Positions 1-64,000 of a stretch of 64,000 nt of DNA are shown here, piece after piece. Within the stretch, counting starts at the first letter, position 1; each line of letters opens with the position of its first letter. Source of the DNA: Phyllobates terribilis (lineage: Eukaryota). The stretch spans positions 368,962,001 to 369,026,000 of the forward strand of contig NW_027362769.1 in the NCBI RefSeq assembly GCF_046119375.1. Direction: 5' to 3'. The position numbers and the translations under genes are program-made. The notes beneath the pieces are model-generated. The model made no database searches, had not been told where the DNA came from, and saw only the letters and a program-made list of their open reading frames with translations.

Positions 1-1333
1 TGTACTTAAGATGCTACCCCTCACAGTTTGGCGGTGCTTTTTATCTCATTATGTTTTTATGTATTGTACTAATAAAAATGTTTGTTTGCTGTAAAATCTG
101 GTCTCTGACACTTCAATCAGACTAGGACCAGGTGTATTGATGGTACACAGTGTATAATGTTTAGTGGGGCACCACAAAGCTGCTCTGTCCTATAGGTTTT
201 GGCCTCCGTAAGGTAAATGGAGTCCTATAGAGATGTTTGAAGGGCGGTTGTCCAATCTTCTGTGTTTAGGAGCGCATCCCTATCCAGCCGTCTGACTTCC
301 TGGGGTTGCAAGGGGGCTGCTCCCACAGTTTGGACCAGCAGGCTAACAACGAGGCCATGCTGAAATGTGCAATTCTCCTGCTTGCTCTGCTATATAGCTG
401 ATCCAGTGTCATTGTTTGCAAAGTGTAGCATTAGGATTAACTGCAATGTTTTTGCTATATTATTGCCCTGGTGGCTCGGAGTTCATTAGTTATCAGGGCT
501 TATTAGTTTAGCTTTTGAGAAAACATAGCAATTGTGACTTCAGAAGATGCGGAGGGGGTAGATCTGTATCTGCTAGTACATGGGTCTTCCATGATGATCC
601 TTTTATCATGAGATTAGTGAAATAATTGCATCCGATTCTCAAGTATTGCTGTCTCATGCCGCAACCTCTAGGACACACCATGGGGGCGATTCATTAAGAC
701 TGGCGTGCATTACGCTGGAGTACACTGAATTAATTTATTGATCGGCGTTCGCTTTAGTGGCGTAACTTATGATGAATTTGACGAGCGGGCATAATCATAC
801 CCTGTCTCATCCACTCCCTGGACAAAATCTTTTCCCTTCATATGGGCGTAGCTGGCAGAGACTGGTGTGTAAATGCCAAAAGCTGCAAAAATATTGTGAT
901 TTATTACGGTTTTCATGTCATATTTCCAGCCTAATTAAGGACCTTAATGAATCACCCCCATGAGTCTGAGAATGAAGATGTAGATCGGTCAACTTCTAAA
1001 GGCCGATTGTCTGATGGGAAAGAGACGGGATGATCACAGGGAAATGGGGTGACTGTAGGATAAATGCCCTATCTTTTTGTTCTCAAGGGCGGTAAGCTGC
1101 TGCCAGAGCTGTCTGGCGTCGTCTTTCTCTCCTTTCCCTATTGAAAATGCATGAACGCTCAGCCAGTCTGCACATACATGTGTATGGGGGAGTTGAGATA
1201 GATGGCTAGCAGTTGGACGAGCCTTTGGCTGACCTTTTATATCATGTGTATGAACTCCTGGCCAGGCGATTCTGCAAGGCACAGCAGCCACCCACTCTCT
1301 GCTATGTTATATCTTCTGTTTCACACTTCACAG

Positions 1334-4300
1334 ATGCCCACAGTCATCGACTACAAGGACGTCCTATCTCACATCATCTCACTAGACAGAGGCACCCTGC
1401 ACCTTTGCAGCTACATTTCTGAGCTGTCCCTGCTGTACACAGAGCTGTCAGTGTATTCCCCAGCTCAGCTAGCTGCTGGCGCTCTACTACTAGCCAGGAT
1501 CCTGCACAGACAAGGTGGGTCCGCTGGTGTGTGTGTATACAGTACAGACCAAAAGTTTGGACACACCTTCTCATTTAAAGATTTTTCTGTATTTTCCTGA
1601 CTATGAAAATTGTACATTCACACTGAAGGCATCAAAACTATGAATTAACACATGTGGAATTATATACTTAACAAAAAAGTGTGAAACAACTGAAAATATG
1701 TCTTATATTCTAGGTTCTTCAAAGTAGCCACCTTTTGCTTTGATGACTGCTTTGCACACTCTTGGCATTCTCTTGATGAGCTTCAAGAGGTAGTCACAGG
1801 AAATGGTTTTCACTTCACAGGTGTGCCCTGTCAGGTTTAATAAGTGGGATTTCTTGCCTTATAAATGGGGTTGGGACCATCAGTTGTGTTGTGCAGAAGT
1901 CTGGTGGATACACAGCTGATAGTCCTACTGAATAGACTGTTATAATTTGTATTATGGAAAGAAAAAAGCAGCTAAGTAAAGAAAAACGAGTGGCCATCAT
2001 TACTTTAAGAAATGAAGGTCAGTCAGTGCGAAAAATTGGGCAAACTTTGAAAGTGTCCCCAAGTGCAGTTGCAAAAACCATCAAGCGCTACAAAGAAACT
2101 GGCTCACATGAGGACCCCCCCCCCCCCCCCCCCAGGAAAGGAAGACCAAGAGTCACCTCTGCTTCTGAGAATAAGTTTATCTGAGTCACCTGCCTCAGAA
2201 ATCGCAGGTTAACAGCAGCTCAGATTAGAGACCAGGTCAATGCCACACAGAGTTCTAGCAGCAGACACATCTCTACAACAACTGTTAAGAGGAGACTTTG
2301 TGCAGCAGGCCTTCATGGTAAAATAGCTGCTAGGAAACCACTGCTAAGGACAGGCAATAAGCAGAAGAGACTTGTTTGGGCTAAAGAACACAAGGAATGG
2401 ACATTAGACCAGTGGAAATCTGTGCTTTGGTCTGAGGAGTCCAAATTTGAGATCTTTGGTTCCAACCACCGTGTCTTTGTGCGACGCAGAAAAGGTGAAC
2501 GGATGGACTCTACATGCCTGGTTCCCACCGTGAAGCATGGAGGAGGAGGTGTGATGGTGTGGGGGTGCTTTGCTGGTGACACTGTTGGGGATTTATTCAA
2601 AATTGAAGGCATACTGAACCAGCATGGCTACCACAGCATCTTGCAGCGGCATGCTATTCCATCCGGTTTGCGTTTAGTTGGACCATCATTTATTTTTCAA
2701 CAGGACAATGACCCCAAACACACCTCCAGGCTGTGTAAGGGCTATTTGACCAAGAAGGAGAGTGATGGGGTGCTACGCCAGATGACCTGGCCTCCACAGT
2801 CACCAGACCTGAACCCAATCGAGATGGTTTGGGGTGAGCTGGACCGCAGAGTGAAGGCAAAAGGGCCAACAAGTGCTAAGCATCTCTGGGAACTCCTTCA
2901 AGATTGTTGGAAGACCATTTCCGGTGACTACCTCTTGAAGCTCATCAAGAGAATGCCAAGAGTGTGCAAAGCAGTCATCAAAGCAAAAGGTGGCTACTTT
3001 GAAGAACCTAGAATATAAAACATATTTTCAGTTGTTTCACACTTTTTTGTTAAGTATATAATTCCACATGTGTTAATTCAGAGTTTTGATGTCTTCAGTG
3101 TGAATGTACAATTTTCATAGTCATGAAAATACAGAAAAATCTTTAAATGAGAAGGTGTGTCCAAACTCCAANNNNNNNNNNNNNNNNNNNNNNNNNNNNN
3201 NNNNNNNNNNNNNNNNNNNNNNNNNNNNNNNNNNNNNNNNNNNNNNNNNNNNNNNNNNNNNNNNNNNNNNNNNNNNNNNNNNNNNNNNNNNNNNNNNNNN
3301 NNNNNNNNNNNNNNNNNNNNNNNNNNNNNNNNNNATCGGGTATTGTAGAATATGTATGCGGCCAACCGGGCGCAATCAGCAGAGCGGTGTTTAAATTTGG
3401 CGCCAAAATTGCTGATTGGTTGCGGCCGCTGGCCGCGACCAATCAGCGAACCGTATTACTGATGACCGGGCAGCGGCGCCGTCCCTCCCTTCACATTTGC
3501 CGACGAGATATCGGCGGCCCAAGCCGCTGATCTCCTGACGGTAGCCGCATGGAGGTCAGCGGCGCCGCCCGTCGGGGTACTTGTGCTGCCAGCGCCGCTC
3601 ATCTCCCGGCTGCATCGTCGCCGCTGACTTCCGTCCGGCAGATGAGCTGCTAACGGCCGCCATCTTTTTCTGAAATCCTGCGTCGCTGATTGGTCCGGCC
3701 GCGGCCAATCAGCGACGTGGAATTTCCTTGACAGAGAGACAGACGGGATAAGACTATTATATTATATTATATTCCAGAAATGTTAAAAATTCTTCCCAAG
3801 CCTTGGGATTACGAACAACTAGTGATCCAGCTCAACAGTACAATTCACTGGCATAAATTTGCACAAATTTATGGTTTAATTTTTTTTCTTCTCTCCCTTC
3901 GTCCTACATATACTTTTGTCAGGCTGAATCTTGCAATACCAAATTTCACCACAGTAAAGTCCATTTAATTTCCATAGACTATAATGCAATAGCGCCCCTC
4001 TCCTCCTCCCCCAAGTGTAATCTCCAACATATAACTTTGTATTTGTCAGGAATATAGGACACCTTTTAAAACCGGTAAAAAAACATGTATAAAACACATG
4101 ATCAAATTAAAAAAAACAAAAAAAACAATTTATTTACTAAAAACAACCCAACAATATGATATTGGAGCTATAGATTCAGTAATCATCATCCATATGCTTA
4201 TGTACTATTATGTAATACTGCATTATGTCTGTTTCTGATGATGTCGTCTGTATTTTTCTTCCAGCACTTCCGTGGCCCGCGCAGTTGGCAGAGTGCACGG

Positions 4301-7300
4301 GTTTCACGTTGGAACGCTTAACCCCTTGTGTGCTGCTTCTACATAAGAAATGGTGAGGGTGCCACAGCCCACATACACCTCTCCGGGGAATGTTTGATAC
4401 CGGAGGCCTGAGTCGCCCCCTGGCTCGCCTCCGATACACTACACCGCTCAGACGGATCTGCAGGGTGACTAATCTCTGGACGTCTGGTGCTGAATACAAA
4501 CCAGACGTTGGTAATGTATAATATACTATTTAATTTTGTGTTTTGTTTTTTTTTTTCTTTTGTGTCGTAGTTTTCATGATGACGCACCAAAAGATTACCG
4601 TCAAGTGTCTCTGACCGCCGTGAAGCAAAGGTTTCAGAACGACCTTTATGGCAATATCGGCAATGAAAAGGTGAGACGTTTTTAATTTTGCTATGGTAAA
4701 TGTTCCTGTAAGCTGCGAAGCCGTGAGCCTTCCATTAGTTACTGTTTTGTGTATACTTCTCTAAAATGTGACTGCAGAATCAAACTACACGGGGTAACCA
4801 TGAAGGCGCATAGTTCTGCACAGGTGCTGTATACAAAAATGGCAGGATAATTAGAATAATTTTATTTTTTATTCTTTAGACCATCTGGAGCAATAAAAAA
4901 ATGCAATAGTATACATACCCTTTTTTATTTGGCAGGGACAGTTAATCTGGACTACACTGGATAAATGTGGTGCTAATGCTCGAGATTTGATCATTGATCG
5001 CCCATCGTGGTCCGACCTTTGCATTAAGCCATAAAGTGCAGAACTGATCAGAACGAGCATATGAGCTTTAGGCCATGTTCATATGTTCAGTATTTGGTCA
5101 GTATTTCACATCAGTATTTGTAAGTCAAAACCAGGAGTGGAACAATCAGAGGAAAAGTATAATAGAAACACCTCACCACTTCTGTATTTATCACCCACTC
5201 CTGGTTTCAGCTCACAAATACTGATGTGAAATACTGAATCTGTGGCCTTACTCTTGTGGTGGCGGGTTGTAGACGGTGGCGGCGCTGTGTACGGAGGCCC
5301 AGCTGACAGGCTGTGTGTTTAGCAGGTGCTGGATCACTGGCTGCTGGTCACTCTTCTGGGAGTGGGTGCTTGGCTCAGGTAACAATCTGATTGCTGTTCT
5401 CAGCAGGTGATGGACTACAGCCAGCTGTGTACCTTACTTGGGGTTTCCCTCCAGGATACAGAGAGCCCTGCATCCTCGCCCAGTGTCACAGACATCCATC
5501 CCTTCCTGTGCTCACCTGCTGGGAACAAAACGAAAAGGTAAGTAACTTTTTCCTGGAAAAAAAAAATGCAATAATATCATTTATTGTCTCTTATGTGGAT
5601 TGTACAAGATTAGAAAAACATGCTGATTTACTTTTAAAACAGCACCGCACGTGTCTACAGGTTGTGTGTGGTATTGCAGCTCAGCCTCATCCAATTCATG
5701 GAGCTGACCTGTAATATCTTATAATCTATAGATAGGAGAGGAGACATTTCTAGAAGAAAACTGACACATTTTTCAACTTTTTTTAATTTTTTTGTTTTCC
5801 AAAAAAAGTAAGGTGTTTTTTTTTTTTTTATTTATTAGATATAGATTTGGAATTTTTCTAAAAAATGTTTTCATTTTAATCTGCCAAATCTGGTTGTCAG
5901 CACAGTGGACGACAAATACTGTGGTGACCAGACAGGTGAGCCGCACCGTATTGCAAATATATTTTTAAGGTTTCGCTTGAAATGTCCTTGTATTACCATA
6001 TTACATGTGTTTATGGTTTTTTTGGTATGGTACGAAATGACAGAAGTAATCTTCTTCTTTTTTTTTTTTTTTTTTTTTTTTACCACTGCCCTTGCCATTT
6101 CAGTACTTGTCCCCCACCGGTCTCTGTTTGGCCAAAGCACTACATGTGACCGCTGCAGGTAGTGATTGACTGCAGAAGTCGCAGATGGGACCAGGAAAGA
6201 ATTGGATAACCCCTTTAAATTTAATCCTTGCAGATATTACTGAGCGATTTATAAAAGTGTGACCTAGGTTTTCATGCTTTAATAATTGACATTACCGCAG
6301 TCTAATACCAAAACTGGATTTGACAGGCGAAGAGAAGATGGTTTTCAAGAAGATCGGGGCAGCTTTGTGACCACCCCGACTGCTGAGCTGTCCAATCAAG
6401 AGGAGACGCTGCTCGGCAACTTCTTGGACTGGAGTCTCGATTCTTCTTGTTCGGGCTATGAGGGTGATCGGGAAAGCGAAGGAGAACGGGAAGGAGATGG
6501 TAAGTGTCAATCACCTACCTGTTGGCTTCTGTCATGTAGCCTGATCCTCTGTGTTAGGGGGAACTATTGGAATTGGGGTCTCTTGACCAAACGAATAACC
6601 TAATGTGACTATATCCGTACAGTAGTCTGAATTAATCCTAAAAGGGTTTGAAGAGGCCACTCCTAAATATTGATTAAAGTAATCGCACTTGTAGGTTTTT
6701 GTTTTTTTGAGCCAAGTCTGGAAGTTGATCCAGCAGGAAGGAAAAGTATTTCCAATATATATTTTTTTTATTTTAGGCAAAAAATGACATTTTGTATTTC
6801 TTAAAAACCTGGTCAACTCCTTTAAGACTAAATTTGACATCAACAATTGCTGAAGTCCTAGTTATTAGCTTCATTCACTGTGCAGTTACTTATTTTCCCA
6901 GGTTATAATTGGTCCTGGCAAGTCTCTTACCTTATAGAGAGGGGTCTCGAATCAGGTGCCCACCTTTGATGTTCATACACCATAATGGATGACGCTTATC
7001 TTCCTCGTACCTTTTTTAAAACCATTTTTCTAAAATGAAATAGAAAGATTTGTTCTTAGTCTGGTATTTCGCATCACTGGTGTCACAATAATATGGAGGT
7101 GACAAATGAGACGGGTTAGACTAAATTGTGGTTATTATTAAGGGATTGTCTAGAATTAGAAAAACATGGCTGTTTTAATAAAAAACAAAACAAAAAAAAA
7201 ACTGCCCTATCTACTCAGTGCTGTTCACTTCAATGCACCTGAGCTGCAATACCTGACATGGCCTGTGGCAGTGGTAGCGCTGTATCTGGGAAGAAAACTA

Positions 7301-7736
7301 ATCCCAGGCTGCACCCGAGGAGTGATATGCCGGTAATGGTACCCTTGTGTGTCTCTTCTCTCCCGCAGTCACTTCGCCCAGTGGGGTTCTGGACCTGTCC
7401 GTCATCCACGCAGAACACACGCACTGCCAGGACTCCAGTGACGAGGACACTGCTAACATCCCGGCACTGCCAACGCCAAAATCCATCTTCACCATCCCTC
7501 CTCTGAAGATTGGGGTGGAAAACAGCTCCGGCTACTCGTCAGTGAGCAGCGGAGGAAGCCCGACCTCCTCTCCTAATGGTGGTCCTTGCACCCCGACACC
7601 AGGACTGTCCAACAGCAAACTGGTTCCCATCCCTTTCCCCCAGCCAAGTCCATCACTTTTCAAAGCTGTCCGAAGACAAGTGAAAAGAAAAAACCAAGCC
7701 CAGCACAGCGACGAAAACATTACAGATGCCTTGTAA
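1334..7736 (+). CDS. CCNF: Cyclin F, 3' part (5' exons lie upstream of the window). Coding exons: 1334-1514, 4265-4352, 4571-4670, 5407-5537, 6327-6499, 7369-7736
   Basis: All introns GT-AG with compatible phases; the exons total 1041 nt (346 aa + stop). Translation MPTVIDYK..LCSYISELSLL..CFHDDAPKDYRQVSLTAVKQRF..QEDRGSFVTTPTAELSNQEETLLGNFLDWSLD..SGYEGDRESEGE matches the cyclin C-box and PEST tail of vertebrate cyclin F as recalled. Confidence 0.96.
1540..3171 (+). mobile_element. Tc1/mariner DNA transposon, DD38E type, defective copy 1; right tip lost in the N gap
   Basis: TA at 1538-1539, then CAGTACAGACC. About 268-bp TIRs (1540-1807; 2914 to the gap). Transposase reads in one frame 1954-3018 but has CGA>TGA at 2182-2184, first catalytic D changed to E (WSEES), and an in-frame C19 run at 2115-2133. 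Confidence 0.95.
3172..3334. other. Assembly gap (163 N)
   Basis: Run of N. Confidence 1.
3335..3775. repeat. GC-rich interspersed repeat fragment with several CCAATCAG/ATTGG motifs; family not determined (possibly Helitron-like non-autonomous)
   Basis: Abrupt GC/CpG-rich block with internal inverted CCAAT motifs, ending in ACAGACGG..(TAT)n; its left end is in the gap. Confidence 0.35.
5071..5247. mobile_element. PIF/Harbinger-type MITE
   Basis: TTA TSD on both sides (5068-5070, 5248-5250), GGCCA..TGGCC termini and an internal palindrome; a second copy lies at 61110-61276. Confidence 0.8.
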
Positions 7737-9225
7737 AAAGCCCCCATCTCCCCGTGTACAAAGAAATATAGAAAAACATATATTTTTGTCATTTAAAAGA
7801 AAGTGTTGTTGTGGAGTCTTTTCTGGGCAGACGACTAATACATATTGCCGCCTTCATTATATCGGGAGTTATGGGGCCAATTGAAGTGCTCATTCCACCA
7901 ATACTTGTAGGGCAGGTGATAAGTGTAATCACTGGTACTCTGACTGTATGGGGGACCCCCTCCGATCACCAGAAAAGGGGGGGATCCAGTATAATTGGAG
8001 CAGGAATTTGTGCATGGCTGCCACGGCCGCATATACCCTTTGCTCCATTCCAGTGATTGAGAGGGAAGGGGGGGTCCCAGGTAATTATTGCTATTATCCT
8101 TTTAAGAAAGCTGTTGTCCAATATTAGAAAAAAATACATCTTCTTGCCTCCAGAAACAGCGCCACACCCATCCACAGGTTGTGTCTGGTATTGCAGCTCA
8201 GATCTATTCACAAGATTGAGGCTGAGCTGCAGTTCTTGAAACCTGTGGAAAGGTGCGTGGATGTTTTTGTACTCCCAGACCCCGGTGCTAACAACCACTG
8301 GGCCAATATGCTACCCAAACAGGTACCTTTTGGCATTAAACCAAGGTCTGGGTGCCATTGCCGGCTTTTTTAATTTATTTATTTTTTATTTTTGTATTTC
8401 CTTTTTTTTAATTAAATGACCCTATCAGATGAGTTTTGTCATGGCGTCCCCTCCTTCTTCCTTAAATGCATATATGGCCTTAAAGAAGGTGCACAAGTAC
8501 AGAACGTGGCCCCAGCTATGGGCCCCTGGTGTGGCTGTTGCCTCGGCACCCCTACAGCAATGCTACAGTCTGGCCAAACCTACGGTGTGTGTGAATTGGG
8601 TTAAGGTGGATCGTGCCTGATTGTAATACCTGACCGAGTAACCCAAGGCTGCCACTTCTTATATTTGGGACCCTCTGGTCACTAAATGTGCATTATTGCG
8701 TAAAGTCCAGCATAACATGACCTCTGGCCGGTCTGCAGACAATAGTAAAACTGAGATAACCTTTTATAACTAAAGTTGTAAAAATATGGATTAAAGTCTT
8801 ATCAGTGGTTTAATAGGACTCCAAAGTCCACACCAAGCTGCAAAAAAAAATAAAGCGCCCACGAGAGGTGTAAAGTGCGCTGTCACCTATAAATGTGTAT
8901 ATAGCAGGTGTCAGAGTTATGAGTCCTGCAGAGTATTGCACCTTCAGCTCATGGATAACATTGAGTCTCTGAAGCTAAGAGTCTCCGAGACCTCCAGACG
9001 GGGGCGCCGGTTGTGCTATGGATTCAGCACGTGGTTCCTACATCACATGACTGACGCTGCAATTGCTGACATGCAGCCTCATCAGGTCTGAAGGGGAAGC
9101 AGAACTTGTGCTTGGTTCTACTTTATCATGTTAAGTTCAGATTAGGGTATATAAAAAAACAAAAAAAAAACATTCTAATGAAAAATTAATTTTTTTTCTT
9201 TATCGTATTTTTTATTTTGGCACTC

Positions 9226-9351
9226 TAAGGCTATGTGTATAGTTGTGGGGTTTTTTTTGTTGTTTTTTTGGGGTGGTCGAAAGCGCTTTCAGAAAAACTC
9301 CCCATAAAAAGGCGATTCCTGGATTTTTTTTTTTTTTTTTCTTAACTTTTG

Positions 9352-9404
<53 letters not shown>

Positions 9405-10780
9405 TTGACAGTGCATAGTTTGGAGAGGTTTCCTTCAAGCTTCGCTTCAAAGAAATTACATGTACTTTCTTTACTTCCACCAGAAGTTTTTCAAAACTTC
9501 TGGGAAAAAAAAAAACAAACTCAAACCTCAGTGGATTTCCCATAGAAATTAATCAGAACAGTTTGAAGTAGATTTTGGACAGAAGTTGCTTAAAAAAAAA
9601 AGTTCACACAAACTAAGTGTGATTATGCTGACTTTTTTTCCCCCGGCATTTTTGGAGCAAAGAAAAAAAAAAAAAAGTTTTTGAGGTGCTAGGAAGATTT
9701 TTGGAGATTTTCTGGTCTGAACTCTTCAAAATAACTCCATATGAGCACGTCCTAACATTGATCCAGACACTGTTTTCTTTTCCTGAAGAGTTTTTGGAAT
9801 TTGTTTTTGTAAAGTTTTTTTTTTTGTTTTTTTTTCTCTCTATCTTCCAACCATTTGATTGGACAGTGCATAGATCAGAACAGATTCCAACAGGATCCAA
9901 CCAGGAAGATCTAGTCAAGAGGGGGGAGGGGGTGGCTCAAACACCTCGCATGAACAGGAAAGTGCATTTCCCATGGAAAGCGTATCATGAGTTTTTGTAG
10001 TGTCTTTTTATTTTAGGAGAATTTGAGAGTATCCACTCCAAAAATAAAAACCAAAACAGAGGTCACATAGCTTAGGCCAATGTGTACACAGAGTTACTTT
10101 TGAGAACTCATTTAGAGTTTGAAACACTCATCCTAATCATTTTTATATGTTCTGGCAATTTTTGGGTGTGTTTTTTTTATTTTATTTTTTTTAAATTCTT
10201 CTTGGGAGGGGGAGAAGAGTAAAAATGGTCACCTCTTTTACAGAACCAAAAAACTGCAAGTGCAATGCATAGGTGCGCATTCACACTGCGGCCCTTTAAC
10301 AGACAAAACCTAAGATAAAAACAAAATGAGCAAATACCTTCTAGTTAGTGTCCTGCTCTGCCCTTATCTATTTGGACAATAGGTGAACCTGAAGCCTCGG
10401 GTACTGTCCCGATTGGATACACCTTGTCATGGTGGGGTGGCTTTTACGCATTTTGATCAAAACTATTTTCAAGCGTTTTTCTGATGGAAAATGCTCCAAA
10501 CTAGGCACTGTCCAAAATAAAGACTGCACAAAAAAAACTTCAGGAAAATAAAAATAACGCTTCCAAAAACTCTGCAAAGAAGCATTTCCTGAAGTTTTTC
10601 ACTAAAAAAAAGTTTTTGGTTGCCAAAAAAAAACCAAAAACTCTGTGTGCACATACCCCAAGGGTGTGTTCACACAGTCTTTTTGTGCTGAGTTTTTCGA
10701 GCAGAAACTAAGCAGTGTCTCCCAAGTTTTTGAGAAGGATTTGGAGCGTTTCCATTCCAAAAACTCCTCACAAAACTTGT
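9226..10780. repeat. Cluster of AT-rich nested Harbinger-like MITE fragments
   Basis: Repeated (T)AGGCT/GGGT-(A/G)TGT(T/G)CACAC-type termini with A/T-run-rich interiors; similar clusters at about 43500-43700, 51525-51785 and 57000-59560. Boundaries are approximate. Confidence 0.5.
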
Positions 10781-10781
10781 A

Positions 10782-11123
10782 GTATTCCCATCTCCAAGAT
10801 CCTATCCCAATATGTAGCAGGTGTAATAAAGAATAATGGCAAATGCCTCCAATTAGAAATGTTAGTACTGTTCTGATTCACTATGTCGCTTACCCTATAT
10901 GCAGGGCATTGTAGTAGCTTAGGTTTCCATGGTTACGACCACTGATATAGTGACAGTTCTTAGTGGTCGTAACCTAAGCTACTGCAATGCCCTGCACATG
11001 GGGTAAGCAACATAGCTTATCAGAAGAACTATACTAAATTTCTAATTGGAGGTATTTGCCAATATTATTCCTATTACACCTGCTACATATTGGGATAGGA
11101 TCTTGGAGAGGAGAATACCCCCT
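10782..11123. mobile_element. Fold-back MITE (T2/TTAA type), palindromic over nearly its whole length
   Basis: GTATTCCCATCTCCAAGATCCTATCCCAATATGTAGCAGGTGTAATA is mirrored by TATTACACCTGCTACATATTGGGATAGGATCTTGGAGAGGAGAATAC, and the inner arms also pair. Confidence 0.75.
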
Positions 11124-12102
11124 TACCTGTAGGGTGTGTTATGTGCCCACAACAATTTTTTTTTTCAGGCAGAGCTGCTTTAGGAAAATGTATCTATACT
11201 TTCCACTATAGTGGCGGGTGGCTTCCTAGCAAAAGCCACCTGAAGAACGGATATGCTAGTTATTTCAACCGCTTCAGTTTCCTAATGCTGACGCTGTTAA
11301 AAGACTGGCAGAAAAAAAAGGACACAAAAAATATGAACATAAAACACCATGTAAAAATTACATTACTGTTTTTTTTTTTTTTTTTCTTTTGCTGGTGTTC
11401 TTTCAGAATTCATGCGGAATCTGCCTAAAAAATTCATTGGGGGAGATTTAATAAGACAATGTCTGTTGCCCATAGCAAGATTAAAAACTGGGTGTAATTT
11501 TGACCGAATTGTTGCAAAGGATCAGTGGTAAACCACCCTGAGTGTAGTACGGGCCTGGCTGCACCCAAACCTAAATTTTCAAGATTTTGAGTGAACGTAT
11601 AAAAGTTTTTAAAGACTAAGTTTTAATTATTCTAATTTTGTAGGTGTTTTTCCCCTTTTTCTCCCCTGCTCCAGGCCTGTAGCCGCTCCTGGATTATGAG
11701 CAATGTATTGTCCTACTCTCTGGATAGGAATCTTCAGACACAGGTGACTCACTCCAAAGTGATATTCACTCTTATCTCAGTCTCCAGAAGCAGAAATAAA
11801 AGATAATAATCTCAAGGCTCTAAAAGAGGGCAAGATGTCATCCTAAAATACACAACTAGTCACCAGGTGAGAGGTTTCCACAGTCTTCAGTCATCCATGC
11901 GGCTTCTTCCTCCTGACAAATTAGTTTCTTTGCCTTCTTCCATCTGTTGCTGTTTGTGCAAATCAAATTATTTTGAAGATCTGATTTCCGAAGAACTACA
12001 GTCCCCCGGGACATTGAAACTGAGCGCACAGGCTAAACAGCAGGTAACAACCAAAAAAGCCAGAGAATAAAGGCAATCATATACTGATCAAATACGACAT
12101 TG

Positions 12103-12104
<2 letters not shown>

Positions 12105-12177
<73 letters not shown>
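12105..12177. repeat. (CA)n microsatellite
   Basis: Pure CA run. Confidence 1.
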
Positions 12178-12179
<2 letters not shown>

Positions 12180-12340
12180 CATTTTTCACTCCTTCACCTT
12201 CAAAACGGCATGAAATACTGTGACTATCTGAGCGACTGACAAGGGCCAAATTGTAATGGGTAGATGAAAGGTCAGAGCATCTCCAAACAGCAGATATTGT
12301 GGGGTGTTCCCGGTACACGGCAGGTCACGTGGGGTGTTCC

Positions 12341-15300
12341 TGTGGCGCCCCTGAGGGTTCAGTCGCCACAGAGGTACTGCATCTCACCCAGAGGTGTAGT
12401 ATCCCACTCTCAGGTAAGAAGTACTGCCCGGGACCCAAACACCTGCACCCAACACTACACTACCCAACACTGCTGAGCCCTGACCCTGGCTGGAGTAGGG
12501 GGAACCATGTAGTGGGTGTGGGTGAAGGAAGAAGGTCAGGGGAGCACTTGAGAAGGAGGATATAAAAAGGGAAGCCATCTTGGGTGTGAGTGGAGTTCAG
12601 ATCAGTCTCAGAGGGGGATAGTGAAGGGAGCAGGAGCTCTGCTCGGGAGGAGCGGGCCTGAGTGAGAGAGGCCCAGGACATGAGATTGAAGAGAGGAAGG
12701 CTCCAGAAGGAAAGAGTGGATCCTAGGGGTACGGGAAGTGCTGGAGGCCACCCGTATGCCCTAATCTACCAGGAGTGGAAGGATCAAGCCGCAGAGGGGA
12801 CCGGCCCCTAACTAATGAGAATTGCATATTCAACTAGAAACCGGAGGCTTCTGCACTTTCAGGGTGTAGTTGCCACAGCCACAATTAATCGCCAAAAAGG
12901 TAGCCGCACAGGATCCAGGGAACTCCAGGTTGCCCGCCAAGATCTTAGGTTACCGGCTTGGGACACTGATTGTGAGGCGCAGGGCAGGAGGGTGAGAGTC
13001 AGCGCAGGAAGACTACTGAGAAAGGCACACAGAACAGGGTCCCGTCAAGTACTTCTGACATACCTGAGGGATTGCTGTACCCCTACCTCGGTGAACGCAG
13101 GACGACGTGGGTGGTGATAATTTGTCTGTTGTAACCAGGAGCAACGTGATAACCGTGAGTAAACCCTGAAGACTGCACCCCACTGTCTCTGTGAGTTATT
13201 GCTGCGCCATCATCCCCTGCACCACATTGCACCACAACATCTACCTCATCTATAATCACCACAGCAACGCCCTGGAGCAAAGCTCTACGTGTGGAGAGCT
13301 GAACCAACTCTGCTGCATCACCAACAGCTCCAGAGGACCTGCTCCGCAGCGGCGGCTCCATATAGCCACATACCGAAGGTGGCGTCACGAACATTAAACA
13401 TGAAAACTATAATCCTTTTATTGACTGCCCTGGGTCACGGACCGGGTCACCGCCACTGTGACATCTCCCCTAGCAACGACCGGCCCGGCTACCGAGTACC
13501 CCACTGCCCAGGGGGTGCGTCAAACCTCATGGGTTTTCCCCGGGAGACCCGTGAGGAGACTGCACGCCGAGAGGAGCATTGCCGGCAGGAGCTCCTGCAG
13601 CTAGAAAAGGAGCTGCGCATCAGGCGGGTGCGCTGGGAGAGAATGGAGGCCAGTAACATGGAGGAGAAGGCCCGGGCCCGCAAGGCAAAGCCGGCCACGC
13701 CCGAGCCATGTCCCGAAGGAGTGGTGGTCAAGTTCGACTTAGATGGAGGATGGGGGTTCATCCGCGAGTTACAGCTTGGCACCGACCTTTTTGTCAGCCA
13801 GCGGGACGTGGAGTCCCATCTCCAACAGGGACATCCAGAGCGGGATCTGTACCCCGATGACCGGGTCACCTGTACCCGCCATAGAGGAGAGCGGGGCTGG
13901 TATGCGCTGACTGTATACAGAGTAGTGGAGGAGGACATGCCCCCAGCAGGTTGAGGCTGATGACCCGGCTGGGCCAGCCTACAGCAAACAGGTGTCTCCC
14001 AGGAGGGTGCACAACTATTGAGTAAGTCGTGTGAAGAGACTGTAAATAGTTACCCGGAAGGGTACATCATTGTTGAGTGAACTGAAAAAGTTTGTGTGTG
14101 TTTACCTAGTTACCCGGTAAGGGTATAAGAACTGACAGGCTGAGGACTGTGAGCAGCCAAAAACTTTTAAACTGTATATAGTTTGCACTTATTAAAGTGC
14201 CTCTTATTGGTTTTAGATTAAAAAAGACCACTGAACAAAAACCTGTTTGGCGTGGCCGAAGACGTGGTCCAACAGCTGGATCACCTATGCCCTGCAGCCA
14301 CGCCCAGGGCCTACGTTGAGGGTTTTCGGACGGGTCCCTCATGTTCATCAGATTGCACCTTGTTCAGTGAAATGGACACCCCGCTATAGATTTCACTGTA
14401 GTCTATTGAAAATGTTTTATGTGTGAGGAAAAATGTTATTTAAAAAGAAGTTCTATATAGTAACCTGTAACGTTTAAGAAATGTGCCTCCCATAAAGGGA
14501 AGAAAAAGTTTTGAATATTCTTCTATGTGAATGCATTCTAAAAATTTGCATGTCTTTAAAATACGTTGTGTTTTTACTTTGTTCCAGCCTGCGGACGTGC
14601 TGTGTTTTACCAGGGAGGTATGTGGCGCCCCTGAGGGTTCAGTCGCCACAGAGGTACTGCATCTCACCCAGAGGTGTAGTATCCCACTTTCAGGTAAAGA
14701 TGGAGTACTGCCCAGGACCCAAACACCTGCACCCAACACTACACTACTCCAGACCGGCAGGAGGGGCAAGATGCACTGCTGCGCTGCTGAGCCCTGACCC
14801 TGGCTGGAGTGGGGGGAACCAAGAGAGGGGGAACCATGTAGTGGGTGTGGGTGGAGGAAGAAGGTCAGGGGAGCTCTTGAGAAGGAGGATATAAAAAGGG
14901 AAGCCATCTTGGGTGTGTGTGGAGTGGAGTTCAGATCAGTCTCCAAAGGAGGACAGTGAAGGGAGCAGGAGCTCTGCTCGAGAGGAGCGGGCCTGGGTGA
15001 GAGAGGCCCAGGAGGTGAGACTGACTGAAGAGAGGAGAGGAGCAGGAAGGAAGGCTCCAAGAAAGAAAGAGTGGATCCTAGGGGTACGGGAAGTGCTGGA
15101 GGCACCAGGAGTGGAAGGATCAAGCCGCAGAGGGGACCGGCCCCTAACTAGTGAGAATTGCATATTCAACTAGAAACCGGAGGCTTCTGCACTTTCAGGG
15201 TGTAGTTGCCACAGCCACAATTAATCGCCAAAAAGGTAGCCGCACAGGATCCAGGGAACTCCAGGTTGCCCGCCAAGATCTTAGGTTACCGGCTTGGGAC

Positions 15301-15875
15301 ACTGATTGTGAGGCGCAGGGCAGGAGGGTGAGAGCCAGCGCAGGAAGACGACTGAGAAAGGCACACAGAACTGGGTCCCATCAAGTACTTCTGACATACC
15401 TGAGGGATTGCTGAACCCCTACCTCGGTGAACGCAGAACGACGTGGGTGGTGATAATTTGGCCGTTGTAACCAGGAGCAATGTGATAACCGTGAGTAAAC
15501 CCTGAAGACTGCACCCCACTGTCTCTGTGAATTATTGCTGTGCCATCATCCCCTGCACCACACTGCACAACAACAATTACTTCACTATTTACCATCACCG
15601 CACCGCCCTGGAGCTTAGCTTTACCTGTGGAGAGCTGAACCAACTCTGCTGCATTACCAACAGCTCCAGAGGACCTGCTCCGCAGCGGTGGCTCCATATA
15701 GCCGCATACCACAGGTGGCGTCATGAACATTAAACATAAAAACTATAATCCTTTTCTTTAAAACCCCCCTTTATTGACTGCCCTGGGTAACGGACCAGGT
15801 CACCGCAACTGTGACATCTCCCCTAGCAACGACCGGCCTGTCTACCGAGTACCCCACGGCCCAGGGAGCACGTCA
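12341..15875 (+). mobile_element. Non-autonomous LTR retroelement (Gypsy-like): 5' LTR 12341-13522, internal region 13523-14620, 3' LTR 14621-15875
   Basis: Two about 1.2-kb direct repeats starting TGTGGCGCCCC and ending CGTCA; 4-bp TSD TTCC (12337-12340, 15876-15879); TATAAAA at 12561 and 14890; AGTAAA at 13158; short purine tract AGGGAGG just before the 3' LTR. No gag, RT or integrase coding seen. Confidence 0.9.
13529..13954 (+). CDS. Retroelement-borne 141-aa protein: N-terminal charged coiled coil plus C-terminal cold-shock domain (about 13718-13924)
   Basis: Open frame starting 7 nt after the 5' LTR. GVVVKFD..GGWGFIR..DLFVSQRDV..LYPDDRVT..GERGWYALTV aligns by eye with YBX1/Lin28/CspA CSDs (RNP1 GYGFI-like, RNP2 DVFVH-like). 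The domain call is strong; expression is unknown. Confidence 0.7.
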   Translation: MGFPRETREETARREEHCRQELLQLEKELRIRRVRWERMEASNMEEKARARKAKPATPEPCPEGVVVKFDLDGGWGFIRELQLGTDLFVSQRDVESHLQQGHPERDLYPDDRVTCTRHRGERGWYALTVYRVVEEDMPPAG

Positions 15876-16771
15876 TTCCCGGCATACAGCAGGTCTTGTG
15901 GGGTGTTCCCGGTATAGGGCAGGTCTTGTGGGGTGTTCCCAGCATACGGGAGGTCTTGTGGGGTGTTCCCGGTATATGGCGGGTCTTGTGGGATGTTCCC
16001 GGTATACGCCGTCTCGCGGGGTGTTCCCTGTATACAGCGGGTCTCGCGGGGTGTTCCCTGTATATGGCAGGTCTTGTGGGGTGTTCCCAGCATACGGGAG
16101 GTCTTGTGGGGTGTTCCCGGCATACGGGAGGTCTTGTGGGGTGTTCCCGGCATACGGTAGGTCTCGCGCGGTGTTCCCTGTATACGGCGGGTCTCGCGGG
16201 GTGTTCCCGGTATACGGCGGGTCTCGCGGGGTGTTCCCTGTATACGGCGGGTCTCGCGGGGTGTTCCCGGTATACGGCAGGTCTCGCGGGGTGTTCCCGG
16301 TATACGGCGGGTCTCGCGGGGTGTTCCCGGTATATGGCGGGTCTCGCGAGGTGTTCCCAGTATACGGCGGGTCTCGTGGGGTGTTCCCGGTAAACGGCAG
16401 GTCTCGCGGGGTGTTCCCGGTATACGGCGGGTCTCGTGGGGTGTTCCCGGCATAAGGCGGGTCTCGCGGGGTGTTCTCGGTATACGGCGGGTCTTGCGGG
16501 GTGTTCCCGGTATACGGCGGGTCTCGCGGGGTGTTCCCTGGTATACGGCGGGTCTCGCGGGGTGTTCCCGGCATACGGCGGGTCTCGCGGGGTGTTCCCG
16601 GCATAAGGCGGGTCTCGCGGGGTGTTCTCGGTATACGGCGAGTCTCGCGGGGTGTTCCCGGTATACGGCGGGTCTCGCGGGGTGTTCCCTTGTATACGGC
16701 GGGTCTCGCGGGGTGTTCCCGGCATACGGCGGGTCTCGCGGGGTGTTCCCGGCATACGGCGGGTCTTGTGG
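15876..16771. repeat. 30-bp GC-rich minisatellite (unit about GGGGTGTTCCCGGTATACGGCGGGTCTCGC), about 30 copies; 1.5 further copies at 12298-12340
   Basis: Direct tandem periodicity; source of the many repetitive ORFs in the track. Confidence 0.97.
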
Positions 16772-17218
16772 AGAGTTCTGAATATACAACATTTCTTGGG
16801 GTGTCTACGACTTTTTAAAAAGTTGCAATTGATGAATCAGCTAAAAACATCTGGAGAACAAACCATGCTGACAGCGATCAACATTAAAATAAATAAATTA
16901 ATAAAAAAAAGACGAACGCATAGAAAAAACAGGCGCAAACAGGTCCAAAGGCGCAAAGTAAAAGAATTTAGAGCGAATGAAAAAATGGGTATAAACCACT
17001 AAAAAATCGACAAACGGTGCAAATGCTTTAGTGAACAGGGTCAAGAATGACCAAAAAATGTAAATTTTGCAATTTCGATTTTTTTTTTTTTTTTTTTTTT
17101 CATTTCATTGTTCACCGTATGGAATATTAACCTTTTATTAGCTTTGACAGTTTGGGATGTAGCGAGACCAAGTATGTTATTTATTTGTCTCCCAGCCATG
17201 GACACAATGAAGCTACAG

Positions 17219-17363
17219 GTCACGTGACTCTCCTGGGCGGCTGCAGTCCCTTTGTTTGCGGTCCAACGGTCACATGACAAGCGCTGGGTCATGTGACCTA
17301 ACCCGGAAGCGGCTGGCAGAGGCTGCTATTTGCGCTGTGCTCCTGGGGAGGGCGGTGACGTCA
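17219..17363 (+). promoter_or_regulatory. ABCA3 promoter: three CLEAR/M-box E-boxes, an ETS site and a CRE
   Basis: GTCACGTGAC 17219-17228, GTCACATGAC 17269-17278, GTCATGTGAC 17288-17297, CCGGAAG near 17303, TGACGTCA near 17356, all in CpG-rich sequence upstream of a donor site. Confidence 0.7.
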
Positions 17364-17609
17364 GCGGCTGTCTGCTGCTCCTCTTGCACCTGTGTTGCTG
17401 CCTGCTGCTCCGCACTGTGCCCGGTGCCCGCAGCCCTGACAGCCTGAGCTGCTGCTCCTCCTCTTCACCGTCATCATCATCATGACCAGGGTCAGCCGTT
17501 GGACGACGTGACACAGGAGCGCCCGATGCCTGAGGCCTCATCCTACACAAAGGCAGCCATCCACTAAAGCACATCATCCTCCCCAGCTGAGCGGATGGTG
17601 CCCTGACAG
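17310..17609 (+). other. ABCA3: Probable first non-coding exon (5' UTR) of ABCA3; start approximate
   Basis: CpG-rich segment ending at CAG|GTGAGA (17609/17610). The next clear acceptor is at 23005, 36 nt before the ATG. Further UTR exons are not excluded. Confidence 0.6.
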
Positions 17610-20600
17610 GTGAGAGCACCGTCCTCTATACAGTCCTGCCATATGTCCGACTGATCGCTGCGATCAAGGCAGAAGCAATCGATCAGATTGGATTGTGAAT
17701 CATTTTCCATCTTTATAAATCTTGCTTCAATGTAAATATTTAGCCTCCAAAATTCTCCCCTCCCCCACGATCAGTAGGACAAAGGGGCCCCCGGTGCCCA
17801 TCTGGAGACGTAATGTTATGCATGAGCTGAGGGTGCGATACTCTGCAAGACTGTTCATCATTACACTCCCTTTACATCCATTATTCTGCTTTCTAAAGGA
17901 TTTTCAGTCCCCTGCTTGCTGTCAGCAAATAGAGTGTGTCCTCAATGTAGGGTTTATTACAGTGTATCATAGATCTCATTTATATGTAATGGAAACATGG
18001 TCCTGCTGGTACCAGTAGTGCCACAGCCATAGACTTATAGCTGTCATGTCTCCTAGCTGTCAGGTGAATGTCTGGTTGGTTGACAGCTCTCAATGGGGCA
18101 AGGGAAGCCAGACCTCTCCTTATCTCCTCTGTACACAAAAGGATCAGACATGTTGAAATCCAGCTGCCCAACCGTCTTTTATCATTACGTACTAGATGAG
18201 CATTTACAACTGCTGTGGAACTACAACTCCCAGCATGGACTGACAGCCTGCAGATTTAGGGTCTGCTTGTACAGATGAGAATAACCCCCATAGAGGGAAC
18301 ATAAGCTGCTGTTTATAGACGTCTCGGTGTTGTGGTAACTTTACCTTGAAGGTTGGAATCCAGTAGATCCGGACTTTTGTATAAAGGGCGTTGTGTATGC
18401 GGTATAAAGGGTGAGCGCTCCGGAGAGGCAGAGGTTATTCTCCCCCGTACATTGTGGAGCGGCACGTGGTGTTTTCCTATCTGATTGCTCTTCTTTTATG
18501 ACAAGAGCAGGCAAATAATACAGGATACCTCTCAGCAGATGGCGGCTGTTTTATGACATCCTGTGTTTGTGCACCGGAGTACAGGCTGCCATACAGTGCA
18601 GGAGGATTCAGCAGGTATATACGTACAATATGGCCTAGCTACAGGATCTCTCGTAAATGTCTCAGAGACCCCCACCTGACACCAGAATAGGGGCACCTCC
18701 ACCTGCCCTCATCCAGGGGCCATAAATGTGCAGCTCTCTCTTTTCACTTCAAAGAAAAAGCCAGGCGATCCAGCTCTAACTCCCATACACATGTAGGCCC
18801 CCTTTTTATTTATTCTCCGTCAGGGGGACCCACTTTTGGAGATCATTGCAGGTCTTAGAGGTTTCCTTCCCTTCCTTATATTATATATTACCTTATATTG
18901 CCTGTTTACAGGAGATTTGGGGTGACTGGCTGCTGAGACCCCAGAGATTACAAGTATAGGGGGTTTCTTTGTCTCCAGTGTGACCTTGTCCTATAGACGG
19001 AGCAGTGGTCACATAGGATATTGGGGATTGGTGGGGTTATCTGCTGTCGCGCTGACGGGCGCCTCTGTTGCCGTCGCGCTGACGGGCGGCTCTGTTGCCT
19101 CATTACTGTGGCTCCCGTATGACCCTAAGGCTGTAATGCCACCATGCCCGCTCTTGCCAACATCTGCCTAAGATTGATCACTCGTTTCCGAGCCGGGGAC
19201 ATCGTGGGGTCGGTTGTGTAACAATTTAATACATTTTGGTGCTGCAGAGCCATCATTCTTCTGCATGTTTTTGCATTTTCTGTCGCCATTTGGGTAATTT
19301 TTGCATACAGATTATGTCTCCACATCCATTTTCTGACTAGCTTCTCTGAGACATTCGATCGAGGGATACATTTTAGCTGTAAAGTTTTAACAACTTTTTG
19401 GTGAATTTTGTCAGGTTTGGATAAAATATTTGTCTCCTTTGCTCCTGGGATACCTTCTTGCCCCTTATTATATCCGTTCATCGCTGTGGGTTTAGATCCG
19501 GAAACCCTATGTAATCATCTGGTCATACATTTCCCCATATAATGCACGTGTGGGTGACATATTGGCTCAACGTTGAGGGTCCTGATTGAGGGGTCTGTCT
19601 ATGACGTCCTGAAAGGAGATGGCAATGTGTAGAGCAAGCCGATCAGAGGAGCCCGATGGCCATAAATGGCTCATGGTGTTTGCATGGGTGTCGAGATACC
19701 AACTGGTGTTATGATCGGGCGCCGGGCCATGTGCTCATTGTTGGTAGGTCAGCCCTTGTCTATGAAGGTCCACAGGTGGGGGGGATGGGGTGCCATTGAT
19801 CAGACATAGTTCCCCGGCAGGTGGACCGTTCACCAGATGGTCTATGTATTCATTCACTATCTCAATAGCTATGGTGACAGGCCGGAGCTTTGTAAAGGGC
19901 TGTGTACGCTCCTGTGTATTTGTACATGTTCCTACCACAATATGCATGCTGTCTTTTTGCAAGAAGCCACCCCTGGCACTGCCCGCCTATCGGCACCATT
20001 GCTTTACGCATTAGCTCACCGCGTGGGTGCAGCGCTCATCCAGGTGTATTTCCATCTTATAATATATGGCATATTACGAGGGTATGTCATGATCGTGGGG
20101 GTCTGAGATGCACTGAATGAAGGGCCTCTCCCTGCCACCATCAGAAGGGGTCCTATAGGATAGACCTCCACAATCATAACATAATGCAACTTGTACATGA
20201 AGCTTCTTTAGTCTTAAAGGGGTTTTCATCATCGACTACCCCTTTATTATGCAACCGATTGCCGCTTATGAGGCTACCAAGGGACTACAAGATGAATGGT
20301 TATCTGTGGAATAGACGGCCTCAGTCTGCTGCGTGTTAGTGGCTCGTAAAGTTGGGGGTCCTGAGTAGAGATTCCCCCCTCTATGGACCCACCCCCTTAT
20401 TAGGGTATATGGGAAATTAGAAGGAAATGCAAGCAGTGGTGGCATCCATATTGCAGAACTACAATCCTCAGCATGTCATGCCGGCTGCTTCTTCTGCAGT
20501 CTGTGGGTTTCATAATTGAAACCTGTTGGGTCACGCGTCCCCGCGTCGTCTCGTGGGATGGATGGGATGATCACACGTGTACAATTAGCAGGACTCTTCG

Positions 20601-21565
20601 GAGGTGTTCAGCTCGGTGCCTGACAACGTGGCAGTGCCCAGCAGTAGTGGTAGTGCCAGGCTCGGTGACACAATGCCCGGGGTCTATGATCCGGATTCGT
20701 GCATTGCTGGGTTGCAGCACTGAGCCCGAACCTCGGGTCTTGCTGGTATTGTCACGTATAGAACAGCAGCCATAACACTGAGTCGCCTGCCCCATATCAT
20801 GTAGATGATCCCTTGTGCCCCAAAACAGTGACCCATTGAGGCCGGGTCTCCACAAGATCTCAGGGGTTTCTGTGGTGTCTGCACCATTTTCCAGAAGATC
20901 ATCGTTCTGTGAGCGCTCGGTGCAGCCTCCGTGGGTCGGAATTGATTTCCAGCATGGGATCGATCGGACCGAGATCTGGAGAATTCGGATACAGGTTATC
21001 ACCCTGATCTTTGTCACATTCCTCGGAACAATCCCTGACCGACCATTATACTGCTGAATGGAGCCGTTATTCGGGAATCTTACTCCTCCAGAAAAGGGCA
21101 CTTGCAGGGGCAGATATAGCATTGGTGCAACCTGTGCAGCTGCATGGGGGCCCAGGTGTGGAGGGGCCACTTCTACCTCCAAAGCGGCTTCTGTCTCATA
21201 CAGGGTGCAGAATGATGAGACTGGACTGGAGGGCAAAGGGCCCATGTACTGTTCATGTAGAGGGGCCTCTTCTGTCTGTGTCCGCCCCTGTGGAATTTGT
21301 CTGTACAGTCTTAGGAACGTATCACATGAGGCCAGGACACAAGTGTCCAGCAGGACATTGCCCATCACATGGCCTCCGCCATCTTGTCTTCTTCCCATAG
21401 TACATCCCGGGTAAGTGATGCACATGCATCAGCAGTCCACATGATGGAAGACGGGATTCATCAGACCCGGTGCCTTCTACCATTACTGCTGCTCCAGTTT
21501 TGATGCTCATGTGCCCGGTGTAGGACTTTCGACAGTGACAGGACTCTCTTTTATATTGTAGCTGC

Positions 21566-21883
21566 CAGGGCTGTGGATTCGGAGTCGTGGAGTCGGAGTC
21601 GGTATAAAATGGACTGAATCCGACTCCTAAAATATATAATAAATTGGGTACAGTAGTTGAATGCAGTTTGTGGGGAATATTTTTTCATGAGAATTTGGGA
21701 GAGTTATGAAATGTCCTATAAATGTCTGTCTTATTCCTGATCTAAGGGTTTAGACTTTTAGCTGAGATGAATCTGTGCTACAGTAAATTTATCACTTAAA
21801 CATGAGCCATGTATGAGGGAGTCGTGGAGTCAGTCATGGAAATTGAGGAGTCTGAGGTTTGGCTTACCGACTCCACAGCCCTG
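21566..21883. mobile_element. hAT-type MITE
   Basis: TIR CAGGGCTGTGGA / TCCACAGCCCTG with an exact 8-bp TSD GTAGCTGC (21558-21565, 21884-21891). Confidence 0.92.
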
Positions 21884-21959
21884 GTAGCTGCGATAGCCTT
21901 TCTGTCATAGCTGTGACACTCTTCACGCCCTGATGCATTTCCATTGTAGCTGCGGCACT

Positions 21960-22200
21960 CTGAAACCTTTCCGTCGTGGCTGCGGTGCTTTGCGCGCCCT
22001 GACTGCTTTCCGTCGTGGCTGCGGTGCTTTGCGCGCCCTGACTGCTTTCCGTCGTGGCTGCGGTGCTCTGCGCGCTCTGACTGCTTTCCGTCGTGGCTGC
22101 GGTGCTCTGCGCGCCCTGACTGCTTTCCATCGTGGCTGCGGAGCTCCCTGGATCCTTTCCGTCGTGGCTGCGGCGCTCTGCGCGCCCTGACGCCTTTCTG
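21960..22200. repeat. 39-bp tandem repeat (about 5-6 degenerate units) inside an unidentified minus-strand coding remnant
   Basis: Unit TTTCCGTCGTGGCTGCGGTGCTYTGCGCGCCCTGACTGC; reads AATTESSQGAQST on the minus strand. Confidence 0.85.
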
Positions 22201-23041
22201 CCATAGTTGTGGTGCCCTGGCTCCTCTCTGCCGTAGCTCCGCACGCCCCTGATTCCTTTCCATTGTAGCAGCAAGAACTTTAGCACTTTGTGCTCCTGTA
22301 AACGTTCTTTAGGATCGGACCAGGCTTGCGCTGTCGCTCCACATCGGTAAACCTTGGGCGTCCATGACCCCGTCTCCGGTTCGCCCTCGTCATTCTTGTA
22401 TACCCAAGGTCCTATTTTGGAGCCGCTCGGACCCGGTCGTGTACAGGTCACCGTTTGGTCCGTGCCGCAGTCGCTCCTTTCACAATTGCCCGTTTTTTAT
22501 TCTGCTGACCGATCTCTTCCTATTACAGACACTTTTTCCATCCCAATAAAGAAGCATGGCAGCTGTGTACACAGAAATGAATAGATGTTCCCCCGCTCTG
22601 CAGAGCATCATTCTATGGACTAGCAGAGCATTGCTTTTATTCAGCTTCTTTCTGGAATGCAGCAGCGAAGTGCTCAACTTGAGTTCTTGCACCACGGCCG
22701 GTTTGTGTCGCAATGCTCTGCGTCATCGCTGCCGTCCCCCGGCTGAAGTGTGCCACTCTCCCTAATCAGTGAAATTCTAGGGTACTTAAGAGCGACAAGG
22801 GCTCAGAGCGGGCACTGGCCCCATCCAGTCCTTACACAATTCAGCACTGCACAGGGACTGAAGGAAGCCCGCCATCGGTGCTGCTTAGGGGTCTGTATCC
22901 AGTGGAGAAGTTCCCGTCGGTCTGAGCAATCTCCTGCTGGATTTGGGGGGTATCGGGGTGTTCGCCCGTTTCCTCCTCCACTCACACTCCGCTTACTCCT
23001 TACAGATTCTGAGCGACGGTCGTCTGCTGGAGCGATCCACC

Positions 23042-26000
23042 ATGGCGGTGTTACGGCAGCTGTGGCTTCTTCTATGGAAGAATTACATCTTACAGGTAAG
23101 GGCGTGGTATTAGCAGAGGGGGAGGGGTGTTTGGGATTTGGCAGATATATATGTATAGGACGGCTACCACAGTTAGGGGCTTTTATACTACGGAAACCCG
23201 CAAGGTCATATATGAGATGTACAGACCAACGCCTGCTCCTTTAAGAGTGTATTAAAGGGGTATTTCTATCCCAGAAAATTAGGGTAAATGTAAGTAATCG
23301 GTGGGCTCAGACCCCCATGAGTGCTGTAGTGGGGCCACCATAAAGGTGACCGGGAGTAGAGCTGAACATATGGTGGTCGGACCCCCACCCATTATAACCT
23401 GTAAAGCTTATTGCTTTTGTCTCCTCTCCCCATAGAAACGTCAGGTCCTGGTGACGGTGATCGAGCTGGCGCTGCCCCTACTGTTTTCTGTTATCCTTAT
23501 TGCATTGAGGCATAGGGTGGAGTCGGAGAATCACCCCAATGCTACGACGTACCCCAACGTGGACTTTCTCAGGTTGCCCGGAACTTTTTATATTATGGGA
23601 CCTTGGGAGCTGGCCTACGTCCCCTCCAATAGTCGCGTTGTGCAGGACATTGTGGGAGAAGTGGAGAAGAAGCTGGCTATTGATATCCAAGGTAAGGCAG
23701 CCTACTCTGGTGGTCCCATATATCCCGGGTAAGGCAGCCTATTCTGGTGGTCCCATATATCCCGGGTAAGGCAGCATACTCTGGGGGTCCCATATATCCC
23801 GGGTAAGGCAGCCTACTCTGGGGGTCCCATATATCCCGGGTAAGGCAGCCTACTCTGGGGGTCCCATATATCCCAGGTAAGGCTGCCTACTCTGGGGGTC
23901 CCATATATCTCGGGTAAGGCGGCCTACTCTGGGGGTCCCATATATCCCGGGTAAGGCGGCCTACTCTGGGGGTCCCATATATCCCGGGTAAGGCGGCCTA
24001 CTCTGGGGGTCCCATATATCCCGGGTAAGGCGGCCTACTCTGGGGGTCCCATATATCCCGGGTAAGGCGGCCTACTCTGGGGGTCCCATATATCCCGGGT
24101 AAGGCGGCCTACTCTGGGGGTCCCACATATCCCGGGTAAGGCGGCCTACTCTGGGGGTCCCATATATCCCGGGTAAGGTGGCCTACTCTGGGGGTCCCAC
24201 ACATCCCGGGTAAGGTGGCCTACTCTGGGGGTCCCACACATCCCGGGTAAGGCGGCCTACTCTGGGGGTCCCACACATCCCGGGTAAGGCGGCCTACTCT
24301 GGGGGTCCCACACATCCCGGGTAAGGCGGCCTACTCTGGGGGTCCCACACATCCCGGGTAAGGCGGCCTACTCTGGGGGTCCCACACATCCCGGGTAAGG
24401 CGGCCTACTCCGGTGCTCCCATGTATTTCCTTGCATGACTCTCTCCGTTGTCCTCAGCCCGGGGGTTTCATACAGAAGGAGATTTGGAGAAGTTCATTAG
24501 ACATGACAACCAGTCGGGCAACGTTCTGGCAGCCATCATCTTCGACCATACATTCAATAACAGCTCTGATCCATTACCCCTGCAGGTAATGACTGGGGCT
24601 CTGCTATCAGAAGCCTGGGCTACGTGGCGACATTAGTGCTGCAGGAATAACATCTCTTTCCTGGCATAGGTCCGCTACAAGCTGCGGTTTAAGTACAGCC
24701 CTCGCAACGCTCCCATCAGCGAGCAATCGGGACTTAACCCAAATGTGGATCGCAACTGGCACACCAGATACTTGTACCCGCTCTTCCAGCTTCCGGGGCC
24801 TCGTGAGCGGGGCGACCTTACCGGAGGCACCCCAGGTAATATTGGGCGTCACCCGCTTGTATGCCTGGTTTCCTGCACACATCATTCATTCTTTTTTTCA
24901 CCTTGCAGGATACTACAGAGAGTGCTTTCTGGCAGTGCAGCACCACGTGGACCGGGCGATCATTTACTACCATGCCAACAAAACCGGACAGGCCCTTCTG
25001 GATAACATCGATGTCTCTATCCGACGGTTTCCCTTTCCACCCTACGTCAACGACCTCTTCATCTTGGCGATCCAGAATCAGCTGCCTCTGCTCCTGATGC
25101 TCAGCTTCACCTACACCTCCCTGAGCATTGTGCGCGCTCTGGTCCTGGAGAAGGAGCGGAAGCTGAAGGTCAGGACCGGGTGGTGACGCGGCTCCTTCGA
25201 TCGGTGAACTGCATGAATTATATCCTATTGATTGGCCTACATGTGACATGTCTTACAGGAATACATGCGAGTGATGGGACTGAAGTCCTGGCTTCTCTCT
25301 ACTGCCTGGTTCATCCATTTTTTCATATTACTTTTGGTGTCCATCTTCTTCGTCACTTTACTTCTGTGCGTCCAGGTCAGTAATGCTCCTTCCTTCCAGG
25401 TTCATGCATTTTCGCTGCCATTTTGCATTTCTCCAATACATCTGTTAAAAAAGAATAAAATCTCTTTGCTGTTTTAAGTTTACAGCTCCAATGCAAACCT
25501 ATGTATCCCCATGACTGCAAGCCCTGTGTAGTTGCATCCTGCAGTCATCTGTTACTCTCCTCCATCTGTCTTTTTATTTTATTGTCGTAAAGTCAGGCAA
25601 TAGCATTGGTGAGGGGGAAGGGGCTCGGGTATGACTGTGGGGTCCGACTACAGTGGGTCCGCTTGTGCCCAGTAACCTTGGACGTTTTGCTGTGATCAAT
25701 ACGAAAGGGGATATTCCCACCAGACGTGATCACCTATTGCTAGGATATGCCGTCACTTTTTGATTGGTCCCTCCTGGACCCCCCCATATAAGTGCCACAG
25801 CTCTCACCGAGGACCTGTAATGCAGCCCTGTTCACCTGGACACGAAGTAAAAGGAGGTTTCTGCCCCTTCATTTAGGTGATCAGTGGGTTTAATCTGCAC
25901 AGTGATCAAGTGATTGCATATGGCCACTTCAAGGGCTGACAATGCCTCTTGACCACATTGTGATGCAGATCGAGCACCTCTGCTTTACTTGGCTCCTTGC

Positions 26001-29000
26001 CCGTCCTTAACAGACTTTCCTTATATTTTTGGGTGACTAACAAATTTTTTTTTCCCTTTTCTTCCAGGCCAGTAACGAGGGGGCAGTCCTCACTCGGAGT
26101 GACCCCACGGTGGTCTTTGTCTATCTTCTGGTTTTTGCCGTGTCTACCATCTCCTTCAGTTTTATGATCAGCAGCTTTTTCTCCCGAGGTAGGAATCCAT
26201 TCTCTCTCCATCCCTGGTTGCATCATCCTCTTTCCTCGGTATCACAGCGCTCCTCCGCCTCCTGGCTTCCTACTTGGCTGGGATGGGGCTGTGTGCTCCT
26301 GATGATTGACAGTTTTGACCAGCGACATCATTGCACTTCTGTCACCCCGGAGGACTGATGTTGGCCGGATCCAAAGCAGCTCTTGGTCCTTGCCTAAAAA
26401 ATTGGGCAACTCTGCTAGACTGCAAACTATAGAATTAAGAAATCCCTCCATTCTTGAGAATGGAAAGAATTTATAATAAAAGGTAAATTGCAAAGTTTTT
26501 TCCTTTAAAGATGATGAGAAAAGTGATCTTTTTTTCTTGCCTCCTACAGCGAATGTGGCAGCTGCAGCCGGTGGGTTCCTGTATTTCTTCTCCTACATCC
26601 CCTACTTCTTCATCTCCCCTCGATACGATCGGATAACTCATAGCGAGAAGCTCGCGTCTTGTCTTATTTCCAATGTGGGCATGGCCATGGGCGCCCAACT
26701 GATCGGGATGTTTGAAGGCAAAGGTCAGTGAGAACAGATCTGTCTTCTCCTTCATTCTTCGCCAAAGCCAACATCAAGGAGTCTTATGTCATCGCTTCGT
26801 CTTTAGGTACCGGAGCTCAGTGGTCAAATCTGCTGACCCCGGTCAGTGTGGATGATAACTTCACCCTGGGCCAAGTGATGGGAATGCTGCTGCTGGACTC
26901 GGTGGTGTACTCCATCATTGGGTGGTATGTGGAGAGTATCATGCCGGGAGACTACGGAGTCCCTCAACCTTGGTACTTTTGCTTTATGGTAAGAAGCCAT
27001 TTTTTTTTCAAATTTAAGCTATAGTTTCCCAAACTTTTAAAGTGGACCGTCACTTCCCATAAACTTTAAACATGTCGGAAGTTTTGATCAATGGCTTTTC
27101 TGGGTACTAAGACACCCATTGATCACTAAATCGAAGCCCTCCACTGTCCCTCCATCTGTGATTGACTCAATCGAGTACATGCACTCTTTTATTAAAGGGG
27201 TTGTTTCCTGTCCATGAGTTGCCGCAGGTATCGCAGCTCAGTTCTGTCAAAACAAATGAGGCTGAGCTGCAATAATCGCACACAACCTATGGACAGGTGT
27301 TTAAAGTAACTATGTTTTTCTAATCCTGGACAACCCCTTTAAGTCTTAGAGTCCATATTCTCGCCACCTTGAAAAAAGGAGATTATAGGTGAATGGGCAA
27401 AGCGCTCGTCGTGTCAACAAACATGGAGGTCTTAGCTCTCGGACCCCTAATGATCAAAACTTCTGACACATCAGTATATTTTGAGGTCTAATATTAAAGC
27501 GTGAATAGAAACAAAAGTACTCTAAATGATTAACTGTGATCAGATCTCCTCTATCTATATTGCTTAAAGCAATCAAAACTGACAATCCTTCCTCTGGGCG
27601 TCTTTGCAGCCTTCTTATTGGTGTGGGACTGCCAGAGATGCCGAATTCATAGAGAAGGAGGATGATGAGGATCCTGAGAAAGCCTTAAGAGGGGATTACT
27701 TGGAAGAAGAACCTGCAGACCTGATTCCGGGTATTCGAATTAAACATTTAACAAAGGTGAAGTTCTACACCACGTCCACTAGATGTCACTCTGTCACTAC
27801 TCATTCTAGATATGATTCCCTTTCCCTTCTTAAAGGGGCATTCTCCTAATGAACACATATATACAAGTGATAATGGGAAGCTCCCAATTGAATGGAGCGG
27901 TGGTCAGTCATACATACAACATGCATACTTTGATTCTGGAAACACCCCTTTAAATTCTGACGTTCTTATGTGCTAGCATCTCATTCTGCACCTCCGCTTT
28001 ATACAATTCATGCGCATTACGAGCTGTCCATGTCTGTTAATATTAATTAGGAGATTCTATTACAATCGCTGATTATGATCATTTTGCTCTTTTTATTTTC
28101 CAGGCTTTCCGCGTGAACGGTAAGAGGCGCGTCGCTGTGCGGGATCTCACCCTTAACATGTATGAAGGACAAATTACGGTACTGTTGGGACACAACGGAG
28201 CCGGGAAGAGCACTACTTTATCTATGCTGACAGGTGCGTGATCTCCTACACCCATGGGGGGCTTCTTTTAGAAAACATTGACCCCGACCATTAAAACCCT
28301 TCATTGTACCAATAAACGTCATTGCAGAATTGTGCACCAAGGAGTAAGGTTTCTCCTTATGGAGAGTGACATGCCAGTATGAGGAGGCTTATACACCATT
28401 CATGCTCCTCTAGGAAATTAAATATGCTAATTGTCTCTTCAGAGAGGAAGACGACTTGAACTCTATAGCGCCACCTATTGGAAGTAGCAATACTAAAAGT
28501 CAATATTGACCCAATAACGAGTCTTGAAATATGACTTGGGATAAAAGCCAAAATCAGAATCTTAATTTGCAGACAGCGTTTCGGTGTGTTGTCCCTCATC
28601 AGTGCAAAGTATGAGATCTGATTTGGCTAGGTGATTTATTTTATTTATTTATTTTTTAGGTGAGAGGCTAAGCCAAATCAGATCTCATACTTTGCACTGA
28701 TGAGGGGCAAAACCCCGAAACACCGTTGAGATTTAGATTCTGATTTGGCTTTTATCCTAAGTCTTATTACAAGGCTCGGTCAATATTAACTTATAGGATT
28801 GCTACTTTCAATAGGTGGCGCTATAGAGTTCTAGTCCCCTTCCTCTCTGAAGAGACAATCAGCATTGTGCACGACATACATTTGACCATCCATTTAAATC
28901 TGCGTTTTTGTTTTTTTTTTCTTTTTGTGTTTTTTAGGCCTTTTTCCCCCCTCATCTGGCGAATGTTACATCGGAGGGTATGAAATCTCTCGAGACACCG

Positions 29001-32000
29001 CTCTAATCAGACGCAATCTGGGGCTTTGCCCTCAGCATGATGTCTTATTCCAGGGTCTCACCGTGGAGGAGCACTTGTATTTTTACGCAGCTGTAAGGGT
29101 CTCATGCACTAATAATCCATCAGTGTAAGTCAGTATATAGTCATTGTACCCAACCGTCATGTCTGTGTTTTAGCTGAAAGGCTGCCCCCGTTGGCGCTGC
29201 CCGGATGAGGTGGAAAAGATTTTGCAAATATTAAGAATTGAAGAGAAACGTAAAGCTTTGAGCACTCAGCTGTCGGGGGGCACCTGCCGGAAGCTGTCTA
29301 TAGGGATTGCCTTGATAGGGGGGTCTAAGGTAATAACAGATCGCCATGTACGCAGCTAACAGATGCCATCTTGTAAGGTGCTTTATCTGCAAACCCTGCG
29401 ATCGTTGCAGGTCGTTATGCTGGATGAACCGACTTCTGGAATGGACCCGGCCTCTCGCAGGGACACGTGGGAGCTTTTAAGGCAGCACAAACACGACCGG
29501 ACCCTCCTCCTCACCACGCATTTTATGGACGAAGCCGATATCCTTGGAGATCGAGTCGCCATCCTTGCCCAAGGGCAGCTGCAATGCTGCGGGTCTCCTC
29601 TCTTCCTCAAGAGCAAATATGGTGAGCGAGGGGGCCACATCAGAGACCGATTGTTGTGGAGGGCCGAACCAGTAGACTGAAATTCTGCACAATATTATTC
29701 AGTATGAGCCCCCACAAACCACCCCCTATATACAGGATGAGCCTGCACACAGCACCCCCTATATACAGGATGAGCCAGCACACAGCACCCCCTATATACA
29801 GGATGAGCCCCCACATAGCCTCTCTATATTCAGTATAATCCTCCTATATACAGGATGAGCCCCCACACAGCACCCTCTATACGCAGGATGAGCTCCCGCA
29901 CAGCACCCTCTATACGCAGGGTGAGCTCCCGCACAGCACCCTCTATACGCAGGGTGAGCTCCCGCACAGCACCCTCTATACGCAGGGTGAGCTCCCGCAC
30001 AGCACCCTCTATACGCAGGGTGAGCTCCCGCACAGCACCCTCTATACGCAGGGTGAGCTCCCGCACAGCACCCTCTATACGCAGGGTGAGCTCCCGCACA
30101 GCACCCTCTATACGCAGGGTGAGCTCCCGCACAGCACCCCATATATACAGGCACACATCCCACACACACATAAAAACACGCACTCCCCTTTGCTCCCGTC
30201 CCCCCGGCGCTCTGCTCCGGTCCTTGCTGTGTGCACTGAGGCTCCGCACAGCAGACGCAGTGTAGTGACATCATCGTGTCCGTTGTCTCGGTCGCACACG
30301 CTGATTGGTGGAAGGAGCCGGCAGCTCCGTCCTCCACCATTATATTCACTGCTACCTGCAGCCTGAGGGCAGCCGCACTGTGCGGCCCGTGAGCCGATGT
30401 TTTCTGCCCTTCGGCTGTCTCGGTCCGTGGGCTGGGCCGGAGTAGCCACTATACCACTACACCAATAAACCCGGTTTTATGTATTCCTAGTAACTAGCCT
30501 GTCTTATTCTAGCACTAGAAATATGTTGCCCATCCTACGTTTTGGTGCCATCGTTCTGCAGGTGCCGGGTACCATATGGTGATGGTGAAGCAGCCGCATT
30601 GCCAGGTGGAAGAAATCACAGACCTCGTCACCAGCTATGTGCCCCATGCCACCTTGGAGAGTAATGCTGGGGCAGAATTGTCTTACATCTTGCCCAAGGA
30701 GAGCACTCACAGGTGAGAGTCACGTCAATGATGATATTTGGGCATGTGCCATACCCAGGTGCACAGACAGAACTTTTTGAATTTGGATAATGCTGGCTTT
30801 ACACCTGCGTGAAGCATGGAGTGGACACTGGGGCACTGATCAGGAAACCCAGCCCGTCCATCTGCCCTGGCCGGGTCTTCCGATTCGAGTATGGCTGTGT
30901 GAATCCGGCTTTATATTGATCCTCTACACACCCGTCTTTTTTAGGTTTGAGCCGCTGTTCTCGGAGCTGGAGCTTCGCCGCGATGAGTTGGGCATTGCCA
31001 GTTATGGAGCATCGGTCACCACTATGGAGGAAGTATTTCTAAGGTAAGGGCCCCCCCATGGTTTGATGGCTTTCCATATATCTTGTAGGATATCTGATCC
31101 TCCTTGTTGTACATTATAGGGTGGGGAAGTTAGTAGACAGCAGCCTGGACATACAGGCCATACAGCTGCCCGCTCTGCAGTATCAGCACGAAAGACGGGC
31201 AAACGACTGGTCTACGGAGGAGTCCTGCTCCATGAGCGACTGCACGGAGGACAGCGGGACCCTGATCACAGAGGATTGCTCCAATATCAAGCTTAATGGA
31301 GGGGTGAGCTGAAGCGGGGGCAGTGGTAGACGGCATTGCTTACTGGGGGGCTTTCAGTGTACGGAGGCGACATGCTTCATGCAAAGCACGTAGGAGCCTG
31401 ACTGCAGGATCTGACTACACAGGGGTTTGTTTGTAGTCTGTTACCACGGAGACACATACAACGTGCAGATCTTTTTTATCATTCTAACAAAGTTTTGCAA
31501 TCAGTTTTTATTTAATATTTATAAAAACTGATTGCAAAATTGCGTTAAAACATTAAAAAAAAAAAAGTTGCAAGGGAAATTTTCTCTGCGTACAGTAGGA
31601 GATATTTGTTTCCTCTAGTCGTGGAGGAGCTGATCAACTTTTCTTTAATATTTCTATGAAGTGAATGCGTTATATGTGTACCTTACGCCTTCGTTCCTTC
31701 TCCCCTCCCAGTGTTCCCTCTGGTGCCAGCAGTTTTACGCCCTTTTTGTAAAGCGAGCTTCGTACAGCTGGAGGAACTGGAAGATTGTTGTGGGTCAGTT
31801 CTTGGTCCCTTTGGTCTTCACCACTTTGGCCCTGATTGTAGGAAACACCTTCCCTGGACCACAGGACTCTCCACCGCTGCAGCTGAGCTTGGCACCTTAT
31901 GGGCGCACAGCGGTCCCCTACTCCCTGCCACCCAATGCCTCCGTCCTGCTGCAGACCCTGGCAGAGAACTTCAGGGAGCAGCTGGATGAGGACTATGTCG

Positions 32001-35000
32001 AGCCCCAGGAAGTGATCGGTAAGTCCTAGTCCACCCCTAGAGAAGAGGGCGACTTAAATGATCCGTCCCTTTTAAGTAGTATACCTCGGCTATGGAAGGC
32101 TGTGACCTTGTGGGACGCCGGAGCTGCCATGTGTCAGTTATATTTTTGCTTTGTCCTCAGGTGACCTTGATGATTATCTTCTGGCAAAGGCGACCGACGA
32201 AGGCGCCCTGTTTGCTGAGCACTGCCTGTGCGCTGCTGAGATCCTACGCTTTGGCTCGCGATACAATGTCACTGCCCGATTCAATAACCAGGCGTACCAC
32301 GCGGTGGCTGTGGCGTTGGCACTGGCCGATAACACCCTGCTCAGATTGGTGGCTGGCGCCAACGCTTCTATTTCAGTAACCAACCACCCTCTGCCACGTA
32401 ACACCACTGAGACTGCGCGGGACCAGCTTCTCGAGTAAGCATGAGACATATAAGCCCTTCATATACATTTCACACCTTTCCTTCTCCTTGGATCCACAGC
32501 TATATTGCTAATATTGTGCAAAAGTCATTTAACGTCTTCTACGTGTGAAATACTGCACAAAGGGCCACCTTGCTACTGCAAATATTTAATGCATGCAGTC
32601 ACCACTAGAGGGAGCTAAGTACCTATGCAAATATACAAGAGGTGTATAAATCTGCATGCAAGAGCTCCCCCTAGTGGTACTGTAGCGGTGCTGCCCTTGT
32701 TAAGAGTTGTGGATCTGTATGAGAACGTACTATTCTATAATATACTTTGTGCTGGGATTCATAAACACTTTTGTTTTCTGCAGGGGTCAGACGGGTTTCG
32801 CCATCGCCATTAATCTTCTATACGGGATGGCGTCTTTGGCTAGCACCTTCTCCCTGTTGCTGGTCGGGGAGAGGGCGGTGAAGTCCAAGCACGTGCAGTT
32901 TGTGAGCGGAGCGTCGTCCTTCAGTTACTGGCTGTCCGCACTGACCTGGGATCTGCTGAACTTCCTAATCCCGTGTGCCCTCATGCTGGTAAGCGACCCC
33001 TGTATTGTGCATTTTACTATATCCGGTGCTGGATCGGAGATGAAGCTGATGAGACGGCGAAACGTCAGATGTCTATAACCTCTGCCCGCATTCTACTTGC
33101 AGGTGGTGTTCCAGGCCTTTGGGGTGCGCGCGTATACAGATAGTCACCATCTTGTGGACGTGATGCTGATGCTCCTCCTGTACGGCTGGGCCGTCATCCC
33201 TCTTATGTACTTGTTCAGCTTTCTGTTCACCTCCACTGCCACCGCATACACCCGGCTCACCATATTCAACATCCTATCGGGCACGGCCTCCTTCTTGTCG
33301 GTCACCATCATGAGCATCCCAGGTAAGAGAGCTGTCCTAGCTGCACAACACTCGCCTATATCTACCCCTAAATTGCCCATTCTTGCCGTAAAGGAGGCCA
33401 ATTTTTTGGCTGTCTGGGGAAAAGAAGTGTTTATCGGCGACGGTGGTCCGACTTCTGGGACCCGCACCAAAAGCCAGAAAGGGCACTTTTATCCCTGTTA
33501 GAATGGAGCCCGACCGCCACTCCACTTTTTCCCTATGGGGCTGATGAGTGCTGCGTTCCACTTTTTGGACAGCGCTATAGAGAATGAATGAAGTGGCGGT
33601 CAGGGGTCCAACCTGTTAGGCCGAGCCGGGGGTCCCGCGTTATATGGCGGCGGGTAGGCTGAGCCGGGGGTCCCGCGTTATATGGCGGCGGGTAGGCTGA
33701 GCCGGGGGTCCCGCGTTATATGGCGGCGGGTAGGCTGAGCCGGGGGTCCCGCGTTATATGGCGGCGGGTAGGCTGAGCCGGGGGTCCCGCGTTATATGGC
33801 GGCGGGTAGGCTGAGCCGGGGGTCCCGCGTTATATGGCGGCGGGTAGGCTGAGCCGGGGGTCCCGCGTTATATGGCGGCGGGTAGGCTGAGCCGGGGGTC
33901 CCGCGTTATATGGCGGCGGGTAGGCTGAGCCGGGGGTCCCGCGTTATATGGCAGCGGGTAGGCTGAGCCGGGGGTCCCGCATTATGTGAGGGCGTTGACT
34001 TTTTTTGTGCTTTCTTACATCTGTATTTTCCACAGCCCTCGACCTGGTGGACCTATCTCACACCCTGGATCTCGTATTTTTGGTGCTCCCCAATTATTGC
34101 ATGGGCCGATCATTCAGCGACTTCTACCAAAACTACCATTTCCTGGAATTCTGCACTTCATTTACCCCGATATCTGAACTCGCCTGCAAGAAACTGAGTG
34201 AGTGACCTGCAAAAGCCCAGAGTCCTGTACGATCGGCGTCAGGCCTGACCCCAGCTGGCCGCCATGTACGGCTCTTGTCTGGGAAGAGGCTTTTTAATGC
34301 ACAACTTCATCTATTAAGTTTTAACTTGTCATTATATTATTCTCACATTAAAGGGTTTTTTTTGGCATCGTCCACTTCTTCATCTGGAGGTGACCACTGG
34401 TGTTATGTCTGCCGACATCTGCCAGAACGCATGCACAGTCGGCGGCTGGGTGGTCCTGTCCTAGTCATTAGAATATGACACGTGCCCACACCTCTCAATC
34501 ATGCCCGCTTTATGGCATTCATCCCTTTGCCTTGTGGTGGTATTACTACAATGACATCACAGCCATCATTCATGTGACCGCTCCACTCAATCATGGCTCT
34601 TAGCCTAATTTAGAAAAGTCTTGGCCAAATCTNNNNNNNNNNNNNNNNNNNNNNNNNNNNNNNNNNNNNNNNNNNNNNNNNNNNNNNNNNNNNNNNNNNN
34701 NNNNNNNNNNNNNNNNNNNNNNNNNNNNNNNNNNNNNNNNNNNNNNNNNNNNNNNNNNNNNNNNNNGTTTTCTTTTTATTTTTTTACATATTAATATACA
34801 TATTTTTACCCCTTTTACATATTAATATAAATTAAAAAAATTAACCTAAAAAAAATATTTTTTTTAATATTTGTTATTATTTATTTATTTTTTTTACAAT
34901 TTTGTCCAGCATAGAAAATTATGAAACTTTGTAGATCACTTTATTATGGAATTTGTCTTCACTCCTGTAAAAAAAAAAAAAAAAATGCATGTAAGCAGCT

Positions 35001-36266
35001 TCCAAATCCTTAGGAGTACTGATGCTGGCAGTGAAAGAGTCAGCACCGACGTCTTCCTCGAAGTTAGATCTAACTATACATATGTATCCCTGAGGAGGAG
35101 GACATAATGACACCAGGATTGTTGGGGAAGTAAATCCATTAGAATATACGATACCGGGGGCAGTGAGGGTCCGCCAGAGACTGTTCTTATAAGGGGAGGA
35201 CACAGGTGCTGATTCTTTCACTGCCAGCATCTGTACTCCTAAGTGAGTATGTTTTGATATCAGTGCAGCTGAAGGCAGACTGGAGAAAATCCGAGGTTTG
35301 GAAGCCATCTGCATGTATTTTTTGTACAGAAATTAAGGCAAATCCCATAATAAAGTGATTTGCAAAATTTCATAACTTTTCCTGATGGACAAAATTGTTT
35401 AAAAAAAAGTTTGACAGTTTAGTTACTCTTTTTATTGTAAGGCATGTTATGGCACTTGGCTTTGGCATTGCTTCTGTGTTCTGCAGGGGTATCTGGTGAG
35501 ACGGACATGCCAGCTCACTCTGAATGTTGGCGCTCATATACTTCAGCTTTCCGGTGACATTTACCTTTACTTTTCCTTTCCAGATATCACCTATCAGACC
35601 AACTATTACTCTTTCTCCTATCCGGGAGTGGGACGCTACTTGACCTCTATGGCCGTTCAGGGCTTCACCTTCCTTTGTCTTCTCTTCATTATTGAGAGCC
35701 AGGTCCTCTGCCAGCTTTGCCGATTCAGGCGTCGTCGCTGGGTACGGATTTTAGGCAGGGTTTGGAGGTCATAAATTGGGGCTGAGCCTCTGACATTTCT
35801 TGTATTTGCTGATCCTTTGCTTCTTGTCTTCATCTTTGCAGTTTTCGCTCCCAGAGTCTCCTGTGACTCCCTCAGAGGACCGGGATGTGGCCGACGAGAG
35901 GAAGAAGGTGTTGGAGTCTCCGGTGGAGCAGGCTTCGACACTCAGCAGCCCCCTAGTTATCCGAGAACTTAGCAAGGTCCGTTCTGGTGATTGTAACTTA
36001 GGTCATGAAAGTATATGAGACAGGGTCCCAATGTTATATACAAAGGGGCCAAAATAACAACGCACTGACTTATCTCTATGGAGAGCGATGCCAACTGTAA
36101 AGCTGGAAACGGGTAGTTGGGGCGGGGAGGTGGGTTATAATTGGGGTTGTCACGTCTCCTCCTATTTTATGACTAATCTAGATGAGAATATTAGATCCAC
36201 TGAGTTTTAAGCACCCAGTGGCGTAACTAGAGTCTGATGGGCCCCAGGGCAAGATTTTATATATGC

Positions 36267-36305
<39 letters not shown>

Positions 36306-39300
36306 ATGCTGGCCCCAACCTGGTATATGTCCTCCGTTCTACCACTGTTCTTTAATGTATAGAAAAAAAAATAAACCATTATACTCGACACACAGAGGTC
36401 ATGGGGCCCCACGGTTCTTCATATAGTATAATGCACCCCTATAGTCCTCCATATAATCTAATGCACTCCCATAGTCATCCATATAATATAATGCACCCTA
36501 CATAGTCCTCCACATATAATGTAATATACCCCTATATTCCTACATGTAGTATAATGTACCCCCATAGTCGTCCATATAATCTAATGCACCCCCATAGTCA
36601 TCCATATAGTATAATGCACCATACATAGTCCTCTATATATAATGTAATGCACACCCATAGTCCTCCATGTAGTATAATGCACCCCCATAGTCCACCGTGT
36701 AGAATATTTCACAGCCCACATGCAGTATAATGCACGGCCCATAGTCATCCATGTAGTATAATGCATGGCCCATAGTCATACATGCTGTATAATGGACATC
36801 CCATAGTTCTCCGTGTAGTATAATGCACAGCCCATAGTCCTCCGTGTAGTAAGGGACCCTAGGGTAGGGCAGGGAGGGTATGAACCGGTGGACAACACGC
36901 TCGCTTTCTGTACCTATCACAGCTGTGAGAAGTTGATATTTGTTGGAGTCTGGAGTACCCCTTTAATTCTTTCATTCTGCAGGTGTATGGCCGGCGTGCT
37001 CTTCTTCTTGCCGTAGACCGCATATCCTTGGCTGTGGGCCGCGGAGAATGCTTTGGACTGCTCGGCTTTAATGGAGCTGGTAAGACGACCACGTTCCGGA
37101 TGCTGACTGGAGACGAAAGCGTCAGCTCTGGGGACGCCTACATCGATGGGTACAGCATCCTAAACCACACAAAGAAGGTAAGTGGAAGGTGCAAGGACCA
37201 GGTATTATTTCCGTACATATTTAGCCCCCCCGTGTCTTATCAGTGTCTCTCTCTCTTGCTCAGGCCCAGCAGCGGATCGGCTATTGCCCGCAGTTTGACC
37301 CGTTACTTGACCATATGACTGGTCGCGAGACACTGTGCCTGTATGCCCGTCTACGGGGCGTCCCGGAGATCTACATTAATAGCTGCGTGGAGAACATGCT
37401 GCGCGGGCTTCTCCTGGAACCTCATGCTAATAAACTAGTTCGGGCGTATAGGTGAGTAGGTGGGCCGGCCCGGCGGTCTCTGTTTCCTTTTCTTTTATTT
37501 CTTCCTATAACAAAAATATAATGTGTTCTCTCCCATACGTCCCAGTGGTGGAAACAAGAGGAAGCTCAGCGCTGGCATCGCTCTGATCGGTGGTCCACCA
37601 GTCATCTTCATGGATGAGCCGTCTACTGGAATGGATCCAGTGGCCCGGAGACTTCTGTGGGATGCGGTGACCAGAACTCGAGAGAGCGGCAAGGCTGTGA
37701 TCATCACTTCCCACAGGTGAGACGCCATTGTGTGTGGAGCTTGGAAGAGACTTTTTTTCTAATCCCTTGATGTATTCCAGCATGGAGGAGTGTGAAGCTC
37801 TTTGCACGCGGCTCGCCATCATGGTGAACGGTCAGCTCAAGTGCCTGGGCAGCCCTCAGCACCTGAAATGCAAATTTGGTAGCGGATACACGTTACTAGC
37901 CAAGACGTCTCGAGGCGGAGATGATCTGGTTGCCTTTAAAGATTTTGTGGAGACCGTCTTCCCAGGTTAGTGTGTGCATAGCAGATACAGCATAGGCCTA
38001 GAGCAATGGCACCTGTGCAATCCCAGAACCTCTCCTGCAGAGCAGAAGGAGTGATTGTCTGCAGTGGTCATGCTTCGAGATGAACCTCTATTTTTTCATT
38101 CAGTTCCTTCTATGGCAGACTCCGTTCTTAAAGGGGTTGTGCACTATGGGACAACCCCTTCTTAATTGCTTAAGTGCTCCACGCAAAATGTAAAAAGAAA
38201 ATTAAAATAACACATATCTCACTGATCGGCCGCAGTCTGCCAGTATTCCTTCAGATCAGACGCCCGCTCTGAGGGTGTAGTGAAGGTTGCAGCTGATCAG
38301 CAGATTCTGATTGTCTGCAGCAGTGGCGTGACACAATGTCACATGATTGCTAGAAATCAGTGTCCCTGGAACAGCACTGAGCCAGGAGGCAAGTCTGTGT
38401 TTTTGTTTTTTTAAAATTTATATGGGGATGTACGCAATTAAATAGATTAAAGAGGTTCTTCTTATTTATGGCCACCACTAGGGGGAGCTTCACCCCTGGG
38501 CGATTCTCCTTTTTTGTTTTTTGCTCCCCTTCTTCCCAGAGCCATAACTTTTTTTTCTTCTTTCATTTTTGCGTCCCTATAGCCATGTGAGGGCTTGTTT
38601 CTTTGCAGGACAAGTTGTACTTTTGAATGACACCATTGATTTTACCATATCGTGCACTGGAAAACGGGGAAAAAATTCCAAGTGCGGTAAAATTGCGAAA
38701 CAAAGTGCAATTCCACAATTGTTTTTTGTTGTTTTTTTTTACCATGTTCACTGAATGCTAAAACTGACCTGCCATTATGATTCTCCAGGTCAGTACAAGT
38801 TCGCAGATCCCAAACATGTATAGTTTTTTTTTTTTTTTTTTTTTTAATTTAAGTGGTGAAAAAAAAAAATAGCTTAGCGCCATTTTCCGAGACCCGTAGC
38901 ATCTCCATTTTTTGGTATCTAGAGCTGGGTAAGGGCTTATTTTTTGCACCTTGAGCTGACTTTTTTATTGATACCATTTTGGGGTAGATACGATCTTTTG
39001 ATCGCCTGTTATTGCATTTTATAGCAATGTTGCGGCAGCCAAAAAAAACCCCTAATTCTGGCGTTTTTGTTTTTTTTTTCTCGTTACGCCGTTTACCGAT
39101 CAGATTAATTTACTTTATATTTTGATAGATCGGGCGATTCTGAACGCGGCGATACCAAATATGTGTATTTTTATTTATTTTTCATTTTGAATGGGGCAAA
39201 AGGGGGGTGATTTGAACTTTTGTTTTTTTTTTTTGTTTGTTTTGTTTTTTTTTTTCATAACTTTTTTTTTTACTTAGGAGACTTGAAGCTGTGGTCATCC

Positions 39301-40115
39301 AATCGCTGTGCTATAGGTTCATAGATTTACAATGACAGGCTCATGGCTCTTCTGCAGACCCATCGGTGCCTCATGATCAAGTGACAGGGGCGCCGATGGG
39401 TGGGATTTGTGATGCGTTTCTGCCGGGCGGGTGTTAAATGTCGCAGGTGGATCTCTGATCTCTTAGAGGCATATGACAGCTGATCCGATCCTCCAAGATG
39501 CGGCCTCAGTGCCAGAGCTCAGATCAATGCCAGGGGCACGACCAATTAAGTACCTATATGTGAAGAGTTTAATGCATGAATGCTTATGCAGCTCCCACTG
39601 ATCTCAATGACATATTTATACACTTAGCTTCCTCTAGTGGTGTTTGCCTATAACCACAATTTTTTTTTTTTTCACCCTTTCCCTTATTTACCCATGCCCG
39701 ATGGTAGTGCTGTACTAGCACTAGTCCTGTAAATGTTCTGTTTTGCCTTACAGGTAGCCAGCTGAAGCACGAGCACCAGGGTATGGTCCATTACCATATA
39801 ACAAACCAGGATCTGAGTTGGGCACAGGTAAGAAATTCGACCTCTTCGGCGCCTGTAGTATATATTATTATTATTATTTTATTTATTTTTTTAAAGCTTT
39901 GCTCAGTTGACTTTAGATGTTTTTAAGATTCAGACCCATTTTTTTATTATTTCTCTCCAATTTTTTCCCTTTTTATTTTTCAGGTGTTCGGAACTTTAGA
40001 AAAAGCCAAAGAGAAGTTTGATCTGGAGGATTACTGCGTGAGCCAGATCTCGCTGGAGCAAGTGTTCCTGAGCTTCAGTCATTTCCAGCAGCCGCCGGAG
40101 GTGGTCGTAGTGTAG
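23042..40115 (+). CDS. ABCA3: ATP-binding cassette transporter A3, complete, 1698 aa. Coding exons: 23042-23095, 23436-23691, 24458-24585, 24670-24835, 24909-25168, 25259-25375, 26068-26188, 26550-26723, 26807-26988, 27610-27756, 28104-28233, 28938-29092, 29174-29329, 29411-29621, 30562-30712, 30945-31043, 31120-31303, 31712-32018, 32161-32434, 32784-32988, 33103-33322, 34036-34197, 35584-35741, 35842-35976, 36983-37177, 37264-37451, 37546-37716, 37781-37965, 39754-39827, 39984-40115
   Basis: 30 exons, all GT-AG with phases in register, total 5097 nt. N-terminus [18 protein letters not shown] (human MAVLRQLALLLWKNYTLQ); Walker A GHNGAGKS and GFNGAGKT; Walker B LDEP and MDEP; two TMD-NBD halves; exon count matches human ABCA3 as recalled. 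Confidence 0.96.
23692..24410. repeat. 37-bp minisatellite, 19 full units plus a partial, starting at the donor of ABCA3 coding exon 2
   Basis: Unit GTAAGGCGGCCTACTCTGGGGGTCCCATATATCCCGG; GT positions run 23692 + 37n up to 24395. Confidence 0.97.
27196..27338. mobile_element. T2/TTAA-type MITE
   Basis: TTAA on both flanks, TIR AGGGGTTGT/ACAACCCCT; related degenerate copies near 5600-5750, 7140-7290 and 8150-8250. Confidence 0.8.
28425..28864. mobile_element. Fold-back repeat with about 200-bp arms, each arm carrying a hammerhead-ribozyme motif (28566-28608 minus; about 28691-28727 plus)
   Basis: Arms 28425-28630 and 28671-28864 are reverse complements. CUGAUGA-stem II-GAAA cores are present in both arms. 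Confidence 0.8.
29702..30140. repeat. 33-bp minisatellite (unit GAGCTCCCGCACAGCACCCTCTATACGCAGGGT), degenerate at its 5' side
   Basis: Tandem periodicity in the intron after ABCA3 coding exon 14. Confidence 0.95.
33619..33985. repeat. 38-bp minisatellite (unit GGCTGAGCCGGGGGTCCCGCGTTATATGGCGGCGGGTA), about 9.5 copies
   Basis: Tandem periodicity in the intron after ABCA3 coding exon 21. Confidence 0.97.
34633..34766. other. Assembly gap (134 N), intronic
   Basis: Run of N. Confidence 1.
36420..36850. repeat. Degenerate minisatellite of about 32 bp (ATAGTCCTCCATATAGTATAATGCACCCC-like)
   Basis: Recurring TATAATGCAC..CCATAGTC motif. Confidence 0.85.
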
Positions 40116-41038
40116 AACTTTTTCCAAAAGATCTTGTGAAATATCTCCGCGGACTGCAGACGCCGCCTTTGGTGCACTCTCAACTGTGACTAACTGCCTC
40201 CAGTTGCCGTCCTGACCAATTTCTGCCGTCCATCGATTCTACTTTTTGACGTCCAGACAAAACTTTGCACCTTCCTTAGTAGAAGACCCGCATCCCCGTC
40301 CATCGGTCCAACCATTTCCGAAGAATTGTCCGTCCTTAATGACCATGGTCTCCATCCCGTCTAACCCGCCTCTACCCTACGCTGATGACCAATCTCTTCC
40401 AGTGCCTCCTCCTTTCATACAAGACCCCCACATCGACCATTTCTCCCCCCATCCTGGACTTTGATATTACTTCTGTCATCCTACCAAGGGAGCGACTGCA
40501 CTGAAATCCAGTTCTACCACTGACTACAATGTACGAGGCACTGATGGATCTACTACTATATGATTGAAATTATCGCCGTAATTGTTGTATTGCTTCAATG
40601 GAAATCACTATGGTGATTTGAAAAAAAAAAAAGGCAAAAAAAAATAATTTTTTAATAATCGGACACTTTAAGCTTAAAGGGATAGAGAAGGGAATTGTGA
40701 AATACTAAACCAATGGACTCGTCAATGCAGCTGCTGTCGGGTAGCGTCACTCCCCGCAGTGCCTTCTGGCTCCGCTCGGTGCCCCGGGAGCTTTAAGGAC
40801 TGGAACCAGTTAATATTTAACCCTTTAGCCTCCGAGGGGAAGATCATACGGCTAAAAGTGATTGTATACGGACGGCTGGCGCTGACATGACCCTCGTTGC
40901 AAAACTAACCCCAAAGCTTGTGTTTTTTTTGTGCGGACACCCAGGGAACAATGTGTGCGATGCTGTCAGCTCCATTTTGTCCTTGGAACAATGTTTTGAC
41001 TGCTCCAAGCAGACATCTGATTGTAAAAAAAAAACCTC

Positions 41039-41228
41039 AATAAATCTTATTTATGCTGCTCTTTTGAAAGCCACGGACTTCATATCATTTATTCTATGTG
41101 AACCATCACCGGCGTCCCTGAAACCAAGGACTGGTTCTTATGTCGCGTTTCACTATTGAGATAGGCAGGGAGGAAAATAAAATTCTATTAGGGCGTGTAG
41201 ACTTTGACAAATATTTTATTTTAATAAA
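41039..41228 (+). terminator. Candidate ABCA3 polyadenylation signals (AATAAA at 41039, 41176, 41223)
   Basis: Canonical hexamers 0.9-1.1 kb after the stop codon; which one is used is unknown. Confidence 0.45.
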
Positions 41229-42776
41229 TATTCTACTGCTTTGTGTACAGGTTCTGTGCAGGTCAGTGTGTCTCCATGGTAACAGACTACACACAAACCA
41301 GGTGTAGTCTGATCCAGCATGAATCTGACTGCACTTGGGTTTCATTGTAGTCTTGTAATCATGGAGATGCATAGGAGCTGTATACACAAAACGGTAGGAT
41401 ATTTTTATTTGTGCACATGGCTAGACAAATCCGTCTACTCCAGGTCATGTCAGGGCTTGTAACGTAGAAAAAAAAAACTAAATATTGAAGATACCTTTTA
41501 TGATATGAGTTTCCAACTACAGGAATAAATAAATTCGAAGGACGCTGGTCCGGTGGACGGTAATCCCCGGCGCCTCTTCTGATTTGTAGGCTCAGCCTGA
41601 TGTCATTGTTGTGGCCTACGACTGACGAGAGGCAACTGTGATGCCAGCAGCTAGGAGGCTGTTTGCAGCGCCGCAAACTGACATCCTGTGACTTGATCTC
41701 TATTCCCAAAATATAATTCACAGTATTGACTGCTTCAGAGCTGAAATCTTCTACTATTCTTTGCTGTCTTTAGTGCATGGAGCTTGATCCCAGGAATTGT
41801 CCTCTGTACACTGTTAGGAGTTTCTGTCAACGAGCCATTAACAACTAGCAGAATTTTGATTGCAGCTCTGAAGTATAATAAGACTGACTTATGGCTTTTG
41901 AACACCTGCTTATGAGATTCATCTCATGGCCTTTAACTTGTCAATTGTACATTCAATTTTGTTTTTTTAACAGAACCAATTTACATTTCAGGCAAAACGG
42001 ACTTTATTTTAGAAAAATAGACATTTCCCACTTTGTACAGATCCCTCTAATACAAAAAAGAAAAATCGGACGACATGAGGGAGACCAACTGTGGGCATCA
42101 CACAGGTTAACAACTCTTAAAAGAATCCCCCCCCATACCCCAGTGACGCAGACAGGAGGACGACAAGGGGAAATGATCTGCTCGCCCCCAAGCAGAAAGG
42201 ACCTAATAGGGGGATCAATGTGCATTTGGGACCGCTAGGGTCCATCAACATCACTCAATGTCAAGTTTGTACAACTTTGCCCCTTCCAATACCTATAGTG
42301 CAGTGATAGACAAACCGTGGTTCTGTAGCTGTTGCAGAACTACAACCCTTAGCATCTTCTCTCCTCTAAATGCTGGGAGTTGTAGAGGGTCGTAGGTCGC
42401 AGTTTTCTGCGTAGTGCATAGTACCACCTTGCTGGTGTTCCCCTTCCCCCTGGCGATGGCTTTTTACCATCAATGTGCAGTAATACTTCCCTCCCCATAG
42501 AGAACCATGGAGGCAGCTGGACATGAAGGCCGGTATAATCAGTACCTAATAGTTCTGTGCTTTCCCAATAACCTTGAATCCTATAATCCTTGTAGAAATC
42601 GCATTATAGAAGCAGTCGCAGGAAAGGCACATTGTCAGCACAGCGGCTCTCCGCCTTGTAAGATCCTATTGTGAGCGGAGCCGCCATGCATGGGATAATT
42701 TTTGGACGCTACTGAAAAAAGGGGTAAAAACGTGCATATTAACAAAAAAGGCTCAGATGTCTCCTTTCTGGGGTCT

Positions 42777-45700
42777 TCATTCGCAGTTTTCAATGTTGGC
42801 CAGAAAACGTTCTGCCCACCAGTCCTCAAGGTCGATAGGGACGAAATCTGTAAAGGAGATAGAAAAGGTTAAAAAGATCTGAAAGTAAACATCCATTTTT
42901 TTCTGATACAGAGGCTTCAAATCCTCTGCCTACAGTCTAATAGTTGACATTCTGGCTACCTGCAGAAGCCACAAGGGGNNNNNNNNNNNNNNNNNNNNNN
43001 NNNNNNNNNNNNNNNNNNNNNNNNNNNNNNNNNNNNNNNNNNNNNNNNNNNNNNNNNNNNNNNNNNNNNNNNNNNNNNCACAAAAATGGAGCTTTAGAAG
43101 CTGAACAGATATAATGTAATTAGTCAGCGCAGCATTTTCTACATTTTTTCATCCATATTATAGCTGCAAGCTCAAAAATCCTGACTTGTGCACCATGTGT
43201 GAACCTGGCCCCATAGTTTTTTCGTAACCTCATGATTCCCCCCCCCCCCCCCCCCCCCTCCCCTCCCCTCCCCTCCAGACTGATGGACTTTGGCTGCAGA
43301 GTTAGAATCTAGTTTACTATTATTGAACTCTCAAAACTCCTCGTTATAACAAAGGTTTATAGGGCAATTTAATGAACAAAAGTGTTACCTGTTTATAAGC
43401 AGATCGGCTCTGAGGAATGCGAGGCTTCCTTAAACCCTTTGATTTCCGAATATAACTTGAGGAAAAAAAAAATTGGCCTCCAAACATGCATCCACACAGT
43501 TAGGCTATGTTCACATGTGTTTTTTGCTGCATGTTTTTGTTTCCCCCCCCCCCCCCCCCAGGCAAAAAAATTTGCTGCGTTTTTCATGTTGATACAGTTT
43601 AGTGCCTGTTGTTCCTGAGTTTTCTGCACCAAAAAACGCGGTAAAATCTTACTCATTGCTTTCTATGGGTGAAGAAAAAAAAAAAAAAAAAAAAGTGACT
43701 TGCTCTTTGATTAGTAGGCTCTGTGTGATGTCACGCTGCATCAATGACATCAGAAGGTGCTTGGGTTGACAGCAGATAAGGAGCATTGCTGGGCTCTGGG
43801 GCCTCTGGACCAGGGTCCTGCAAATTTATTTGTTAATGTCTCGATCCTACTGCTTTTAAAAAATAAAAAAATATATATGTTTTTCCATTTCATTTTTAGT
43901 CCCCCTACAGGGACTTTAATTTGCAAACATGTCTCAACCAAATCACACCACTTTTAAGTGCCACTGGCAGTTAGATGGTGATATAATTGGTTATACATTT
44001 TACTAGGCCCCAATAGCCGCCACATTGTTTTTCTATTATAAGGGGCGTCATATGGCGACACGCAGACCACCTATGTGTCTGCAGCATGGAGCCTGTATTG
44101 TGCCTCGTTATAGGCTCTGCCATGGGGCATCACTGCCTACATTTAATTGAGCCCCCCCCCCCCCCCCCCCCCCACCACCACCGAATTGATTACAGATTTA
44201 TTGGCAGTTTCCTATTTAGTGACATGACCCGTAGAAGTCACATTTTACTGGAAAAACTGGATTCATACACTATGCGCCATTTATGAGGTAGCGAGGCCTT
44301 CGGGTCTCCTCAGGGCCCTGTTAACACTTCTGCCCCTGCCCTCAATATGGCAACGGCTCGAATACACTGTGGAATAATCTATACGGGGCCACAATGTGCA
44401 TCATCGTATCATTTACTAGCCATTATGGGAATACGGTCAAGGCCTAGCTCTGGGGAGAGTGCAGTGCAGCCATATTTTCCTTAGTTGTCATGGTGACCCT
44501 GATCAGGGAATGGGAGCAACCTGAGGGCCACGGTGCTAAAGGGAGACAGGATCTTGACGACTGAGCCACTTCTCCAGATTAGGTGGCCGCGTCATACGAC
44601 TAATCTGCTTACAGGGCTTGAACCAGATACATTCACTTCGTATATGAAAGTGTCAGCGCCATAAAGCTGGTGGACATCACCGAAGGAGGGGAGGGGGAGA
44701 ATTATAATGTATATATATATATATATATTTTACACACACACACGTGCCTATGACAACACTTCCTGCTTTATGCCCAGGCAGCACAAGGGGAGGGTCGATA
44801 TTATGCAGCCAAGGTTCATCATGTGAGGAGAACACTGAATAAAGGCTCTTACTCTTAAGAGATGGGCTTGGGTTCTGATCCTGATATTGCTGAGGTCCAC
44901 ATGCGTTGAGTTCCGGCTTATCCAGCTGCTGCTCCACCTCTTGCCAGGCTGAACAATACGTGCAAGAAAAGGTCAAAATATCAGTAAAATGTTGATCGTG
45001 CTCATATGAAATAATATGAAGAAGTGATTATAGTCTTCAAGGGTATCGGTTACTAGGTCAAAAGTGGACAGTTTTTTGCCCTTATTTTATTCCCGCAGCT
45101 CCCCTTAGTATTCTGTTTTTTTCTTATTTAAAATCCGCCATACAGTTCCAAAGATATAGGCCTTTTTAATTAGTGCCAATTTTTTTATGGTTTTTTCAAG
45201 GGGGTGTGGCTAACAGGGTAATAGTCTGCTTAATGTATGAAAGACACACCCCCTTGTAAAAACCATAAAAAAATTGGCAGTAATTAAAAAGGCCTATATC
45301 TTTGGAACTGTATGGCAGATGTTAAAAAAACAAAAACCTAAATAGTCAGGGGAGCAGTGGGAATAAAATAAATGCAAACAATGGCCACTTATGACAGATC
45401 CTCTTTATTCTGGAGGGGTCTACAACATCTTTAAATGATCTCAGACTTCTAACTACAAAAATAAAACCAAACACACCAACTTTACTTATTAGAAAGGGGT
45501 TTGCCGTGACTGACATATTGATGACCCATCTGTAGGAGGGGGCCCCCCCATCACTCCTATGGGTTTGCTAAAAACTGCTCTGGCAGCAGCCATAAATATG
45601 CATTGTACTGGGCAGAACTCAGAAGCCCCATACATTGCTTAGCGGCTGTTGCCGAATGCAGCTTTTTAGCTACCCCTCACTTAGTTTTGTCCACTTCCGA

Positions 45701-48700
45701 AGTGTTTTTCAGCTGCTTGGTGAGAGTGCAGGGTGTCAGACCCCCAATGATTTATCTTAGGAAGTCCTGAAAAACCAAACCCCTTTAATAACTCATTAAG
45801 TACAGGTCGGTGGGGGTCCGTGTCCTGGCACCCCCATCAATTAGCTGATTTAAAAGGGATATTCTCAAGTTTGAATGTTACCCCCTATACACAGAGAGGA
45901 GGGGGGGGGGTGACTGCTGGGGCCCCACAGATCCCAAGAGCCATGACGGAATGGAGCAGTAGTCGATCATGTGCACCTCGCTACATCCATTCTAGTAGGA
46001 GTGTAGAAGACCATCATCTCTGGTGGTCCCATTAAAAAAGGAATGGATCAGATGTGCACATAATTGACCTCCGCTCCATTCAGGTTCTCGAGTTCTGTGG
46101 ATGCCCTCAGCAGTCGGCCCCACCAGATAGTGGAGAACTTTCAGACTCGGGAATGCCCCTTCAAAGGGACCCCAGCTCTCCAGCGAGCACAGTCCAGTCA
46201 CGTACATTGGTTAGGAAAATCCTCATACATGGCAGTCACTGCTCTTAGCCTTACCCTGATATACAAAGCGGACGTTCTCCTCGTGGGCCGGTGTGTACGC
46301 GTCCTCTTCTGACGTGGGGCTAAGGGATGCGCTGCGCTTGCCGTTTACACGACTGAACACTAGTTTTGGAGCAGAAGGGCTGTAAAAGAAAAACAGATCT
46401 GTGTCACAGGAAGATGGCGTATTCCAGGAGGTGTCCTACAACAGAAAAAAAACGCAATATATACAAAAGATATAGAAATATATAATTTTCCATATGATTT
46501 CGTTTTGTATTTGACCATGAGCATCGCAAAGTATTCACACGGGGAGTTATTAAATCATGGGAGCTTCCAGAACACCATATGCATTACTTCCCACGTCAGC
46601 CATTATCTCCAGAAAAACTAAATATACTGGACGGTTTCAGAACTGGAAAAGTAACTTAGTGCGGCGGGACAGGGACGATTCACTGTGCAATGGTTTCAGG
46701 TAACGTCCAATGTGGGATAGCTGGTGATCCCTCCCTCTAATAGGGGCACAGCGTACACAAGGTCAAACTGGACAATTGGGCTAATGTAATGCAGAACAGA
46801 CAAGATTTAGGGAAGACCCTTTCACCAGTCTACATTGCACATCCATCAGGATCAAGTCTTATAAAGGTTTTGTGCATTTTTTAAAAAAAAATGTATTTAT
46901 TTATTCTTTTAAATGTGCCAAAGCCGACTTGTTATTGATAGGCTTTTAATATTTTTTTTTCTCTTTTAGGCTTTTAACTGAAATTAGCAAAAAAAGAAGT
47001 CTTTTGTATTTTAAAAGGGGACTTGAACCTGCGATCATTTGGTTTCTTGTATTTTATACTGCAATACTTCAAGTAGATTGTACATTTCACTATGAAGCCT
47101 GGCACAAGGATGGGCTTCATAGAAGTACAAAGATGGCAGGAAAGGGGTGGGCAAACCATCAGCGCCCCATGCACCTGCTCATATCAACAGGTCAGTCCGA
47201 CAGCCGCCTCAAGCACTGAGGGACCGCCTCTGTCCAGAACAGCGGTGGCCCATCTGCCACAGGATAGACCTCTCCATGGCAGGCAAGGATTAGTTCGTTA
47301 CATAATTTAGAAATTCCTCTTGCTCCACAACATAAACTTTGCAGCAGGGGTGGGAGGAAAGTGATAATGACTAAAAAAAACAACAATAAGCCCACGGTCA
47401 TTTAAATTTTTTTATTTCACAGTTTCAGCAGTCACCGTATGGGACAAATATATTCACATATTATTTTATTAGTTCAGACAGCTACACATGCAGAGGTAGC
47501 ATGTTAATTTTTTTTCGATTTGAAGAAAAGGTGGAGTGGAGGGGGCATATAATATTATAATTATTATTAACTGGGCGCCCTAGGGGACTTGAGCAAGACA
47601 CTGCAATACTACAGTATTGCAGTGTAATAGTACAGTATTGCAGCTCAAGTCCCCCAGGGCAACCAACTAGTTTTTTTTTTGTAAAATGACCTGGTGTAGG
47701 CCAAGGTTCATGGGTGTACAAACATGGCAGAAGCAGCCATGGTAATGCCATAAAGGGGGAGGGTAATGGGCTTCGGTGGGGACGCCTCTCCCCATTTCCT
47801 ACCTCTTAAATACAGCTGTTACATATGATGGACAGCAGCATTAAAGAGGTTAAACTGCTGCTGAAAAAAAAGGAGGTAGCTCCAAACTGTATATCAGCTC
47901 CACAAGCGCATTTACGGCAGATGTCGCACATTAATCCTGCGCATAGTGACACCACGAGCCTCGCAAAGTGCTGGTGCCATCCCTGACCGCCATATACAAG
48001 CCCAGATTAATAGGATCATCCGGTAATCCCGAGTCGCGTCAATACAAACCCATGACCCTTGTTCAGCACCGGGATTGCATTTTATATCCGCACATTTGCA
48101 TTCCTTCCTATGAAGCATTTTCCTGTAAAATCTGCTCAATGTGAACCAGCAGCTATCACTGCTGCATTTAACCAGCATTGTAGGCAGACATGGAAGGGTT
48201 AAGAGAGTCCAGCCCCGTCACTCCCACCGACTAAACCCAGCCCTCCCTGTAAAACACCATGTGACAATGACACCGTGCGCATGGTAACCTCTGCACAAGG
48301 TCACGCTGCGCCGGTTGCCTTTCACCCCCAAACGTAAATGGAGATCGGAGCCAATGGCGATTCTGTCCTGGCTGTGCGCCCCAGGATGTACAGGGTTAAT
48401 AAATTTAAAATCCTGGGGGGGGGGGGGAATAATGCACTCTTAACCCATTCATATCCAGGGTGCACAGATTAAAGCGGCAACACTGGGACAGCCAACATGG
48501 GGGTCACCCCCTTGCAATGTCTTAACCCCCCACCGGTACTGACCTTGGAAGGGGGTCCCAGCCGTTGGGTAAGGTGGGGATCAGCAGCTGCTGCTTGCTC
48601 TTCAGCTCCTGAAGCTTAGTGTCAATCTGCTGCTTGGGACCTGGAGAGGAAACACAGTTATCAATATGGAAGTGCGAGCGATACATTGTAACAACATGGA

Positions 48701-48903
48701 ACATTACAGAAATGTATCATCTGCGGCAGGGAGGAAGTACAGGAACCACAAAGCGGCTGCGCTGCTCCTGTGATCGCTGCAGGAACGTAATAACACTATA
48801 ATAGCCACCTGCAGCTGGAAGGTCAGCCAACATGGAGGCAGGGGGTCCTACCTGTTCTCCTCTGGGTGGTGAGCTTGCTGGGTCCTCGGGTGATGGTGTA
48901 CAT
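42777..48903 (-). CDS. MCRIP2: MAPK regulated corepressor interacting protein 2 (FAM195A), complete, 146 aa. Exons in transcript order: 48903-48852, 48640-48544, 46379-46255, 44948-44853, 42847-42777
   Basis: GT-AG introns in phase, total 441 nt. Reads MYTITRGPSKLTTQRRTGPKQQ..PKLVFSRVNGKR..YTPAHEENVRFVYQAWQEVEQQLD..NFVPIDLEDWWAERFLANIENCE*. The MYTIT N-terminus and the position head-to-head with METTL26 favour MCRIP2 over MCRIP1. Confidence 0.94.
42979..43078. other. Assembly gap (100 N, likely unknown size)
   Basis: Run of N. Confidence 1.
45061..45390. mobile_element. Fold-back MITE (T2-like) in an MCRIP2 intron
   Basis: CCATACAGTTCCAAAGATATAGGCCTTTTTAATT is mirrored by AATTAAAAAGGCCTATATCTTTGGAACTGTATGG; ends approximate. 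Confidence 0.7.
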
Positions 48904-49713
48904 GACGGGGAAGGGGAGCACTTGTAGGATGCGATGCCCCCAGTAGGAAGAGCAGGCTGCCTGTGACTTTTGACTGCAGCAGCTGGCGCTTTAAGAAGGC
49001 ATGTGCTGAAGGACACGCCCCCTCAACCCTCTTAAAGGGGCAGCTTGCTTATCTAACAAGTTGTGCAATACTGGTTGCAGTTTTTTGTAAACTTTTTTTT
49101 GGTGATGTTACTATAGACAGCTCACTGTTTATACATAGCATGGCTTACACAACCAGTATTTGTCTAATGGGATCCGAAAACTTGTAATTATGTGTGCCAA
49201 CATGCAATGTGACAATGCATGAAAAAGTTATCACACAATGCGGCATGCAACTTTAATTGGACCCTATAGGGGGAGGGGGTTTCTACCCATGCCAAAAGGG
49301 AAAAATGTAACTGGGTGCAATCATGATATGGAAGATGTAGTAAATAAGACGCTAGGATGTGAAATCGCAATAGATCAGCGACTCTGGTGGTGGGACATTT
49401 GTGGGATTTGGCCGTAGATGTCACATGACATTGAAATCTCCACGTTGCAAAGCCAAAGTGGGCCCAACCCGCTGACTTCAGTGGGACCGATCAACAATCT
49501 CATGTGACACTTTGTCCCTAAAGATGAGGGAGCAGATGGGGCATGTTGGTTTTCAATATGCCTGATCCTTTTGTTTTCAGGGAAGATAAGCAACAATCAG
49601 AGATGTCTGGTAGCAGCTTACTCCCCTTTCTCCATAGAGAACATATGCATTCTCTCCTGTACGGAGCGTGCATATGTGTGTTCTCAGAACAGTCCCTAGC
49701 GCTTTTTCTTTAA

Positions 49714-50707
49714 AGGGAACCTGTCACGTTGAAAATGTTCTCTGCTCTATAGGCAGGAGGCTACAGAGCAGGAGGGGCTGATCAGATTCATATTCATTTC
49801 TGTGGGAAAAGTTTCAGCAAAACTTGCAATTTAGCCCTAGAAATCGCTGGTGTTTGTATGGACACAAGTCCAGTGGGCAGTCCTAGTAGTGATTGACAGC
49901 CTTCCCTGTATGACTGTGCATGCAGAGGTAGATGTCATTCACTACTAGGACCACCCACTGGACTCAAATGCATGCAAACACCAAGGATTTCAGTGATTGT
50001 CAGTCTCCCCTGTAGGACTGTGCATGAAGATAGCTGTCAACCACAGAGTCGGACCGCCCACTGGACTCCTTTGTATACAAACAACAGGGATTTCAGTGAT
50101 TGTCAGTCTTCCCTATAGGACTGTGGATGCAGAGATAGCTGCCAGTCACTGTTGGGACCGCACACTGGACTCCTATGTATATAAACACCAGATATTTAAG
50201 TGATTGTCAGTCTTCCCTGCATGGCTGTGTATGTAAGAGAGCTGTCACTCACTACTAGGTCCGCCTACTGGACTGCTATGTATATAAACACCAGGGATTG
50301 TCAGTCTTCTGTGTAGGACTGTGCATGCAGAGATAGCTGTCAATCACTACTAGGTACGCCCACTGGACTGCTATGTATATAAACACCAGGGATTGTCAGT
50401 CTTCCCTGTAGGACTGTGCATGCAGAGATAGCTGTCAATCACTACTAGGTCCGCCCACTGGACTGCTATGTATATAAACACCAGGGATTGTCAGTCTTCT
50501 GTGTAGGACTGTGCATGCAGAGATAGCTGTCAATCACTACTAGGTCCGCCCACTGGACTGCTATGTATATAAACACCAGGGATTTCAGTGAATACATTAC
50601 AAATAATACTGAATCTTTTCCCACAAACCTATATATCATTCTGCTCAGCTTCTCTTATTCTGTGCTGTCCACAGATCGGACTGCATGTACAACATGACAG
50701 GTTCCCT
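49714..50707. mobile_element. T2/TTAA-type MITE containing an internal 95-bp tandem array (about 49990-50590)
   Basis: TTAA on both flanks (49710-49713, 50708-50711); TIR AGGGAACCTGTCA/TGACAGGTTCCCT; AAACACCAGG recurs at 50286, 50381, 50476 and 50571. Confidence 0.88.
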
Positions 50708-52494
50708 TTAAGCTCGCAGCGCGGTCTGCACGCAGACACAAAGGTGATATAGTGTACAATAGGGCGACTGCTGCTTATCTATGCAGAGCACAGACGGCGG
50801 CGGCTCAGCTGCTATTACAGGGTTACTCTGATTATTGCATCAGTGACGGTGTCAGACTTACTGCTGATATTACATCCATATAATCCTGCGGAGCACACCG
50901 CCCCGTCCTCACCGATCCTCCCACAATCGTTCACTCAGCTCAGCCAAATGCATGTTATTTCTATGGAGGGGATCAGCGGCAATCAGACGCCCCTTATCTG
51001 GGGGGGTAATATGGGTTAAATCCAACCTGTCCAGTCTGCAAATTTCACCCTCCAATAAGAGATACAGACACCTGGGGAAATCTGCCCAAAAAAACGACAT
51101 GGCCATATTGTATGTCTCGGGGGCAGCCTGAATTTACAATGTCAATCTATCGATCCCATCATCCAACCTTACAGTCAGATGCTGTACATCTTTATATACC
51201 TAATTACTGCTACTCACAGCTGTGGGATTGTTACAATGTATCCAAACTAAGAAGAAATAAAACCCTATATTATCTGAACTGGAATCCAGGTTCATGCATT
51301 TTACCATATTTTATCATTTCTTAAGAATGTCCAGGAGGCTCCCAGAAAAGGGGACCTGGACAGAAAAGGGGGTTGTTCTCATTTTTGGGGTAGGTTTGCA
51401 TTTACCTTCCCATTGATACATTGTAACAAACTATCAAAACAGTTGTATGAAGACTTGATTTGAGGGGTTTGAGCTCCTGTAAGCACCTGGGTCTGGGTAT
51501 AACTACAACCTCAACATCTCATTGGGCTATGTTCACAAGTTGCATTTTTGCTGCGTTTTTTTTATGCAAATTAAATGCTGTTTTTACAGTCCCAGTAAAA
51601 GATATGAGATTTCAGAAATCTCATGCACGCACTTGTTTGTTTTTTCCCCGAAAGAACTGGAAAACTGCAGCACGTCAATTCTTTCATTGTTTTTGCAGCG
51701 TTTTTTTTTCATCCATAGAAGCAATGAGAAAGTGAAAAATCACTGCAAAAACGCAACAGCATTTTTTACTTTCTTGTTGCACCTAAGACTCCTTGTGGGA
51801 ACACCGCCGTACAGTCAGAACATGCTGGGAGTTGTAGTTCGCAACGTCTGGAGAGCCACAGGTTACAGATCACTGCCCTGTAGGTATTATGCACCTGTAG
51901 ACAAAATTCTTGTGTGTGTTAATACAGTGACATGTTTATAATCCAGAATGTCCAATAATCTGGAGCAGAATTGAGGGAAACGGAGGAAAACCAAATAGGA
52001 AATATTGTGCTGAGATCTGACATGTCTTCCTGATTCTCTCTGCTGACAGCTTGTGTTGCAAATATAATCCTGAATATTTGATAGTCCGGCAGCTGTCAGG
52101 TCCAATTGATGGACCCCCGTCTCCCAAATGTCAGATAAGGCATGGTGCAATCCTTGTAGGAAACAACAGACTGTACCCAAGGTCAGATGATCTCTGGCCA
52201 AGGTGACTGGTCTACAGACTGAGGACTCTCATCAAATATGCGTGGTCTATGAAGGGTTAATGGTGGACTCCCAAAAGCATGTGTTGTTTTAGGACAGCTG
52301 ACCCTCATCATGCTGGGACTCAAGGTCACAACCAGCATCAGCCAAGAGATGACAGATTGTAGGGTCTAAACCTAAACTCTGCAAGAAATCTTATAAGATG
52401 GAAGATGCTACCGCCCTGCGCTCTGCATGGACATGAGAGATAATAGATACATATGAGATATATAGATGAATAGATAGATACATACAAAAGAGAA

Positions 52495-53290
52495 AAAAAT
52501 CAGCACCAGCAATGGATCCGGGTGCTGTGCCTCCCAGGTAAATACCAAAATATTTAGATTTGAGAGTCCTCAGTGGTTGATACCTTTTAATGGCTAACTG
52601 AAAAGATGGTAACAAATTGCAAGCTTTCAAGACTATTCATGTTAGGGTGCAGGCATAGTATACCACAAAATCTGAAGAGTCACATATTTATACACAATAA
52701 GACACACAAAAAATGCAATAGGTAAGACAGGTGATGAAAAGCAGAGTTATTATGGAAAATATATAACTCTGCTTTTCATCACCTGTCTTATCTATTGCAT
52801 TTTTTGTGTTTCTTATTGTGTATAAGTATGTGACTCTTCAGATTTTGTGTTATACTATGCCTGATGAAGAGACCTGAGTAGTCTCGAAAGCTTGCAATTT
52901 GTTACCATCTTTTCAGTTAGCCATTAAAAGGTATCAACCACTGAGGACTCTCACATCTACTGGCTAACACGGTACAAGAATATATATTTTCCCTATAGGT
53001 AAATACCAAACCTTCAATATAGTGAAAAAATTGGAAGCAGCACACTAACTTGTAAAGGTGAAAAAAAGTGCTATTTAATAGCCCATAATGGCGATGTTTC
53101 GGCTCCAAATGTGAGCCTTTCTCAAGCCTTGGAGCCGAAACGTTGCATCAGCCCTTATGGGCTAATAAATCACTCAAAGAGGAGTGCTGTCTTCATATTT
53201 TTGCATCTACTTAAAAGGTTTGGTATTTGCCTGGAGGACTTGCACCCATTCAGTATTGTATGCGGGCTGGTGCGGCTTCTTTTTTTTTCA
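52495..53290. mobile_element. Compound inverted-repeat remnant of a Penelope-like element with two minimal type-I hammerhead motifs
   Basis: 52562-52750 mirrors 52762-52953, and 52495-52550 mirrors about 53215-53290. Hammerhead cores at 52858-52896 (+) and 53090-53128 (-). The Penelope assignment is inferred from the known association of minimal hammerheads with PLEs. Confidence 0.7.
52858..52896 (+). ncRNA. Minimal type-I hammerhead ribozyme motif
   Basis: UGC-CUGAUGA-A-GAGAC[CUGAGUA]GUCUC-GAA-AGCU-U-GCA: intact core, 5-bp stem II, 3-bp stem I, palindromic AGCU stem III. Activity untested. Confidence 0.7.
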
Positions 53291-53323
53291 GATAGATATA
53301 TAGATAGATACAGGATAGGATAG

Positions 53324-53354
<31 letters not shown>

Positions 53355-53533
53355 GAATGGATTATATATAAGATAGATAATAGATAGATAATAGATAAAT
53401 TGATGGATAGATTATAGATAATATAGATAGATGATAGATAGATAATAGATAAATTGATGGATAGATTATAGATAATATAGATAGATGATAGATAAATAAT
53501 AGATAAATTGATGGATAGATTATAGATAATATA
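53291..53533. repeat. Complex (GATA)n/(TAGA)n microsatellite, continuing 55165-55470 beyond the transposon
   Basis: GATA-based low-complexity sequence with higher-order repeats on both sides of the Tc1 insertion. Confidence 0.95.
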
Positions 53534-55164
53534 CAGTACAGACCAAAAATTTGGACACACCTTCTCATTTAAAGATTTTTCTGTATTTTCATGACTATGA
53601 AAATTGTACATTCACACTGAAGGCATCAAAACTATGAATTAACATATGTGGAATTATATACTTAACAAAAAAGTGTGAAACAACTGATAACATGTCTTAT
53701 ATTCTAGGTTCTTCAAAGTAGCCACCTTTTGCTTTGATGACTGCTTTGCACACTCTTGGCATTCTCTTGATGAGCTTAAAGAGGTAGTCACCGGAAATGG
53801 TTTTCACTTCACAGGTGTGCCCTGTCAGGTTTAATAAGGGGGATTTCTGGCCTTAAAAATGGGGTTGGGACCATCAGTTGTGTTGTGCAGAAGTCAGGTG
53901 GATACACAGCTGATAGTCCTACTGAATAGACTGTTAGAAATTGTATTATGGCAAGAAAAAAGCAGCTAAGTAAAGAAAAACGAGTGGCCACCATTACTTT
54001 AAGAAATGAAGGTCAGTCAGTCCGAAAAATTGGGCAAACTTTGAAAGTGTCCCCAAGTGCAGTTGCAAAAACCATCAAGCGCTACAAAGAAACTGGCTCA
54101 CATGAGGACCGCCCCAGGAAAGGAAGACCAAGAGTCACCTCTGCTTCTGAGGATAAGTTTATCCGAGTCACCAGCCTCAGAAATCGCAGGTTAACAGCAG
54201 CTCAGATTAGAGACCAGGTCAATGCCACACAGAGTTCTAGCAGCAGACACATCTCTACAACAACTGTTAAGAGGAGACTTTGTGCAGAAGGCCTTCATGG
54301 TAAAATAGCTGCTAGGAAACCACTGCTAAGGACAGGCAACAAGCAGAAGAGACTTGTTTGGGCTAAAGAACACAAGGAATGGACATTAGGCCAGTGGAAA
54401 TCTGTGCTTTGGTCTGATGAGTCCAAATTTGAGATCTTTGGTTCCAACCACCGTGTCTTTGTGCGATGCAGAAAAGGTGAACTGATGGACTCTACTTACC
54501 TGGCTTCTACTGTGAAGCATGGAGGAGGAGGTGTGATGGTGTGGGGGTGCTTTGCTGGTGACACTGTTGGGGATTTATTCAAAATTGAAGGCATACTGAA
54601 CCAGCATGGCTACCACAGCATCTAGCAGCGGCATGCTATTCCATCCAGTTTGCGTTTAGTTGGACCATCATTTATTTTTCAACAGGACAATGACCCCAAA
54701 CACACCTCCAGGCTGTGTAAGGGCTATTTGACCAAGAAGGAGAGTGATGGGGTGCTACGCCAGATGACCTGGCCTCCACAGTCACCAGACCTGAACCCAA
54801 TCGAGATGGTTTGGGGTGAGCTGGACCCCAGAGTGAAGGCAAAAGGGCCAACAAGTGCTAAGCATCTCTGGGAACTCCTTCAAGATTGTTGGAAGACCAT
54901 TTCCGGTGACTACCTCTTGAAGCTCATCAAGAGAACGCCAAGAGTGTGCAAAGCAGTCATGAAAGCAAAAGGTGGCTACTTTGAAGAACCTAGAATATAA
55001 GACATATTTTCAGTTGTTTCACACTTTTTTTGTTAAGTATATAATTCCACATGTGTTAATTCATAGTTTTGATGCCTTCAGTGTGAATGTACAATTTTTA
55101 TAGTTATGAAAATACAGAAAAATCTTTAAATGAGAAGGTGTGTCCAAACTTTTGGTCTGTACTG
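53534..55164 (+). mobile_element. Tc1/mariner DNA transposon, DD38E type, full length (1631 bp), copy 2
   Basis: TA TSD (53532-53533, 55165-55166); TIRs 53534-53801 and 54896-55164; transposase 53948-55000 (350 codons) interrupted by one TTG>TAG stop at 54623-54625; WSDES, QQDND and PIEMVW triad intact. Confidence 0.97.
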
Positions 55165-55614
55165 TAGATAGATGATAGATAAATAATAGATAAATTGATG
55201 GATAGATTATAGATAATATAGATAGATAGATAGATAGATAGATACAGGATAGATAAATTGATGGATAGATTATAGATAGATACAGGATAGATAGATGATA
55301 GATAATAGTTAAATTGATGGATAGATTATAGATAATATAGATAGATGATAGATAGATACAGGATAGATAAATTGATGGATAGATTATAGATAGATACAGG
55401 ATAGATAGATAATAGATAGATAAATTGATGGATAGATTATAGATAATATAGATAGATAATATAGATAGATTTTTGCTATAGATATTGGGTGGATTTGGAT
55501 CTATAGATCTCTAGATAAATAATGAAGGTGATATTGGATATTGATGATGGACACAATTGTATCAATGTGCACAGGGAACCTCAGTAATGGAATTCAGTGT
55601 TTTTTGTGTCTTTG

Positions 55615-56646
55615 TGACGCGCCCCCTGGGCCTGTGCTGCTTCTGCTGCGCAGGGGGATACCCGGAGCCGGATCTGCTGGGGGTAGTAGTCCTCGTGGCG
55701 GTGACCCGGTCCGTGCCCAGGGTCAAACTAAGCGGCGGAGTTTAGTATAAGATGTTATAGTGTTCGACTACGCCACCCGTTGAATGCGGTTATGAAACCG
55801 CCGCTGCAGGGCAGACCGCTGAGGCCGGTGGTACGGTTGTGCAGCGTGGATAGTATAACCCCCAACGGGAGGGGTATGGCCTCAGGGCAGCGGACGTGGA
55901 TGATGGGGATAGTGGAATTGCTCGCAGGCAGCAGGAACCACTCAGAGACGGTGCGGTGTAGTTCAGGGTCTTTACTGGTGGCAAAGGTAGACCCTCCCGG
56001 GAGTACTGGCTAGCGATCGGGGCCTGGTCAGTCCGTGAGCAGATAGGATCTCCCCTGGCCAGGCGGAGTTGTAGGCCTCCCCACTAATTGTACTCTTCCT
56101 GGCTACCTTGCTAGAAGCGGGTAAAAGTAGCCCACGTCCCTGAGTGTACCGTGTGGTGCTCACCCGTATGGCCGGTGACTCGGGGCCTTCTGGTAGCCTC
56201 CGCTCCACGACAGCGGTGCTGGTCCCACGCGTGTGACCGTGCCTTCGGGTTTCTTGGCCAGAGGACCTGAAATCCCCTGCCAGTCGGTTTCTGCTGCTGG
56301 GTATGGCTCAGTCCCCACAGCCTCGGACTCCGTGTCCGGTGAGATCTCTTCAGCCAGGACGAGCTCTACAGCTTCCAGTCTCTGACCCCTTTTATCACTG
56401 CTCCCACAGAGCTCCTGATCTTGCTCTCCCTGTATCAGCTCCACTCCAGACCAGACTGTGTCTCTGTCTGGGACTCCTCTTCTTCTTAACCCCGCCTCAG
56501 CCCCAGTTTATATAGGGGAAGTTCTTCCCCTCCCAGGACTGGGCAGGAGATGTTGCATGCTTAGGATTCCTGACCAGGAGACCTCCCACCTGCTCACAGA
56601 CGTAATATTGCTATTACTGTGGTAACCAGACCCCTGGGGTTCCACA
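55615..56646 (-). mobile_element. Solo LTR (1032 bp) related to the LTRs at 12341-15875
   Basis: 4-bp TSD TTTG (55611-55614, 56647-56650). On the minus strand it starts TGTGGAACCCC and ends GGGGGCGCGTCA, with TATATAAA 56514-56507 and AGTAAA 55976-55971. It shares a 21-nt identical block with 13436-13456. Confidence 0.88.
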
Positions 56647-57669
56647 TTTGTGTCACAGACACTTATTTGCTTTTGGATTTCACACAGCAGCCCGGACCTG
56701 CGCCCAGAATTCATATTGTAACGAGGTGACGGCCTGTTCTGTTTTCTTGACATAAATGACAGATTAATAGATATATGATCGTTAAAATGAGAAAAAAAAA
56801 CAATTATTGTTGGAAATCTCCCATCATCTGTGCCGATCAGGAAACAAACCAGAGACCTCCCCTGGAATGACCTTCCATGAAGGACGTCCTTGGAGAATTG
56901 GATGTGTTGGGAGATTTCCCAACATGCTTTGCTCATTGACAGAATTTGGGAATTCTGGGGGAATTAGTTCTTTTGATCAGCCGAGGAGTTAATTAGTCAG
57001 TACCCATTAAAATATCTTGTTATTTGGCTGTAAGAACCCGAGCACATGGCAGGCGGGTGGCAAGAAAACCGCAAATCTAATGTGGAAAAGTGTTCTTGAA
57101 GCTGTTTTTCCCTCCACGGTGTGTTGCAGCCTTTTGACTTGTCAAGTCACTTCTTTTGTTCTGCAGCAAAGTTATCAAAATCTCTTTGAAATAAAACAGC
57201 TAAAAAATAATTCATAGTATGAATATTCCATTAAATTGAATAGGAAGAATTCAAAAATTGTCTGATGTTTTTTTTTTTCCGGAGGATTTGGGAACAGATC
57301 TAGTTCAAAATCCTCCTCAAAAACAATCTGTGTGACCCGAGCCTTGGTTCTTTCTTTCACAATGATCTTTGTAAACTTTGCAAACTTTTAAAAAGTGGCG
57401 GAAATTCTCTTCATTCAAATTGTAAGGCTTTGTGCACACAGAGGGATTTTTTGAACTGGTCAAAAATGACGATTTTTATGGTGGAAACTGGTTCAGAAAA
57501 TGCTCCTTTGAGAAGTTTTTGCCTTTTCTGAAGTTCTTTTGAGAAGTTTTTCTTTCAGGAGCCACTCGTGATGAGAAGTGACATGCACTTTCTTTATTTC
57601 CAGTAGGCGTTTTTCAACACCTGAAACAGGAGGAAAAAGAAAAGAAAATGTCTCAAAGGACTGAACATA

Positions 57670-58809
57670 CAGATGCATCTCAGTAAATTAGAATATCATC
57701 AAAAAGTTAATTTATTTCAGTTCTTCAATACAAAAAGTGAAACTCCTATATTATATAGCGTCATTACAAACAGAGGGATCTATTTCACGTGTTTATTTCT
57801 GTTAATGTTGATGATTATGGCTTACAGCCAATGGAAACACAAAAGTCATTATCTCAGTAAATTAGAATACTTCATAACAGCTTGAAAAATGTTTTTAAAA
57901 TCTGAAATGTTGGCCTACTGAAATGTCTGTTCAGTAAATGCCCTCAATACTTGGTCGGGCTCCTTCTGCATCAATTACTGCATCAATGTGGCATGGAGGC
58001 GATCAGCCTGTGGCACTGCTGAGGTGTTATGGAAGCCCAGGTTGCTTTGATAACAGCCTTCAGCTCATCTGCATTGTTGGGTCTGGTGTCCCTCATCTTC
58101 CTCTTGACAATACCCCATAGATTCTCTATAATAGATTCTCTATGGGGTTAAGGTCAGGCGAGTTTGCTGCCAATCAAGCACAGTGATACTGTTGTTTTTA
58201 TACCAGGTATTGGTACTTTTGGCAGTGTGGACAGGGGCCAAGTCCTGCTGGAGAATGACATTTCCATCTGCAAAAAGCTTGTCGGCAGAGTGAAGCATGA
58301 AGTGCTCTAAAATGTCCTGGTAGACGGCTGCGCTGACTTTGGTCTTGATAAAACACAGTGGACCTACACCAGCAGATGACATGGCTCCCCAAACCATCAC
58401 TGACTGTAGAGACTTCACACTAGACCTCAAGCAGCTTGGATTGTGGCCTCTCCACTCCTCCTCCAGACTCTGGGACCTTGTGGCGTGTCAGTGACTGCCT
58501 TCTGGACATCTGTCAAATCAGCAGTCTTTCCCATGATTGTGGAGCCTACCGAAACAGCCTAAGGGTCCTTTTTAAACACTTAGGAAGCCTTTGCAGGTGT
58601 TTTTTTGTTAATTATTTTAATTCACTGAGTTAATGACTTTTGTGTTTTCATTGGCTGTAAGCCATAATCATCATTAACAGAAATAAACACTTGAAATAGA
58701 TCACACTGTTTGTAATGACTCTATATAATATAGGAGTTTCACTTTTTGTATTGAAGAACTGAAATAAATTAACTTTTTGATGATATTCTAATTTAGTGAG
58801 ATGCACCTG
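57670..58809 (-). mobile_element. Internally deleted Tc1 transposon (DD34E, long IR/DR-type TIRs)
   Basis: TA TSD on both sides; about 200-bp TIRs starting CAG(A/G)TGCATCTCA..AAATTAGAATATCATC. Transposase remnant 58534-57944 (MGKTADL.. fused to ..SVMVWG..QQDLAPVH..DW(P)ANSPDLNPIE) has a large N-terminal deletion, a frameshift and a short duplication near 58118-58142. Confidence 0.92.
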
Positions 58810-60060
58810 TATGACCAGCAAAGTGATTTTACAATAGTAATGATCAGGAAGGTTCTAGCAATCATTTGTAAGTGATTTTTTTCTGGTGTTTATTAGAGTG
58901 CACCCACTCAAAAAAAAAAAAGCCTCATAACTCTGTGTGCACATAACAGTTAAGCTATGTTCACACTGCGTTTTTTTCAGGAATTTTTGGAGAACAATTT
59001 CTCCAAGTGTATGCACACAATGAGTCTTTTCTTGAGTTTTTGAAGAAGAAAATGGGCGAAAAAGAATTCTACAACAAAAAAATGTTTGGATTTACACCCA
59101 GTTACAGCTTTAAAAACTCAGCAAAAACACCCAAAGAGTGCACCTACCTCAACTCTCCAATTAAAGGTAGTGTTTATTGAACATCTCGTTTTTTTTTTTT
59201 TTTTTTTGAGTTTCTGCTCCAAAAACTCAGCAAAAAAAAAAAACCAACAAAACACAAAACTTTAGGTTATTTTATTTTTTTTTTGCAGTGGATCTATTCT
59301 TAAAAAAAAAAGCCTCAAAAATCACTTAAAGGATTCCATCGGGCTCTGCTTCACAAAATATTTTTCAAAACTTATTTAAAAAAATAAAAAGTTCAGAAAA
59401 ACTCCTCTCCTGTGCAGCAAAGTGGATTTTCCAGAGAAATTAATTGGAAGAGATTTGAAGAAGTTTTTAAAAGAGGATTTTGTGAAGGATCCACTACAAA
59501 AAAATCCAAAAAATAAAAAACCCTATGTGCACACATACGCTTTCACTTTCCCATATTAGGGTATGTTCACATGTTTTGACTCCAGTCTAATCCACAAGAA
59601 GACCCGCCGACCTTATTGTTCTTCTCACAGCACAGACAATATCGGCGCTGAGGTCACTGGATGCCATTGGCAGCACAAACAGCTTTTCTTTTGCCCCTTT
59701 GGGTTTCCGGTCATCCATGTAATATTTTTCATTGTGCCGTTCCTCTATTATTCCTCCTGGAAATGTATTCTTAAATCGATCACTGGATGTCCTGCAGCTT
59801 TGGGACGTGTCACCGCACACTACACAATGGGTGTTGAAAAGGTTATCCTATATCTCCAGGAGGAGTCGCAGAGGAACAACCAACGTTCTAGAAATATTAT
59901 TCTATAAACAAGCACAATAACCATTCATTTTCATTGCAGATGCTGCTTCTCCCCCTAAAAAAAAAATGACCCACGGGAAAGAAAGCATAAATGGGACTTG
60001 CACCAAAATGTGCACTGTCACTTTAAAAAGCCGTAATTCGTCGTAAAATGAGTGGGGGAT

Positions 60061-62989
<2,929 letters not shown>

Positions 62990-63493
62990 GTATTACTCAA
63001 TGTATACAGTATATACTCTGCTGTGTCTCCTCCTTTTTATCTGATGTGCCGTACCGTATACCTTTCCCATGTTTACAATTAAAGGGGGTTCTCCGTTAGC
63101 CAATAGGTAATGCTTATTTAAGAACGTACTGAATGTACTCAAATGTTGGGAAATAGATCATCTGTCCGTCCTAGTCATGATGTCCCATGGGGCACAGGGG
63201 CTGATATATTTCTGTACAGGGCGCCCATGAGCCAGGGCTATATTGAGATCTCTATGAATATATTCCTCCTGTGTGGATGATGTCTGTAAAGGCGCTCTGC
63301 CCAGTCCCCATCTCCAGCGTCCCCTGACCAGACCTCATGGATCTGAAAATTATATATATAATATCTGATTAATATGTCATCTTCAAAAAACTTGTGCACT
63401 GGGCGCAGTCATGGTGAACAGAAAAGGGTCTTCTTCAATCTGTTCCCACAAAGCTGGAAACGACAATTCTCCACAATGTCGTGTGCTGAAGTA

Positions 63494-63905
63494 TTAACCC
63501 CTTTACCCCCGAGGGTGGTTTGTGAAAATATCGGAAATTTGGCGAAAATTTAGAACATTTTGCAATTTTCAAAATGTGAATTTTCATGCCCTTAAATCAG
63601 AGAGATATGTCACACAAAATAGTTAATAAATAACATTTCCCACATGTCTACTTTACATCAGCACAATTTTGGAACCAAAATTTTTTTTTGTTAGGAAGCT
63701 ATAAGGGTTAAAAGTTGACCAGCGATTTCTCATTTTTCCAACAAAATTTACAAAACCATTTTTTTTTTTAGGAATCACATCACATTTGAAGTCACTTTGA
63801 GGGGTTTTTATGACAGAAAATACCCAAAAGTGACACCATTCTAAAAACTGCAGCCCCTCAATGTGCTCAAAACCACATTCAAGAACTTTATTAACCCTTC
63901 AGGTA
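63494..63905. mobile_element. Fragment of a TTAA-CCC (piggyBac-like) non-autonomous element; similar AT-rich body at about 38535-39560
   Basis: TTAACCCCTT start followed by an AT-rich interior resembling abundant frog non-autonomous DNA elements; recognition is from memory. Confidence 0.45.
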
Positions 63906-63906
63906 C

Positions 63907-64000
63907 CATAGTAACATAGTTTTTAAGGTTGAAGGAAGACTAAGTCCATCTAGTTCAACCCATAGCCTAACATGTTGATCCAGAGGAAGGCAACAAAAAA
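63907..64000 (-). mobile_element. 3' tail of a CR1-type LINE
   Basis: CATAGTAACATAGT (reverse complement of the ACTATGTT-type tandem tail) followed by a CR1-like 3' UTR; runs off the window. Confidence 0.6.

Follow-up and report, generated by a model that had tools for sequence, protein, structure and literature searches.

Whether a cold-shock domain (CSD) can be the gene of an LTR retrotransposon is the question raised by a short open reading frame (ORF) in the genome of the poison frog Phyllobates terribilis. In this study, we analyzed this ORF within a stretch of 64,000 nucleotides, referred to here as the window. The original prediction, made from the sequence alone, described a 141-aa ORF with a charged helix followed by the motifs GVVVKF, GGWGFI, and DLFVS. 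All of these were present at 13529-13954 of the forward strand.

The C-terminal half of the ORF had been read as a CSD. The window ORF matched the Pfam CSD model (PF00313) over residues 63-131 with E=2.9e-5 and 24.3 bits, just below the curated cut-off of 27 bits. This cut-off was passed by three of seven sister copies (27.6-33.3 bits), and scores of 37.4 and 42.5 bits were obtained for a second family (family B) and a divergent copy (L061), respectively. By score, the family belongs to PF00313 and the decayed window copy falls short of it. The AlphaFold2 model of the window ORF, built from a 21-row alignment, contained one helix (residues 8-52) and five strands with a pLDDT of 78, and a five-stranded OB barrel is predicted for the element CSD. 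The best PDB matches in Foldseek were the CSDs of YB-1/YBX2 and bacterial Csps, with 45 matches at E<=0.001 and a target TM of up to 0.92 (versus CspA). The Pfam match, the model, and the Foldseek matches all agreed with the CSD assignment. A PDB search with the single sequence gave no useful match, profiles being needed, and the leads from an ESM Atlas search were all under 0.9. The N-terminal half had been called a coiled coil. A long charged helix was indeed predicted there, and a coiled coil itself is possible at most, as 54% of the helix residues are charged and 22% hydrophobic.

We then compared the RNP and stacking positions among natural segments. W75 of RNP1 was kept in 57/59 segments, F77 in 58/59, and F88 of RNP2 in 58/59. 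The beta-1 Trp and the RNP2 His are stacking residues in Csp and YBX proteins. In the element, the beta-1 Trp position was K in 55/59 segments and the RNP2 His position was N or T in 54/59; the RNP2 His was retained in the divergent L061 type. With two of the canonical stacking residues exchanged, the domain may have low affinity or a target other than RNA.

The ORF lay between two LTRs. The features of the element, all on the forward strand, were as follows.

12337-12340, plus strand: left target-site duplication (TSD) TTCC, inside a 30-bp satellite unit; the identical four letters follow the 3' LTR
12341-13522, plus strand: 5' LTR of 1182 nt, TG...CA, with 95.4% identity to the 3' LTR in the aligned part
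13380-13392, plus strand: copy resembling the primer-binding site (PBS) within the LTR, some 140-160 nt ahead of where the LTR truly ends; helper LTRs have it likewise
13522-13523, plus strand: deletion junction, where the true PBS, the leader, and about 310 ORF codons are gone; alignments to the sisters start again at element position 1184
13529-13954, plus strand: 141-aa remnant of the single ORF of the element
13550-13684, plus strand: predicted long charged helix, residues 8-52; nonsynonymous/synonymous (N/S) counts of 18/40 for shared and 57/20 for private variants
13715-13921, plus strand: CSD, residues 63-131, with RNP1 GWGFI, RNP2 F88, and a loop of Y-box length
13955-14608, plus strand: 3' UTR, w about 1
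14609-14620, plus strand: polypurine tract (PPT) before the 3' LTR; same position and same pattern in sisters and helpers
14621-15875, plus strand: 3' LTR of 1255 nt
15876-15879, plus strand: right TSD TTCC, opening the remaining 30-bp satellite array at 15876-16766

As predicted, the CSD ORF is carried by an LTR element: it is multi-copy and sits between two LTRs with a TTCC duplication. The two LTRs were identical at 1108 of 1162 aligned bases, with 54 mismatches. At a rate of 2.5e-9, taken from the available part of a preprint (bioRxiv 10.1101/2023.11.06.565769), a rough age of about 9 million years is obtained for the insertion. The junction of LTR end and ORF tail had one match in a genome-wide pattern search, which was the window itself. 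The window ORF ended 22 codons before the sister ORFs, and the sister tail was readable in another frame. The window copy is a dead fragment without its primer site and about 310 codons. It cannot be copied again, because the PBS is lost.

An inner CCACA-GG-PBS motif was considered as the LTR end and was rejected, since the target duplications place the end about 150 nt further. About 150 nt before the true end, both satellite and helper LTRs (window 13380-13392; L173-L177, L260) contained a second, internal LTR end with PBS, old in appearance and always of the family's own primer type. It could be a decoy or a second tRNA-binding site.

The ORF had been taken for a complete 141-aa accessory gene. 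However, it is the C-terminal third of a single ORF of about 450 aa, as the frames of the sister copies (family A) run about 310 codons further upstream. In fuller family-A copies, the ORF started just behind the PBS. LTR sequence was present on at least one side in 20/20 of these copies and on both sides in 16/20, and no gag or pol similarity was found in their internal regions (0/20). When the 10.6-Gb P. terribilis assembly was searched with the ORF, the best 150 matches were 71-100% identical, and 48 of the 150 contained stops by hand count. First-look genome candidates (38,785 and 33,380) are not copy numbers. An exact CSD DNA motif occurred at 562 sites genome-wide, against 0 for a control, and this number is a lower bound on family copies. 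The genome holds hundreds of family copies, contrary to the counter-case, raised with the original prediction, of a single-copy host pseudogene fragment. Contigs of three presumed-RNA runs from one study, which may hold DNA, covered 29/30 bins, mostly at less than 95% likeness, and were given no weight as a sign of expression.

The PBS of family A was the complement of a tRNA-Ser(CGA) gene end, called by ARAGORN at 1/4 loci. Duplications of 4 bp were found at the window copy, L032, L036, L039, L046, and L048, at six copies of family B, and at one copy of a third family, C (L249). These results show an element consisting of LTR, tRNA primer site, one ORF, 3' UTR, purine tract, LTR, and 4-bp duplication. 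The cis signals are of the Ty3/Gypsy type (TG...CA LTRs, tRNA PBS, PPT, and short TSD), with the PBS found in sisters and deleted in the window copy.

In the model of the full protein, a disordered N-terminus is followed by helices at 106-163 and a Pro-rich linker, then by another helix at 300-345 and the CSD at 352-422, and the chain ends in a short tail. Acidic/basic low-complexity regions lie on both sides of the CSD. No capsid fold was found in the predicted structure, and no homology to helper Gag was detected (hhalign probability 0.2%). Since the ORF has neither Gag homology nor a capsid fold, the protein has no evident route into a particle. Equivalence of its first helix to the post-capsid helix of helper Gag was also considered and was rejected (hhalign 0.2%). 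Complex prediction for helper Gag and the first helix gave 0.16 against a mark of 0.34, which speaks neither for nor against contact.

A Pfam search of the genome identified family B, with elements of about 5 kb and a 606-aa ORF beginning at a conserved Met. The LTRs of family B were 99.5-100% identical in 10/10 fetched copies, gag and pol were found in the internal region of none of the ten, and the PBS-PPT distance was 2.50-2.53 kb. Its primer, which we take to be tRNA-Ser, was called by ARAGORN at 1/4 loci, as tRNA-Ala. Family C used the primer of family B and had a different LTR; its 592-aa ORF was rich in Arg, and its CSD had diverged much further. Related CSD ORFs are thus carried by no fewer than three LTR families without pol (A, B, and C).

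Further derivatives were found around these families. A 3.2-kb element (L264) had LTRs of about 490 nt and a diverged CSD ORF. Three local copies of the divergent ORF that scored 42.5 bits (L061, L246, and L247) were clustered at G000:C4:791.48-791.52 Mb; no LTR pair or PBS was recognized at this cluster, which is possibly a domesticated or ancestral-type copy. Two short PBS-bearing derivatives (L273, L274) contained neither gag nor CSD. Because of these two elements, and because the gag/CSD chimeras described below retain only part of the CSD, the CSD ORF is dispensable for some relatives. One and the same fusion was found at L060, L073, and L075 (L265-L267): behind an LTR, an unrelated short sequence was joined, with its own Met, to the beginning of the CSD. 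This is another derivative subfamily, which holds the CSD part only. A single family-C insertion, whose frame ends early, was multiplied by segmental duplication together with an adjoining gag-bearing element (L241-L245, G000:C3:796-828 Mb). Tandem LTR-internal-LTR-internal arrays occurred in families A, B, and C (L042, L190, L248, L250, L253).

We next examined selection on the ORF. Variants were classed against the commonest codon of each column, and a shared variant was one found in at least three copies in family A and at least two in families B and C. In family A (63 unique segments), the N/S counts were 235/282 for shared variants (w=0.28) and 541/192 for private variants (w=0.96), with p=3e-24. 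The other two frames gave w of 1.17 and 1.33, and the 3' UTR 0.95. For shared and private variants, w was 0.21 and 0.44 in family B (19 segments), and 0.29 and 0.58 in family C (23 segments); the other frames of B and C gave 1.2-1.6. The range for 3' UTRs was 0.95-1.36. In 40-codon windows of family A, w was lowest at codons 281-440 (0.11-0.23) and relaxed at codons 41-80 (0.60) and 161-200 (0.87). For the CSD alone, in 31 stop-free family-A segments, shared N/S was 14/56 and private N/S was 61/24 (p=1e-10). A comparison of dN/dS across copies had been proposed with the original prediction; judged from these sequence variants, the ORF was under purifying selection during amplification, with w of 0.21-0.29 for shared variants in three families. 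As shared variants were constrained and private variants were near neutral in family A, the protein mattered during lineage replication and decays after insertion. Copies were chosen by similarity, which can lower N counts; the private variants in family A, being near neutral, suggest that this bias is small. Pairwise Nei-Gojobori values between families were saturated at synonymous sites and were not relied on.

According to the available text of one report (PMC7070016), purifying selection on TE proteins within a genome is read as cis-preference, and trans-acting transposases evolve neutrally. The same text notes that LTR elements may show an equal signal from one-copy-per-cell expression. 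We therefore considered a trans action of the CSD protein, directed at the cell or the helper, by de-repression, silencing suppression, or cell survival, with the benefit kept private by the expression of one or a few copies per germ cell. This is the route proposed there for LTR elements, and non-coding and part-CSD derivatives were amplified too. However, single-copy expression is less easy with at least 562 exact motif sites and the very young, near-identical copies of family B, and a fold that binds single-stranded nucleic acid fits a direct role on RNA. We consider action in trans quite unlikely.

Purifying selection is also expected if the protein binds the RNA of its own element. Since the element needs a helper for capsid and enzymes, binding of its own message is the simplest private benefit, and we regard such binding as likely, whether it serves packaging or the survival and storage of the RNA. 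In the first case, the window ORF would be what is left of the only gene in an LTR family that lacks gag and pol and is copied by helpers, and the CSD protein of this family would bind its own RNA and aid packaging and reverse transcription in helper particles. We favor this reading tentatively; the exchanged Trp and His residues, the spread of derivatives that lack the ORF, and the absence of an evident route into the particle speak against it. The CSD element would be transcribed and translated, and the new protein would bind, through its CSD, the message from which it was made. The pattern of selection suggests a preference for own RNA. The bound RNA would then be packaged and reverse-transcribed more often in helper particles; the step affected may be packaging or competition with helper RNA, possibly through the helices or the low-complexity linker.

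The origin of the domain bears on the second case. In searches with a profile of 14 diverse family members, YBX1/2 scored 54-55 bits, bacterial Csp up to 39.7, CARHSP1 25.7, CSDE1 23.2, and LIN28 up to 19 bits. LIN28 consists of a CSD followed by CCHC knuckles. No CCHC knuckle was detected in the CSD ORFs by Pfam scans, and with the low LIN28 scores the suggested likeness to Lin28 did not hold. Like YBX1 and YBX2 (FRGY2), the element has the CSD fold, the RNP1/RNP2 aromatics, and a long beta3-beta4 loop. It differs from them in its identity of only 25-27% to YBX CSDs, in the replaced Trp and His positions, and in the place of the CSD near the C-terminus behind two helices. The Y-box CSD is nearly invariant among its members, and at 25-27% identity the element CSD lies outside this near-invariance. 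In a tree of 64 rows and 84 columns, element CSDs were on one side of a branch supported 95/94, together with one long-branch outsider. Y-type rows grouped with bacterial-type rows, and element CSDs were not nested among Y-type or CSDE1 rows; the tree used the best 45 of 80 database CSDs and few columns, and its bootstrap was not settled. The predicted YBX likeness was borne out in the long loop and in the best profile scores; the tree, which does not nest the domains together, does not show descent from Y-box proteins. A Y-box origin is favored by profile scores (by about 15 bits) and not by the tree.

In the second case, the protein would mask its own RNA as oocyte Y-box proteins do, stabilizing it, storing it, or shielding it from piRNA or decay until helper particles are available, without touching Gag. 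The selection signal in families A, B, and C would be identical, YBX1/YBX2 gave the best profile scores, and acidic/basic low-complexity regions surround the CSD. An excess of Gypsy transcripts in the ova of poison frogs relative to Xenopus was reported in the accessible part of a previous study (PMC6278860). The basic/acidic tail of Y-box proteins, however, was not conserved in the element ORF, and the tree does not group the domain with Y-box CSDs. Masking alone seems somewhat unlikely to us.

An intronless, partly duplicated retrocopy, which we take from its sequence to be CSDE1/UNR, was found at G000:C1:734.44 Mb (L051-L056). The CSD ORF itself could be an ordinary host retrocopy trapped between LTRs and carried without function. 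In animals, host mRNA can be captured through LTRs, as stated in the available text of PMC5131818, and stops were present in 48/150 best copies. Frame-specific purifying selection in three families contradicts this explanation. The identity to YBX CSDs is only 25-27%, whereas the true CSDE1 retrocopy of this genome can still be recognized with ease. We consider a trapped retrocopy scarcely tenable.

One gag-pol element that was scanned (L175) encoded Gag (PNMA/Retrotrans_gag) with a CCHC knuckle and PR-RT-RH-IN. Gag-pol elements and CSD families had a common LTR end, inner PBS-like copy, primer site, leader, and purine tract; a common LTR end, PBS, leader, and PPT joined L173-L177 with family B. 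Over its final ~320 nt, the window LTR matched the autonomous L260 at 81%, and a block of about 150 nt in the 3' UTR (element 1886-2041) was 69% like the 3' UTR of L175. A CSD was found in 0/7 of these gag-pol elements; the search for a CSD in autonomous elements covered one Gypsy clade at full length, plus other families. The pattern of LTR end plus family-A PBS had 1,757 exact sites genome-wide. Among the first 30 by position, 13 led to gag, 12 to a CSD-family ORF, three to chimeras with a gag start and a CSD tail, and two to neither. In the chimeras (L257:3679-4011, L258:3816-4181, and L259:3933-4223), a gag start ran in frame into the CSD, of which the second half or the tail was present. 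L257 and L258 had one common junction, and therefore a chimeric subfamily was amplified. We infer that the chimeras are the expected trace of template switching between co-packaged RNAs. Helpers with an identical PBS gave 71,341 first-look candidates, the best 150 at 95-100% identity, and are abundant and young. These results suggest that the CSD families are likely copied by autonomous Ty3/Gypsy helpers.

Since primer and termini are common to both, satellite and helper must compete. This competition would also suit a protein that is a weapon against the helper, binding helper RNA or Gag and diverting particles to the satellite, possibly as a host-tolerated restriction factor; its two conserved helices could act as interaction sites. 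The abundance and youth of helpers with an identical PBS argue against such an effect, and we regard it as very unlikely. Taken more broadly, the loading of own RNA into helper particles may point to an old, still-active class of protein-coding satellites in poison frogs, which dropped gag and pol and captured a Y-box-type CSD as a private RNA-loading factor that out-competes helper RNA. This would be a hyperparasite gene under element-level selection across several unrelated LTR families, a possible but more doubtful proposal than the loading role by itself.

Non-autonomous LTR elements are usually non-coding or gag-only, and the internal region of TRIM and LARD elements is non-coding. In contrast to TRIM and LARD, the frog elements hold an ORF of 450-600 aa under purifying selection. 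Hepatitis delta virus, with its antigen, and defective oncogene-transducing retroviruses are helper-dependent satellites with one protein of their own; they resemble the frog elements as one-gene parasites of a parasite, by analogy only and with no homology claimed. LINE-1 ORF1p is a cis-acting protein with a helix and an RNA-binding part. The frog ORF likewise joins a helical segment to a putative RNA-binding module, again by analogy only. Plant TR-GAG elements, in the available text of PMC4350172, are also short LTR elements with PBS and PPT, one ORF, no pol, and dependence on a helper, at less than 4 kb compared with about 4-5 kb here. Their ORF is Gag, whereas the frog ORF has no Gag similarity and ends in a CSD. 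Xenopus 1a11, xretpos(L), and lambda-olt 2-1 are pol-less frog LTR elements expressed in embryos, with an ORF in 1a11 and xretpos(L), as far as described in the accessible part of PMC4585706. The 1a11 protein is described there as Gag-like and no CSD appears in the descriptions of the Xenopus elements. These elements are assumed there to be unable to transpose, whereas family B is very young. Captured non-core domains are also kept by other retroelements, such as the esterase/DEDDy exonuclease of rotifer ORF3 (available text of PMC5408684) and the chromodomain or helicase accessories of autonomous LTR elements (available text of PMC6338049). In the portions of both papers at hand, the accessory stands beside gag-pol, whereas the frog CSD ORF is the only gene and is absent from 7/7 gag-pol elements.

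No published description of a CSD-bearing LTR element was found in the accessible literature, with Repbase Reports and most subscription journals outside the search. The term 'cold shock' was absent from the available main text of four frog genome and TE papers (PMC6278860, bioRxiv 10.1101/2023.11.06.565769, PMC12822217, and PMC12208295). The frog families are apparently an undescribed group of protein-coding, non-autonomous LTR elements that is still amplifying. A selected, putatively RNA-binding gene of host type implies that a parasite of retrotransposons can gain from its own protein. It also bears on the cis-preference of LTR elements, described as not known in the available text of PMC7070016. 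A natural test is provided by this one genome, which contains intact and broken young copies alongside non-coding derivatives and helpers. These elements may explain part of the unclassified repeats in giant poison-frog genomes; 62.6% of reads were unclassified according to the accessible part of PMC12208295.

Relatives of the ORF were also observed among public proteins. A profile search of 1.84 billion proteins gave five strong single-domain matches with the same motif among the best 150, which were crowded by multi-CSD proteins. The five came from P. terribilis, Ranitomeya variabilis, R. imitator, and Anomaloglossus baeobatrachus (two), were named uncharacterized or CSD-containing, and were seen as proteins alone. 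Those from Ranitomeya and Anomaloglossus have the architecture of the element ORF. In word-based protein searches, the matches were poison-frog gene models only. In some gene models (P0001, P0002, P0003, P0004, and P0161), pieces of the ORF are joined to sequences of R3HCC1, Harbinger, a tyrosine recombinase, and astacin, the last of these in two models from two species. The fused models are probably annotation artefacts, and exonization is possible.

Two further features were observed in the window. Two Tc1-like DNA transposons, with long inverted ends and transposase Pfam matches, were present at about 1536-3167 and about 53530-55169 and were 98% alike over the matched stretches. An exon-like stretch at 24908-25168 of the plus strand matched ABCA3 residues 226-312 with E=1e-28, and the element may be located inside an ABCA3-like gene of this strand or a short way upstream of it.

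Follow-up and report, generated by a model that had tools for sequence, protein, structure and literature searches.

A tRNA-Ser primer-binding-site-like motif inside the long terminal repeats of two retroelement families in a poison frog

Three long terminal repeats (LTRs) in a 64,000-nucleotide stretch of Phyllobates terribilis DNA (the window) carry, well inside their ends, a motif complementary to the 3' end of tRNA-Ser. Two of them flank a short interior, and the third is a solo LTR of a second family (Table 1). From the start of the motif to the end of the LTR there are 143 nt in the left, 160 nt in the right and 161 nt in the solo copy, so the position that a sequence-only reading of this DNA had reported, 143–161 nt before the LTR end, is confirmed in all three. 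This is a genuine feature, present in two families and absent from the literature that we searched. Our best explanation, with a probability of about 0.45, is a defective LTR retroelement from a lineage in which U5 was lengthened by ~145–160 nt, with a primer-binding site (PBS) downstream of the LTR and an internal site that is still functional. The element is probably Ty3/Gypsy; its interior holds no reverse transcriptase.

Table 1. Features of the paired element and the solo LTR (positions are those of the window).
Feature	Position	Strand	Remarks
TSD TTCC, left	12337–12340	+	inside 30-bp minisatellite
Left LTR	12341–13522	+	1182 nt, TGTGG...CGTCA; probably a chimera
TATA-like box, U3/R region	12561–12566	+	putative function
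AGTAAA, poly(A)-signal-like hexamer	13158–13163	+	block common to solo family; putative function
PBS-like motif, left LTR	13380–13393	+	14/14 complementary to tRNA-Ser(CGA) 3' end
U5 extension, ending CGTCA	13394–13522	+	block ~13429–13457 nearly identical in solo family
5'-truncated cold-shock-domain ORF	13523–13954	+	homology to relatives starts at first codon after LTR
Polypurine tract	14612–14618	+	2 nt 5' of right LTR
Right LTR	14621–15875	+	1255 nt, TGTGG...CGTCA
PBS-like motif, right LTR	15716–15729	+	13/14 to Ser(CGA); CCACA-GG just 5'
TSD TTCC, right	15876–15879	+
TSD TTTG of solo LTR	55611–55614 and 56647–56650
Solo LTR, second family	55615–56646	-	1032 nt, TGTGG...CGTCA
PBS-like motif, solo LTR	55765–55775	-	11 nt complementary to a different tRNA-Ser 3' end

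LTR bounds were taken from pairwise comparison of the left, right and solo copies. The direct terminal repeats with TG...CA ends, the target site duplication (TSD) and the polypurine tract before the 3' LTR are those of an LTR retroelement, and purine-rich variants of the tract are present among the read variants. Both insertions are flanked by a 4-bp TSD (TTCC for the paired element, TTTG for the solo LTR); by a rough estimate, two such duplications would arise by chance with a probability of 1.5e-5. Because these TSDs fix the LTR end at CGTCA, the earlier placement of the end there, and not at the motif, is correct. When we looked for a CA followed by a TSD, matches fell at LTR position 1255 of 1255 in the paired element and at positions 1032 (the end) and 1040 in the solo LTR, with no such end near the internal motif in either. 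Scored as a terminal inverted repeat, the true end ranked 13th of 1123, 7th of 1196 and first of 973 candidate ends, and an end at CCACA in the right LTR scored equal to the true one. DIRS-type elements lack a TSD and have inverted or split repeats; direct LTRs and 4-bp TSDs rule out such a tyrosine-recombinase retroelement here.

The paired element sits in a 30-bp G+C-rich minisatellite (12284–12340 and 15876–16780), about two units from the left end of the array, and the TTCC duplication is in register with the 30-bp repeat. Two hairpins are predicted at the start of the left LTR (12341–12400, +; z -3.58, with 1 of 200 shuffles as good), a fold that the start of the solo LTR does not share (z -0.49). 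The content of the window is vertebrate-like. Elsewhere in it lie two Tc1-like DNA transposons (1536–3167 and 53530–55169) that have transposase ORFs and long terminal inverted repeats and are ~98% similar to each other, and a MITE-like element (57661–58818) whose 155-nt terminal inverted repeats match at 94%. About 3.5 kb from the solo LTR is the first coding exon of a DUF938 gene (60126–60323, +), presumably METTL26.

The tRNA matches were judged by eye against printed human sequences rather than frog tRNAs. On that basis, the proposed serine identity holds as Ser(CGA) for both LTRs of the pair and as another Ser tRNA, over 11 nt, for the solo LTR; the latter would be Ser(AGA/TGA), as had been proposed. 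When reverse-complemented, a human tRF-Ser-CGA-013 primer given in PMC9659620 agrees with the left motif over 14 nt, and the solo motif equals 11 nt of human tRNA-Ser template oligos given in PMC3299991. The one mismatch in the right LTR is a C to T change at a CpG, where a G-U pair is possible. Allowing up to two mismatches, the window has two matches to the motif variants of the pair, both exact and on the + strand; the solo motif has a single match, exact and on the - strand. No tRNA gene was found in the window. Assuming 60 tRNA ends, the chance of matching any of them somewhere in an LTR is roughly 3e-4 for the 14-mer and 0.015 for the 11-mer. From the TATA-like box at 12561 and the AGTAAA at 13158, the motif would lie in U5.

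A functional PBS is expected to be a tRNA complement of ~18 nt located 2–4 nt outside the LTR; the motif is 11–14 nt long and lies inside it. The sequence-only reading had also described a CCACA-GG context before the motif, mirroring the LTR start. This is true of the right LTR, whereas the left reads CCGAA-GG and the solo LTR has no CA there. The CCACA-GG form makes up most of the aligned contig depth in three of four sequencing runs, with position 13376 at only 35% in run X10. We also considered the terminal GCGTCA as the start of an overlapping PBS and rejected it, as the TGG for the tRNA's CCA is missing at all three ends.

Sliding comparison of the solo LTR with the first family showed similarity only at the AGTAAA block and over the last ~200 nt, which take in the motif, ~45 nt on its 5' side and the U5 extension. 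U3 and R are unalignable between the solo family and that of the paired element. Since the extension is present in both while U3 and R no longer align, it predates the split of the two families. Conservation of the motif above its surroundings was not found: the last ~200 nt are conserved as a whole, and one block of the extension is nearly identical. Neither around the motif nor in the U5 extension did we find a conserved RNA fold (z 0.48, -0.48 and -1.25; the structures differ).

The paired-element family is abundant: before 12341, 336 contigs of one DNA run and 367 of another diverge into unlike flanks. Summed contig depth, which is no measure of copy number, was 537,838 (run X1) and 1,488,648 (run X2) over the U5 extension, exceeding the bins just upstream and far exceeding those of the cold-shock-domain (CSD) ORF (13548–13937; 645–3,759). 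None of the 24 loose ends listed, of 1,720, falls at 13377–13380 or at 13522. A bin farther into the interior (14250–14327, +), ~300 nt before the polypurine tract, has summed depths of 319,031 and 791,125, more than 100 times those of the CSD bins, and is possibly a conserved cis-element common to many families.

The interior is 1098 nt long and, where an autonomous element would have gag and pol, has neither; only the CSD ORF remnant is present. The CSD assignment comes from a Pfam match (E 3e-5) that is below the curated cut-off. No reverse transcriptase or integrase was found in the six other long ORFs of the window that were scanned. An exhaustive HMMER search returned 18 proteins at E up to 0.001, five of them close relatives with 245–549 aa and 43–55% identity. 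The BLASTP alignment to the protein P0001 begins at codon 13523–13525, opposite residue 265 of 431, with 264 residues upstream in P0001. Homology to P0002 (382 aa), one of the two best homologues, runs from its residue 153 and starts three codons earlier, in columns that are weak and lie inside the LTR. P0002 is annotated as an uncharacterised poison-frog protein, which points to a frog host, and gene models such as this CSD protein may be retroelement cargo. Two of the 32 contig pieces listed, of 50,518 in total, start at 13524 (runs X1 and X10), leaving 14 and 18 letters unaligned on the LTR side, which are short ends; none of the 32 bridges the junction of left LTR and ORF.

By these alignments, this copy has lost everything from the LTR end to the middle of the ORF, including the normal PBS position. 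It is true, as had been observed, that no PBS follows at 13523. However, 13523 is a breakpoint in mid-ORF, as the homology to P0001 and P0002 indicates, and the absence is therefore uninformative about intact copies. The argument for non-standard priming, which had been built on it, falls away with the left LTR abutting this breakpoint.

How the present structure arose can be judged from the LTR pair. Over 1162 columns, 58 substitutions separate the two LTRs, along with 13 indels; the left copy has five of at least 11 nt, and the right copy has one of 19 nt. The substitutions are unevenly spread (chi-square p 2e-4), only 12 of 45 CpGs have decayed, and the LTRs do not differ over their first 68 nt. 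Uneven substitutions and few decayed CpGs fit two lineages better than decay after insertion, and the pair has a chimeric look. Nested insertion followed by LTR-LTR recombination is the most likely origin: a sister copy would have inserted into the CSD ORF, and the outer 5' LTR would then have recombined with the inner 3' LTR, keeping the outer TSD and leaving two mismatched LTRs with a breakpoint where the left one stops. On this view, 13522 counts as a third site of integration at CGTCA, and each of the three ends is of the 3' type. Aberrant plus-strand transfer, a process from retrovirus work, is the alternative and would have made the structure in one round of replication. Of 21 alleles checked, 8 are common to both LTRs and differ from the listed read variant; these place both LTRs in one subfamily and count against a wide chimera.

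We propose the following route to an extended U5. The LTR of an ancestor would have ended at CCACA, with the PBS two bases on. A second primer site would have arisen ~150 nt downstream and taken over, presumably following CGTCA in intact copies, and a new integrase end, in imperfect inverted repeat with the left one, would have formed there. Minus-strand synthesis from the downstream site would run through the extension and the old PBS into the remainder of U5 and R. With priming after CGTCA, both LTRs would receive the old site through ordinary reverse transcription. Its location downstream of the poly(A)-like signal means that the genomic RNA would have it once, near the 5' end. In the account of reverse transcription given in PMC7472051, the normal PBS lies 2–4 nt past the 5' LTR, and the starting point of minus-strand synthesis sets the end of the 3' LTR; under this standard scheme, the earlier reasoning that priming at the internal motif could not place the extension at the 3' end is right. 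At 11–14 nt, the old site would be a weak primer site. Its retention would reflect continued pairing with tRNA-Ser, or with 3' fragments of this tRNA, in an auxiliary role (recruitment, pausing or regulation).

The Ser tRNA that the motif matches differs between the two families, even though their U3 and R are unalignable. This switch of Ser type, seen in one solo LTR and over 11 nt, argues for tRNA pairing or templated copying, and it hints that the old site may still bind tRNA. Related anuran Gypsy copies appear to combine an internal Ser motif with a full-length Ser PBS immediately 3' of the LTR, and because of them we give a downstream PBS higher odds. In this copy, where the 5' junction is deleted, we infer the working downstream PBS. 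The idea that U5 was extended, that the true PBS was lost here and that the internal site is a relic or an auxiliary one had already been put forward, and it fits all of our tests. What speaks against our explanation is the prevalence of CCACA-GG in three of four runs, as expected of a current or recent LTR/PBS junction; against an auxiliary role stand a motif no better conserved than its neighbours and the lack of a conserved fold in the sequences folded.

A working PBS after CGTCA would also be compatible with an internal motif that is an inert relic, which we consider possible but somewhat unlikely. Such a relic would stay tRNA-like by templated copying in mis-paired strand transfer, or by way of the conserved U5 block. 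That conservation spans both flanks of the motif fits this reading, as do the single mismatch in the right LTR and the composition of the solo motif, 11 nt of one Ser type followed by an AACA common to the other family. However, neutral sequence should have decayed as U3 and R did, and two of the three copies are still perfect, over 14 and 11 nt. Priming might also have moved to a tRNA-independent self-priming site downstream, as in Tf1/sushi elements, leaving the old tRNA site in the LTR. The extension would then be explained by standard chemistry, and the window is compatible with this since the native junction is deleted, but it offers no positive evidence, and matches to two different Ser tRNAs would be left unexplained; we regard self-priming as improbable.

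We think it equally doubtful, and quite unlikely, that the internal motif is the sole primer site, with the PBS and extension reaching the 3' end by a non-standard route such as integrase cleavage, at CGTCA, of cDNA in circles or concatemers. The context of CCACA-GG and PBS in the right LTR, and in most of the depth in three of four runs, does resemble a normal junction, and priming sites do switch tRNA type, according to PMC7472051. All three CGTCA ends may, moreover, be 3'-type. Yet the site is only 11–14 nt long, the solo family has no CA before it, and the supporting argument from 13523 is void. Internal priming would also require an internal double-strand cut by integrase, for which we know of no precedent in linear cDNA. 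All other explanations together seem to us to have only a small chance. Taken jointly, it is unlikely that a high-copy lineage either primes inside its LTR with an undescribed route to the 3' end or has a two-site, LTR-borne tRNA-Ser system. In the two-site version, which shares that joint estimate, the second site would follow the identity of the primer tRNA and would control reverse transcription or soak up 3' tRNA fragments.

Searches beyond the window returned few leads. The U5-extension motif was found at no locus in metagenome and viral contigs, the CSD profile had no relatives among 125 and 48 candidate stretches, and plasmid sequences gave no match. Viral contigs had 76 matches to a 16-nt PBS pattern, which we rejected as chance, with at most 27 aligned nt in common with the LTRs. 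Word-index protein searches found none among 33 candidates, only the query itself, and none among 8000 longer candidates, and the ESM Atlas gave weak CSD leads only, at most 0.80. Among titles and the beginnings of abstracts, a scope that leaves out Repbase and most subscription papers, we found no paper on a PBS inside an LTR and none on a CSD ORF in amphibian Gypsy elements. Repbase entries or supplements may describe these LTRs already.

On our preferred reading, these elements show how an LTR is enlarged through absorption of its former primer site and leader. Should that site follow tRNA identity from family to family, they would be a natural high-copy test of the action of tRNAs or 3' tRNA fragments beyond the priming PBS. 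PBS-guided annotation would place the ends of these LTRs ~150 nt too soon and take solo LTRs for truncated elements. Should intact copies lack a primer site downstream, the textbook account of how LTRs form would need an exception. The internal motif does not yet show a new mode of copying; that claim has lost its only support, and we now rate it as having little likelihood.

The three LTRs resemble those of tRNA-primed LTR retrotransposons and endogenous retroviruses, as described in PMC7472051, in their TG...CA repeats, short TSD, polypurine tract and complement to a tRNA 3' end. In that description, the PBS lies 2–4 nt outside the 5' LTR and occurs once per element. Here, in contrast, a PBS-like site lies 143–161 nt inside every LTR, the solo one included. 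Tf1/sushi elements self-prime without a tRNA site after the LTR and are a precedent for such priming, although, to our knowledge, they are not known to keep a tRNA site in the LTR. Gmr1-like and related lineages are among the Ty3/Gypsy elements of anurans. Ty3/Gypsy elements are abundant in poison frogs, and the main texts of the two studies reporting this make no mention of primer-binding sites (PMC6278860; bioRxiv 10.1101/2023.11.06.565769). Our element is like the anuran ones in its frog host, high copy number and 4-bp TSD, but unlike them this copy has no gag or pol and has a CSD ORF remnant. Ty3 and Ty1 have bipartite primer-binding sites, with a second tRNA-pairing segment that is partly inside the LTR, and they share with these LTRs such a segment away from the priming site. 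However, the segments of Ty3 and Ty1 pair with other arms of the primer tRNA, whereas the extra site here repeats the match to the 3' end and would, unlike theirs, compete for the primer or bind a second tRNA.
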